Part shown: in pieces, positions 1-64,000 of the stretch
How positions within the stretch are numbered: the first letter of the stretch is position 1
Layout: each line of letters opens with the position of its first letter
Assembly: GCA_951406725.2 (NCBI GenBank)
Contig: OX597823.1
Coordinates: 91,326,001 to 91,390,000 of the forward strand
DNA from: Octopus vulgaris
Taxonomy: Eukaryota
DNA: 64,000 nt
Direction of reading: 5' to 3'
Program-made: the position numbers and the translations under genes
The notes under the pieces: model-generated
Databases searched by the model: none
The model's input: only the letters and a program-made list of their open reading frames with translations
What the model was told of the DNA's origin: nothing

Positions 1-29
1 TCAAGTCATATAAATTCATAGGGCTTTGA

Positions 30-396
30 AAACCGTTGATGTTTTCACATATTTGGGTTCTCGAAAAACAAGCAATGCCAAACTCGATAGGGAGGGTCAA
101 ACTTTTATTGGTAAGGCCAGTACAACCTTTGAGAAACTTCATGATCAACGTTGGTATGACCATAATGTCTCAGTAACGAAAAAAATTGACGTGGCTGTGT
201 GGTAAGTAGCTTGCTTACCAACCACATGGTTCTGGGTTCTTTCCCACTTCATGGCACCTTGGGGAAGTGTCTTCTACTACAGCCTTGGGTCGACCACAGC
301 CTTGTGAGTAGATTTGGTGGACGGAAACTGAAAGAAGCCCATCGTATATATATGTATGTGTGTGTGTGTGTGCGTGTGTGTGTGTGAGTGAGTGTA

Positions 397-431
<35 letters not shown>

Positions 432-1110
432 CTGTGTTTATGTTTGTCCCCCTTAACATCACTTGACAACCGATGCTGGTGTGTTTATGTCCCTGTCACT
501 TAGCGGTTCGGCAAGAGGGACCGATAGAATAAGTACTAGCCTGGGGTTGATTTGCTCAACTAAAGGAGGTGCTCCAGTATGGCCACAGTCAAATGACTGA
601 AACAAGTAAAAGAGTAAAAGAAAGAGTAAGGAGCATAGAAGCCAGCTGCCCTAAAAAAAAAACCTCTTTTATATGGAGCAGAGACTTGGACACATTTTTG
701 TAGGCACATTAACTAGTTGATTAATTTTCCTATGAAATGTCTCAGGTAAATATGTAAGGTTGATTGGGATGTCAGACTGAAGAATAGCACAATCCTGAAA
801 ATGTGTGGAATATCTAGTATAGAGGCCTTCTCAATCAAGTCTCAGATGCGATGGAGTGGACACATCTTTGCATAAATAGTGGTTGAATGCTAAAGCAAAT
901 CTCTTGTGACCAGCTTGTAAATTGATGATATAATGTAGACCAGTTACTTCTACAGTATAAAAACAAATTAAATGATAATTTGAAATACCTAAGTATTAAG
1001 GGGAAAAAAACCCCCAGAGAACCTTGGTATGAATTGTGCTGACTAGGGGAGAAGAGAGTGCTTTTTCTAGCTTCAGAATTTTGAAACCTAAAGGGCACAA
1101 GAACAAGAAC
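30..1110 (+). pseudogene. Degenerate RTE-clade LINE reverse transcriptase C-terminal fragment, interrupted by a SINE at 191-630
   Basis: Broken-frame translation gives FTYLGS...IGKASTTFEKL before the SINE, then LLYGAETW...CLR and QMRWSGHI after it. These are typical RTE post-RT motifs, with many stops and frameshifts. Confidence 0.65.
191..630 (+). mobile_element. tRNA-derived SINE, family A (head + CORE-like segment + internal (TG)n + gtaaaaga tail)
   Basis: A-box-like tggctgtgtgg, degenerate B box gggttctttcc, accttggggaagt CORE-like motif and a 3' tail ...aaatgactgaaacaagtaaaagagtaaaag. More than 10 similar copies occur in the window. Confidence 0.85.
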
Positions 1111-1169
1111 TGTTGTAGGAAAACAAAAAAATCAAGCACCAGAACAACTGTCTTCCCACAAATCACCAC

Positions 1170-2307
1170 AGTCCACTATTTACATTATTTACATTTGACG
1201 GATATTTGTCCTTGTCTTGTTTGTTAACACAACTTTTCAGCTGATATACTCTCCAGCCTTCTTCAGGTGTCTTGAGGAAATTTTGAATTATTATTATCAT
1301 TATTATTATTCAGGTCACTGCCTGGAATTGAACTTGGAATCTTGGGGTTAACCACTAATCCATATGCCCGTGGGCAATTATGGAATGAATTTTAGGGCTT
1401 ATAAATCTAATATTTTCCTATCTTTCCTTAATATGGGTTCCCATATACTATTCATATATGCACTCGGTCTGCTTAGGAGGTTGTTGTGTCCTAGCATATG
1501 TGCTGCTTCTTTTAGTTTTCGTATTTTCCAGTGGTGTTCTCTATCTATTATTTTAACTTCGTCCAACAAGAGTGGGGTCTCCATTTTTCCATACATGATC
1601 AGCTATACCCAATTTATCAATATCTTCTCGTGTCACAGCTTTGCGATGTTCCTCTACCCTTATTTTGAGGGGGCGGCATGTTTCGCCTTTGTATAACCTA
1701 CCACAGCTGCATAGGATGGAGTACATGCAGTTCATAGTTGTATTCTCTTCTATTGGTGATTTTTTCCAAAGGAGATATTTACGAAGTGTTGCATTACTCT
1801 TGAATACTGTCTTGATGTCATAACTTTTGTATCTTTTCAGAGAGGCCGTTCACATAGTGTAGACAGAATGTAGACAGTTTATCGGTTTTATCCCCTCTTT
1901 TCTTCATAACTGGAGTGGAGAGTATGCTTTTGGGGCAGTTGTTACTCAATAGATTGTTACTGAGCTCGATCATTTCTTCGTGGTGGGTATCATGATCGCT
2001 ACTTATATTCTTTGCTCGATATTTTAGGCACTGAACAATTCCTCTCTTAACACTGTATGAATGGTGGGAATTGAAGTTAAGGTATCGTCCAGTGAAGGTC
2101 GGCTTGTGGTATACAGACATCCTGAAACCAACCCTATGGCTGTGATATAGTGATGACACCTTTATTCTCTGGCCCCACCAGGAAGATATCCAAGTGCTGT
2201 TAGATCAAGTGAACTCAATAAAGCCATCCATAGAGTTCACAATGGAAAAGGAAAAAGACAATCAGCTAGCATTCCTGGACATATTAATAACACGCACCAA
2301 GTATGGA
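1170..2307 (-). mobile_element. Penelope-like retroelement (PLE) fragment: RT thumb, GIY-YIG endonuclease and 3' UTR, with an inverted 5' piece
   Basis: Minus-strand ORFs give SVYHKPTFTGRYLNFNSHH, CMYSILCSCGRLYKGETCRPLKIRVEEH (GIY-YIG) and RKLKEAAHM...ILDL* (stop at 1399). The plus strand at 2140-2307 gives DDTFILWPH...FTMEKEKDNQLAFLDILITR. Confidence 0.85.
1226..1271 (-). ncRNA. Minimal hammerhead ribozyme-like motif in PLE 3' UTR (decayed)
   Basis: Minus strand reads gacac-CTGAAGA-a-ggctg(gagagtatat)cagct-GAAA-ag-TT-gtgtt. Stem I is gacac/gtgtt and stem II is gctg/cagc. Confidence 0.6.
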
Positions 2308-2309
2308 GC

Positions 2310-2700
2310 ATTTTTCATTTTACGTGCTTCTTTGACATTTATTGCTTTGGCAAGTTCTATTCCGTAGTCTATTAGCATTAATGGATATTGTCTTTTCAGT
2401 AGTACTTGTTTTAGTTCCTAGGGTCTTTTATTATGAGTTTCAGAGTTTGAGACAGTTGTGCAGATTCTTCCTGCTAGATTAAAGGGGATATTATTCTTCG
2501 TGTGTTTGGAATGGCATGAGAAGAACAATAAGTATTGTTTAGAATGGGTTTGTTTGTAGTGAATGTCTATTATAATGTTTGTATCTATTTTGATGATTAG
2601 TATATCCAGGAATGGTAGATGAGTTTTTCTGTATTCCATGGTAAAGTTAATATTGTTTATGCTGTTGATTATAGTTTTGAATTTCTATAAGTTGTTCAAA
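2310..2700 (-). pseudogene. Second PLE family, RT thumb fragment
   Basis: FTMEYRKTHLPFLDILII...IHYKQTHSKQYLLFFSCHSKHTKNNIPFNLAGRICT matches the PLE pattern FLD..YxKpT..YL.F.S.H. Confidence 0.75.
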
Positions 2701-2750
2701 TGTGTACGCCCATAGCATTTGGCTGTCATTTAAGTAACATTTCCAGTTGA

Positions 2751-3127
2751 GGTTGTTAGCTGTGTAGGTTCCTCATGGTAAGTGGCAGAATGAATTTTGT
2801 GTGAATAGTTATTTGTCTATGTACTCTGTTAAACTTTGTTAAATCTTGGTTTGTACTTTTGTATGAAAGTTTTCTCTTTCTTTATCCATGCTTCAACTGT
2901 GATATTCGCTAAACAGAAGTAGAGTGCAAAAAATAATTCACCCAAATTCCAGATCTTCTCATTCTACCCATCTTCAGTGAATACCACAGATGAAGCATGG
3001 ATAAACAACGAAAATGCTTCCATACAAAAGTACAAACTAAGACTTAACAAACTTTAACAAAGTACATACACAAATAGCTATTCACACACAAAATTCATTC
3101 TGCCACTAGTTTCACAACTAACAACCT
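2751..3127. repeat. Imperfect inverted repeat (foldback), arms ~2783-2925 and ~2962-3107
   Basis: agtggcagaatgaattttgtgtgaatag...atccatgcttca is matched by its reverse complement tgaagcatggat...ctattcacacacaaaattcattctgccact. Confidence 0.85.
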
Positions 3128-3737
3128 AAATTTTAGCCATTGGGCTACATACAAATGACTCCTGTCCACTCTCACACCAGACAGATTAAATTTGGTCTGA
3201 CTTGATTTATAAGTAAACATGTTCACTCGACCATGTTGGCCTTCTTTTTCCCTGCAAAATATACTGTCACGTGACACTAATACAGGAACATAGTGGGAAA
3301 TGTACAAAAGGTTATAAACTTAATCAGGTGTTCATTCCCTACAAACACTTGACAGAAAACATTCAGAGCATTAATTGTTTTGACATGTTCAGCCAACCGT
3401 GCCACCATTAACTTATGACAGGGAAATATTGTCACTTGATAGCTGGGCACCTACAAAAATTTCTAAGACCAGTCATGTGATTATCCACTACTAATCAAAT
3501 CATATTCAAGACATATAGTAATTTAAACCATGAATTCCCTATAAAAACAGAACAGACTTCAAACACTAGTCAGAAGCAAGACAGATGCGATATAAGCCAC
3601 ATCTTTCTATTTGAACTTTTTGAAAATGAGTGTAAACTGTGAAACCGGTTAAAGCTTCAAATATTTTGATACAAAATATTTTAACTATTCTCAGTGCATT
3701 TTCAACTTCCATTTTCCCCATATATATATATATATAT

Positions 3738-3809
<72 letters not shown>

Positions 3810-3973
3810 TGTGCACATCCACACATTAATTATTTTTTGTTTTTTATTTGAATTGACTATCAAAGCTGAAATTCTTAGAACCCCCTTGGAGTCGGAGTTC
3901 TGTCCAGCAGACCATAGGAAATCCTTCTTCTTCCCTCTCCCTTCCCCTCTTTCTTTTTAGCCTCAGATACAAA

Positions 3974-4012
<39 letters not shown>

Positions 4013-4264
4013 ACATGTTCTCTCTCTCACCTTCTCCTCATCCACCTCACCCTCTTGTGCTGTCTTGTTCCTCCCCACCACTACGAAACTCTATAAAATG
4101 ATTAAAATTCCCCACAAAGGAATTATTTTGATTTGAAAACTCCACTAGAATGGGAGAAAGCGCTAATGATCTAAGTGATATGATATATATGTAAAATATG
4201 TAATATATAAATAAATATCTGTAAATATAAACCATCCGATCTTCTGATTACCTCATTTCTTCTA

Positions 4265-4306
<42 letters not shown>

Positions 4307-4320
4307 ATGTGTGTGTGTGT

Positions 4321-4617
4321 GGAGGCACATGGCCTAGTGGTTAGAGCAGTGGACTTGCGGTTGAGGAATCATGGGTTCAAATCTCAGACCAGGCGATGTG
4401 TGTGTTTATGAGGGAAACACCTAAGCTCCATGCATCTCCGGCAGAAGGTAATGGCAAAATTCTGCTGACTCTTTTGCCATAAGTTTCTCTCACTCTTTCT
4501 TCCTGCATCTTGCAGCTCACCTGCAACGGACTGGCATCCTGTACAGGTGGGGAACCTATATGCCAAGGAAACTGGGAAACTGTCCCTTATGAGCCAGGCA
4601 TGGCTTGAGAAGAAACA

Positions 4618-4622
<5 letters not shown>
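4321..4622 (+). mobile_element. tRNA-derived SINE (family C)
   Basis: tRNA-like head ggaggcacatggcctagtggttagagc...gggttcaaatc, then a unique body and an aaac tail running into (TA)n. Confidence 0.7.
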
Positions 4623-4681
<59 letters not shown>

Positions 4682-4775
4682 AATTCAAATAAACAAACAT
4701 TCAAATAAAAAAAAAAGATTATGTGTGGGCGTACACAAAAAATGTATTAGCTTGACGCTCGGTGAAAGGAGAGAG

Positions 4776-4809
4776 ATTAACGTTTTGAGCATAGCTCCTC
4801 ATCAGAAAG
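4776..4809 (-). ncRNA. Minimal hammerhead-like motif (decayed)
   Basis: Minus strand reads cttt-CTGATGA-g-gagc-tat-gctc-AAAA-cg-TT-aa. GAAA>AAAA fits CpG decay, and stem III is the palindrome aacgtt. Confidence 0.5.
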
Positions 4810-5139
4810 GTGAACAAGAGAAGTTCAAAGATGGAGAAGAAGAAATCACCAATGGCACATTTATAGTTATACACATACATAAATATGTATGCAACCATAT
4901 AGATGTATGTGTGTGTGTATTGATATTGGATCACCTTAACACACAACCAACTCTTTTATAATTTTATGGACATGAATAGCTATAGAAGATTATACAGGCC
5001 CCACTATTATGACTGGTATTTAATTTTATTGACTTCTGAAAGATGAAAGAAAAAGTCGCTCTGGGTGTGAAGGGATGTAACCAAATAACAATATCTCTCT
5101 GTTCATTGATGACTACACTATACTCAGCCACCTTCCCAC

Positions 5140-6930
<1,791 letters not shown>

Positions 6931-8152
6931 GTGTGTTTGTTGGTATAAAGATGAGTCTTCCATATTATGAAGTATATAGAAAGTCTGTTAATAACTTTGA
7001 CAATATTCTGTCTTATAGGACATTCACTCAAGTTCTGATTAATGATACGTTAGCAAGCAATGCAGTCTAAGCATAATTATATGTCCATGTATATCGACAC
7101 ATGTCTCTGTGTGTGTACACGCATATGTAATATATATATATATGTATATACACATGTATGTGTATATAGATATATGGTAATATATATGGTCTTATATATG
7201 ATGTTGCTTTTATAGGCCTGCTCTTCACGATTATAGGTGCTCAAGTCAGATATTGGCTTCAACACACTCAAGTATACACCTCTGCAAATGCCCACACATA
7301 GACAAATGTATACATTTATGCCAAATACATACATGTATATACATACGTACATATGTGTAAATGTGTGTCTATATTAAAATATGAATATGTATTTATATTT
7401 ATATGTAAGTAAATATATAACCATAACATATATCTAAGTACAGCATCATGATTTAACATCCATGTTCCATGCTGGTGTTGGCTGAATGAATCGACAGGAT
7501 TAGATGAGTCCAAGACCTGCTCCAATGTCTGCTTTGGTATGGCTTCTATGATTGGATACCCTTCCTAATATCAACCACTTTGCAATGTGTACTGGGTGGC
7601 TTTTTTGATGTTACCAGTATTTTTGAGATTGCTGTATGGTTCACAAGACTACAAACCCCGAGGAGAGGGCTTCATGCTAAGAGAAAAAGGGGTTACTGTC
7701 TGAAGAAGGGAGACAAAACAGGTTCTTGTGGAGTAGTTGCATGGCAATTAATATTTACCTCCTTTACAAGAACCTGCTCTGTCAGCCTGTCTTTCATACT
7801 TTAACCCCTTATGTATATAATTAGATAATCATATAAATGCAGGTATGGCTGTGTGGTAAGGAGTTTGCTTTCAAGCCACATGATTCTAGGTTCAGTCTCA
7901 CTGTATGTCACCTTGGGCAAATGTCTTTTAATATAGCCAAAGCCTGTTGTGTGTATGTACATATATATCTATGTATTTGTATCTTTGTGACTGTGCTTTT
8001 CCTTCACCCCCACCGATTAACAACTGGTGTTGGTGTGTTTACATCCCTGTCACTCTGGTTTAGCAAAAGAGACCAAAATAGATACATGCAGACATTGTGG
8101 GTTGAGAAACACATGTATGTTTGTGTACATACATATATACAGAAAGAGACAG

Positions 8153-8219
<67 letters not shown>

Positions 8220-8430
8220 GAGAGAGAGGTGGTGAATGAATTGGGTAAGAGATTGGGATGAAAAAAGAGCAGTGACAGAAGGCTGCTACTGCATTGCTGT
8301 TTGTCTTTATAAAAGTAAACATCCTTCTGAAGGAAACTGAATGGAGAGAACTATTAAGTCATCCATATTACATACATAGAGAGGGAGTGAGTGAGAGAGA
8401 AGTAATGAGTCATATATATATATATATATA

Positions 8431-9720
8431 TCATCATCATCATCATCATCATCGTTGTTTAACGTCCGCTTTCCATGCTGGCATGGGTTGGACGATTTGA
8501 CTGAGGACTGGCGAACCAGATAGCTGCACCAGGCTCCAATCTTGATTTGGCAGAGTTTCTACAGCTGGATGCCTTTCCTAACGCCAACCACTCCGAGAGT
8601 GTAGTGAGTGCTTTTACATGCCACCAGCACGAGGGCCAGTCAGGCAGTACTGGTAATGGCCATGAAAAAGTCGTGTTTTTTTTTACGTGTCACCTGCACA
8701 CTGGCACAAGTGCCAGTAAGGCGATGCTGGTAATGATCACGCTCAAATGGTGCTTTTTACATGCCACCGGCATGAACGCCAGTTAGCTGCTCTGGCAATA
8801 ATCATGCTCGGATGGTGCTCTTAGTGCTCCACTATCATGGATGCCAGTCATCGAATTTGATTTAGATTCCGATTTCACTTGCTTCAACAGGTCTTTGCAA
8901 GCAGTGTCTATTGAAGGGAAGTTACGCATAAGTGGGCTGATTACACCCCTGGCTTAGGCTACAAGGTTATGGTCTCACTTGGCCTGCCGGGTCTTTTCAA
9001 GCACAGCATATTTCCAAAATTCTTGGTCACTGGTCATTGCCTCGGTGAGGCCTAATGTTTGAAGGTCGTGCTTCACCACCTCATCCCAGATCTTCCTGAG
9101 TCTACCTCTTCCACAGTTTCCCTCAACTGCTAGGGTGTGACACTTTTTCACGCAGCTATCCTCATCCATTCTCGCTACATGACCATCCCAGTGCAGTCGT
9201 CTCTCTTCCACACCACATCTGATGCTTCTTAAGTCCAACTTTTCTCTCAAGGTACTTACACTCTGTTGAGTATGCACACTGACATTACACATACAGTGGA
9301 GCATACTGGCTTCATTCCTTGTGAGCTTACACATATCCTCAGCAGTCACGGCCCATGTTTCACAGCCATATAGCATGGCTATTCGTACACATGCGTTATA
9401 CAGTCTACCTTTTACTCTGAGCGAGAGGCCCTTTGTCACCAGCAGAGGTAAGAGCTCTATGAACTTTGCCCAGGCTATTCTTATTCTAGCAGCTACACTT
9501 TCAGTGCACCCTCCCCTGCTACTGACTTGGTTACCTAGGTAATGGAAGCTATCAACTACTTCTAGTTTTTCTGCTTGGAATGTGACAGAAGTTGTTCTCG
9601 GCCCATTTTCAGTGTTTATTGCTCCTGAGCATCTGCTGCATACCAAAACTTCCCAGTTAGCCTTCCTTTGATATTGCTGCATCTCTTATGTGTCCATAGC
9701 TTACACTGGGTACATCTTAC
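8431..9720 (-). mobile_element. 5'-truncated RTE-clade LINE: ORF2 C-terminus (8975-9682), 3' UTR and (GAT)n tail
   Basis: The ORF has LEVVDSFHYLG, ARIRIAWAKF, KGRLYNACVRIAMLYGCETW, RLHWDGHVARM and GRGRLRKIW. The 3' end reads gcatggaaagcggacgttaaac followed by (gat)n. Confidence 0.9.
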
Positions 9721-9732
9721 AGTAGAGGGGTA

Positions 9733-9780
<48 letters not shown>

Positions 9781-10184
9781 GAATAATTACTATGAAGCAT
9801 TGTGTAAAATATATTGTATAAAGGATCATGGGTAAGTCCAAAACAGTGTTAAGTAAAAGCAAGGCAAATCACAAGAAAACAAATATATGAATTAATATAG
9901 AAGAGTGTTTATTATTATGAATAAATCATGATTATAACAGAGAGGGTTGCAAAAACCTTTGCATGTTTATAAATAGCAGTCAAAAACCACTATCAAGCCA
10001 CAATTTTTACTCATATTATATCTCCACGCAATAAAACTATTTGCGAGTAACATGAGACATAAAATCCACAATTTAAAGATAAAAGGCTAATTCTTTATTG
10101 CAATTTCGAGGTTAGTAACCTATTATATCATATATTCCGTATCGTAAAATAACGGAATGATCATGTGTTGTGAATGAATGAGGA

Positions 10185-10837
10185 CAGCTGTGAGAAAAAG
10201 TTTCACACCCTAGCAGTTGAGGGAACCTGTGGAAGAGGAAAACCTGGGATGAGGTAGTGAAGCATGACCTTCAAACATTGAGCCTTACTGAGGCAATGAC
10301 TAGTGACTGAGATCTTTGGATATGCTGTGCTTGAGAAGACCTGATAAGCCAAGTGAGGCCATAGCCTGTGACCTATGCCAGTGGGTGTAACCAGCCCACT
10401 TATGAATACCCCTCATTCATTGGACAATAAACTTCACTTGCGAAGACCTTTTGAGGCAAGTGAAATCAAATCAATATCTCTGACGTGGCTGATGACAGTA
10501 CCACCTAATTGGCACTCATGCAGTGGAACATTAAAAGCACATCTGAGTGTAATTGTTGCCAGGGCCATGGATTGGCTTCCATGCTAGTGGCAGATAAAAA
10601 GCACTATTCGAGCATGACTGTTGCCAGAACTGCCTGACTGGACCTCATGTCAATGGCACGTAAAAGCACCCACTACACTCTTGGAGTGGTTGGCATTAGG
10701 AAGGGCTTCCAGCTGTAGAAACTCTGCCAGATCAGATAGAGCCTGGTGCAGCCTCCTGGCTCACCAGTCCTTAGTCAAACAATCCAACCCATGCCAGCAT
10801 GGAAAGTGGACATTAAACGATGATGATGATGATGATG
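10185..10837 (+). mobile_element. RTE LINE 3' fragment, same family as 8431-9720
   Basis: ctagcagttgagggaacctgtggaagagg and gaagcatgaccttcaaacattg match the reverse complement of 9050-9135. It ends ggacattaaac(gat)n. Confidence 0.85.
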
Positions 10838-11269
10838 AACAATTCCATTTGTCTCCTCAGGAATAAATGTATATAATTATAATACAAGGTACACAAAGCA
10901 CCAGCTTGCTAGAAAGGAGAGTCAAAATCCTCAACTCATCCATCAATCGCAATGAAAATATGTAAAGGACCAACAGAAATCGGGCAAAGGAGCAAAATTT
11001 GAGGTAACAGATACACCTGGATCATGATTTCAAATACTGGCCAGTACCTTAGTTCTCATTAGCAGTTCTTGCCATACCTAACATAAAAAAATCCAGCTTG
11101 CTTCACTGGAATCTGCTATGTTTTGAAAAGCCCCATGCTAAATTTAAAACAATTTCAGTACATAATATATATCTCATTGTATGTATTTATTGTATAGCTA
11201 TTTAATGCCATTTATTGCTTGGAACCACTAGTATTATTACAGATATTATTATCACTTATTTAGCTTTAT

Positions 11270-11301
11270 TGCTGATAATAATGATAATAATAATGATGAT
11301 A

Positions 11302-11350
<49 letters not shown>

Positions 11351-11364
11351 TAATAATAATAATG

Positions 11365-11416
<52 letters not shown>

Positions 11417-11448
11417 TAATAATAATAATGATAATAATGATAATAATT
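11270..11448. repeat. (ATA/ATG)n trinucleotide microsatellite directly upstream of the Helitron
   Basis: Direct inspection. Confidence 0.95.
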
Positions 11449-12490
11449 ACTCATTTATATCTCTCTATATATAAACGGCAGTTTGTCTGTGCGTGCTTCT
11501 GTGTGTCTGTTTTCTCGTACCCTCACCCTGACCACGGCTTTCAACCGATTCTGATGAAACTTGACACACACATAGCCCAATGTCATAATTCAAAACTAAC
11601 GCAGCGAAAATTTTGAAAAGTTCCCCCAGTTCTGAAAAAAATTGATAAATTCGACATGGGGTCGAGAATCATAAACATGAACCACAGACTGTCTAGGGGA
11701 CGCAACTCGAGAATCTAAGCTTTTTTTATGCAACGCATTATCTATGGTAGTTTTCACGACTTGCAATCGATTTTCACCAAACTCATGGTGAAGCTTAATG
11801 TTACCCTAAGAAACTCAATTCTGACTTTAGTTTTCCATGCAATACCTTACCATCAGAAACAATCGATAAAATCATGCCATTTTGGGAAATCGCGTTCAAA
11901 TTCAAGATGACATATTTTCGACAATATCTTTCACAAATTGGCAGGAATCTTTTTTTTTTAAACAACGAGCATCATGTCTGCTCCAAGGAGCTATATAGCC
12001 CTTTTTATTCCAATAGGATACATTATTGGAAAAAATCGGTTAATTTAATCATATGTGGCACACATAGCAAACAAATTTGTGTATTAAACACAAACCAGAC
12101 TGTCTAGGGGACGCAACTTGACCTTTTTAGCTATCGATAATTCGATCCAACCAATTCCTACCAGGAAGAAATTACATTCGAGACTTTACCCCTAACACCG
12201 CCACTTCTGCTAATAGCTGCTGCAGCCGCAAGTTATTCGAATACTTTTTTTGTTTAAACTTTCTTTATAACTACCACCCCAAACGTTTTACCTTCAATTT
12301 TTGACGTACCCTAACGGTCCTCGGACGCTACTTGCAAACTCTTGGTTTATTATAAACCACTTTTGTCGTGTGCATCAAAAAACTTTTCCTTTCGTTTGTT
12401 CAGTTTGATCACTTTTGACTTTTTCGTTGTTGTCACTCACATTGCTGCCAGCTTTTTGGCCGTTTTTGTACATTTTTATACATTTTCGGA

Positions 12491-12612
12491 TACTTACCCC
12501 ACGAGCTCCTTTTTATTACACCTTTACCAAACACATTGCTATCCACCAAAATACTTACCCCACGTGTTCCTTTTTATTACACCTTTGCCAAACACATTGC
12601 TATCCACCAAAA
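12491..12612 (+). repeat. Two tandem 61-bp copies ending at the RepHel start codon
   Basis: tacttaccccacg(a/t)g(c/t)tcctttttattacaccttt(a/g)ccaaacacattgctatccaccaaaa occurs at 12491-12551 and 12552-12612. Confidence 0.9.
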
Positions 12613-13148
12613 TGCCACCCAAGAAGAGAAGGACCCTCCTCAGCCCTCGGACGGCCAAGGCATCGGCTGCTAGGGCTAGAAGGGCACGCGAGACCCACGA
12701 GGAAACCGCCTTGCGCCTCTCGCAAACAGCTTCCCGTTATGCCGCTGCTCAGGCATCTGAAACTACTAGCGACCGTTCTACCCGACTTGCAAGGGTCGCA
12801 GCGTACAGATCTTCCCTCCGCTCGAGGTTGACGAAAGAGCAACAGTCCAGCCAAAACATGCGGGCTTCTTACTGTGCTTCCATCCGCAGAGCTCGCGAGA
12901 ACCCCGAACAAAGGGCCATTCGGAATGCGGCTAACGCCACTAGTACCGCCAGGACACGATCTGTCGAAACCTCACAGCAGAGGAGAACTCGCCAATGTGC
13001 TGACGCCGCAAACAAAGCCATGGCCAAAGCTGCCGAAACACCTCAACAGAGGAGAGCTCGCCAAGCTGCTAACGCCGCAAACAGCCAGGGCTCGATCTGC
13101 CGAAACTCCACACCAACGGACTATTCGGACATCCAGACATGCCATTAG
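12612..13148 (+). CDS. N-terminal part of Helitron RepHel (NLS + 23-aa STPR-like repeats); true frame only to ~13083
   Basis: ATG at 12612 gives MPPKKRR (basic NLS-like), then ETxxxRxxR units with 23-aa periodicity. The repeat continues in the 12874 frame after position 13083. Confidence 0.8.
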   Translation: MPPKKRRTLLSPRTAKASAARARRARETHEETALRLSQTASRYAAAQASETTSDRSTRLARVAAYRSSLRSRLTKEQQSSQNMRASYCASIRRARENPEQRAIRNAANATSTARTRSVETSQQRRTRQCADAANKAMAKAAETPQQRRARQAANAANSQGSICRNSTPTDYSDIQTCH

Positions 13149-16100
13149 CACTGCTTCTGCTAGGGCTTCAGAGGGTGCTGAGGCGAGAGCTGAAAGGCTT
13201 TCAAGGGATGCCACTGCTACCGCTGTCGCACGTGCATCTGAATCTGCTGAGGCACGGTGCACTCGACTTGAGAGTATCAACAAACGTCGGGATATCATTC
13301 GTGGTGTACGTACCCCTGCCCCCGCTTTCTGGTTGTCACTAGCATTCAACTACGACGCCACAATTAACTTCTCCTTGCGTGACGACATCAAGATAGGGTC
13401 AATGACAATTGTATGCCAGTTTTGCAAAGCCAAGAAATGGCCCGGAGAGCCACCTGGTTTGTGCTGCTCTGGTGGCAAAGTGGACCTGCCACCCCTACGG
13501 GAACCACCTCAACCACTGAAGGATCTCGCGGCGGGTTTAACCCCCGATTCGTCACAATTCCTTGAAATAATTCGAAAGTACAACTGCTCATTCCAAATGA
13601 CCTCTTTCGGGGCCAAAATTCCTCCCAGAGAAGGCTGGATGCCTACTTTCAAAGTGCAGGGACAGGTCTACCATCTTATTGGGTCACTTCTGCCAGACGA
13701 GATTCAGCAGTCTTCTTTCCTACAAATATACTTCATTGCCGACTACAACCACCAGGTTGATGCACGCCTTGGAATAATACCGGGTACAAGCTATGTTCCC
13801 CGCAAAGACATTCTTCTCCGTCTCCAAACCATGCTTCATGATATCAACAGCTACGTCTGCAGCTTCAGATATGCCTTGGACAGTGCTCCATCTCCAAACT
13901 TCACCGTTGTCATTGATGCTGATAAACGACCCCACGGGGAGCACGAACGCCGTTTCAACGCACCTGCGTGCAACGAAATTGCCGCAGTCATACACGGAGA
14001 GCAACACAACAGCCGTGACATAATCATCTCCTCCCGTGGTAACAACCTACACAGGATCAGCGAGACTCACAGATCTTATGACGCGCTTCAGTATCCATTG
14101 CTTTTCCCTTATGGGGAAGACGGCTACCACTTCGGAATTCCTTTACGGCAGCCCTTCAATCAAACTACTGCGGCATCAAAGACGGTTTCCTACAGGGCGT
14201 TCTACTCATACCGGTTCATGGTCAGGGAGGGTGAGTTCAACTTATTGCCCCGTTGTCGTCAGCTATTCAACCAGTTCGCCGTCGACATGGCCGCAAAAAT
14301 GGAATCGGAAAGGCTGCTATACATTAAACTTAATCAGACCAAACTTCGCTCCGACTCCTACATTCATCTCCGTGACGGTTTGCAACAAGAAAATGACCCT
14401 CGCAACATCGGCAAGCCATGCATTCTACCCTCCACCTTCACGGGAGGACCGCGATATATGCGTGAAAGGACCCAAGACGCCTTGACCTACGTGCGCATTT
14501 ACGGCCGGCCGGACCTCTTTATCACCTACACGTGCAATCCCAGCTGCGACGAAATCACTCGCGAACGCCTCCCGGGTCAATCTCACACCCATCGACAGGA
14601 CATCGTTGCTTGGGTTTTCCGTCTGAATTTGGGCAAAATGAAGGATTTGATAGTTAAGGGTCAGATTTTCGGGCATGTCAGGTGCCACATGTTTTCGCTC
14701 GAGTGGCAAAAGAGGGGCTTGCCACATGCTCACATCTTAATTTGGCTCACTCATAAAATCGAGACTAATGACATTGACAAATTCATTTCCGCCGAGATTC
14801 CTGACCCCGATGAGGACCCCGGACTCTACGAAATTGTCCGCACTACCATGGTACACGGGCCCTGTGGACCAAATTACGCCAACACACCATGCTACAAAAA
14901 CGGATTAGCCTGCTCAAAGGGATTCCCTAAACGGTTCACTTTGGAGACTCAAACAGGCGGCGATGGGTATCCGCTGTACAAACGAAGGAGTCCAGCCAAT
15001 GGAGGCCGCACGATTACGGTTGGGCGACATCAAGTGGACAACAGCTACATTGTCCCCTACTGTCCTCTCCTGTCGAAGATATTCAAAGCCCACGTCAACG
15101 TTGAGTTCTGCAGTTCCATCAGGTCAATACAATATGTCTGCAAATATATCAACAAAGGCAGCGATGCTGCCATGTTCAGCATCCAGAGGACCACCAGTCG
15201 CGACGAAGTGTCCAACTACTTGGCTGGCCGGTACCTCAGCAGCAACGAAGCGTTTTGGCGCATTTACGGCTTCCCGCTCCATCAGAGACACCCGGCTGTG
15301 GTGCAGCTTGCTGTACACTTGGAAAATGGACAGCGGATTTACTTCACAGAGCAAAGAGCTGTGCAGATAGCCACCAGCCCTAAAGACACAACGTTGACTG
15401 GTTTCTTCAAATTATGCCAACGTGATGACTTCGCTCGAACGCTTTTGTACCCACAGGTCCCATCGTACTTCGTGTGGTCTAAAAACACCTGGGTTCGACG
15501 GAAATCCGGCAAAAACGTCGAAAGCTTCCCAGGCGTCAAGTTTGACTCCTGCCTGGGTCGAGTTTACAACATCCCGCCAAACCAACAAGAATGCTTCTAC
15601 CTCCGTCTCCTTCTACATGAGGTCACTGGTCCAACAGGTTTCGCCAATATACGTACCGTCAATGGGGTTCTGTGCGACACCTTCAGGGAAGCATGTATGA
15701 GACTTGGCCTTCTAGAGGATGACTCCCAGTGGGACGCCACGATGGCAGAGGGTGCTTTACTGCAAACGCATTCGGCCCTACGACATCTTTTCGCAATCCT
15801 TCTTCAAAAATGTCAGCTTAGTGATCCACTAAGTCTCTGGATGAAATACAGGGATGACATGTCGCACGACTTCTTACGTACGGCTCAGCAACACTGCCCT
15901 TCCGCCGAGATCACGTTCACCAACTTCATTTACAATTTTGCGCTCATTCAACTCGAAGACGCTGTCATCGATATGGGTGGGTCTGCTTTAACAGAGTACG
16001 GCCTTCCACCACCCACACGTGAACACGCCAATGTTATGTCTGTTGAATTGTTACGCGAAACTTCCTACTGCATTGAGGAACTGCACCAGTACGTCCAAGA

Positions 16101-17481
16101 TAATGAACCACGGCTGCTTCCAGACCAGCGCATAGCCTACAACACCATCGTAGACTCTGTCAGACAGCAACGTGGGGGGATTTTCTTCCTTGATGCACCC
16201 GGCGGCACTGGCAAAACCTTCGTCACTAAACTAATTCTGGCACAGGTCAGACACAACACGGACATTGCCCTGGCTGTAGCTTCCTCTGGTATCGCGGCCA
16301 CGTTGCTTCCGGGTGGCAGAACCGCCCACTCTGCCTTCAGACTCCCGCTCGATCTGGCAAAGTCCGAGTCACCTATCTGCAACATCGCCAAGAACTCAGA
16401 ACAGGCCGACATTCTGCGCAGATGCAAACTCATCGTATGGGACGAGTGCACTATGGCACACAAAGGCGCCCTTGAGGCACTGGACAGGTCCCTGCAAGAC
16501 ATCAGAGACTCTACGGCCCCCATGGGAGGATTAACTTTACTTCTTTCAGGAGACTTCAGGCAGACTCTACCTGTTATTCCAAAAGGAACCCGTGCCGATG
16601 CCGTGCGCGCGTGCCTTAAGTCGTCAGCTCTTTGGGCACATGTGCGGCCCTTGCACCTCCAAGCTAACATGTGCGCGCAGTTAATTGGTGACAGCGGATC
16701 CGCTGCATTCTCCAGGGACCTCTTATCGCTCGGTGAAAATAGGATGCTGTCTGATGCGGATGGCTACGTTCAATTGGACTCACTTTGCACCATTGTCGAC
16801 ACCCCTGCTATCCTCCGGGACGCTGTCTTCCACGACCTACAAAACAATTTACGCGACCTAAAATGGCTGGCAGGCAGAGCTATTCTCGCACCCAAAAATA
16901 CAACCGTCAACTCCATCAATATCCAGCTACTTGAAGCTATTCCTGGTGATGTCCACGTCTACAAATCTATAGATAGGACAGCAGACCCCGCCCAGCTTGC
17001 CGATTATCCTGTTGAATTCCTGAATTCACTTGAACCGCCAGGCCTGCCACCACACATCCTGAAGTTAAAAGTCGGTGCGCCCATTATGCTCATCAGGAAT
17101 TTGGTTCCACCTAAACAGTGCAACGGCACACGTTTGGTTGTGAAACATTTGGCACCACATTTAATAACGGCCACAATACTTACCGGTTGTGGGAAGGGAG
17201 AGGACGTCTTCATTCCACGGATGCACCTTCAACCGTCGGGCGCTGACCTACCAATCCACTTCAGGCGTTCTCAGTTTCCTGTTAAACTCTGCTTCGCAAT
17301 GTCCATCAATAAATCCCAAGGCCAAACGCTACAAGTCGCTGGGTTACATTTGGGCGAACAGTGCTTCGCCCACGGTCAACTCTACGTGGGCTGTTCACGC
17401 GTTGGGAGGCGCAATGATGTTTTCATGTTTTCGCCCAAACGGACAGCTAGGAACATCGTATATACAGAAGTATTCCAGTGA
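12874..17481 (+). CDS. Helitron RepHel transposase (Zn finger, HUH/Y2 Rep endonuclease, PIF1-family SF1B helicase); biologically meaningful from ~13084
   Basis: Zn finger CQFCKAKKWPGEPPGLCCSGG. Rep motifs PDLFITYTCNP, EWQKRGLPHAHIL and YVCKYINKG. Helicase motifs DAPGGTGKT, GRTAHS, WDECTM, GDFRQTLPV, CNGTRL, AMSINKSQGQTL and HGQLYVGCSRV. Confidence 0.95.
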   Translation: MLPSAELARTPNKGPFGMRLTPLVPPGHDLSKPHSRGELANVLTPQTKPWPKLPKHLNRGELAKLLTPQTARARSAETPHQRTIRTSRHAISTASARASEGAEARAERLSRDATATAVARASESAEARCTRLESINKRRDIIRGVRTPAPAFWLSLAFNYDATINFSLRDDIKIGSMTIVCQFCKAKKWPGEPPGLCCSGGKVDLPPLREPPQPLKDLAAGLTPDSSQFLEIIRKYNCSFQMTSFGAKIPPREGWMPTFKVQGQVYHLIGSLLPDEIQQSSFLQIYFIADYNHQVDARLGIIPGTSYVPRKDILLRLQTMLHDINSYVCSFRYALDSAPSPNFTVVIDADKRPHGEHERRFNAPACNEIAAVIHGEQHNSRDIIISSRGNNLHRISETHRSYDALQYPLLFPYGEDGYHFGIPLRQPFNQTTAASKTVSYRAFYSYRFMVREGEFNLLPRCRQLFNQFAVDMAAKMESERLLYIKLNQTKLRSDSYIHLRDGLQQENDPRNIGKPCILPSTFTGGPRYMRERTQDALTYVRIYGRPDLFITYTCNPSCDEITRERLPGQSHTHRQDIVAWVFRLNLGKMKDLIVKGQIFGHVRCHMFSLEWQKRGLPHAHILIWLTHKIETNDIDKFISAEIPDPDEDPGLYEIVRTTMVHGPCGPNYANTPCYKNGLACSKGFPKRFTLETQTGGDGYPLYKRRSPANGGRTITVGRHQVDNSYIVPYCPLLSKIFKAHVNVEFCSSIRSIQYVCKYINKGSDAAMFSIQRTTSRDEVSNYLAGRYLSSNEAFWRIYGFPLHQRHPAVVQLAVHLENGQRIYFTEQRAVQIATSPKDTTLTGFFKLCQRDDFARTLLYPQVPSYFVWSKNTWVRRKSGKNVESFPGVKFDSCLGRVYNIPPNQQECFYLRLLLHEVTGPTGFANIRTVNGVLCDTFREACMRLGLLEDDSQWDATMAEGALLQTHSALRHLFAILLQKCQLSDPLSLWMKYRDDMSHDFLRTAQQHCPSAEITFTNFIYNFALIQLEDAVIDMGGSALTEYGLPPPTREHANVMSVELLRETSYCIEELHQYVQDNEPRLLPDQRIAYNTIVDSVRQQRGGIFFLDAPGGTGKTFVTKLILAQVRHNTDIALAVASSGIAATLLPGGRTAHSAFRLPLDLAKSESPICNIAKNSEQADILRRCKLIVWDECTMAHKGALEALDRSLQDIRDSTAPMGGLTLLLSGDFRQTLPVIPKGTRADAVRACLKSSALWAHVRPLHLQANMCAQLIGDSGSAAFSRDLLSLGENRMLSDADGYVQLDSLCTIVDTPAILRDAVFHDLQNNLRDLKWLAGRAILAPKNTTVNSINIQLLEAIPGDVHVYKSIDRTADPAQLADYPVEFLNSLEPPGLPPHILKLKVGAPIMLIRNLVPPKQCNGTRLVVKHLAPHLITATILTGCGKGEDVFIPRMHLQPSGADLPIHFRRSQFPVKLCFAMSINKSQGQTLQVAGLHLGEQCFAHGQLYVGCSRVGRRNDVFMFSPKRTARNIVYTEVFQ

Positions 17482-17604
17482 AGACAAGACATTGCAACGT
17501 CCACATGCACCTTCGTTCCCTGGAGGGAAAGGACTACATTGGGATTAGTCGTTGCCTACTAGGGGCTCTTACAGACCCGGGCAACGCCGGGCTATGCTGC
17601 TAGT

Positions 17605-17680
<76 letters not shown>

Positions 17681-17681
17681 A

Positions 17682-17730
<49 letters not shown>

Positions 17731-17829
17731 TCTGGAGATATGTGTATCCAGGTCGGCTAAATCAGGATGACAGAATGTGACATATTACATTTGAAATACA
17801 TATAATAAGTTTGAGTTCAGGGAGAAATA

Positions 17830-17882
<53 letters not shown>

Positions 17883-18937
17883 GAAGAAGCATAGTTCTCA
17901 ATATTTATCACTGTATTGACCAAACTACTGGATGTTGTTACACACATTGGGTCGCAATGCACACACTTGTCGTCAAATGATGCTAACTGCTGCCTGGCTC
18001 AGCTGGCCAACATTATTTAATGAGCCTGAAAATATATAAGAGGCAAAGTTAACCTTGACAGTACTTGAACTTAGATTACAGAGAACCAGAACAAACAGCA
18101 CAATCCATTTTTCATGATGCAGAAATAATTCTGTCATTTCATCAGCATCTTTCTCCGTTGCATGTCCTATGATCAAATATTGATTTCTAACATTAATACA
18201 AGGCCAGATAATTTATAGGTGATAATAATTGATTATATATTAGCACCTGTACTTGACTGTGGCCCCAGGTTGGTAATAAAGACTTACATAGCAATATTTC
18301 AACTCTGAAGAAGTAAAAAACTCTCATATTACTTTACTTATTTATGATGGGCCATCAAAGGCGATAAGAGCATCAATCCAAGAACTTCATCCTCCTCTGC
18401 TTCCGGCATCTTCTTTCTCATGGGACAAGACGTGACTGACAAGACTGATATGAGACAGGCAGATTCTGTGGAGCTGAGGGCAGTGAAAATGACCCTGAAT
18501 AACAGCTGCAAGGAGAGGGATGACGTGCCCTCCTCTTTTCAAGCAATCTCTTGCATTTGGTTTGAAAGCCTTCATCTCTTGTAACACAAATTCTGCTGAT
18601 GTACGCCTGTTTTCCACCTCAATAAATGCTTCTAATTTAGGCACAAGTCCAGCATCGACCCCAGTATCTGACTGGTATTTTCCTTTATTAGCCTCGAAAG
18701 GATGATAAGTAACACTGATCTTGGTTGCATTTCCACTCGAACTTCAGAACAGTGAAGTATTTTTTCTGACACTCTACCCAGGACCATGTGGTTGGGAAGC
18801 ATATTTCATTCCGCACAGCCACAATGGGGACGAAATCACTTTGTGTCTAAAATTTGTTCTATTTTCATTCAAAAAAATAGGTAAACTTTTGGGTCAACCA
18901 ACTATTAAAATCAATCAGTCAGTACCCATCTGTCGTC

Positions 18938-19175
18938 AAGGCGGCCAGCTGGCGGAATCATTAGCACGCCAGGCGAAATGCTTAGCGGTATTTCATCTGC
19001 CGCTATGTTCTGAGTTCAAATTCTGCCGAGGTCGACTTTACCTTTCATCCTTTCGGGGTCGATAAATTAAGTACCAGTTACGCACTGGGGGCCAATGTAA
19101 TCAACTTAATCCCTTTGTCTGTCCTTGTTTGTCCCTTCTATGTTTAGCCCCTTGTGGGCAATAAAGAAATAAGAA
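18938..19175 (+). mobile_element. tRNA-derived SINE, family B
   Basis: Head aaggcggccagctggcggaatc, B box gagttcaaattc and central cctttcatcctttcggggtcgataaattaagtacc. Other copies lie at ~20362-20575 (+), 45350-45510 (-), 49061-49460 (+), 55215-55350 (-) and 57010-57205 (-). Confidence 0.8.
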
Positions 19176-19772
19176 ACCGGAAGAAGCTTGTCTTCTGTGT
19201 GTGTGTGTGTGCATGTGTATTTGTCTTTTGACATCATGCAATCATTGTAAATGAGTGTCACCATCATACACGCAATGTGATTCATTTTTCAATCTTCCAT
19301 GAAAAACATGTCTGGCTAGGGAGTAGTATTACCTCATTTGGCCCTGGGCCTAAATTTAAAACCATTATCATTATTATTATTATTATTATTGTCATTGTCA
19401 TCATCATCATCATCATCATCATCGTTATTATTATTATTATTATCCTCTTCTTTCCATTTTGTTACCATTTCCTGCCGAATATCTTCAGGACACCTATGGC
19501 AAAGAAACTCACTGTATACATTGCTAGGTCATTATAATAAAGACACCGGATTGTTCATTTACAAAGTCATGTGATAGAAAGAAAAAAACAAAAGAGGTAG
19601 GAAGACAAAGGAAAGAAGGAAAAACAAGAAAAAATGAAAAAAAAAAGGAAAATAAAGAAAATAATGGGTAAAAATGAAAGAAGATTCACAGTGACAATGC
19701 TCTTCTCAGTATGTGTGACCATCACTAGTTAAGACAATCTTTTGCACTTCCTGCATGAGTGGTAAGCCAGAG

Positions 19773-20335
19773 ATCATCATCATCATCATCATCATTGTTT
19801 AACATCTGCTTTCCATCTGGTATGGGTTGGACGGTTTGACTGAGGACTGGCAAGTCAGAAGGCTGCACCAGGCTCCAATCTAAATGTGGAATGTTTTTAC
19901 AGCTGGATGCCCTTCCTAATGCCAACTACTCCGAGAGTGTAGTGGATGCTTTTTATATGCCACCAGCACAGGGGTCAATCAGGCAGTACTGGTATCAGCC
20001 AAATTTGGATGCTGCTTTTTATGTGCCACTGGCACAGAAGCCAGTCAGGTAGTACTGGCATTGGCCACACTTGAATGGTACTTCCTATGTGCTGCCGCAG
20101 GCATGGAAGCCAGTCAGGCGGCACTGGCAACAACCATGCTTGAATGGTGTTTTTTATGTACTGCCTGCACAGGAGTCAGTCAGGCAGTACTGGCATCAGC
20201 CATGCTTGAATGGTGCTTTTTATGTGCCACCAGCACAGGAGCCCATAAAGCAGCACTGGCAATGACCACACTCGAATGGTACCTTTTACATACCACCAGC
20301 ACGGGTGCCAATTAGGTGGTACTGTCATCAGCCAC
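19773..20335 (-). mobile_element. RTE 3' UTR fragment with ~6 internal ~59-bp tandem units
   Basis: (cat)n-tgtttaacatctgctttccat..., ctggatgcccttcctaatgccaac, then repeated ggtgctttttatgtgccaccagcac...gccagtcagg...actgg units. Confidence 0.8.
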
Positions 20336-21157
20336 AATCATCCTCAAATAATTTTCTGAGTCGGTGAGCTGGAGCTGACAGAATCACTGATCAAAATGCT
20401 TAACATCATTTCGTCTATCTTTATGTTCTGAGTTCAAATTCCTCCACGGTCGACTTTGCTTTTTGTTCTTTCAGGGTCAACAAAAAAAGTACCAGGTATG
20501 CACTGGGATTGATATAATCAACTTGTCCCCTTTTCTGCAATTGCTGGCTTAGTGCCGAAATTTGAGACCAATATTACTTTACTTGGAAAGACTTGAGGGC
20601 TTGCGACAGTTGTAGAAAATATTTGCCTCAATGAATTCTAGGAGACTGATGCAGTCAAGGGAGACTGAATGTTAAACAATGATGATGGTGTGACGAGAAT
20701 TCAATCGTTTAATGTCCAGCTTTGTGATGAGAGAACTTGGTCGAATGTCTTTATGCATCATTTACAATTAGGCTGTCTGTCAATATATGATTATATATGT
20801 CCAACCCTTGCCAGCAAGCAAAATGGACGTTAAGTGATGAAGATGATGATGATGATGATGTTATGTTGTGCTTTGGGTAGAGGAAGGGAGTGGAAGAGGA
20901 GGAGCACAGACACAAACACAAACTCACACACACACACACATGATGGGCTTCTTGCTGTTTCTTTCTACCAAATCCACTCACAAGGCTTTGATCAGCCTGA
21001 GGCTATATTTGAAGACATTTGCCCAAGGTGCTACACAGTGGGTCTGAACCCAGAACCATGTGGTTGGGAAGCAAACTTCTTACCACACAGCCATGCCTGT
21101 ACCAAAAATCACACCTGTGATAAATGTTTCCAAATGACCACTACACTATATGCTCAT

Positions 21158-21458
21158 GAGCATATGGCATAGTGGTTAAGAGCACAGGCTACTAACCTCA
21201 AGATTCCAAGTTCGATTCCAAGCAGTGATCTGAACAATAAAAATAATAATAACAACAACAACAACAACAACAATAACATCGAAAAATACCTTAGGAATGA
21301 GAACCTAGGTTCGAAATTTCCCCAAGACACCTGAAGAAGGCTGGAGGGTATGTCAACCGAAATGTTGTGTTAAACAAGACAAGGACATATGTATTAACAA
21401 CAAACAAGATGATGACAAATATCTGTCGAATGTAAATAATGTAAATAATGTAAATAAA
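21158..21458 (+). mobile_element. Solo PLE 3' cassette: tRNA-like head, (AAT/AAC)n spacer, hammerhead motif, (tgtaaataa)n tail
   Basis: A box tggcatagtgg at 21165 and B box agttcgattcc at 21209. It is colinear with the reverse complement of 1175-1369. Confidence 0.8.
21326..21371 (+). ncRNA. Minimal hammerhead ribozyme-like motif
   Basis: gacac-CTGAAGA-a-ggctg(gagggtatgt)caacc-GAAA-tg-TT-gtgtt. Confidence 0.6.
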
Positions 21459-21862
21459 GTCTTATTCGGTACTTCACCTTTTCTACTAATTCTGTCTCTC
21501 CCTGCCTTTATTTTCTCAGAAATTTCGTAGAGAAATGACCTTGGAACCCAGGGAATAAAATGGCTTTTGAGTTTGGGTTGCTCTCAGCCCCGTCACATGG
21601 CAGTTGTAATTAATTATAATAATTATAATTAATAACAGCAAGTCTAACAATGCTGCATAGATACTAAAAGTGAAGGAGACAAAGGGCTGATTTAATCGAC
21701 CTTCCTGCTTTGTAGGGATAAATTAGATCGAACTAATAGGGCTGAAAGGTAAAAAAATCAATGACACCATTCATAATGTTAATAACAAAAGAAATAACGA
21801 AACAGCAATAGTAATGATCATCGGTTTTATCTAATAATAATAATAACAATAATAACAACAAC

Positions 21863-21912
<50 letters not shown>

Positions 21913-22014
21913 TGATGATGATGATAAGATTAATAATAATAATGATGATAATAATAATAATGATAATTATTATTATTATTGTTGTTGTTGTTATTATTAT
22001 TATTATTATTATTA

Positions 22015-22049
<35 letters not shown>

Positions 22050-22139
22050 GCTATTATTGCTATTATTATTAGTATTATCATCATTATCATTATAATAATT
22101 ATTATTATTGTTATCTTTTTTTTCTTCTTCTTTCAAATT

Positions 22140-22658
22140 TGCTTCCATTTCTAGCCAAGTGTCTTCCCGACTCCTAGGGCAAAAAAACTCATAGTATACA
22201 TTGGTAGGCCATTAAACTAAACTCACTAGTTCGTTCATTTTTTATTAAGTAAAATTAAAATACATGGGTAGTAATAGTTCTCACATCGACAATGCTCTTC
22301 TCAATACGTATGATGTACCAGTTAAGACAATCTTTTGCACTTCTTGCAGGGATGGTAAGCCAGGGATCATTCTCATATAATTTTCGGTTCCCTCCTTGAT
22401 CATTCCTAATGCTCCTACGATCACTGGTATTGTAACTGCCTTGAGATGCCACATTTTCTCAATTTCAATGAGCAGGTTTTTATATTTTCTGAGCTTGTCA
22501 AACTCTTTCGCCGTGATATTATGATCACAGGGGATGCTCATGTTGATCAATAAGCAAACTTTATTGTTTTGGTCTTTCACAACAATATCCGGTTGATTGG
22601 CTTTGATGGTTCGGTCTGTATGTACTGGAAAGTCCCACAGAATCGTTACATTTTCTTC
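22140..22658 (-). pseudogene. R4/Dong-type non-LTR retrotransposon 3' fragment (restriction-like endonuclease domain), flanked by (AAT)n
   Basis: ILWDFPVHTDRTIKANQPDIVVKD...LINMSIP...EFDKLRKY...IPVIVGALG...QKIVLTGT matches the PD-D..K REL motif. Confidence 0.85.
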
Positions 22659-22660
22659 TA

Positions 22661-22711
<51 letters not shown>

Positions 22712-23133
22712 GCTATTATTATTATTATTATTGTTATTGCTATTATTGTTATTATTATTAGTATTATCATCATCATTATCATCATTATTATCATTATTAT
22801 TATTATAGCCACCATCATCATCATCATTATCATCATTTAATGTGCCGCTTTCCGTACTGGCATGGGTTGTACAGTTTGATTGAGGGCTGGTAAGCCAGAA
22901 GGCTGCACCAGGCTCCAATTTAATCTGGCAAAGTTCCTACACCCGGATGCCCTTCCTAACGCCAACTACTCTGAGAGTGTCATAGGTGCTTTATATGTGA
23001 CACCGCCACGAGGGCCAGACAGGGCCAGTCATATGTATATGTATATGTATATAAACATATATTCTGTGTGTGTATATACATATGTGTATATGTATACATA
23101 CACACACATGGACACACACACATACACATATAT

Positions 23134-23490
23134 CTTTTATTCTTTTACATCTTTCAGTCATTTGACTGTGGCCATGCTGGAGAATTGCCTTTAGTTGAAC
23201 GTATTGACCCCAGGACTTATTGTTTGTAAGCCTAGTACTTAATCTAGCAGTCACTTTTGCTGAACCACTAAGTTACAGGAACATATGCACACCGATATCG
23301 GTTGTCAAGAAATGGTGGGTGGACAAACACAAATACAAATACACACACACACACACACACATATACGTCTACCAAATCCACTCACAGGGCTTTGGTTGGC
23401 CCGAGGCTATACTAAAGGACACTTACCCAAGGTACCATGTAGTGGGACTGAACCCCGAGTCATGTGGCTGGTAAGCAAACTTCTTACTAT
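23134..23490 (-). mobile_element. SINE family A copy
   Basis: Reverse-complement similarity to 191-630. Confidence 0.8.
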
Positions 23491-23498
23491 ACAGCAAT

Positions 23499-23530
<32 letters not shown>

Positions 23531-23811
23531 GTATGTATATATATATATATATATATATATAAATATGTATATATATATATAAATATATATATAGCTAGCA
23601 TATATATATATATATGAATGATATATATATATATGTATGTATATACGTATATATATAAACACATATATACATATATATATATATACATATATGTATATAT
23701 GTATGTATTTGTATATATGTGTATGTATGTATATATATATACATGTATATATATATATATATATATTTATACATATATATATATGCATATATATATATAT
23801 ATTTATACATA

Positions 23812-24260
23812 CATCATCATCATCATCATCATCATCATTTAGCGTCCGTTTTCCATGCTAGCATGGGTTGGACGGTTCAACTGGGGTCTGGGGAGCCCGA
23901 AGGCTGCACCAGGCCAGTCAGATCTGGCAGTGTTTCTACAGCTGGATGCCCTTCCTAACGCCAACCACTCCGAGAGTGTAGTGGGTGATTTTATGTGCCA
24001 CCGACACAGGTGCCAGACGAGGCTGGCGAACGGCCACGCTCGGATGGTGTTTTTATGTGCCACCGACACAGGTGCCAGACGAGGCTGGCAGACGGCCACG
24101 CTCGGATGGTGTTTTTATGTGCCACCGACACAGGTGCCAGATGAGGCTGGTGGACGGCCACGATCGGATGGTGTTTGTTACATCCCCAAAGCACGGAGGC
24201 CAGTCTATGCGGTACTGGCTACGGCCACGTTCGGATGATTTTCTTGTGTGCCACCGGCAC
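23812..24260 (-). mobile_element. Young RTE 3' UTR copy with near-identical 63-bp tandem units
   Basis: ttttatgtgccaccgacacaggtgccagacgaggctggc..acggccacgctcggatggtg occurs three times at ~23989-24175. Confidence 0.85.
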
Positions 24261-24360
24261 TAATTTACCACAAAGATACAAATTCCATTGATGTTCATCT
24301 ATTTTGATTTGTTTTGATTTGAAAAAAAAAAAAAAATAGATGATACATATATATATATTT

Positions 24361-24418
<58 letters not shown>

Positions 24419-24724
24419 TTGCATGCGTATCTAATGCACATGTAACTTGTATTCTTTCAAGTGATTACTGCTGTTCACACACATGTATGTTAATTTATGT
24501 CAGTTAAATAGAAATAAGTTAGTTGGCCTGTGACATTGTCCACTCAGGCTTTACATGATACTAAGGAATACAGACAGCTGCAGTGAGGATTTTAAAGGGA
24601 TTTCTTTCACAAATCCTTTACATAAGTATATATAAATATTTATATATCTATATTTGCATGCACATACACACATATACATGTATGTGTATACATATGTTTA
24701 TCTGTCTATGCATACATAAATATT

Positions 24725-24761
<37 letters not shown>

Positions 24762-24800
24762 CACACACACACATATATATATATACGTATATATATATGT

Positions 24801-24845
<45 letters not shown>

Positions 24846-25899
24846 TGCAAATGTATATACACATAAATGCATACATAAAATATACATTCATAAATACATG
24901 AATATACACATACGTATATGTACACACATATATACACCCATATATACACATATACATGTACACACATATACTTACACATAGATACACACACATATATATA
25001 TAAGTATGCATGCATACTTATATAATTATACACATATATATACACACATATATACATACACACATACAGATATATACACACGCACACATATATGCACACA
25101 CATACATACATATATTCACCTATACATACACATCCATGCACATACATTCTCATATGTACTCAGACACACACGTATATATATATATATATAAACAAAAACA
25201 CACATGCATATACATGCACACATACACACACACACACACATGCAAATACTCACACTCATGTTTACTCTTCTATGCATGTAATGCCTTTAATCACAAAGGG
25301 CTTTCATACATGTTGAAACAAGAGCAGTTTTCGTTTGCTCACAAAACAAAAATAAAAAGCAAACACAAAAATACAAAAAAAAAAAACCAGTTCCGTGAAA
25401 ATGGGCTGACAGATTCCATGGGTGGACTTGTAGGGGGTGGAATGCCAATGTATTCAACCATATGCGCTTAACTTTATGTGGTTCGGTAGCCGCGTAATTC
25501 TGCAATTGTGTCAGTATATGATACGGCTTCCATATAACTCTTATGTGTATGTGACTGTGTGTTTATATATATATATGTGTGTGTGAGTGTATGTGTATGT
25601 GTTTGTAGGTATATTTCTTTCTCGTGATAAAGCAACGATTATGCGTGTGCATTCACCGGTAACAAAATACAGAGGAGGTGTTTTTTAATGTTTGATGTGT
25701 CGATAATATATATATTTATGGCTTCCTTTACTCATATAGATTATCACGTGTATGCGTGTGTGTGTGTGTGTGTGTGTATGTCTGAAGGTTGCATGCGTAG
25801 AAAATATCGACTGTTTTGGCTGTAGGTGTATATGTGTTTGTGTGTATGTGTGTTTATATTATCACTGTGTGAACCATTGTGCATGTGTATTTGTATGTA

Positions 25900-26035
25900 C
25901 AAGGGTTGGGGCTGAAAAGTTCCTGGTTTTGGGTAAAAGAAAATTCAGGAGGATCAGTTAATTATGATTTTATTCAACATATTCCCCTCTCAGATTCACA
26001 CACTTATTGCTATGATCCTTCAGTTTTTCAAAGCC
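25900..26035 (-). mobile_element. mariner 3' end remnant (transposase C-terminus + TIR)
   Basis: The minus strand reads GFEKLKDHSNKCVNLRGEYVE*. The TIR-like end is ta-caagggttggggctgaaaagttcc. Confidence 0.65.
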
Positions 26036-26123
26036 AAGTATAGGAACTCAGAAGTTTGGGTATCCACCCAAGCCTTTTGCAATACCTTTAAGCCAGGATT
26101 TTTTCAGGAATCCTTCATATATA

Positions 26124-26700
26124 TCTTTATATATAAAAGTGAAGTTGTGTGTCTGTCTCCTACGATTTAGATTCCTAACTACTCCCACATTTTGCGGTGC
26201 AGTGTAACCAAAAGCGGGTATCTTATAATCGTGATTCATATTGAGCCCTTCTGGGTATTAGTGCGCGTCTACGATGAGTCTACGATTTAAAAAAAAATTT
26301 ACCATAATTTTTTCCAATTTTTAATGCATTTTTTTGCTATTATATAAGGGAAGTAACTCTCTAAAAATGTCTACGATGAGTCTACGATTTAAAAAAATTT
26401 ACCATCATTTTTTCCAATTTTTAATGCATTCTTTTGCTATTATATAAGGGAAGTAACTCTCTAAAAATGTCTACGATGAGTCTACGATTTAAAAACTCTC
26501 TAAAAATGTATTATTAAATCTCAGATTTAAAAACTCTCTAAAAATGTATTATTAAATCTCAGAACGTAAAAAGCTACAGTAACACCGCCCCCCCCTTTGT
26601 GGTTAGCCATATTAAGATGGCTATTATACTTTACATCTCTAAAAATGCTTATATAGTTATTTCCCTTACAAACCCGAGCAACGCCGGGCGATACTGCTAG
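26124..26700 (+). mobile_element. Non-autonomous Helitron (577 bp) sharing the 3' terminus of the 11460-17603 element
   Basis: Starts A|TCTTTATATATAAAAG. Ends ttacaaacccgagcaacgccgggcgatactgCTAG|T, versus ttacagacccgggcaacgccgggctatgctgCTAG|T in the full element. Internal ~100-bp tandem repeats at 26267-26495. Confidence 0.9.
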
Positions 26701-26959
26701 TATATATATATATTGAATAAACTAGGATACTCAAAGACTGCCTAAAACCTGAATCACTGAATACTTGCCAAGAAATCTTTCTACCTTGCATCCATTTCGA
26801 GTGCTATCTGCTACAAGCATGGGATTCCCCATTCTCTGACTAATCCTGGAAGAGTTCTTATGAATCAAGGCCAGCTCAAGGGATAAGTCTCTTGTTCCTC
26901 CTCTCTCAACCCATAAATAGCTGGTCTCAGGTAGATAACTGATCCTCGCTGATGCCAGA

Positions 26960-28323
26960 CCAATAGCTGCGAGAATAAGAACTGGATGTGCAAAGTTTCA
27001 GAGAGCTCCTACATCTATTGGCAACAAAGGCCTGTCCCTCTGAGTGAAAGTAGACTGTATGATGCCTGTGTGCAAACAGCCATGCTACACAGCAGTGAAA
27101 TATGGGCTGTGACTGCCCAGGACCTGCATTGGTTTGAAAGAAATGAAGCTAGCATGCTTTGCAGGATGTGCAACATCAGATTGCATTAATGACAGAGTGT
27201 AAGCATTACTAATTTTAAATCTCACAACGTGAGATATTCAGGAACAGTACTTTATAGTAAAGATTGTTTGCCAACATAACATGGCAGTCCTGGTTTAGGA
27301 CGAATGTTGCTGTAATTTAGTCCCAAAAGACATCGTCTCCAGCTGGCTATATAAACTTGATCTGTGTCCTTATATTTCCCTTGTTTGAAAATATAAGGAC
27401 AGATTTAAAAACAGTAATTTTTTTATTTATAGATCAGTGACTACTTGTCACTTTGAAAACTATTTCAAAAGGGAATTTGGCGGCGTCACCTCTAGCCAAA
27501 CAATTATTCTAATTATTCTGTGCTGATGAAAAGAAATAATCCAGAAATTGCGATACACAGATATTGTTTTGAGGTGAGTGGGGGTGCTAGATTCCCTTGT
27601 TCAAAAATATAAAGATACAGATCGTGTTGTAAAGCCAGCTGGAGGTGATGTCTCCTGGGGCTAAATTACAGCAGCATTCATCCTAAACCAGGACTGCCAT
27701 GTTATGTTGGTAAACAATCTTTACTACAGAGTGTAAGCATCCTGATAAAAAATGTTGGACATAAGAAGCATCAGATGTGGTGTGCAAGAGAGACAACTGC
27801 GCTAGTATGGTCATGGGATATATATGGACAAGGATAGCTGTGTAAAGAGGTGCTCTACCTGTTGAGAAAACCAGTCGTAGAGGTAGACCCAGTAAGACAT
27901 GATCTTTGAATGAGAAGTGACTGAGACCTTTGACTATATGCCAGGCTGGAGAGGACTCGTCAAGCCAAGTGGAATTGCAGTTATGGGCGATGCAAGAATC
28001 ACATAACTGGCACCAATGCCGGTGACATGCAAAAGCATCTTTCGAACTTTGGGCCTCACTGAGGCAGTAAAAAGTGACTGAGACCTTTAGTAATATACCG
28101 TGCTTGAGATGACTTGTGAAGCCAATGTTTCATAACTGGCTCTCAAGCCGGTGGCATGTATGAAGCACCCACTACACTCTTGGAGTGGTTGGCATTAGGA
28201 AGGGCATCCAGCTGTAGAAGCCATGGATTGGAACCTGGTGCAGCTCCCCAGATAATCAGCTTACAGTTAAACAATCAAATCCATGTCAGCATGGAAAACA
28301 GACTTTAAATGACGATGATGATG
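26960..28323 (+). mobile_element. RTE LINE 3' fragment split by an insertion at 27207-27725
   Basis: RLYDACVQTAMLHSSEIWAVT...ERNEASMLCRMCNI, resuming after the insert with IRSIRCGVQERQL. It ends in a (gat)n tail. Confidence 0.85.
27253..27728. mobile_element. Foldback/MITE-like element with ~120-bp TIRs (T[A/G]TAGTAAAG...CTTTACTACA)
   Basis: The left end tagtaaagattgtttgccaacataacatggcagtcctggtttagga... matches the reverse complement of the right end. A one-armed copy lies at 50490-50720. Confidence 0.85.
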
Positions 28324-28656
28324 AAACTATTGGTAGCCTTGTAAAACCTAAAAATAAAGAATCTTTATCCACAAATGCTGTGTTGACCTCTCATTCTCAC
28401 TGTTTGATATTAGTGTGTGTATATATTCTTTTATTCTTTTATTTGTTTCAGTCATTTGAGTGCGGCGATGCTGGAGCACCACCTTCAGGGGTTTTAAGTG
28501 AACAAATCAATCCCAGGACTTATTCTTTCTAAGCCTAGTACTTATTCTATCAGTCTCTTTAGCCAAACCGCTAAGTTATGGGGACATAAACATACCAACA
28601 CTGGTTGTCAGGCAATGGTGGGGGGACAAATACAGACACACAAATGCATACATATT

Positions 28657-28699
<43 letters not shown>

Positions 28700-29309
28700 C
28701 CTCGAACCCACAAGAGTAAAGAAGAGAGACAGAGACAGGCAGAAACAAGGAAAATGCCCCTTGTATTTGAATACTATGCAAATATTCTTAAAAAAACTTT
28801 TCATTTAATTTTTCCAAAATTTAATTGTTTTCCATACTTACAGTTGAAAAAGTCTCAATTACTGAAACCAGTACTGAAATGTTTTTTTATGATAAAATTA
28901 TTTTAGCATTTTCTACCTTGTCTTTTTTTTCTTATATATATGTACACACGATGGGCTTCTTTCAGCTTCTATGTACCAAATCCACTCACAAGGCTTTAAT
29001 CAGCCTGAGGCTATAGTAGAAAACACTTGTCCAAGGTGCCATGCAGTGGAACTGAACCCAGAACCATGTGGTTTGTAAGTAAGCTACTTACCACACAGCC
29101 ATATATATATTTTATTTGTTTCGGTCATTTGACTGTTGCCATGCTGGGGCACTGTTTTGAATAAGTTTTAGACGAATATAATGACCCCAGCTCTTATTCT
29201 TAAAAGCCTGTAAAGACATTTTCACTTCCTGAGTGTTATACTAATACTTCTGTTTGTTATTCACACCACCTGTCTTCATCTTTTGTTTTTTTTGTGAATT
29301 CTCCCCCTA

Positions 29310-29360
<51 letters not shown>

Positions 29361-29361
29361 A

Positions 29362-29414
<53 letters not shown>

Positions 29415-29474
29415 ATATATATATTACATTATATATATATATATACACACACACATACATACATATATATACAT

Positions 29475-29497
<23 letters not shown>

Positions 29498-29505
<8 letters not shown>

Positions 29506-30051
29506 TACATAAAATTCGTTCTGTCTGTCTGTGTGAGTGTCTTCTAGGATCTCAGGCATCCTCCATCCGATTGCACTCAAATTTGATATGTAGATACCGA
29601 TGGTATCAGGGCGTATATAAGTCTTGAAAAAATTACAAGAATCGATTCCAGGTGAGAATGCGATCGATAAAGCCATGGGAACGTGCATGTGTATGTGCAA
29701 GTACATCAGCTGTTGCAATCAATACTATGCGTATGTGAGAAAAATACATGTGCAGTTTGCACATAAAAAGCCGGCTGGCTTGAAATAATGCCACAAAATG
29801 CAGTATATTTAAGAGACCAAAAAAGTAAGATGCAAAAGAGATATTTTCTTCAAACTTAGCATGAAGGAAGAAAAGATTATTTGGTTTTTCAAGAAGTTTT
29901 TTTTTTGCCTTAACTTCGTTTAACAAAACCAAAAATTTTATTGAAATAAAAGCATGCTTAATTATTATTTAATGAAAAGAAAACACTGATTGCTTTTTAT
30001 TCAGCAGACATGATTCAGCACCGTCCATTGGGCGGGGGAGGGGGCGTTTTG

Positions 30052-30055
<4 letters not shown>
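29498..30055 (+). mobile_element. Degenerate non-autonomous Helitron-like element
   Basis: 5' tatattacataaaattcgttctgtctgtctgtgtg and a ccgatt...aaatttga motif like the 5' region of the big Helitron. 3' hairpin ccgtcc-att-gggcgg (30021-30035), then ...ttttgCTCA|T. Confidence 0.5.
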
Positions 30056-30090
<35 letters not shown>

Positions 30091-30104
30091 TATACATACA
30101 TATA

Positions 30105-30576
30105 CACAGGGTGTTCAAAAAGTGTCTCTTCAGTAAGTATTTTATTGCAAAATAATAAGATGGAATAAGATTACAAAAGAATATATTAGACTTTTCAAGA
30201 CTTTAAAAAACTTTATGTGTTGAAAGTGTCATGCTTCATTTTCCATACATTAGTTGACTCTTCTACACATGTTTTGAGTCTGACATCTTGGAGAGTCTGA
30301 CATCGCATGGACCATGTGAAGGTTATGATTGCGTCTTTTATCTCATTAATGGTTTTCAGGCGATTCTTGTACAATAAACTGTTCAGCGTAAATCTCTTGA
30401 AGTAGCACCATGGTGATGCACAAAGTATGTACTGCAGCTCCATCTTACTGAAAGTATGCATTATTAGTTTCACTTTCAGTTTAGTTGGCCTACAGTTCTC
30501 AGTGTTCATAGTGTCTTCAAAAAATATTGTTTGCACAATAAAATTCACTGCAGAGACACTTTTTGAACACCCTGTG
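30105..30576 (-). mobile_element. Internally deleted Tc1/mariner-superfamily element with 25-bp TIRs and TA flanks
   Basis: cacagggtgttcaaaaagtgtctct ... agagacactttttgaacaccctgtg, with TA on both sides. Residual LYKNRLKTINEIKDAI is transposase C-terminus-like. Confidence 0.85.
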
Positions 30577-30887
30577 TATGTATAAGATAGATCTAAATAA
30601 CAAAGTGAACTCAGTCAGAAAAAATCTACAGATGGAGGAGAACATACCACCACCATGTCCTTAATGACGAAATTAACCTCTCTGTCTATATATCTGCCCT
30701 CTTTATAATGTTGGCAAATGAAATAAGTATAAGAATGTGCATTGACCGTTTTCATTTTAAAATTCTATATGTGGCTGAAGATTGCTTGACATTGTAAAAC
30801 TGATGTAATACTTAAAGTGTCTAATAAAATGAAGTAGCATGAAACAATTGTACTACACTACCTTGGATATCCTTGTTGCTTATTTTG

Positions 30888-30947
<60 letters not shown>

Positions 30948-30963
30948 ATATATATACATATCT

Positions 30964-31012
<49 letters not shown>

Positions 31013-31013
31013 C

Positions 31014-31062
<49 letters not shown>

Positions 31063-31496
31063 TACACTCATTATATATATTGATATATATTACATATATT
31101 GATATATTGATATATTTATATATTTATATATTTATATATATATATATACATACATATATACACTCATTATATATATTGACACTTATGCATTCATACTTGC
31201 ACACACAATTTCTCAGCTACTCACATGTTTTTGTTATTTTATTTTTTTTCAAAGTTTTTAGTTAATGGGCCATGATCATGCTGGAGCACCACCATTAAGG
31301 AATTGTAATTGATTATATTGATCTGCAGTAATTATTTCAGTCTAATAATTATATATTTGATCTCTATTTATTGAACAGCCAACTTAGCGTTTTATGAGAA
31401 TCTATGCAATTTGAATGCACGTGTTTAACCTGCTGTAAAAATGGAAATAAACATCTGATTTGTCAGATCTCCTTGATATAGAGCAATAATAATAAT

Positions 31497-31937
31497 CATC
31501 ATCATCCTCGTTTAACGTCCCTTCTCCATGCTAGCATGGGTTGGATGGTTCGACCGGGGATCTGGGAAGCCAGAAGGCTGCACCAGGCTCCGGTCTTATC
31601 TGGCAATGTTTCTACAGATGGATGCCCTTCCAAACGCCAACCACTCCGTGAGTGTAGTGGGTGCTTTTTACGTGCCACCTGCACTGGTGCCAGGCGAGGC
31701 TGGCATTGGCCATGGTCGGATTGGTGCATTTTACGTGCCACCGGCACGGAAGCCAGTCAAGGCGGCACTGGCTTCGGCCACAATTCGGATGGTGCTTTTT
31801 ACGTGCCACCGACACGGAAGCCAGTCGAGGCGGCGCTGGCATCGGCCACGATTCGGATAGTGCTTTTTACGTATCTCCAGTCCAGGGGTCCTGACATCTG
31901 CCAGGTGCCAGTCATAGGATTGGTTCAATTTTGATTC

Positions 31938-31938
<1 letters not shown>
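31497..31938 (-). mobile_element. RTE 3' UTR copy
   Basis: Same (cat)n-gtttaacgtcc...ctggatgcccttcc...gtgccacc structure. Further copies lie at ~22840-23010, 36100-36350 (+), 40158-40349 (+), 50870-51400, 58100-58345, 61218-61460 and 63410-63725 (+). Confidence 0.85.
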
Positions 31939-32018
<80 letters not shown>

Positions 32019-32032
32019 TAATAATAATAGTA

Positions 32033-33016
32033 ATGTTAAGCACAGAGACTCCTACCCTAAGAGTGACACTGATAAGCTCTATTTCTAGAAGAAAGGGTGG
32101 AAGAGGTTTGATCAGTTGCCTGGACTGTATTGAAACAGAGAAAAACAGCTTAGGTTGGCATGTAAAAAAGACTGTGGAACCATTGTTGAAGCATGTGAAG
32201 AATTCTGGCGTGATTAAAACTGATAATTGTGTAAAGAAAGAAAAACTTAAGAATCAAAGAATGTGAAAAAAGAAACAGCATGGAAGGAGAAAAAAATGTA
32301 TGGTCATCTTGCAAATACTGTGAATGCCAAGACAGATATAGAAGACCAGTGGCTATAGATAAAGAAGTGTGACTTGAAGATAGAGAAATACTTATATGTG
32401 TAGCACAAGAACAAGCATTAAGGACTAACTACATGATGTTCAGAATCGACAACACTCCTGGCAGCAACAAATGCAGGATGTGTGGTGAGAGGAGTGAAAC
32501 AGTATGGCACATCATTAATGAATACCAAAACTGGCACAATGTGAATACAAAAGATGATAAGACATTGTGACAAGAATGATCCACTGGGAGCTTTGTGGAA
32601 GCCACAGCATACAAAGAGCAAAGATGTGGTGTGAGAACATCAGGAGTCACAAAGAATGAAAATTGCAAAATCCTGTGGGAAACAATGATTCAGTGTGGTC
32701 AGGCATCTGAAACTGGACATTGTTGTGGTGACTAAAAAAGCAAGAACATGTATGATAATCAACATAGCATGTCCCAGTGACAACAGGATCCAAGAGAAAG
32801 AACAAGAAAAACCGAACAACTCTGATGATTGAAGTGGGAAATACGAAATTAGTGGTTAATGAGAAGAATAGACTTGCTTCCAATAGTAATTGGTGCATTT
32901 GGAAGTATCAGCACTCAAACTACCAACATGACGTGAAAAGATCAGTGCAAGAACACCTACAAAAATCAGTATTGATTGGAACTGCAAGAATTCTTCGCTG
33001 GGTTCTTGAAACATGA
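32033..33016 (+). pseudogene. R4/Dong-type retrotransposon fragment (RT C-terminus, CCHC knuckle, REL endonuclease), preceded by (AAT)n
   Basis: SRRKGGRGLISCLDCIETE, AQEQALRTN, CRMCGERSETVWHI, KILWE, LDIV, QKSVLIGTARILRWVLET*, with many frameshifts. Confidence 0.85.
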
Positions 33017-33539
33017 CCAGTTAACAAAATTTCTTCAAAATGTTGCTCCAGCATGACCACAGTCAAATGACAGAAACAAATAAACATAGCAAGAGTGGCT
33101 GATAGCTACCTGTTCCAGATACCAGGAAATCCAAAAATGGATGGCATAATAGCAGGTATTTTCTTTTAATAAAAAAAAAAAATGGAAGAAAATAGAGCTC
33201 ATGGGAATTAGTCCTGAAAAATATTTTTGGTTTTGCACAGGGTATAAGTTCTAGAAAATATCTGTCAAAATATAAGAAAATTAGAAATTTGTTTTAAAAG
33301 TAATTTGATGGAAAGATGACAGTGTGATCTTAAGATGATAGTAAAAGGTGTTTGCTTTTAAAACAAATTTCTAATTTTCTTATATTTTGACAGATATTTT
33401 CTAGAACTTATACCCTGTGCAAAACCAGAAATATGGCATCCTAATCATAACACCAACATAAATTTCTAACTTGTTATCTCTTGAGGTCTCTGGGTGAGAC
33501 TTGGAGTCAGCTTGTACAAATACAGAGCAAAAACCAAGC

Positions 33540-33575
<36 letters not shown>

Positions 33576-33613
33576 TGATGATGATGATGATGATGGTGAT
33601 GGTGATTGTGATA

Positions 33614-33648
<35 letters not shown>

Positions 33649-34389
33649 AAAATACAAGTACTATTTTGGCCAAAAAACCCTGACCATCCTGAAATATAAC
33701 AATACCTGTTCACATCAGGAATCTTGCAAAGCAAATACATAAATGTAAAAATAAAGAACTGTTCAGTTGCATGATGGGAAATTTTCGTAAAAGACCTAAA
33801 AATTAACAATAACGACAATATATCAGATGGTGCTACTTGCAGCTATGATGATGATGATGATGATGGGGAGGATGAGGAGGAAGAGGAGGCAGAGATTTAT
33901 GTGGATGATGATGAGGATTATGATGACAATGAAGATCAAAATAAGATAAAAAACCTTTTATCAATTCTATACTGCTGCCAGAGAAATGGTATAATCATAA
34001 AACGGAACTGCTTCATACATTATTTAAAGAAATCTCTCCTACAGACTTCAATATTCACATAGAATAGGGCCTTCTATACAACTGATTTCATTAAAGTAAA
34101 GATATGCTTGTTAAAATACTTGCTCAAGGACACAGCCTAATTTATTGCTGGGGTTCGTATTGAATTTGACCATCATCTCATCTCATTAGATGGGAACTGT
34201 TCTTTTCTAAAAGCCTACAAGAATTCCTCAGTACTGTATTGCTAATGAGCATCTTGTTTGGTGATTCCTTTTTGTTGCTGAAACCATAAATCTCCTATCT
34301 TGAATCACACACAGACACACACACAGTCGTATATATAGATATATATTTTCTATGTGAATCACACATATATATATATATGTATGTATATG

Positions 34390-34435
<46 letters not shown>

Positions 34436-34443
34436 GTATGTTG

Positions 34444-34509
<66 letters not shown>

Positions 34510-34542
34510 CATATATATACATATATATATACATATATATAC

Positions 34543-34610
<68 letters not shown>

Positions 34611-34715
34611 TTAAAGCATATTACTCTACCAGTGGTATTTGAGTACTCTTTTTTTCCACCTTGTTTCACATTTATGTGTTTACTCCGGAATATATATATA
34701 TACGTATATATATAA

Positions 34716-34754
<39 letters not shown>

Positions 34755-34797
34755 TATACATATATATACATATATATACATATATATATATATATAC

Positions 34798-34865
<68 letters not shown>

Positions 34866-34922
34866 GTACATAGGCATACATATATACTTACATGCATGCA
34901 TACATATACATACACATGTATA

Positions 34923-35712
34923 CAGTGTGTCCTGGCTAAATTTGATGATTTTTTGTCTCCTTTTTTTTTTTTAATCTCAGAAACAGCTGGATGTATTGGT
35001 GAACAGTCAAAGCCATTGAAAAGCATAAAGAATGAGGTTGTAGCTGTGAAATAGTTAGCTGAGATGGAGGACTGGAAGCCATATGATTATTGGAAAAGAG
35101 TTACCATTATCATGAAGTTTCATGCTGGGTCTCAAAATTCTGATCTCATCACTGCTGCTCAATGCTTTGTGAACACTGTATATAGGCTGTAAGATATGAC
35201 ATGGGCATCATAAATCTCAAGTTTCCCACACTATGATAGCCTTTGTTAGTGTCTCCAATGAGGCTGGCACAATGCTGCCTCGGCATCTTTGATCAGGGTC
35301 CTACACTCAATTCAATAAGATTTAGCTCCTTGCCATACTGCCAGAAAGAGTCAGAAGTGGTTACTGGAGAATTCCTATGACTTCACCAGCCCCAAACTTC
35401 TGACCTCTTAATTTTCCCAATTACAATCCCATGGATTATTATGCATGTGGTGCTGTTGAGAAAGATACCAACCACTCTGCCTGCAACATCCAAGGCAGGC
35501 CAATCTGGTGGCCAAGATAAAAGAGTTGCTTGAAGATCTTCCCAGAGACACAGTGAGGAACATATGCACCAGGTTCAAGAGCTGTCTTGGCCATGGGCAA
35601 AGCTGAGGGAAGCTATTTTGAACAAACTGTTATCTCCCAACCATAATCTAGTTGATAGTTTTGATCTGTTTTTCCTTTTACATTAACTTTCAAATTTAGC
35701 TGGAACATCCTG
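34923..35712 (+). mobile_element. Decayed maT/DD37D-like (Tc1/mariner superfamily) element with TA flanks
   Basis: TIRs cagtgtgtcctggctaaatttga / tcaaatttagctggaacatcctg. The internal broken frame DLAPCHTARKSQKWLLEN...NPMDYYA.GAVEKDTN resembles DD37D catalytic motifs. Confidence 0.75.
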
Positions 35713-36030
35713 TATATATATATATAAAGGGATATATTCATATCATTGAACATTGACATGTTCGCCTCTTTTTCTTGGGCTGTCTACTATATCAGGACTT
35801 TAACCCACATGGATATTCTCAGGATTGCATCTAAGGACTTACACTCATGGATCTATGCAGAATTGCCCCCTAAGGACTCAAGCTTTGATTTCTATAACTT
35901 TGGAAACTAAGAACTTTTAGGCTTCTTTATTCTTCCTTCTTTCCATCTCCTTATTCTTTTACTCCCTTCCTCTATATTACCATCTTATTGATATGTTCCA
36001 TTCTCATTTTCCCTATTATTTCGCCAATTT

Positions 36031-36086
36031 GTCTCTGATGACGAAATATCCCATACTCGAGGATATCCCAGAAACAGCTGTAAGAT
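36031..36086 (+). ncRNA. Minimal hammerhead ribozyme-like motif with intact core and palindromic stem III
   Basis: gtct-CTGATGA-cgaa-atatcc(catactcga)ggatat-ccca-GAAA-cagctg-TA-agat. It has a GUA triplet and the palindrome acagctgt; the base of stem II is imperfect. Confidence 0.65.
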
Positions 36087-36551
36087 TTTGAATTTCTTCT
36101 TGCCGGTGGCAAGTAAAAACCACCAACTGATCGTGGTCATTGCCAGTCCTCTCCGGCCCCTATGCTGGTGGCATGTAAAAAGCACTCACTACACTCTCAG
36201 AGTGGCAGGCATTAGGGAAAACATCTAGCTGTAGAAACACTGCCAGATCAGAATGGAGCCTGGTGCAGCCTCCTGGTTTCCGAGACCCCAGTCGAACTGT
36301 CCAACCTATGCCAGCATGGAAAACGGACGTTAAACGATGATGATGATGATTATGAGTTGAGATTTTTGCCTTGCCTTAATGTTTGACGTCATGTTTAGCA
36401 ATTATATATCTGCTGCATTGCAAATCTACAATGGTCCCATAACTACCATCTCGGCTATTATCTTGGAGACCCAGTAATCTGTTACAGCAATTACCTAGCG
36501 TACCTGATTATTTACATCACCTGTGAACTAAACCTCCATACTTTGTGTGTG

Positions 36552-36645
<94 letters not shown>

Positions 36646-36649
36646 CGAT

Positions 36650-38428
36650 ATAAATAATTGACCTTCAATAAATTTCATTCAATGAAATAATTTCCATTAT
36701 TACTAATGACCTTTGCCCATCTATCAGGCAATTTAAATATTCCATCAGCATAAAATTTGACTGATTTTTAAAGAAAAAATTAATCTCGATGCATTTTGAC
36801 TCCATCTAAATCGTTAAATGCGTTTTCATGCAATGAGTTCTGAAGAGACAAAAACAAGTGGTAGTTGGATGGTGCAATATCAGGAGAATATGGTGGAAGG
36901 GGTAAGAGATCCCAGCCAACTTCATGTAACTTTGTCTGGGTAGCCAAAGATACATGTTGTCAAGTATTTTCTTGTTGGAACACTACACCTTTCTTGTTGG
37001 CAATCTTTGGCCTCAATTCTTTAACTTTTTGGTTCAAATTAGCCAGCTGACAACAGTACACACCAGAATTAATGGTCTGGTTTTGTGGGAGAAGCTCATA
37101 ATAAATAATGCCTTTATGATCCCACCAAACTCAAAGCATAGCTTTTGTGGCATGGATATTCATCTTTGGTTGCTGTTTTAGGTGTTCATTACACAAACTC
37201 CAGGATCTTTTTCACACTATGTTTTCATTTACGATCTATTTTTCATCTCTAGTCACAAGTTGTCTAAAAAAAGGCATACTTTCATTCCATTCCAAAAGTA
37301 TATCACAAACGGAATACTGGTCCAAGCAATTCTTTTCTGAGAGTTTGTGAGGAACCCATACATTATAGTGAGAAATGTATCCTAGCTTCACTAGGTGTTC
37401 ACGTGCCATACCTTTAGAAACTTCCAACTCCTCTGCAAGTTCTCTAGTCATGATATTTGAATTTTCTTTGATTTTTGCCTTCAAAACATCTTCATCCAAT
37501 TTTGAAGGTCTTCCACTGTGACTGCCATTTTTCAAGCTAAATTCTCCAGTTTAGAATTTTTCCAACCACCTTTGAACCATTGATTCACCTACAGCGTCAT
37601 CATCACCATAAACCTCTCAAATGCTTTTGCAAGTCTTTGCAGCATTTTCTCCTTTAAGAAAAGACTTACAATGCGAATATGAAATTTTTGGTTGTCTATT
37701 TTGAATGTCAATAAAAAACGTAACCAGAATGAAAGATAAATCTGTTTTTAATCAGGAACAAAGATGAGATGCACTACCATTTCAAATAATGCCAAAGTTT
37801 TAACTACGAGGGTAAATCAAAAATTAATGCCATTTTGTTTAGGACAGGTATAATTACCAACACAAGAACATGTATGATACACCAAAATGAAGTTTATTAT
37901 GAGTTTAGTGTTTTTCCTTTTGACAAGAAGTCGACCAGAATGATACCTTGAGCATCCCAAAAAACATGATTTTTCCACCTGACTTTGTGCCTTGAATATT
38001 TTCGGTGGTGATGATGTAGAGTGGTGCCATTCCATTGACTGCCTCTTTGATTCCAGTTCATAATGATGAAATTATGTTTCATCACCTGTTATGAGACTTC
38101 GAAAGGTGTTGTCTCTTTCACTTTGTAGTGAAGAAGTGGCTCAAAGAACAGTCAACAGAATTTTACAGAGCAGGGATACATGCTCTCATTTGAAGGTGGA
38201 ATATTGCTATTGAGAGAGATAGTTACTATGTTAAGAAGTTGGGATGTGACCCACAGAGTACCAGCTTCATTTTGATGTATGAAACATGTTCCTGTGTTGG
38301 TAATTATACCTGTCCTAAACAAAATGGCATTAAGTTTTGAATCATCCTTGTATTTTACCTTTCAGGTGCGTTCAATGAAGTGTTAAAACATTTAGCTTAA
38401 AATGCTCAGAACTTTCCGGACAACCTAA
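36650..38428 (-). mobile_element. Decayed mariner (DD34D) element, ~1.25 kb plus a nested 544-bp insert
   Basis: 5' TIR ta-ttaggttgtccggaaagttc (38409-38430, minus strand). Pseudo-ORF ~37700 to 36675 has SGRPSKLD, VWVPHKL, LVTRDEK, PPYSPDIAPSNYHLF and LPDRWAKVISNNGNYFIE*. Confidence 0.9.
37807..38350. mobile_element. mariner-derived MITE with ~86-bp TIRs, nested in the 5' UTR of the 36650-38428 mariner
   Basis: ta-cgagggtaaatcaaaaattaatgccattttgtttaggacagg... and ...cctgtcctaaacaaaatggcattaagttttgaatcatccttg-ta. Internal transposase scraps lie on both strands. Confidence 0.9.
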
Positions 38429-39500
38429 TATATGAATAAATAATTCTATAGCTAAGAAGCTGGCTGTCAAACCATATGATACTGGGTTCCATTCCCCTAC
38501 GTCATACCTTGAGCAGGTGTCATACTACAGCCCCAGACCAGACAAAGCCTTGTGCATGGATTCGGGAGATGGAGACTGAAAGAAGCCTGTCGTGTGTGCA
38601 TGTGTGTGTTTCCTTTATTGATGTAACATGATAGTTGTAAACGAGTGTCACTGTTAAAAAGAGCTGTGCCATTTATTTCCAATGCTCTGCAAAAACATGT
38701 CTGGCCATGAGGAAATATTAACTCCTTTGGAAACAGGTGAAGGTTGGTGACAGGAAGAGCATCCCCCCATAGGAAATTTGAATCAATAAATTCTATGCAA
38801 GAATAGAAAAGTGGATTTTAAATGATGATGATGATGATGATTATGTGTATATGGATACATGTGCACACACATCCCCCATCTCCCTCTCACTCTCTCTCTC
38901 TCTATATATATATATATATGTATGTATATGTATACATACACACATTGTTGTCGTGTAACCTTTGTCGGATGCACCATGCAATAATTATTCAGCTTGATGA
39001 TTATTACACAGGTCTTTATTAAGTAAAATAATTACTCAATTAAATATTTAATTAATTGATTATTTTGCTATTAGAATCAAAAGTGTTTTGGTCACACTTC
39101 TGTGACCTTCCTACACATCTCTAACGCATCTGTCTGTGACAAAAGACTTTGAAAGAGATAACAAACTAATTAATTAATTCAATAATAACGAAGTAGTGAG
39201 TAGCTACAATCAGTGTTTTTTGATTGGTAGAAATAATGGTTTTCACAATACAACGATATCTCTTTTGTAACGATATACTGTTTGAGATAAAGCAATCTTG
39301 ATAGTTTATATAAGGTCATGTGAGTATTTGTGTGTCTAAGCTGCAGGGTGGTGTATCTGTGTGCATGTATGTGTCTGTGCATGTGTGTGTGTCTGTGTGT
39401 GTGTGTGTGTATATATATATATAGTTGGAATTTAGAAAAAAGCAAACAAAACAAAAGGCCAAGATGGCTGTATTAGTTTAACGCTTGAGAAGTGAGAAAG

Positions 39501-39538
39501 TCTTTTACATTTCGAACCTAGGCTCTTCAGCAGAAAGA
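39501..39538 (-). ncRNA. Minimal hammerhead-like motif in a ~180-bp repeat (39425-39605)
   Basis: Minus strand reads tcttt-CTGCTGA-a-gagc-ctag-gttc-GAAA-tg-TA-aaaga. Stem I (tcttt/aaaga) is perfect, and there is one core deviation. Confidence 0.5.
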
Positions 39539-39622
39539 AACACAAATAAACAGAGAGAGAAAATATAAAAAAGGTTTAGCGTCTAGTGATCAATCATGGC
39601 AGATCATATGTATGTGTATACA

Positions 39623-39950
39623 TAGGTGCAGGAGTGGCTGTGTGGTAAGTAGCTTGCTTACCAACCACATGGTTCCGGGTTCAGTCTCACTGTGTGGCAC
39701 TTTGGGCAAGTATCTTCTATTATAGCCATGGGCTAACCAAAGCTTTGTGAGTGGACTTGGTAGATGGAAACTGAAAGAAGCCCGTCATATATATGTGTGT
39801 GTGTGTGTGGTGTTTATGTCCCTGTAAAGGACTGATAGAATAAGTACAGACTTACAAAGAATAAGTCCTGGGGTCTATTTGTTCAACTAAAAGCAGTGCC
39901 CCAGCGTGGCCTCAGTCAAATGACTGAAACAAATTAAAGAATAAAAGAAA
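39623..39950 (+). mobile_element. SINE family A copy
   Basis: aggtgcaggagtggctgtgtggtaagtagcttgcttaccaaccacatggttccgggttcagtc...aaatgactgaaac. Other copies lie at 7839-8075 (+), 28427-28655 (-), 28948-29100 (-), 41795-42040 (-), 42206-42605 (-), 53177-53615 (+), 55078-55201 (+), 58925-59147 (-) and 62745-63137 (-). Confidence 0.85.
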
Positions 39951-40021
39951 GAAGATATATATTTACATCTATCTATATTTATATATATGTATATATGTGT
40001 ATATAAATATATATAAGTATG

Positions 40022-40088
<67 letters not shown>

Positions 40089-40362
40089 TATATATATATT
40101 ATATATATATATATATGTATAAATATGTATATACATGTATACATACATACACATATATCGGTGGCACATAAAAAGCACCCACTACACTCACGGAGTGGTT
40201 GGCGTTAGGAAGGGCATCAAGCTGTAGAAACACTGCCAGATCAGACTGGAGCCTGGTGCAGCCTCCTGGTTTCCCAGACCCTGGTCGAACCTTCCAACCC
40301 GTGCTAGCATGGAAAACAGATGTTAAACGATGATGATGATGATGATGATATTTATATATATA

Positions 40363-41659
40363 CTAGCTGGTGAACCTGGTAATTACCGGGGATAAAGATG
40401 TTCTATTGAAACGCCTTATTACTATGATATAAGAAAGCAATTTCATTATAACTGCCATAAAAGTATACAAAAACTGTCAGCTGGAGGAGGGAGAGATTGT
40501 TGTAGGCTGGTGAGAGAGATTGTCGGAGTTTGGCAATAGAGGTTCTCGGAGGTTAGCAAGAGAGTTTGTCGGAGTTTGAGTAGAGAAGTTGTTGGAGGTT
40601 GGTGAGAGGGGTTGCCATTCACAGAAAAACTATTGTTTTACCGTGAGAAAAGCAATGTTGAAGCATTAAGTGAAATTTGGGAATCAAGGATCGAATCCAC
40701 GCTATGCCTGCATGAAGCAACTACAAATACATTGTGGAAAAATAATTTATTTACTCTCATGGAGAAAGTATAACTGTAAAACTGCACAATTATTGGAGTA
40801 ATGGGCATTCAGAAAAGGATGTATATATAGAAATGTATGAATGAAGAGATTCAAATTAAGGAAGTGCAATAATAATGTTTAGCAGTTCGAAACTGTGAGT
40901 AGTGAAATGCAGAATTAGGTCGGCTGATCATGAGAAACATATATTGATCACATCGCTAAAAACTGCAGGTGGTGTGGGTTATTTCCCTTGGGTTGCTTAA
41001 ATAAAGTATTAGTTATATGAAGTAGATAGGAGGATACATTGGATGGGCCCTATTATCGATTCTTTTCAACAATCTAAGTGTGTCACGAGCTTTCCAAACA
41101 TGAGTTCTACTCACGTGTCAAATAAAGTAAGAAAGTGATATTGTCTGCAAAAATTAGAAATTGGACACAAAAAAATCAATATTTAAAGTAATCAAAAGTA
41201 AACAATGGAATGGGTTATTTCCTTTGAGTGTTTAAAAAAATATTGTGCAGTGGTATGGGTTTTTTTCCCTTGGGAATGTTAAAAAATAGTTATATGAGGT
41301 AGATATAAAGGTTCCTTCCAGGGGCCGTATTATCAATTTTTTCAACAATCTAAGTATGTCAAAAGGTTTCCAAACATGAGTTCTACTCATGTGTCAAGTT
41401 TCATCAAAATCAATAAAACGATGTAGGAAGAGTTAGATAACATTGCCACAAACAAACACACACCGATTTTCCACAGTTATTTGCAGACACAGTTCCTCAA
41501 AGAGTGGGTGTATATCTTAGTTACATAATAAGTGCTTAATGAAATGTCTATATTTTCTTAAAGTCTCTGATTAAAAACTTTAGCATACTTCAGTGCTGCA
41601 CTTATGTATTTTACAACCATTGATGATATAATAGCAAGCATTTTCTTTTAATAAAGAGA
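40363..41659 (-). mobile_element. Non-autonomous Helitron (~1.3 kb), minus strand
   Basis: Minus-strand 3' end cccggtaattaccagg hairpin, then ttcaccagCTAG|T. gattttgatgaaacttgacac (41391-41411) matches gattctgatgaaacttgacac at 11547-11567. The putative 5' end A|TCTCTTTATTAAAAG at 41659 is less certain. Confidence 0.75.
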
Positions 41660-42645
41660 TACAACCTGATAATTTACAGGCACTTCTCTTTCTGATTCTT
41701 TGAAGAGAAAACGCATGATCTTGATATCTTTGATATTCTATATTGCACATGCCTTATTAATGATATTTCCATCAAGTGAAATCTCTATGTGGTATTCATT
41801 TATTCTTTTATTTGTTTCAGTCATTTCCATGCGACCATGCTGGAGCACCACATTTAGTCAAGCAAATCGACTCCAGGACTTATTCTTTGTAAGCCTAGTA
41901 CTTATGTCAAACTGCTGAGTTATGGAAATGTAAACACACCAACATTGGTTGTCAAGTGACGGTGGGGGGGACAAACGCAGAAACACAAACAAACACACAC
42001 AGACACACAGTTTCCATCTACCAAATCCACTCACAAAGCTTATATATATATATACACACAAGAACTCACAGGGACAAGTATGTGTAAGAACAAGAGTATA
42101 AGCACGTGGATGCCTTTATAAACTTTTATTGCCTACTTTTATTCATTATCCCTCTTCTTAATCCTGTTGTAGTTTGCCCACTTGTAAAAACCAGAGGCTG
42201 ATGTCTTTTACTCTTTTACCTGTTTCAGTCATTTGACTTTGGTCATGCTGGAGCACAGCCTTTAGTTGAGCAAATTGACCCCAGGACTTATTCTTTGCAA
42301 GCCTAGTACTTATTCTGTTCATCTCTTTTGCCGAACCGCTAAGTTATGGGGACGTAAACACACCACCATCAGTTGTCAAGTGATGTTGTGGGGTACAAAC
42401 ACAGACACACAAACTTACACACACACATACATATATATATATACATATATACAACAGGCTTCTTTAAGTTTCCAACTACCAAATCCACTCACAAGGCTTT
42501 GGTCAGCCCGAGGCTATAGTAGAAGACTCTTGTCTAAGGTGTCACACAGTGGGAATGAACCTGAAACCATGTGGTTGGGAAGCAAGCTACTTACCACACA
42601 GCCATGAAATGTCTGGAATCATGGACAGAATGGAAAAAAAACATA

Positions 42646-42704
<59 letters not shown>

Positions 42705-43479
42705 ATATTAGATGTAATATACATGTATATATATATATATTAGATGACCACACATAATTTAGATTGAAAGCATAGCAATGGTTAGTTGAAGATCTGGAGT
42801 GACACAAAAGGAATTAAGAGGAATGGGGAGGAGACCAATTCAAAATGACAGAGGATAATTTGCACCCAACAAGCAATTAAAACATGGCTATCAGCTTTTT
42901 GTGTTGTATGTATCAATTCTACTTTCTGATTCAAGATGCTTACCCAATGTATCATGTTTGTCGTTTATAAAGTTTTGCCATCAAAACTGACACCAGTTTC
43001 ATAAATATTTTATTAGGAAGCGAAATAGCCTGCTTTCTAAACTAATAGTTTCATCCGTTGTGGTTTTATTACTTATAAATAAGAAGTAATTCTTTGAAAG
43101 ATTTGATATATTATGACTTATTATATTTATGGTGCTGCTTTATGTGATGGTTATATTAGTTGCCATCTGATCTGCAGAATTGGGAAGTCAGGACTTATCT
43201 TAACAAAATTAGAAATCCAGAGAACCAATATATATATATATACTATATAATATTGGTTGGCTGACCATGTGGTTAGATGGTAGGAAATGGTTACTGACAA
43301 TGGTTTTATGAAGCATATAGGGCACAGGTGTGAGCTGTGTGGTAAGGAGTTTCCTTCCCAAATACATGACTCATTAGTTCAGTCTTATAGTATGGTTCCT
43401 TGTCAAATATCTTTTACTGTAGACCCAGGCTGGCCAAAGATCTGTGAGTGGATTTGATGGGTGGAAAGTGAAAGAAGTT

Positions 43480-43579
43480 CATCATCATCATCACCATCAT
43501 CACCATCATCATCACCATCATCACTATCACCATCATCATCACCATCATTGTCATCACCATCATCGTCATCACCACCAGC

Positions 43580-43610
<31 letters not shown>

Positions 43611-43687
43611 CAACCACCACCACCACCACCACCACCACCACCACCACAACCACCACCACCACCACCACCACCACCACCACCACCACC

Positions 43688-43721
<34 letters not shown>

Positions 43722-43727
43722 TCATCA
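43480..43727. repeat. (CAT)n/(CAC)n trinucleotide microsatellite, an expanded RTE tail lying inside a SINE
   Basis: Direct inspection. An RTE 3' end follows at 43727-43915, the SINE head is at 43325-43478 and the SINE body resumes at ~43920. Confidence 0.9.
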
Positions 43728-44164
43728 TTTAATGTCTGTTTTTGATGCTGGCATAAGTTGGACAGTTCAACAGGAGCTGGGGAGCTGGCATGGTCAGAGA
43801 CCTGCACTAGGCTCCAGTTGTCTGTCTTGACATGGTTCCTGTCACTGGATGACCAGAGCGTACTGGGTGCTTTATATGTGGTGCGGACACAGGTGCTTTT
43901 TATGTGGTACCGACACAGATATGTGCATGTGTGTTGCTGTCTCCTTGTCTTGACATCACTTGATAAATATAAGAGGATGCCACCATCAAGCAATATCCTT
44001 CTTTCCAATCTTCCAAGGCATGTCTGGTCATCTTACTTGAGAACAGGCAAGGGTCGATGACAGGGAAGGCATCCCATCTGGCTGTAGAAGTATCTGCCTC
44101 AACAAATTGTGTCCAGTTCATGCGAGCATGGAAAAGTGGACATTAAAACGGCTTTGTGTCCCCA

Positions 44165-44535
44165 AAGTCTATCCCCTCTTCACCGTGGTGAGGACGCCGG
44201 CAACAGGTAGTGTCAGAGCTATGCCATCGGGAATTTCGGTTCCTGGTAGGGCCACCCAAGGTGGATTGGTCTGACACCGAGTGGTATTAGGGCCACAACC
44301 CAGCAGACGGGGCTCTGGTGAAAATCCTCGGAGTGTCTGCTTCGGCAACCGGTGGCTCCTCGGTCGTTCTGTCCCTGCATTTGCGGACAATCTGCGGCAA
44401 ACAGGATGTCTCCACATGCAGGATTGTTGGGGACTGCTTGTGAAATCCACATATTCCCACGAAACTTCTTCCAAGAGTAGAAGAAGCCGACTCAACCCGC
44501 CCAGGGTGAATGTCACCACAAGTACAAGTAGGTAG
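44165..44535 (+). mobile_element. GC-rich 5' UTR-like fragment of an RTE-type LINE
   Basis: gagctatgcc...cctggtagggccacccaaggtggattggtc resembles, from recall, the gagctatg..cctggtaggg..ccca.gg motif at the 5' end of RTE/Expander elements. No ORF is retained. Confidence 0.45.
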
Positions 44536-45544
44536 TAAAATGGCTACAATGATAAATGATACCTATAACACCAAACACTTTTCACATCCACAGCAACTTT
44601 ATTATAGGTAGTCATTGAAACATTCACTAATTTTATAGGGCGACTAACGATTATAGCAGGAACTATTTATGACCAAAGCTGCAATGCTTTTTTAAAAGCT
44701 TTGTCCCTTTTCCATTGAAATCACAAAACTTTAATCAAATGATGAATTTTACCAATCTTTATATGACCTGTAGAATCTTCCCAAATGGATCTCTAATGCT
44801 CACATTAGTGTGCCATAGTATTATCATTCATCGTTAAAGCTGTTTAATAGGTTTGTATGGTACCCTTAGAGTATATATTATTTTTCTCTCTTTTCTGTCA
44901 CCTGCACGGAAATCTTCATTATTGTGCATTATTATAAAAGATACATAAATGGAACGGAATTGTGTGGAATATACAAAGGTTACAAAGAAACTCTATTAGG
45001 CTTATTGTAGTTGTTTTATTACCTGAAGAATTTACATTGATGCAGTGAAGTTTTAATTGATATAACCAAATAAAGGAGACTTAATAGAATATAACAAATG
45101 CCAGGACCAAACTATATAACGGAACCCAAACAAAGAAGAAAATTTATTTTTTTTTTAATTAAAAAAATACAGGCATTTGGTGATACAACAATGCATGGAA
45201 TTGAAGTAGGAGATATGTAAGTGTGTATAATGGCTTCCTTATATTACTCTCTTTTAGATTGGTTGGTAGAGAGAAAGGCAGTGAGTGCAGCACAATTAAC
45301 TGCTCTATTTCAATGTTTGTAGTCCATTGGTTGATTGTAAATATTGGTTTCAAAGGAGGAATAAATTGATTACACCGACCCCCAGTGCTTGACTTCAAAA
45401 CGATGAATGACAAAATCAACCTTGGTGGAATTTGAACTTAGAATGTAAAAATGAATGAAATAATGTTCAACATTCTGCCTGGCATGCTAACAATTCTACC
45501 AGCTTGCTGCCTAAATAGCAATAACAATAATAATAATTATAATG

Positions 45545-45941
45545 GAAACTGGACATAGTCTTAATTGAGAAAGAAAACAAACTATGCTGGATCATAGATA
45601 TAGCGTGCCCAGCTGACAACAAGGTATGCAATAAGGAAGAAAGAAAAGTCGAGAGATATGACAGGTTAGCTTGGGAGATTAAGCAGTTGTGGTCGATGAA
45701 AAAGGTGGTAGTAGTACCAATTATTGTCGAAGCCCTGGGAACAGTGAGCAAAAATCTTGAGAAGTACATGGAACAAATAGGGGCTGCAATAAGGGTGGAG
45801 CACTTGCAGAAAACAGCACTGCTTGGAACTGCTTGAATACTCCAGAAGGTGCTCAAAAAATAAGAGGTGTTACCTTAGTTCACTGGTAGTGAACAGCTGA
45901 CACTGTAGTACATCTTCACAGCATTAGAAGCTGTGCAAAGG
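45545..45941 (+). pseudogene. R4/Dong-type REL endonuclease fragment + 3' UTR between (AAT)n tracts
   Basis: KLDIVLIEKENKLCWIIDIACPADNKV..KEERKVERY..L..EIKQLWSMKKVVVVPIIVEALG...LQKTALLGTA. Confidence 0.85.
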
Positions 45942-46005
45942 TAATAATAATAATAATAATAATAATAATGATAATAATAATAAGATAATAATAATAATGA
46001 TAATA

Positions 46006-46071
<66 letters not shown>

Positions 46072-46077
46072 TGCAGT

Positions 46078-46617
46078 ACCAGGCAGTGGCTCTCATGGCT
46101 GCTAATCTTAACTGATTGGAAATGTTATCATGTACATTGTTTTGTTTTGGTATAAAAGATGGCCTACAGCAAATATTCTGCTCAATACCACAGATTTACT
46201 TGTAAGTTGTTTGACTTTAACCAGTTGAGCATGTCCCTTGGTGGCTGACGATATGTACATCTCTGATCACGAGCAGAAGTAGTGGGGGAGCATCATAGTC
46301 ATGTGTTGAGAGGGATTCTTTGGGGTTTGGATAATTCACCTTTGGAAACATGGGTGTTTCGTTCAACATCCTTAAACAACCCTTATTCAGGGACCTTTCG
46401 AGTGGGATGGGTTACTCGACCTGAAGAAAATTCTAAATGGGCCCCAACTGCAAGGTCATGTGCTGTTTGTCTTGATATGAGATCACCATGTCACACACAT
46501 AAGGTTGTGATGCATGTGCCTGGTGTACCTGTATCAGACGGGTAGTCATGAGGGGTATACTGGGCTTCGTATATTTGTACCCCAGTGTCACTTTGATGGC
46601 ATGCACTGCTTTCTCTT
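46078..46617. mobile_element. Unclassified interspersed repeat embedded between (AAT)n tracts
   Basis: A complex ~540-bp segment bounded on both sides by (AAT)n, with ends gcagtg... and ...cactgc. No ORF homology recognised. Confidence 0.4.
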
Positions 46618-46924
46618 AATAATAATAATAATAATAATAATGATGATAATAATAATAAAAATAGTAACAACAACAACAATAACAATAATATTTTTAATAA
46701 TAATAATAATAATAATAATGATGATAATAATAATAAAAATAGTAACAACAACAACAATAACAATAATATTTTTAATAATAATAATAAGAAGAAGAAGAAG
46801 AAGAAGAATGCTATCACTACAACAACTACAATTACTAGTGTTATTACTAGATCTTCACATCTTTACTTTGTGTCCTCCTTAGACATCACAAACATACAAA
46901 CATATTAGAACCTCACACACAAGA

Positions 46925-47292
46925 TTCTAATCAATCATACATATGCACACACATGCACAAACACTCACAGATACACACTCAAACACACAGACATGCATGC
47001 TCAAACACACACAGATAGATACACACACACTCAAACACACGTACAGATTTGAAATGAGAAACCATTCCAAAGTTATCACACACACACACAGACACACATG
47101 CTCAAACACATATGCACACACACACACACTCAAACACACATTCAAACACACACACATTTGAATTGAAAAGCCATTCCAAAGTTATCACACATACACACGC
47201 ACAGACACACATGCTCAAACATACACACACACATACAGATACACATGCTCAAACACACACACATTTGAATTGAGAAACCATTCCAAAGTTAT

Positions 47293-47335
<43 letters not shown>

Positions 47336-47385
47336 ACACTCAAACACACACGCATTTGAATTGAGAAACCATTCCAAAGTCATTC
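46925..47385. repeat. Minisatellite: CA-rich units with a conserved core atttgaa(a/t)tgagaaaccattccaaagttatc (4 copies)
   Basis: The core occurs at ~47047, 47156, 47263 and 47354. Confidence 0.85.
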
Positions 47386-49539
47386 TGCCACAGTGAAGCA
47401 GTAAATTACAATAGCATTTATTAAAACAAACATCACCGAGAACATGGTTTCCAAACTTTCAATGGAATATCTTCACCATTTTATCTAGCGATACCCAAAC
47501 TACACATTATTTTAAACAAACATTATTACATACTTACAAACATATTTATATATATACATACATACATATACACATATATATGTGTAAGCATGTATGTATG
47601 TATATATGTATATATACACATACATACATATATATGTGTGTATATGTGTGGTAGCATAAAGATATAGTATGTGACTTTAATCCCGAGGGTGCAAAAAATG
47701 TGTACCTGATGCTGTTTCGAGTTATTTAATGCAGTCTCTTTTAATGCACTATGTAAACTAATCTAGTTTCAAAAAGTGATACAAATATAAAGAAAAAAAC
47801 AAAAAAGAAATTCCAAATATACTTAGAGAACACAGGAACTTACAGTTTTAATAATAAGATAGAACGGAATAAAAGTTTGAATTTTCATATTTCTGATTTT
47901 TGCAAGATAAGAAAGAATTGGGAAGCTTTTTAGAAATATTTCATTTTAGCTAAATTCTGTTTGTTTTTTACATCGTGCTTTTCTTCATCTATAAAGTTCC
48001 AGGACATAGAAAAATGGTCCGATTCTCTTTCTGTTTCTTTCCTTAGCTCTTTCTTATTCTCTGTCTCTTTTCCTCTCCATATATATATACACTCAATTAT
48101 GCATGCATTTAAGTATACACACACATATAAACATGTATTTACATATATATATATGTGTGTGTGTGTGTGTGTATATAAACATATGTATATATATATATAT
48201 AGATAGATATAGATATACACACACATACATACATATGTATATATACATACTTATATGTACATACATATGTACACATATATGTATGTATATATATATATGC
48301 ATAAATATATATATATATATATATATATATTTATGCATATATATGCATATGTATATATATATAAATATATGTATGCATGTATATATGAATATATATATGC
48401 ATATGTATACATATGTGTATATATAAGTATATATATATGTATGTATGTGTATATATATATGTATATATATATGTGTGTATATGTATGTGTATGTGTGTGT
48501 ATACATGCATGCGTGTGTTGTAAACTAATAATTTTACTTTTCCATATTTATTTTGTTCATCAGAGTCCTTAGTTGTTTTTTCTTACCCCATTATACTCCA
48601 GTATCCTCTTCATCTTTCCTGTCGTCTTCATCCCAATCTCCTCCATTCTCTTCTCTCTTCTTCTTCTCCTTCTTTTTCTTCTTCTCCTCCTCCTTCTCTT
48701 CCTCTTCCTATTTACATTTCATCTGTTGCCATTATTTTTCCTTCAGTCTTTGCCTTTATTTTCACATTTCTTCTTCCTTTTTATTCCAATCTCAATCACA
48801 ATATTCATTCTGTTGCTCCGTAACATTTTTCTTTATCAATTCATACATCGAAGTTTAACTATCATAAACAAAACAGAGGATTCTAAACAAACTCCATTGA
48901 GCAGCTTATTTCTATTCCCAGTTGGAGCCACTTCATTTAACCTCACTTTACTAATTGATATCTGCAGGAAAATTACACATTAAAATCACCCGTTCAGACT
49001 CTAAGTACCCTAAATAAACTCCTCTAATCTCATGTCTCTATCAGAATTAATCTTATTTTTAAGGCAGCGAGCTGGCAGAAATATTTGCACGCTGAGCGAA
49101 ATGCTTAGTAGTATTTTGCCTGTCCTTACATTCTGAGTTCAAATTCCACCGGGGTCGACTTTGCCTTTCATCCTTTCAGGGTCGATAAATTAAGTACCAG
49201 TTATGCACTGGGGTCGATGTAATCGACTTAATCCGATTGTCTGTCCTATTTTGTCCCCTCTGTGTTTAGCCCCTTGTGGATAGTAAAGAAATAAGTATTT
49301 CGTTTGTCTTTATGTTCTGAGTTCAAATTCCACCAAGGTCAACTTTGCCTTTCATCCTTTCGGGGTCGATGAATTAAGTACCAGCTGTGTACTGAGGCCG
49401 ATGTAATCGACTGGCCCCCTCCTCACAAATTTCAGGCCTTGTGCCTAAAGTAGAAAAGAATTAGTTTTATTTTAACAGGCACTTATTCATATTTCAACAG
49501 GCACTATTCCGTGTCGAGTTCATACTGACACTTGACCAA

Positions 49540-49810
49540 CGTGTTCCAGTTGACCCAGTCAACAGAACCCCCAGATTGGGAAATTAATGTGCAAGTGGCT
49601 GAGTACTCCACAAACATTCGTACTCTTAATGTAGTTCTCCAGGAGATTCAACATGACAAAGAATGCAACAAGGCTGACCCCCTTTGAATTACTGGTACAA
49701 CTCATTTTAGCTGAGTGGACTGAAGCAACATGAATACAGGACACAGTGTTACACTGGGAATCGAACTCATGGCTTAACGATCATCGCCAAGTACCTCACC
49801 ACATGCTTTC
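49540..49810 (-). mobile_element. tRNA-derived SINE, family D (second copy ~58530-58885)
   Basis: Both copies share gttccagttga...gaaattaa..t..aagtggctgagtact.caca..ca...gtac..ttaatgtagttctc..ggagattca. B-box-like gggaatcgaactc lies on the opposite strand. Confidence 0.7.
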
Positions 49811-50489
49811 ACTCGAGCACTTCTTTTATGTTTGTTAGTAACAAACTGTAATCTAACTCTAATTAACCATTCTGCTACACGTGGTTTCACATATTTTCTT
49901 TGTTTAATGGCTGCATCCCATTTGACACTTAAGTGATTACTAGAGCAATGGAATGGAAGAGAACTGGAAATCTGTCCTGAATGTTTCCAAGTGAATGATC
50001 TCAGCTCAAAGAACCCAATGGTTAACTGGAAGCATTAAATCAGAAGTTACCTTTTATCAATCACCCACACATTTAGTGAAGCGTTGGTATTTATTCCTGT
50101 TGGTATTCGTAAAACAAATGGAAAGTAACCTGAGTAGATTTGAGACCTCCTGAGATCCATTTGTTTGACAATCATTTGTGTAGCCAACATGTATCTAGGC
50201 TGCCATGTTTTTGCATTCAAAATATTGATTTCTAACATAAGGGCATGGAAACCTTTCTGTCGAAGAATCAAAGTTGATGAGATAAATCCAATATTAAGGA
50301 AAATCAATAACAAAATCAACTTTAATGACACTTGATCTCAAAACAGAGAAAGCCATTAGCAGCAGCAGCATTTTAACTTCCACTTTTCCATGCTGGCATG
50401 GGTTGGATGGACTTTCATGAAGCACATTTTCTATGGTTAGGTGCTCTTCTTGCCACCAAATTTCATCTGTGTCTGAGCAAAGTAATCTT

Positions 50490-50720
50490 TGTAGTAAAGA
50501 TTGTTTGCCAACATAACATGGCAGTCCTGGTTTAGGTCGAATGTTGGTGTAATTTAGCCCCAGGAGACATCATCTCGAGCTGGCTATACAACACGATCTG
50601 TGTCCTTATACCTTCAAACAAGGGAATCTAGCACCCCAACTCAGCTCAAAACAATATCTGTGTATCATGATTTCTGTGTTATTTCCCTTCATCAGCACAG
50701 AATAACTGTTCAGCTAGAAG
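50490..50720 (+). mobile_element. One-armed copy of the 27253-27728 foldback element, inserted in a SINE/RTE tail
   Basis: tgtagtaaagattgtttgccaacataacatggcagtcctggtttagg...agggaatctagcacccc...cagcacagaataa, with taatctt on both flanks. Confidence 0.8.
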
Positions 50721-51405
50721 TTAATCTTCTCCCAGAACCAGAGATGTCTCTGCAGAATATTGGAAGTAGAATGACACTGATTGTATGACAGTGGCATTCA
50801 GTAGTTTACTACCATTGTGCAATGCCAAGACAAGGGGAGACAAACACACACACACACATATATATATATATCATCATCATCATCATCATCATCATCGTTT
50901 AACGTCCATTCTCCATGCTAGCATGGGTTGGACGGTTCGACCAGGGATCTGGGAAGCCAGGAGGCTGCACCAGGCTCCAGTCTTATCTGGCAATGTTTCT
51001 ACAGCTGGATGCCCTTCCTAACGCCAACCACTCCGTGAGTGTAGTGGGTGCTTTTTACATGCCACCTGCACAGGTGCCAGGCGAGGCTGGCAATGGCCAC
51101 GGTCAGATTGGTGTATTTTATGTGCCACCGGCACGGAAGCCAGTCAAGGCGGCGCTGGCATCGGCCACGAGTCGGATTGTGCTTTTTACGTACCACCAGA
51201 CCAGGGATCCTGGCTGGTTCAATTCGATTTCGATTTCGCAGGCCCCAACATGTCTTCGCAAGCAAAGGGGGTTGGCATGGGTGCCTGTCGTCGGATGAGG
51301 TTCTATATCGACTTCGCTTGCCTCAACAGGTCTTTGTGTCCAAGGGAGGAAAGGCATTCATAAGTGGGCTGGGCTCACTTGTCCTGCCTGGTCTTCTCAC
51401 GTACA

Positions 51406-51448
<43 letters not shown>

Positions 51449-51449
51449 C

Positions 51450-51488
<39 letters not shown>

Positions 51489-51594
51489 CACTCACATGCA
51501 TTCACACATAAACACATTAGTGCACCTGCACACACACACACACACAGAAATATATAGACACACACACACATTAACACACACACTCACACACACA

Positions 51595-51638
<44 letters not shown>

Positions 51639-54099
51639 TGCACACATGACAGACTTTCAGTTTTTGCTCACCCAATCCACTCACAAGATTTTGTTTTTGA
51701 GCTACAGTAGAAAACACTTGCCCCACATGCCTTATAGCAAGATGGAACCCAATACCACATGTTTGCAAGCCAAACGTCTTAACCACACAGCTGCACCTAC
51801 ACCTTAGCACAAAAAATATACAATGAAAAACTAACAGAAATCACTTTAATCTTTAAACATCAAGTAAAACTTTTGTGACAAGTCTTTGACCCCTACACTC
51901 ACAAACTGAATCAATCTGATGTGTTTCTGCAGAATTTCCTAATGGTTGACGTCACCCCAAAAGCTTGGATCCTCTCAAAAACATGACATAAAACATAGAC
52001 GTAATGTGATGCTCACTAGGACCAGCAAGTTGATAATGACAGGGATCAAACATAATTTATTAACCCCATGATTATTTGTGAAGAACTTGATGACCACAGG
52101 AATTGAACTTGAAGCTGTACACCTAAAAAGAAGACTTCTTAATTTAGAAATTTTATGTTTCTAAATATCTCAGAGAGATATAAGCAGTGGTGGCACAATA
52201 GAGCAGTTGTATACTGTCAACTTAATGTGACAGTCCCATGAAGGGAATCACACCACCGCTATTTAGCCCTAGGAAGCATCAACACTTCCTGCTGGCCTTG
52301 ACACATTTCCTGTGTCCTTATGTTTACAAGGGGGAGACAAGCACCCCCATCCAGCTAAGCCTGCATCCAGAGACTAGTTTCTGAGTCTTGCTCAGTTTTC
52401 CAGATTTCATTTTATGACACTTTAACTTATTACTGACATGTCACAAAATGAAACTGAATCTGGCAAATTTTATTTTTGAGATGAAACAACACTCGGGTGA
52501 TTGAAAGCTCATCTTTATCATTTAACGTCCATGTTCCATGCTGGCATGGGTTGGAGAAGTCGACAGGATTCAATAAGTCTGAAGACTGCATCATGTCACA
52601 AGGCTAACTTTCTCAAGTGTTCCATGGTTGAATGTCCTTCCTAATACCAACCACTTTGCAATGTCTTCAGTGTGCTTTTGGGGTTTTCTTCTCATGGCTT
52701 CAACACTAATGAGGTCACCATGCAGTCTACAAGACTAGAAACTGCTTTGAATTAGTGGGGTTGCAGTAGAGAGGGAGGTGGCTTTGTACTATGGAATGGA
52801 AAATTAAAGTGTGAGGGAAAGGGCCAGAACTGAATGTGACAATCATGGACCCTTGAAACACAAACTGAATTGATCCAATGTGTTTCCACACTCTTTTCTA
52901 ATGGTTAATGTCACCCAGAATGATTGGATCCACTCAAAACGATGGCATTAAAGAGACGCAGAGGTGCTACATAATTACACATAATATAGAGGAGAAGGTG
53001 GAGCCAGAAAGAGGTAAAGATCAATCATGGTGATGAGGTGTAGGGGTGGACCATCAAAATAGGAGAGGAAGAGAAGTGAGTAGAGACAATGGGACAGGGA
53101 GTCTGGGTGTGTAGAGGTTGCAAGAATGAGAAATGGATGGCGACAGAAAATGTGTGAGAGGGTAAATATCATTATGCAGAGCAAGTGACTGTGTGGTAAG
53201 AAGTCTGCTTTCCAACCACATGGTTCCGGGTTCAATTACCACTGCAGGGCATCTTGGGCGAATGTCTTTTACTATATCCACAGGCTGACCAAAGTCTTGT
53301 GTGTGGAATTGGTGGATGGAAACTAAATGAAGCCTGTCGCATATATGTATGTGTGTGTGTGTTTGTCTTTGTACCTGTGTTCATCTCCACAACCACTTGA
53401 CAACTGGTGATGGTGTGTTTATGTCCCCATAACTTGGCTGTTTGGCAAAAAAAAAAGAGCCCAATAGAATAAGAACCAGATTTATAAAAGAAAACAAAAT
53501 AAAGCAAAGAAAAAAGCAAGTACTGGTGTTGATTCATTCAACTGAAATATTCTTCAAGTTGGTGCTCCAGCATGGCCGCAGTCTAATAACTGAAACAAGT
53601 AGAAGATAAAAGATACAAGATAAAGTGTTGAGGGATGATAGGTACAGAAGGCAAGGGAGAGTAGGTGACAACTGTAAAGATCTGATAAACTGTGACAGAG
53701 CAGCATGTGAAATTAGGTTTAATTGATCGTTTATTTATATTGTTATTTTCTTTATTTCTTTTGTTCATTTCATGTTTGCTGAAATGAATAAGATTTTAAT
53801 TAACAGAATAAAAGCTGTTGAAAGGTAATTGTGAAACTTGACAGAATGCAACAGGATCTGATGAAATTACTCAAATATCTAATGCTGAAGATTTCTGTAT
53901 TATTGACGAAGAAACCTGCTGGAATATTTCTAAAACCATTTTATTTATTTTTTTTTTATCCAATGAAAAATTATGTGAAATTACATTTCAGAATTTTTTG
54001 GTGATGAAAGGAAATTGTTATCTCCTTGTTGTTTCTTTGGTAAAATATACTTGCGAATGTAAGTAATGTAAGCTAAATGAACTAAAATGCAATTTTATA

Positions 54100-54527
54100 T
54101 CAGCATCATCATCATCATCATCGTCGATGTCATTGTGGTCGTCGTCATCTTTGTCATCATAATCATCATCATCCTCATCGTCGTTGTCGTCATCATCATC
54201 ATTGTCATCATCATCATCATCGTCATCATTATCACCATCGTTGTCATCATCATCATCATCATCATCGTCATCGTCATCATCATCATTGTCATCATCATCA
54301 TCATCATTATCACCATCGTTGTCATCATCATCATCATCATCATCATCCTCATCGTAATGATCATCTTCATTGTAATGATGATGATCATCATCATCATCCT
54401 CACCATCATTGTGTTGTCGTCATTGTCATCATCATCATCATCATAATCATCATTGTCATCACCATCATCATCATCATCGTCGTCGTTGCCATCGTTGTGT
54501 TGTCGTCGTTGTCATCATCATTATCAT

Positions 54528-54560
<33 letters not shown>

Positions 54561-54655
54561 CATCATCATCGTCGTCATCATGGTCATGATCATCATTGTC
54601 ATCACCATCACCATCGTCATTATCGTCGTTGTCACCACCGTCTTCATCCTCATCC
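54100..54655. repeat. Degenerate (CAT/CGT)n microsatellite
   Basis: Direct inspection. Confidence 0.95.
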
Positions 54656-55404
54656 CTGTTTAATGTCTTTTTTCCATACTGGCATTTGTTGGATGGTTTG
54701 ACAGCAGCTGGCAAGCCAGAAAGCCACACCAGGCTCCATTTGCCCGAGTGTACTGGGTGCTTTTTATGTGGCACATGTGATTGTTCACATGGTGTAAGCA
54801 CAGATGGCTTTCATGGGGCACGAGTGGGGTCACTAAGTGACTTGCAAGATAAAGCCCTCTCATTTAAGAGTGGGAGTGGAACTGAGGAAAGATGCTGTGA
54901 TCCAGGTGAGAGATTAGAGTATAAAAAAGGGACAGAGGCAGTTGACTTACTAGAGAGGGGATGCTTGGCTACCTTCAAATATAATCATTTGTTAGGGAAG
55001 TCAGAATCTTTCAAGAATCTTCCTGGAATTTATTAAGAAGAAACATCTTACTGAATAAATAATCATAAACATTTTAACAGGCGTAGGTGTGGCTGTGTGG
55101 TAAGTAGCTTGCTTACCAACCACATGGTTCTGGGTTCAGTCCCACTGCATGGCACCATGGGCAAGTGTCTTCTACTATAGCCTTGGGCCGACCAAAGCCT
55201 TGACAACCCCTGTCCCGTTCTTGACTGGTACTTAATTTTATTAACTCAGAAAATATGAAAGGGAAAGTCACACTTGGTGGTATTTGAACTCAGTATTTTA
55301 TAAAGAAAAGTCACTAAGCATTTTAACTGACATGCTAACGATTCTGCCAGTGTGCCACCTTAATAATAATAACAACAACAACAATAATAATAATAATAAT
55401 AATA

Positions 55405-55908
55405 GGTCATTGAAAATGAGAAAGCAACCATACTATGGGATATGCGAATACATACAGATAGAGAAATTAAGACTAATAGGCCAGATATAGTTGTCAGAGA
55501 TCATGAAGGAAAAAAATGCTTTCTAATTGATGTATCAATACTAACAGATGACAATGTTTCTCTAAAAGAAATGGAGAAACTTTCAAAATACAAAGATCTG
55601 GAAATAGAGGTAACTCAAATGTGGAATCTAAAAACAGAAACAATTCCTAATACACCACGGTATTTTTATCATATACTTATGTATGTGTGTGTGTGTGTGT
55701 TTGTGTGCATAATACATAACAAAAACACCAGGACTAACTAATATATATAACATACAGAAAATAGCACTACTAGGCACCGCACACATCCTACTTAAAGCAC
55801 TCTCAATGCAGTAACAATAAGAGCATCACAACAAACCACAGTACATACCCACAGCATACAGAGCTGCACTCATTAGTGCAGTGAAAGCACATTATAAAAA
55901 TAAGACTA

Positions 55909-55966
<58 letters not shown>

Positions 55967-56930
55967 TTCATAATAATAATAATAATAATAATAATGATAA
56001 TAATAACAATAATATTTCAGACAGATTGTGTAATTGAACCCTGTCAGCAGATATTGTCATATTAAATAAGAGAGAGACAAATACTGTCAGATCATTGATG
56101 TAGCCATACCAAATGACATGAATGTTGTGAGTAAAGAGGTTGAAAAAAATCACCAAGTACTCCGAATTGAAAGTGGAAATGGCAAGACTGTATGGAATGT
56201 GAGAGGGTAATGTAAAAGTGATACCAGTGGTGATTGGAGCTTTGGGCTCAATCTCATTGAAACTTCAAGACTTCTTAAGGCAACTGGAAATCCCATGCAA
56301 GATTGATGTCTTGCAAAAAGCAGCCTTATTGGGTACGGCGCACATCTTAAGGAAAGTATCCTCTGTCTGAGGTCCTTGTTGGTGATTTGACAGATGACTA
56401 AAGACTGGTGCATTGCTATCTTACACTGTGTTACGAAGGAATAATAATAATAATAATAATAATAATAGCAAAAGTAATAATGGAATTTGGAATCAAGAAG
56501 TGCGGAGTAGTCTACCTAAAAAGAAGCAAGGTACAGTCCCTAGCAGGGATAGAATTACTGAATAGAGATTTGATTAGAGTGCAGTGAGTTAATGGAAAAG
56601 AAAATGAAAGAACAACTGAGGACGGAGTATTTCCGAAGACTGAAGTTGGTGTTACAATCAAAATTTTACTGGATGGAATGAAATCCAAGCAGTTAATATG
56701 AGGGCGAAAGCATCACTTCGGTATGGAGCAGGAATTATTAAATGGAAAACGAGAGAAGTGAAGAAATTGGATACCAAGACCAGAACAATGTTGACAGTAC
56801 ATGGAGCCTTCCACCCTAAGAGTGACACTGATAGATTGTACTTGTCCAGAGGAAAGGGTGGAAGAGGTTTGATCAGTTGTTTGGACTGTATTGAAGCAGA
56901 GGAAATCAGCCTAGGGTTGTATATAAAAAA
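55405..56930 (+). pseudogene. Three successive R4/Dong-type fragments (55405-55912, 56015-56440, 56478-56930) separated by (AAT)n
   Basis: TILWDMRIHTDREIKTNRPDIVV...LIDVSI...EMEKLSKYKDL; IDVAIPND...IPVVIGALG...LQKAALLGTAHILRKV; EFGIKKC, LRYGAGIIKW...HGAFHPKSDTDRLYLSRGKGGRGL. Confidence 0.85.
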
Positions 56931-57824
56931 TGATGATTTTGATAGTGATGATGATGATGATGATAATGATGATAATGAAGATGATGAAAATGTTGATAAA
57001 GGTGATAAGCCCAGTCATTTATGTGGGGGCAGCAAGTCAATCACATAAACCCCTTCCCCCCAGTGCCCAGCTGGTACTTTATTATATTTACCCTGAGAGG
57101 ACGAAAGGTGAAGTTGACTTCAGTGAGATTTGAACTCAGAATATAATGAGTTTGAGGAAGAAATGGCATTTTGTACGATGTGCTAACGACTCTACAAGCT
57201 CACTGCTATAACAACAACAACAACAACAACATCAACAACAAAAACAACAACAATAATAATAACAACAACAACAACAACAACAACAATAAAAAATTAAAAT
57301 TATAACAAAAACAAAAAAAATAATGATAATTATTATTATTATAACAATGGTGGCAATGATAACGACAATGATTACAATTATTATGATGTTGATGATGATG
57401 ATGACGATGATAATCACAGCAACAATGACAATAAAGTCAGTGATGATGATGGCGACAATGGTAGTGATGGTGGTGATGATGACAACCACATTAACAAAAA
57501 TGATGATGGTGATGGTGATGCTGGTGAACATTAACCCTGATGGTGATAATGATTTTGGGGGCATAACAATGTTGATGGTTATACTACAAACGATACAACC
57601 ACCAGTAATGGTGATTTTAACACTGACGATCTTTCAGTGATTAATTAACACAAACATCAAAGTGGAAAGAGTTAGTCATGACACACATGCATATAACTGT
57701 GCCATTAGATAGTAGAGATTAGCAGAGAATGGGAAGAAAAATCACAATGAAAAAGCCCTGAAATCAACCAATAATATGTAAATGCAGCATGTGTTATCTG
57801 AGGGACAAAACGTTGAAACACGTC

Positions 57825-57864
<40 letters not shown>

Positions 57865-57873
57865 CTATATACA

Positions 57874-58003
<130 letters not shown>

Positions 58004-58040
58004 TGTATATATATTTATATATATATATATATATATATAT

Positions 58041-58087
<47 letters not shown>

Positions 58088-58364
58088 ATATATATATAAA
58101 TGTAGTGGGTGTTTTACCTGTCACCGGCGTGAGGGCTAGTTCAGTGGCACTGGCAATGCCCTCACTCGAATGTTTTTCACGTACCACCTGCACAAGTGCC
58201 AGTAAGGTGATGCTGGTAATGATCACGGTCGAATAGTGCTTTTTATGTGCCACCAGCAGAGGGGTCAGTCAGTGGCCCTGCCAACGATCATGCTCAGATG
58301 GTGCTCTTAGCACTCCACTAGCATGGATGCCAGTCATGCGGTGCTGTCTTCGAATTTGACTTTG

Positions 58365-58404
<40 letters not shown>

Positions 58405-59254
58405 TATAAAAATACGTGTATGTACATTCATCAAGGAGTATATATATATTTGCAAATATATATATATATACGTATAGATGTATGTACATACACGTATTTT
58501 TATATGCATATATATGGTGGTTACGACGATGAGGGTTCCAGTTGATCTGATCAATGGAACAGCCTGCTTGTGAAATTAACATATAAGTGGCTGAGTACTT
58601 CACAGACACATGTACCTTTAATGTAGTTCTCAGGGAGATTCAGCATTACACAAAGTATGACAAGGCTGGCCCTTTCAATTACAGGTACAACAGAAACAGG
58701 AAGAAAGTTTGAGAGAAAGTTATGGAGCAAGAGTACAGCAGGGTTTCCCACCATCCTCTGTCGGAGCCACGGGGGCTTTACGTGTTTTCACCCAATAAAC
58801 ACTCACAATGCCTGGCCTGGGATATGAAACTGCAATCTCATAACTGCAAGTGTGCTACCTTAATCACTGGGCCATTGCACCTCCATATATATAGAATAGT
58901 GTAACAACAAGGCACCAATATATATTCTTTTATTCTTCTATTCTTTTATTTGTTTCAGTCATGTGACAGCGGCCATGCTGAAGCACTGCCTTTAGTCAAA
59001 CAAATTGGCCATAGGACTTATTCTTTGTAATCCTTGTACTTATTCTATTGGTCTCATTTGCTGAACTGCTAAGTTACAGGGACGTAAACACACCAACATC
59101 GATCGTCAAGCAATGGTGGGCAGAGGACAAACACAAACACACACATTATTGTATTTGTGGATGGTCATGTTGCCAGTTTAGCCGATAAAAACACACACAC
59201 TGTATATTTGGTGTTAACTTGCTTCAGCTTTATTTTATATTAATTATATTTCGT

Positions 59255-59294
59255 CCAGAGTTCTTTCGTCACACTTCTGTGACCTCATCAGTGG
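59255..59294 (-). ncRNA. Minimal hammerhead ribozyme-like motif with intact core
   Basis: Minus strand reads cca-CTGATGA-g-gtcac(agaagt)gtgac-GAAA-gaac-TC-tgg. Stem I is cca/tgg and stem II is a perfect 5 bp. A decayed relative lies at ~39078-39115. Confidence 0.65.
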
Positions 59295-59396
59295 TCCTCT
59301 GCTTTCTTCTTTCTTTTTTTGTGTCTCTCCTTACTAACGGTCAGCCATTTTGTATTTTGTATTCCTATTTTATGTGTCTTTATTTGTGCATGCGTA

Positions 59397-59848
59397 TACC
59401 TCTATGTGTGTCTTTGTTTAGCCATTGTGTGTGTGTGTGTGTGGGGGGGGCAATGTACTTGCATTATCAGTATCCTTTGTTTATACACGTTTGTTTAATT
59501 TACCTTTATTTATTTTATTCATTTGTTTATATCTAATTACTTTTCCTTTTCTTTCTATATATTTTTTGTATTTAATTTGATTTATTTTGTTAATGTATAT
59601 AGTCATTTCATTACATTTATTTATCTGTGAATTGTATTATATATATATATATATATATATATAGATAAATAAATAAATTCAAGTAAATTAAATAGAAAAA
59701 AAAACAGAAAAGAAAAAGTAAGTAGATATAAACAAATGAACAAAAAATAAAAGTAAATTAAATGAAAGTGTATAAGCAGGGGGTACTGGTAATGCAGGCA
59801 CATCCCTCCACACACACACACTTACTAAACATAAACACAGACAGGTGT
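59397..59848. repeat. Diverged inverted duplication around a (TA)n core
   Basis: 59397-59560 (tgcattatcagtatcctttgtttatacac...tcatttgtttatatcta) matches the reverse complement of 59695-59848 (tgcattaccagtacccctgcttatacac...tcatttgtttatatcta). Confidence 0.8.
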
Positions 59849-60747
59849 CTTTCGTCTAAGGATGAATTAAATTAAGCTGGCGTGTGTGGAAGTTAATGTC
59901 TTGTTTGTATTTGTAATTGTGTACCAATTCTCCGTTTTTTCTATCCTTGTTTATGTATGCATTCAGTTGCTTTCTTCCAAGGAATCTAGTGCTCTTAGCT
60001 TAGATTTTCTTGGGGTCAACCAGATTAGAGCAGTCTCGAGTGTAACTGGCTGAAACTGCGATGACAATCTGGAACTCAACTGACAATAGAAAGCTCTGAA
60101 TGACCCGTCCTTGTTTTTTCCTGTCCCTTTTGTATCGCTTAGCTCTCTGGATTTTTTGTTGTTGCCTGTTAATTTTTGTTCCATTTTTTTAATATAAATA
60201 CATCTAGTGGCATATGTGCACTCATGGTCTCCTATATATATACATATATGTATGTACCTACATCTACATGTATATATACATGCATATATAAATATATATA
60301 CGTGAGCACAGGACACCACAAATAGACGTAGAACTCAACGAGAAACGAAAGCGTAAAAACAAACATGGAAACGGACCTTTTTTAACAACAAAAAAACAGA
60401 GTACAAGACAAACAACACAAGGAAAATTCCCCTTCATCAGCTGTCCCTAGTACGACTCCATGCGTGTTTCAAAGGTGAGGACAGAACACAACTCGTCGAA
60501 CTAGCCCTTCCTGCGAAAGAATTAAATAAAATTCCTTTGCAGAGTGGTAAAAACAAGGAAAGAAAAAATGTGACAAATACAGGACGTAAAAACGATACAA
60601 ATAAAATTACAAAATAAAATACAAAATAAAAATACAGTACAAGAAATAAAAACAAACAAGAAAACAAACAATGAGGGCCTTTATGCATGTATGTATATAT
60701 GTATATATATATGTATATATATATATGTATGTATGTATGTATGTACG

Positions 60748-60783
<36 letters not shown>

Positions 60784-60793
60784 GATGTATGTA

Positions 60794-60852
<59 letters not shown>

Positions 60853-61080
60853 CGCTGTGACCCTTTGAAGTTAGTCATTCGCCATGATAGATGGCTAGCT
60901 ACTAAATCTTTTTTTTTCATTTTCTCTCTCTGCTTATTTCTATGTTCCTTTCTATTGAAGCGTGTAGGCTCAAAATTTAAAAGACTTTCTCACTTCCTGA
61001 GTGTTAAACTAATACATCTGTTTGTTGTCTACACACCTGTCTTCATCTTTTGTTTTGCTTTTTATAAATCCCAACTATAT

Positions 61081-61220
<140 letters not shown>

Positions 61221-61455
61221 TCATCATCATCATCATCATCGTTTAACGTCCGCTTTCCATGCTAGCATGGGTTGGATGGTTCAACTGGCGTCTGTGAAGC
61301 CAGAAGGCTGCATCAGGCCCAGTCTGATCTGGCAGTGTTTCTACGGCTGGATGCCCTTCCTAACGCCAACCACTCCGTGAGTGTAGTGGGTGCTTTTTAC
61401 GTGCCACCCGCACAGGTGCCAGATGGAGCTGGCAAACGGCCACGAACGGATGGTG

Positions 61456-61495
<40 letters not shown>

Positions 61496-61871
61496 TACAC
61501 ACACACACATATATATATATATACATATACACATACACACATAATCATCATCATCATTTAATGTCCATAAACTATACTGGCATGGGTTGGAGACTTTCAC
61601 AGGAGCTGATGGATAATAAAAGAACCACACCATGCTCTAGCGTCTGCTTTGACAATGGTTTCTACTGTTGGATGCCCTTCCTAATACCAACCACTTTACA
61701 GAGTGGACTGGGTGCTGAATTTTCTCAAGCCACCAGCACAAGTGAGGTCGCCATGTGGCTGGCAAAGCTATGAAACCTGTGATGGAGGCAGTAACAGCCT
61801 TACGTAAGGAGATGAAGGATTTAAGTATGAAAAAGTTATGTGAGGGTCACACACACATGCACACACGTATA

Positions 61872-61929
<58 letters not shown>

Positions 61930-62469
61930 TCAAGGTTGACGTACATTAGAATATCTACACACTCAACTAAATTCCTTCCAGAGTGCTACACCAGCAGAAA
62001 AAAGACAGGTCATAATTCCTAATTAGATATTTTTAAAAAATCATTATCAAATTGATAAATTTGACTCTTTTGAGGTTAATTTAATAACATATAATCCTTC
62101 TTTTCTAAGAAATAAACAAAATTTAACAAAAACTCAAAAGTATTCATTGGAGATGAAAATGCAATTGAATGGAATTGAATTAAGCTTCCAGAAATTAAAG
62201 GAAATACCTTGAGAGTCTTCATGTTTTTCAAGTTATCTTGGAAACCTGTAAAAGACTTCCGCAGCAGAAGCAACATTAAAATTAAATGTAAATGGCTAAG
62301 TAGTAAGTTTGTTAAGGCAAAAAAAAAAGAAATAATGTAATTATTAAAAAAGAAACAAGAATTAGTTTCTTGTTTATGAGCGCTAAATAAGAAAGCATGC
62401 ACGTATGCTTAAATAGATATACATATATATACATACATACATATATATATATACACACACACACACACT

Positions 62470-62500
<31 letters not shown>

Positions 62501-62963
62501 GTATGTGTGTATATATATGTATGTGTGTGTGAGTGTATATATATCTTGTAAGCAAGGATCACTCACACCTACACACTGATAGCCAGACAAATGAACAGTC
62601 TATATATATGATTTTTCTATGTATTCTGTTGTGTCTGGGGAGAGTCATTCTCTTTTGGTGCCTTATAATTTAACACACTCACCGGTAAAATTTCTAATTA
62701 TTTCTTTTCTTTAAAATTTTTCTAAAATTTTCATTGTATGTTTATCTTTTACTCTTTTATACTCTTACTTGTTTCAGTCATTTGACTGCTGCCATGCTGG
62801 AGCACCACCTTTTAGTCGAGGAAATCGACCCCAGGACTTATTCTTTGTAAGCCTAGTACTTATTCTATCAGTCTCTTTTTGCCAAACTGCTAAGTTACGG
62901 GGATGTAAACACACCAGCATCACATGTCAAGCAATGTTGGTGGGGACAAACACAGACACACAA

Positions 62964-62994
<31 letters not shown>

Positions 62995-64000
62995 CATATA
63001 TACGACAGGCTTCTTTCAGTTTCCATGTACCAAATCCACTCACAAGGCTTTTGTCGGCCCAAGGCTATGGTAGAAGACACTTGCCCCAGGTGCCATGCAG
63101 TGGGACCAAACTCAGAACCATGTGGCTGGTAAACAAGTTATGTTTATCTTTTTAAAATCACTCTTTTACATATCACCGACACAGTCCAGTCCAGTCACAG
63201 GTTCCTTTAAAATTACATAAAGATTTAATTCTACTTCAAGTTTTATGTTCTTTAATGCTTAACATTTTTTCTGTGTTATATAATAACATCATTTATTCTT
63301 TCTCTCTCTCTTTGTCTCTCTCTCTCTTTCTCTCTAAATAAGTGTGTGTGTGTGTGTTTTGTGGGTGTTAGTAGGTGTGTGTCTATTTATGTATGTGTAG
63401 TTAAGATACTCGTGCCGGTGACATGTTAAAAGCACTGTCCGAATGTGGCAGATGTCAGCGCCGCTTGACTGGCGTCTGTGTCAGTGATATGTAAAAGCAC
63501 CAACTGATCGTGGCCGTTTGCCAGCCTCCTCTGGCCCCTGTCCCGGTGGCACGTAAAAAGCACCCACTACACTCATGGAGCGGTTGGCTTTAGGAAGAGC
63601 ATCCAGCCGTAGAAACACTGCCAGTTCAGACTGGAGCCTTGTGCAGCCTCCTGGCTTCCCAGACCCCAATTGAACCGTCCAACCCATGCTAGCATGAAAA
63701 ACGGACGTTAAATGATGATGATGATCATCATCATCATCATTTCAACATCTACCTTTTCCTGCTCGCAAGGGTCAGAAAAAACTTGTTGAGGCAGGTTTTC
63801 TATAGCTGGATGCCCTTCCTGTCACCAACCCTCACTTGTTTCCAAGCCAGGGGATCAGACGTTTTCACAAAGGGCAGGGAATGAAGGACATACCTAGCAT
63901 GGCAGTGACCCATGCTCACCACCGTCCTGTGATGTCAAAGCAAAGAAACAGTAACACAAAGACACGCACACACATGAATGACCATACATATATACAATCG

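Follow-up and report, generated by a model that had tools for sequence, protein, structure and literature searches.

Analysis of a 64,000-nucleotide stretch of Octopus vulgaris DNA, here called the window, reveals a decayed Penelope-like element (PLE) whose 3' end carries a tRNA-like head and an (AAT)n spacer ahead of a minimal hammerhead motif, together with a second copy of this cassette that stands free of coding sequence. The head is a family-wide feature and not a private insertion. The explanation that we prefer, with moderate confidence, is that an old tRNA-derived SINE head was captured into a Penelope pseudo-LTR and that the solo copies arose by truncation and fold-back. This reading is based on the architecture common to both copies, the conservation of the head at the family level, its linkage to the end of the ORF and a sharp 3' end.

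The linked and the solo cassette

The features of the two copies are as follows.

2113–2307, plus strand: RT core (YVDD-region) piece, inverted with respect to the rest of the linked element (tblastn with P0154)
1399–2129, minus strand: decayed RT thumb, linker and C-terminal GIY-YIG endonuclease (tblastn with P0154, E 5e-59)
1370–1398, minus strand: 29-nt spacer from stop codon to head (fold; contig coverage)
1297–1369, minus strand: tRNA-like head (to ~1313) running into (AAT)n; A box 1362–1352, B box 1333–1324
1271–1226, minus strand: minimal type-I hammerhead of the linked copy (descriptor), predicted cut between 1231 and 1230
1177–1225, minus strand: segment behind the hammerhead with a tail of 9-nt repeats; the family has its 3' end at 1177
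21137–21156, minus strand: mirror (inverted duplicate) of the solo copy's own head, without spacer, 85% complementary over 20 nt
21158–21230, plus strand: solo tRNA-like head, with A box 21165–21175, loop CTACTAA 21189–21195, B box 21210–21219
21233–21325, plus strand: (AAT/AAC)n spacer (21233–21278), followed by a unique middle segment of which the linked copy has lost most
21326–21371, plus strand: minimal type-I hammerhead of the solo copy (descriptor), predicted cut between 21366 and 21367
21372–21457, plus strand: local 30-nt duplication, then the tail (AATGTAAAT)x3.2, the 9-nt tail lying at 21429–21457

The order of stop codon, tRNA-like segment, AAT spacer, hammerhead and tail, proposed in an earlier note on this DNA, is borne out on the minus strand from 1399 to about 1177, and the ORF-less cassette that it placed at 21158–21458 is indeed present, on the plus strand and ending at 21457. 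BLASTN matches the two copies in three blocks (E 1e-23, 5e-17 and 8e-14) and detects no further one in the window. Identical residues occupy 54 of 62 columns in the head and spacer and 101 of 114 in the rest of the cassette, and identity falls to 15/30 in the upstream and 7/19 in the downstream flank. The linked copy, in which the A box has one mismatch and the (AAT)n spacer lies at about 1312–1288, lacks 16 nt of the head and some 54 columns of the middle segment; these losses escaped the earlier description, which had the layout right. The linked copy is thus the more damaged of the two. The solo copy contains no ORF, and what it has in common with the coding element is the head as well as the 3' end, which sets the two apart from an ordinary SINE–LINE pair. 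No target-site duplication longer than 5 nt was found at the solo copy. The first T4 run beyond its tail is at 21479–21482, and in both copies a T4 run lies just past the tail.

Comparison with full-length relatives (tblastn) shows a single decayed Penelope-like insertion that occupies the minus strand between about 2330 and 1177, with the reverse transcriptase (RT) followed by the C-terminal GIY-YIG endonuclease, collinear with the relatives. The RT core piece matches P0154 at 61.5% over 65 residues (E 3e-20) and, to judge from its orientation, is a 5' inversion of the linked copy with a junction to ~2330. The coding piece 1399–2129 is 76% identical to an Octopus sinensis LOC protein, its best named protein matches being from Octopus; the frame is broken twice, near 1821–1828 and 1563–1577, and the GIY-YIG frame ends in the stop TAA at 1401–1399. 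In the endonuclease alignment (A2) the CxC, R, E, H and H residues are near-invariant, and C165, C167, H186 and H210 are at least 90% conserved, so that the CCHH motif is present. Inspection of the translation by eye shows a linker without the extra CX2-5CxxC zinc finger. No Pfam family was matched by the coding pieces of the window alone; full-length relatives carry RVT_1 and, weakly (E 0.017), GIY-YIG. A CCHH endonuclease and the absence of an additional linker finger are the clade criteria given for Penelope/Poseidon (PMC8557442), and we infer an EN+ Penelope-like element that fits this clade, as placed by motifs rather than by an RT tree. Both a hammerhead in the pseudo-LTR and truncated or inverted insertions, which are EN+ PLE traits, are found here. 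The cassette forms the 3' end, or pseudo-LTR, of this abundant coding element of Penelope/Poseidon type. Behind the hammerhead, the sequence MRTNIRQM was considered as a possible start of the ORF and set aside, the comparison by eye with 12 long relatives being unconvincing.

The window contains several other elements. A fragment of a second PLE family, at 2330–2780 on the minus strand and 2781–3107, adjoins the first; it is 68–69% identical to O. bimaculoides LOC proteins, contains a 327-nt mirror repeat of 80% identity and, going by its motifs, may be Neptune-like. The plus strand at 12832–17481 holds an intact open frame of 1,549 aa that by eye looks like a Helitron Rep/PIF1 helicase; it is richer in GC than its surroundings and is possibly a young element. 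A different and very common tRNA-like SINE head occurs at 20940–21098 (minus), 29101 (minus), 55090 (plus) and elsewhere, and one such head stands head-to-head with the solo cassette at a distance of ~40 nt. Fragments resembling the C-terminal part of LINE RTs were noted by eye at 8975–9685 and 22281–22661 on the minus strand and at 55406–55741 and 56644–57048 on the plus strand.

The hammerhead, the 3' end and the head across the family

In order to obtain the family-level picture, four public runs, all made up of contigs, were matched to positions 1100–2260 at 80% likeness. Three DNA runs carrying three organism labels gave 19,743, 18,611 and 16,931 matching contigs, and a fourth run (X15), taken as RNA only by guess and so not counted as a sign of expression, gave 1,989. 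The results described here cover 24 of 1,852 loose-end rows, 15 of 128 and 12 of 47 joint rows (27 of 175), and 32 of 57,700 pieces. Contig depth does not rise at the head and is highest at the tail; it was given no weight, as it cannot rank the parts of the cassette and the reference is damaged at the head.

The hammerhead descriptor, which was drawn up with the sequences in view, matches only the two places listed above, compared with 0.02 matches per shuffled window in 100 dinucleotide shuffles. The minimum free energy (MFE) fold of the linked hammerhead yields stems I and II; in the solo copy one pair of stem II is broken and the MFE fold is not a hammerhead. In both window copies stem II and the palindromic loop have been altered by substitutions, and cofolding of these mutated sequences gave no active dimer fold. 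Covariance models, which the earlier note had put forward as the check on both the tRNA-like part and the ribozyme, detect neither with Rfam at E ≤ 10: the hammerhead model matches neither copy, and a control hammerhead from a distant Penelope family (L005/L006, see below) is likewise missed by Rfam at E ≤ 0.1. The loose ends of the family contigs are more telling. At 1225, contigs numbering 230, 276, 226 and 39 in the four runs continue into an unbroken five-pair base of stem II and a palindromic AACGUU core, such as has been described for the minimal hammerheads of PLEs (PMC4209133), and the resulting family consensus has the CUGANGA and GAAA cores, stems I and II, the palindromic loop 3 and the NUH site. 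Read as sequence, this consensus is a textbook minimal type-I hammerhead.

The 3' end of the family is sharp. At 1177, 444, 524, 382 and 55 contigs of the four runs leave the element into unrelated sequence (agreement 0.45–0.53; median length 255 in the DNA runs), and this end lies 54 nt beyond the predicted cleavage site. Because the copies run 54 nt past that site, their templates were uncleaved, and a self-cleaved RNA reaching from the tRNA head to the GUU site, such as the earlier note suggested looking for, cannot have been the template of these copies.

As to the tRNA-like head, loose ends at 1350 supply the 16 nt missing from the linked copy: 99, 127, 90 and 20 contigs carry them, leading to an intact A box (TGGCGTAGTGG). 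Position 1385, in the spacer between stop codon and head, is covered by 122, 125, 124 and 63 contigs, counted among at most 128 per run, and the contigs over this position reach up to 38–63 letters to the contig end in the DNA runs; one record of run X15 (17) bridges 1348–1527 with 23 differences. It follows from this coverage and this record that the head is joined to the ORF in other copies too, and a one-off SINE insertion, which the earlier note had itself raised against its proposal, does not describe a head that belongs to the family consensus. An O. vulgaris protein, P0078, begins with the antisense tail fused to the same endonuclease, an arrangement matching two opposite-strand joints from tail to ORF among the joints listed. 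The antisense frame across the junction of head and ORF, used as a query, gave no match. A joint in run X4 (1391 to 1348) contains a locally duplicated, shortened variant of the head with 39 extra letters and a B-box-like stretch; this variant may mark an older head subfamily.

What the head is has to be judged from its boxes. ARAGORN detected no tRNA at the cassettes, and focused scans with the Rfam tRNA model gave no match at E ≤ 10, even with an 81-nt query; among 150 of 257 rows, Rfam on the whole window gave miRNA matches driven by microsatellites. A search of phage DNA with the head yielded 10 matches at chance level, none on a tRNA. With our own descriptors, written after the sequences had been inspected, an A and B box pair is found in the window in the solo copy only, against 0.02 per window in 100 dinucleotide shuffles, none of which had this pair and the hammerhead jointly. 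The anticodon-type loop and the B box of the solo copy follow the T of the A box by 24 and 45 nt, the distances from tRNA position 8 to positions 32 and 53. Pairing is partly lost in the D, T and acceptor stems of the solo head, and no cloverleaf fold is obtained (z −0.47 and 0.66). The head thus looks like that of a SINE rather than a tRNA gene, and the case for its tRNA origin is made by the sequence of the boxes and their exact spacing. SINEBase regards boxes by themselves as an indication and not as proof, and asks that 60 nt or more match a tRNA with an identity of 60% or higher and, of a SINE, that it be short, interspersed and present in at least 100 copies (PMC3531059). The octopus sequence is abundant when solo and ORF-linked copies are taken together. 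The absence of T4 runs inside the cassette is expected by chance (P 0.66–0.76) and so lends no support to Pol III. The intact A and B boxes probably still permit short Pol III RNAs from the pseudo-LTR, although no observation calls for such RNAs as the main template. Pol III transcription of the whole element was rejected, there being two T4 runs in the RT piece and no T4 depletion.

Among relatives, a sister family with about 50–60% protein identity (ENA proteins) has a homologous hammerhead, read from spurious read-through translations (P0018, P0019, P0021, P0104, P0129 and P0145). In P0104, two residue changes imply that one pair of stem II would differ on both sides. The spacer from stop codon to hammerhead measures ~200 nt in the present family versus ~33 codons (~100 nt) in P0104; the box test in the sister family, made by back-translation, is passed at ≤1 mismatch by 276 of 300 shuffled peptides and so does not discriminate. 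Protein-based locus searches were confirmed at 0 of 79 viral, 7 of 182 metagenome and 0 of 20 prokaryote genome loci, and a hammerhead-flank pattern had no match in viral and metagenome contigs. The seven metagenome loci are distant (27–47%); six of them look like one family, and the hammerhead is found in L005 and L006 only. In these two loci, which belong to an unrelated Penelope family of a metagenome assembly, a clean minimal hammerhead (L005:1150–1192 and L006:3398–3440) lies ~50 nt after the stop codon, with no A and B pair. The spacer lengths, from this thin sampling, fit a lineage-specific insertion of the head and (AAT)n. A GTTCGA-like motif stands shortly upstream of the hammerhead at 21300–21311 of the window and at about 1132–1140 of L005, and apparently also in the sister family (P0018/P0104/P0145, deduced from the read-through proteins); this could reflect either a loop conserved in Poseidon pseudo-LTRs or a B-box-like element in them.

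Origin of the solo copies

The earlier note placed the start of the solo head correctly at 21158 and overlooked the 20-nt mirror that precedes it. This mirror scores 11 when aligned to its own head, against 3 for the linked spacer, and is the sole one of its kind in the window outside low-complexity DNA. In the linked copy the 3' part of the spacer pairs with the start of the head in a hairpin centred at 1371–1370 (fold z only −1.5), and the solo mirror is centred where the linked copy has this natural hairpin. Mirror or inversion structures are also present in the linked copy and in the adjoining second PLE, and inverted 5' copies are typical of PLE insertions (PMC8557442, section 6). Among the loose-end rows listed, 5' ends do not accumulate where the head begins, although damage to the reference could conceal such a pile. 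Four of the joints listed connect the tail region with an upstream start, three of them starting inside the ORF (1520, 1568 and 1625) and one at 1376, 7 nt ahead of the head; in addition, an X1 contig (1350 to 1452) has the head from its position +1 joined to ORF position 1452. Three junctions therefore lie within 7 nt of the head start, namely the solo copy, X1 1376 to 1180 and X1 1350 to 1452. The solo copy and the last of these have a head variant starting with GAGCAT that is absent from the linked copy. Such a cluster would be predicted equally by a Pol III start and by fold-back of the cDNA at the hairpin. The solo copy does have ends of PLE type, in support of the mobilisation by a PLE that the earlier note suggested, but its 5' end is more simply read as a hairpin fold-back.

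According to the captured-head explanation that we prefer, a small SINE, as the simplest case of a tRNA-derived head ending in (AAT)n, would have inserted in the family ancestor between the stop codon, at a distance of ~30 nt, and the usual minimal hammerhead, and its amplification as part of the element would have followed. By analogy with PLE biology, the RT/GIY-YIG protein would copy uncleaved RNA starting ~54 nt downstream of the hammerhead cut, and copies would halt at variable 5' points, often with 5' inversion. The solo copy would be an insertion that halted at the hairpin before the head and folded back, leaving the 20-nt mirror, and the hammerhead would be expected to cut only as a dimer or with the help of protein. 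In the Poseidon element of Anolis, the RT begins to copy at an internal point of the RNA, beyond the hammerhead, and requires the first 172 nt of the ORF; most of the template is uncleaved, and cleavage by the ribozyme depends on protein (PMC11167929). An uncleaved template of this kind agrees with the octopus family, whose sharp end lies past the cut site. With the Anolis mechanism, solo copies would be dead ends and a Pol III source would have to be a pseudo-LTR followed by an ORF start. What speaks against the captured head is that three junctions within 7 nt of its start are more than random stops easily give, that a 5' pile is possibly hidden (24 of 1,852 loose-end and 27 of 175 joint rows, on a damaged reference), and that a free SINE of head and (AAT)n was not seen and the Rfam tRNA model had no match.

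The same junctions can be explained, more tentatively, by a SINE mobilised by Penelope itself, in which Pol III would start near the head in an upstream pseudo-LTR (in tandem elements or cassettes) and read through the hammerhead as far as the RT-binding region, and the parental RT would retrotranspose the uncleaved short RNA into many solo copies with a defined 5' end. It is conceivable, though we regard it as doubtful, that an autonomous Penelope element acts in this way as its own SINE source gene by means of a captured tRNA promoter in the upstream pseudo-LTR. An intact consensus A box and a B box at tRNA spacing amid decayed cloverleaf stems make up a pattern of promoter retention, and the three junctions, the GAGCAT variant common to the solo copy and X1 1350-to-1452, the T4 run just beyond both tails and the precedent of Pol III with a hammerhead in Schistosoma (reviewed in PMC6765202) all point the same way. 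Yet the loose ends listed form no pile at the head start, many contigs have ORF-side sequence 5' of the head, the T4 absence within the cassette is expected by chance and, if the Anolis result holds, the RT depends on RNA that lies beyond the integrated 3' end, so that solo copies would not be source genes. Quite unlikely, in our view, is a non-LTR retrozyme, for which cassette tandems would be transcribed, cut into monomers by dimeric hammerheads, circularised and re-inserted. The hammerhead consensus is the minimal form of dimer type (PMC4209133), animal retrozymes derive from pseudo-LTRs (bioRxiv 2026.07.22.740005), and X1 1376 to 1180 (summed depth 248) connects the tail with a unit whose start precedes the head by 7 nt; but this possible tandem joint is one row in one run with its orientation deduced, both window copies are monomers and not the tandem units by which retrozymes are recognised, and the family ends at 1177 and not at the cleavage site. 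We consider it very unlikely that the head is not derived from a tRNA or is a private insertion, the locus then being an ordinary decayed Penelope fragment. The silence of ARAGORN and Rfam, even with the 81-nt query, the missing cloverleaf fold and the caution of SINEBase about boxes would agree with this, but the A box, anticodon-type loop and B box lie at exact tRNA offsets, a box pair has a chance of 0.02 per shuffled window, and both copies as well as the four-run consensus contain the head.

Comparison with known systems

With the Penelope/Poseidon pseudo-LTRs described previously (Cervera and de la Pena 2014, PMC4209133; Frangieh et al. 2024, PMC11167929), the octopus element shares the C-terminal GIY-YIG with CCHH, the minimal type-I hammerhead with an extra base before stem II and a palindromic loop 3, and the 3' end downstream of the cut with 5' truncation and inversion. 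It differs from them in the tRNA-like head with A and B boxes and the (AAT)n between stop codon and hammerhead; the accessible portions of the two papers contain no description of such a head, and the D. virilis promoter has been described as LINE-like and TATA-less (PMC2377424). The Sm-alpha repeats of Schistosoma have the same succession of a Pol III-type promoter and a type-I hammerhead (PMC6765202, PMC8490949), but are often in tandem and without a visible autonomous parent, whereas the octopus unit is part of an ORF-bearing element and monomeric in the window. A Pol III promoter derived from a small RNA likewise stands in the terminal repeat of the TRIMp3 elements Helenus, Ajax and Cassandra, for which an origin by SINE insertion into the terminal repeat has been proposed (Kojima 2024, PMC10886601). 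As LTR elements, though non-autonomous ones, these possess PBS, PPT and TSDs (PMC10886601), in contrast to the octopus cassette, a Penelope pseudo-LTR on a coding element, which contains a ribozyme and lacks a TSD. Animal non-LTR retrozymes (PMC7229834; bioRxiv 10.64898/2026.07.22.740005) are similar in being short non-coding units derived from PLE pseudo-LTRs, with a type-I hammerhead and common monomer copies; they are defined by tandem units and circular RNAs, and the octopus cassette is known here from contigs and, in the window, from two monomers. A Pol III head is not mentioned for them in the accessible text of these two sources. In cephalopods, 235 hammerhead-1 matches have been reported from the giant squid (PMC6962438). 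The partners of SINEs are LINEs by the definition of SINEBase (PMC3531059), and full-text literature searches, in which most papers were judged by their titles and the opening of their abstracts, brought up neither a tRNA-derived head in a Penelope pseudo-LTR nor a Penelope-mobilised tRNA SINE; Repbase, Dfam or SINEBase may already list the family. The word "hammerhead" does not occur in the O. vulgaris annotation supplement (PMC13282606), nor do two short motifs of the family occur in the supplement of Craig 2021 (PMC8557442).

A hammerhead in the pseudo-LTR was thus already known; the new part is the built-in tRNA-like promoter, which is the Penelope counterpart of TRIMp3. Were the head a mere passenger, it would be a modest curiosity. 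If Penelope does mobilise the cassette, this would be a tRNA SINE not yet detached from its parent, and it would show how Pol III/hammerhead repeats of the Sm-alpha type might originate. Fragments of this kind may be counted as SINEs or tRNA pseudogenes in genome annotation. A stable tRNA-derived head in a coding Penelope family, numerous in several related genomes, takes terminal-repeat Pol III promoters, described before from LTR-type TRIMs, to a third class of retroelements, and it raises the questions of whether a Penelope RT can mobilise Pol III RNA and whether Sm-alpha-like repeats come from pseudo-LTRs.

Follow-up and report, generated by a model that had tools for sequence, protein, structure and literature searches.

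A known system close to the element reported here is Helraiser/Helibat1, a bat Helitron1 (PDB 7lcc; PMC4778049) that has a 5' TC terminus, a 3' CTAG terminus with a subterminal hairpin and an AT target, and whose single intronless transposase of 1,496 aa carries a basic N-terminus, a zinc-finger-like motif, an HUH Rep domain and an SF1 helicase. The 5' TC terminus is part of the definition of Helitron1 (HLE1), and STPR repeats occur almost only in HLE1 (PMC11417382). In Octopus vulgaris, 84 Helitron families make up 1.02% of the genome, and 8 families are recently active, with 178 insertions averaging 4.3 kb (765,802 bp); recently active here means long copies at most 2% from their consensus, and the word "horizontal" appears nowhere in the main text of that study (Bonar et al. 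2026, PMC13282606). The copy described below fits this definition by description rather than by comparison with the consensus sequences, and is a clean case of a known class already counted in O. vulgaris, a young Helitron family in what is, judging by its nearest relatives and by the make-up of the window, probably an octopus-like genome. We consider it likely to be a dead Helitron1 copy left by a burst about 1-3 million years ago, from a multi-copy family of a GC-rich lineage that has long been with cephalopods.

The window, that is, the whole stretch of 64,000 nucleotides analysed, contains a real, full-length canonical HLE1 of 6,144 bp with a frameshifted transposase gene (11460..17603, plus strand, as are all features below), identified by its junctions, its domains and its match to Helraiser (E = 2e-259). 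At 11459/11460 the junction is A|TC and at 17603/17604 it is CTAG|T, which places the insertion point between A and T with no target duplication, as read from the filled rather than the empty site. Together with the subterminal hairpin, they bear out the perfect termini and AT target of the preliminary description. The 5' terminal and untranslated region (11460..12611; GC 0.38, CpG o/e 1.0) starts with TC and includes a 37-bp direct repeat with copies at 11685 and 12096 and a 61-bp tandem duplication at 12490-12611; its first part is common to abundant deletion derivatives, as seen in the contig depth table and the contig joints. The 3' terminal signal (17576..17603) comprises a GC hairpin with a 5-bp stem (17576-17591), located 12 nt before the element end compared with 11 nt in Helraiser, and CTAG at 17600-17603. 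The folding energy of the hairpin alone is unremarkable (z = -0.62; 54 of 200 shuffles fold as well), and the hairpin was called because of its position and its occurrence in a second element.

The 5' TC, the short 3' hairpin followed by CTRR, the A|T target and the RepHel transposase are all HLE1 features, and a placement in HLE1 rather than Helitron2/Helentron (HLE2) is indirectly suggested by the match to Helraiser (E = 2e-259) and by the STPR repeats, the trees being without HLE2 rows. The target, A|T rather than T|T, does not fit HLE2. Two further HLE2 traits were looked for: no endonuclease family is found among the Pfam matches to the element, and of 67 repeat pairs the 25 longest include no terminal inverted repeat.

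The transposase gene begins at ATG 12612. Its N-terminal part (12612..13080) encodes a basic start, MPPKKRR, which is a predicted nuclear localisation signal, and 69-nt STPR repeats (PF21107, E = 1e-11; repeat spacing 69, 69 and 67). If continued, this frame meets a stop at 13148. Two bases are missing at 13080..13081 that are present in contigs of all four sequencing runs compared, and the Octopus sinensis homologue P0406 aligns to the N-terminal part and then to the next frame. From ATG to TGA the gene spans 4,870 nt here; restoring the missing bases brings it to 4,872 nt, or 1,624 codons. An intron or a programmed frameshift at 13080 was ruled out because the family majority sequence simply has two more bases there. 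The Rep-helicase frame that follows (13081..17481, with TGA at 17479-17481) runs for 1,466 stop-free codons from 13081 to 17478 (4.4 kb) and matches Helitron_like_N, PIF1 and Pif1_2B (PF14214, PF05970 and PF21530), all above Pfam cut-offs. Full-length homologues cover 98-100% of residues 165-1549, so no intron is required. The 4.4 kb without stop or intron noted earlier is thus upheld for 13081-17478; the copy is not "nearly intact", as had also been claimed, since the stop-free frame is without a proper start and the gene begins at ATG 12612 with a frameshift near 13080.

Within the Rep-helicase frame lie a Cys-rich zinc-finger-like motif (13414-13476), the HUH histidines (14725 and 14731), the catalytic tyrosines (15133 and 15145), the Walker A lysine (16213) and the motif VI arginine (17398) of the helicase. 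All six residues tested in Helraiser (H593, H595, Y727, Y731, K1068 and R1457) have a counterpart in the element, that of R1457 being assigned by motif and offset. The family differs from Helraiser in its longer N-terminus with STPR repeats (1,623 versus 1,496 aa) and has unusual residues at 39 columns that are at least 90% conserved in 80 homologues, for example a cysteine in place of tryptophan in the first Rep motif. Unlike Helraiser, the copy in the window is frameshifted. An unbroken start-to-stop frame, a criterion for autonomy, is found in the family majority and is broken in the present copy. As assembled, the present copy cannot make the full protein, but its two intact ends could still allow mobilisation in trans.

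The age of the copy was estimated against the family. The runs compared (X1, X3, X12 and X15; 4 of 20 holders, with four organism codes) have one majority sequence in common, in which the frame is kept and encodes 1,623 aa. The present copy differs from this majority by 20 substitutions in 4,372 nt (0.43-0.46% over the coding region), and two individual contigs (4,374 and 4,714 nt) show 20 changed letters and 2 gaps relative to the element. Among the coding substitutions listed, 16 of 21 are nonsynonymous, compared with 76.5% expected under neutrality, and the dN/dS of the present copy is 0.98; a value of 0.2 is rejected (P = 0.0007) and one of 0.5 is not (P = 0.13). No CpG hypermutation is seen in the present copy (3 of 24 changes versus 1.5 expected, P = 0.19). 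Given 20 substitutions in 4,372 nt and a dN/dS of about 1, the copy probably no longer functions and dates from about 1-3 million years ago, in support of the relatively recent insertion proposed earlier.

One might instead suppose that the locus is intact and functional and that the frameshift and substitutions are assembly errors, since the gap lies within a short dinucleotide context and none of the runs compared is known to derive from the assembled individual. However, there are 47 substitutions against the X1 majority, many of them transversions (18 of the 39 rows used); their codon spectrum is neutral and four fall on conserved residues, which looks like mutation after insertion. These four changes, at columns with at least 90% conservation, are private to the present copy. 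Moreover, repair of the gap alone would leave an R-to-W change in the Rep domain and an R-to-C change in a helicase motif, at sites that are both 100% conserved in the 80 homologues. Assembly error is therefore very improbable.

The coding region is, as had been observed, richer in GC and CpG than its surroundings: the Rep-helicase frame has GC 0.509 and CpG o/e 0.88 versus 0.351-0.356 and 0.33-0.41 in the flanks, and across 245 overlapping 4.4-kb windows outside the element GC never rises above 0.415, nor CpG o/e above 0.69. Its GC of about 0.51 and GC3 of 0.56 are also above those of all 24 related Helitron frames (GC3 maximum 0.50), a set that does not include DNA of the cephalopod relatives. 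The CpG o/e is matched or topped by 11 of these 24 frames, and CpG retention is thus ordinary for Helitrons. Octopus transposons bear little methylation (PMC9476566), and, as a modest general point, where transposons are barely methylated a contrast in GC and CpG is in itself weak grounds for proposing horizontal transfer.

The composition of this frame inside a window of GC 0.35, the single young majority sequence and an 83% identical Logan protein without an assigned host (P0141) could nevertheless be read as signs of a recent acquisition of the family from an unrelated animal of higher GC, all the more as Helitron transfers among animals are documented (PMC12001565). Against this, no named non-cephalopod protein exceeds 60% identity in its overall best alignment among the matches listed (3 x 120), the exception to this ceiling being one 173-residue segment at 65%. 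Nothing exceeds 63% among the best 150 matches in the representative library. In metagenome contigs, 67 loci have best segments of 35-63% identity, and the best DNA matches there are 65-69% over 233-668 nt. Among viral contigs, none of 11 pattern matches was confirmed; all 326 matches in phage records are below 60% identity, none covering 80% of the query, and the five listed are helicase-only at 26-28%. Published transfer cases show 81-100% DNA identity (PMC12001565). One of these, Heli1Xen1, a horizontally transferred Helitron1, resembles the present family in having few autonomous and many non-autonomous copies, but there the case for transfer is built on DNA identities of 81-100% among distant vertebrates, and no such named distant holder is found here. 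The nearest named relatives of the window protein are cephalopod, form one supported group within which it nests, and share its GC-rich signature; recent transfer from an unrelated animal, left as an option in the preliminary description, is thus unsupported by these comparisons, and we regard it as improbable. Because the closest named relatives are from octopus and cuttlefish, the high GC more likely reflects a cephalopod Helitron lineage than recent arrival from some unrelated animal.

That lineage is seen in the protein tree. The window protein, P0141 and the Sepia, O. sinensis and O. bimaculoides proteins form a group with support of 98/94 among 29 rows and an SH-aLRT of 95 in a 59-row tree. 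In an alignment of 551 proteins, ranks 2-11 of the best 21-22 identities are all cephalopod-labelled (62-69%). No named Octopus protein above 70% identity occurs among the matches listed, though the family is abundant. In how well they match the GC-rich amino-acid index of the window protein, 10 of 11 group members beat all but 0-9 of 236 other Helitron proteins. Higher identity by itself accounts for part of this shared index. The unusual residues of the window family were considered as a marker of the cephalopod group and add little, being found in P0141 at 11 of 15 positions, in Sepia at 3 of 15 and in O. sinensis at 3 of 21.

The nearest named relative in the tree is Sepia pharaonis CAE1297012.1 (P0159; support 94/91 and 99), which is 67% identical; it differs in being a 590-aa fragment altered at conserved positions, 0.58-0.64 substitutions per site away. 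Cluster P0215 of O. sinensis and O. vulgaris (9 proteins, e.g. XP_029642741.1, XP_029636936.1 and CAI9717559.1) has the MPPKKR start, STPR repeats, the Rep domain, the tree group and the GC-rich index in common with the window family; at 59-68% identity in the Rep-helicase part (tblastn), it is a sister rather than an identical family. These comparisons suggest that octopus and cuttlefish Helitrons form one GC-rich lineage, a modest addition to what is known; no title on such a lineage appears in the part of the literature searched. Long residence of the lineage in cephalopods is likely. The window family lies nearer to the Sepia element than it does to either of the Octopus families, and a tree constrained to keep the Octopus rows in one group is rejected (p-AU = 2.7e-5) with a cephalopod sampling of three species, so vertical descent requires old paralogous lineages. 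Among the outcomes that the preliminary description named as refuting it is a phylogeny that follows the species tree; this is borne out only by half, as the protein does nest among cephalopods, yet its tree departs from that of the species. This conflict fits old paralogous lineages and transfer among cephalopods equally well.

Transfer among cephalopods is a possible alternative, since the tree departs from the species and four coded organisms have the sequence in common. On this reading, the family would have passed laterally between cephalopods, or come back into them from a marine carrier outside the sampling, before bursts in several hosts during the past few million years. The tree conflict agrees with this, as do four organism codes in 8 studies that contain 0.54-0.78 of the element words, and the coding majorities of the four runs, which are nearly letter-identical. 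The derivative profile of X15 is distinct, with a peak at 15362-15773 that is missing in X12, and the X1 and X3 contigs of 4.4-4.7 kb show no branching subfamilies. However, a burst predating recent species splits would leave the runs with one and the same majority (in PMC13669787, sibling octopus species diverged 0.4-1.3 million years ago), and the four organism labels may be siblings or host-derived samples. Copies diverged by 5-9% are also present, in six low-depth coding-region contigs listed, consistent with older copies, and 0.58-0.64 substitutions per site to the Sepia protein is too distant for a recent direct transfer. We therefore hold such sideways movement to be unlikely. A bolder version, in which one master of the GC-rich cephalopod lineage swept several hosts by transfer or introgression, left distinct deletion families in each and is still active, is slightly more doubtful still; if true, the element would be a natural candidate for a gene-insertion tool native to cephalopods.

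In the reading we prefer, a burst within a long-resident lineage, the family is probably represented by many copies. The depth of majority over minor contigs across the same stretch is about 33-fold in X12 and 50-fold in X15, a rough hint that the family has tens of copies or more; summed contig depth was set aside, since such depth is no copy number. The private letters of the present copy are mostly missing from the four runs; contigs drop rare variants, so this was not taken as an empty site. As for the still active copies that the preliminary description allowed for, the majority sequence keeps its frame unbroken, but no single intact family copy is seen in the contigs of the four runs and the present one is broken. 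No RNA row occurs among the holders listed (RNA status being guessed for several), which carries no weight either way. By analogy with Helraiser (PMC4778049), an intact family member would have made a single 1,623-aa protein. Its HUH nuclease would introduce a nick at the 5' TC end and its Pif1 helicase would separate the strand; a pause at the hairpin would lead the enzyme to cut at CTAG, after which the freed circle would integrate at an AT site. The many internally deleted derivatives with both element ends, evident from contig joints, were likely moved by the same enzyme. If intact copies survive, their insertion polymorphisms could serve as population markers and the copies themselves as a possible native cephalopod transposon tool.

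A domesticated host gene or a contaminant might also be suspected, as the open frame is long and its composition differs from that of the flanks. The exact transposon junctions within host-like microsatellite DNA, the dN/dS of about 1, the many deletion derivatives with the same ends and the presence, 9 kb away, of another Helitron whose 3' end is similar largely refute this already, and we give it almost no credence. Elsewhere in the window, five relic frames have no Pfam match (among six extra queries, the N-terminal frame matched STPRs). Not every other element is fragmentary, as had been stated: a complete non-autonomous Helitron of 577 bp (26124..26700; CpG o/e 1.2) has A|TC and CTAG|T junctions, a 5' end different from that of the large element, and a final 36 nt that are 89% like the final 36 nt of the large element.

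The element at 11460-17603 (+) spans 6,144 bp, begins with TC preceded by A and ends in CTAG followed by T, as the preliminary description had it in claiming perfect termini and an AT target. A distance of 12 nt separates a GC stem of 5 bp from the 3' terminus. By its ends, its target and its STPR repeats the element agrees with the definition of HLE1 (Helitron1) given in PMC11417382; it is a canonical Helitron1. The stop-free Rep-helicase frame of 4.4 kb is also confirmed: 1,466 codons run from 13081 to the TGA at 17479-17481 and hold the Pfam domains Helitron_like_N (E = 2e-49), PIF1 (6e-62) and Pif1_2B (3e-15). The frame matches the structure (PDB 7lcc) of the transposase of Helraiser, the bat Helitron1, at E = 2e-259, and the element has counterparts for 6/6 Helraiser residues whose mutation is reported to abolish activity (PMC4778049). 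It is scarcely conceivable that the locus is a gene or a contaminant.

Near-intactness, in contrast, did not survive closer inspection. The gene starts at ATG 12612, with a protein beginning MPPKKRR, and this frame, which reaches a stop at 13148, differs from that of 13081. The alignment with an O. sinensis homologue switches frame, its N-terminal part lying in one and the remainder in the other, and the 69-nt STPR repeats are spaced successively by 69, 69 and 67. Contigs from all four sequencing runs examined (X1, X3, X12 and X15) carry two extra bases behind 13080, with which the frame counts 1,624 codons. The window copy, missing these bases, is broken and probably dead; that its broken state is an assembly error is very improbable.

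Single contigs of X1 and X3 (4,374 and 4,714 nt) lie 20 letters and 2 gaps apart from the window, and the letters of X12 and X15 agree with them except at 12997, a family polymorphism. The distance of the window copy to this family majority is 0.43-0.46%, in keeping with the relatively recent insertion proposed before; the copy is young. By the rate that PMC13282606 implies (0.09 for 25 million years) this distance corresponds to 1.2-1.3 million years, and by the one applied in PMC13669787 to 1.8-1.9 million generations, so that borrowed octopus rates suggest an age of about 1-3 million years. Eight recently active Helitron families (178 insertions, mean 4.3 kb) and a Helitron expansion at distance 0.09 are reported in O. 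vulgaris (Bonar et al. 2026, PMC13282606), and given the former a young long copy is expected. Among the substitutions listed (40 of 61 rows, 39 used, with 17220 dropped as absent from X1 and X3), 16 of 21 coding changes alter the amino acid, in agreement with the nonsynonymous share of 76.5% predicted under neutrality (dN/dS 0.98). The window protein deviates at 43 of the 475 columns at least 90% conserved (80 of the best 120 full-length homologues); four deviations are private to this copy, two of them at 100% conserved columns. At some nearly invariant positions the family majority itself carries unusual residues (14545 C for W, 14893 Y for M, 15046 Y for W, 15130 Q for K, 15574 P for H), shared by P0141, a Logan protein, at 4/4 positions it covers; they may mark a fast-evolving Rep domain.

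Element words are present at 0.54-0.78 in 20 of the 24 runs listed (8 studies, four organism codes), and contigs from four positive runs, one per organism code, were compared with the window. Contig depth climbs by orders of magnitude toward both element ends and joints in X15 skip 3.7-5.7 kb of the element; internally deleted derivatives therefore exist. In X15 alone, contig depth peaks strongly inside the element at 15362-15773 and a joint links 11795 to 15523; both are read as marking a derivative family that has amplified in the organism of that run. Among the low-depth contigs listed, six from the coding region have diverged by 5-9% and point to older copies. The majority-to-minor contig ratio of 33-50, contig depth being no copy number, hints at tens of copies or more.

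The coding region had been called compositionally foreign. Its enrichment is real, with GC of 0.509 and CpG o/e of 0.88 against about 0.35 and 0.33-0.41 in the flanks, exceeding all 245 same-length windows outside the element, and its GC and GC3 (0.563) lie above 24/24 related frames (from 67 metagenome loci, minimum length 1.8 kb), so the high GC is a true oddity. CpG o/e is equal or greater in 11 of these 24 frames and in the short Helitron at 26124-26700, and little methylation is reported on octopus transposons (PMC9476566); CpG retention is therefore no sign of foreign origin. No clear CpG hypermutation was found among the changes of the window copy. At the protein level, the index of GC-rich amino acids in 10 of 11 cephalopod-group members is within 0.021 of the window's, and the median of 236 other Helitron proteins is 0.076 below it. 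The signature thus appears common to the cephalopod group; by our estimate higher identity accounts for part of the shared index, not most.

The best full-length protein match is 58% identical (among the best 120 of 2,081); among shorter proteins (best 120 of 2,431) P0141 reaches 83%, Sepia pharaonis 67%, O. sinensis 66% and O. bimaculoides 62%, and a further protein search gave the same top three by identity. The O. sinensis match represents a second family of 9 proteins, O. vulgaris included. Rep-region trees group the window with these four and no others (SH-aLRT 95 in a 59-row tree, with four low-coverage rows removed and the protein P0020 excluded; 98/94 in a 29-row tree; 93 in a 14-row quick tree, with 99 for an inner four-row group). 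Within the group Sepia is nearer to the window than either Octopus family, and a constraint uniting the Octopus rows, chosen after the first trees were seen, is rejected (p-AU 2.7e-5). Since 0.58-0.64 substitutions per site separate the window protein from that of Sepia and the coleoids are reported to be about 270 million years old (PMC8967140), several old paralogous lineages are the simplest reading of the tree. With three cephalopod species sampled, an old transfer between cephalopods might also underlie this arrangement; transfer of the family among cephalopods we regard as unlikely overall. Recent transfer from an unrelated animal is less credible still: Helitron transfers described in PMC12001565 show 81-100% DNA identity between distant hosts, and no named distant host with such identity to the element emerged in this analysis. 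The titles listed in literature searches, with most subscription papers outside their scope, included none on cephalopod Helitron transfer or lineage. We consider it likely that the element is a young, probably dead Helitron1 whose family amplified recently within a cephalopod-associated lineage.

The Helitron at 26124-26700 (+) is a complete non-autonomous element of 577 bp (A|TC and CTAG|T junctions, internal tandem repeats, CpG o/e 1.2). Its terminal 36 nt are 89% like those of the big element and its 5' end is unlike; it might be mobilised by the same transposase or by a sister one. TA-rich tracts flank both Helitrons (11450-11459, 17604-17730, 26114-26123, 26701-26712) and loose ends in X3 show (TA)n ahead of other copies; a preference for TA microsatellites is possible. 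Behind a (TA)n tract, about 29497-29790 (+) presumably resembles a Helitron 5' region; a pattern search found no matching hairpin there. Short relic frames at 1818-2204 (-), 8975-9685 (-), 22281-22661 (-), 37236-37550 (-), 55406-55741 (+) and 56644-57048 (+) resemble what we take to be LINE, Penelope-type and mariner pieces; a Pfam scan of five of the six gave no match, and their CpG o/e is 0.2-0.6. In the big element, a 61-bp tandem duplication (12490-12611, 95% alike) ends immediately upstream of the ATG. The 5' region holds two copies of a direct repeat of 37 bp, at 11685 and 12096.
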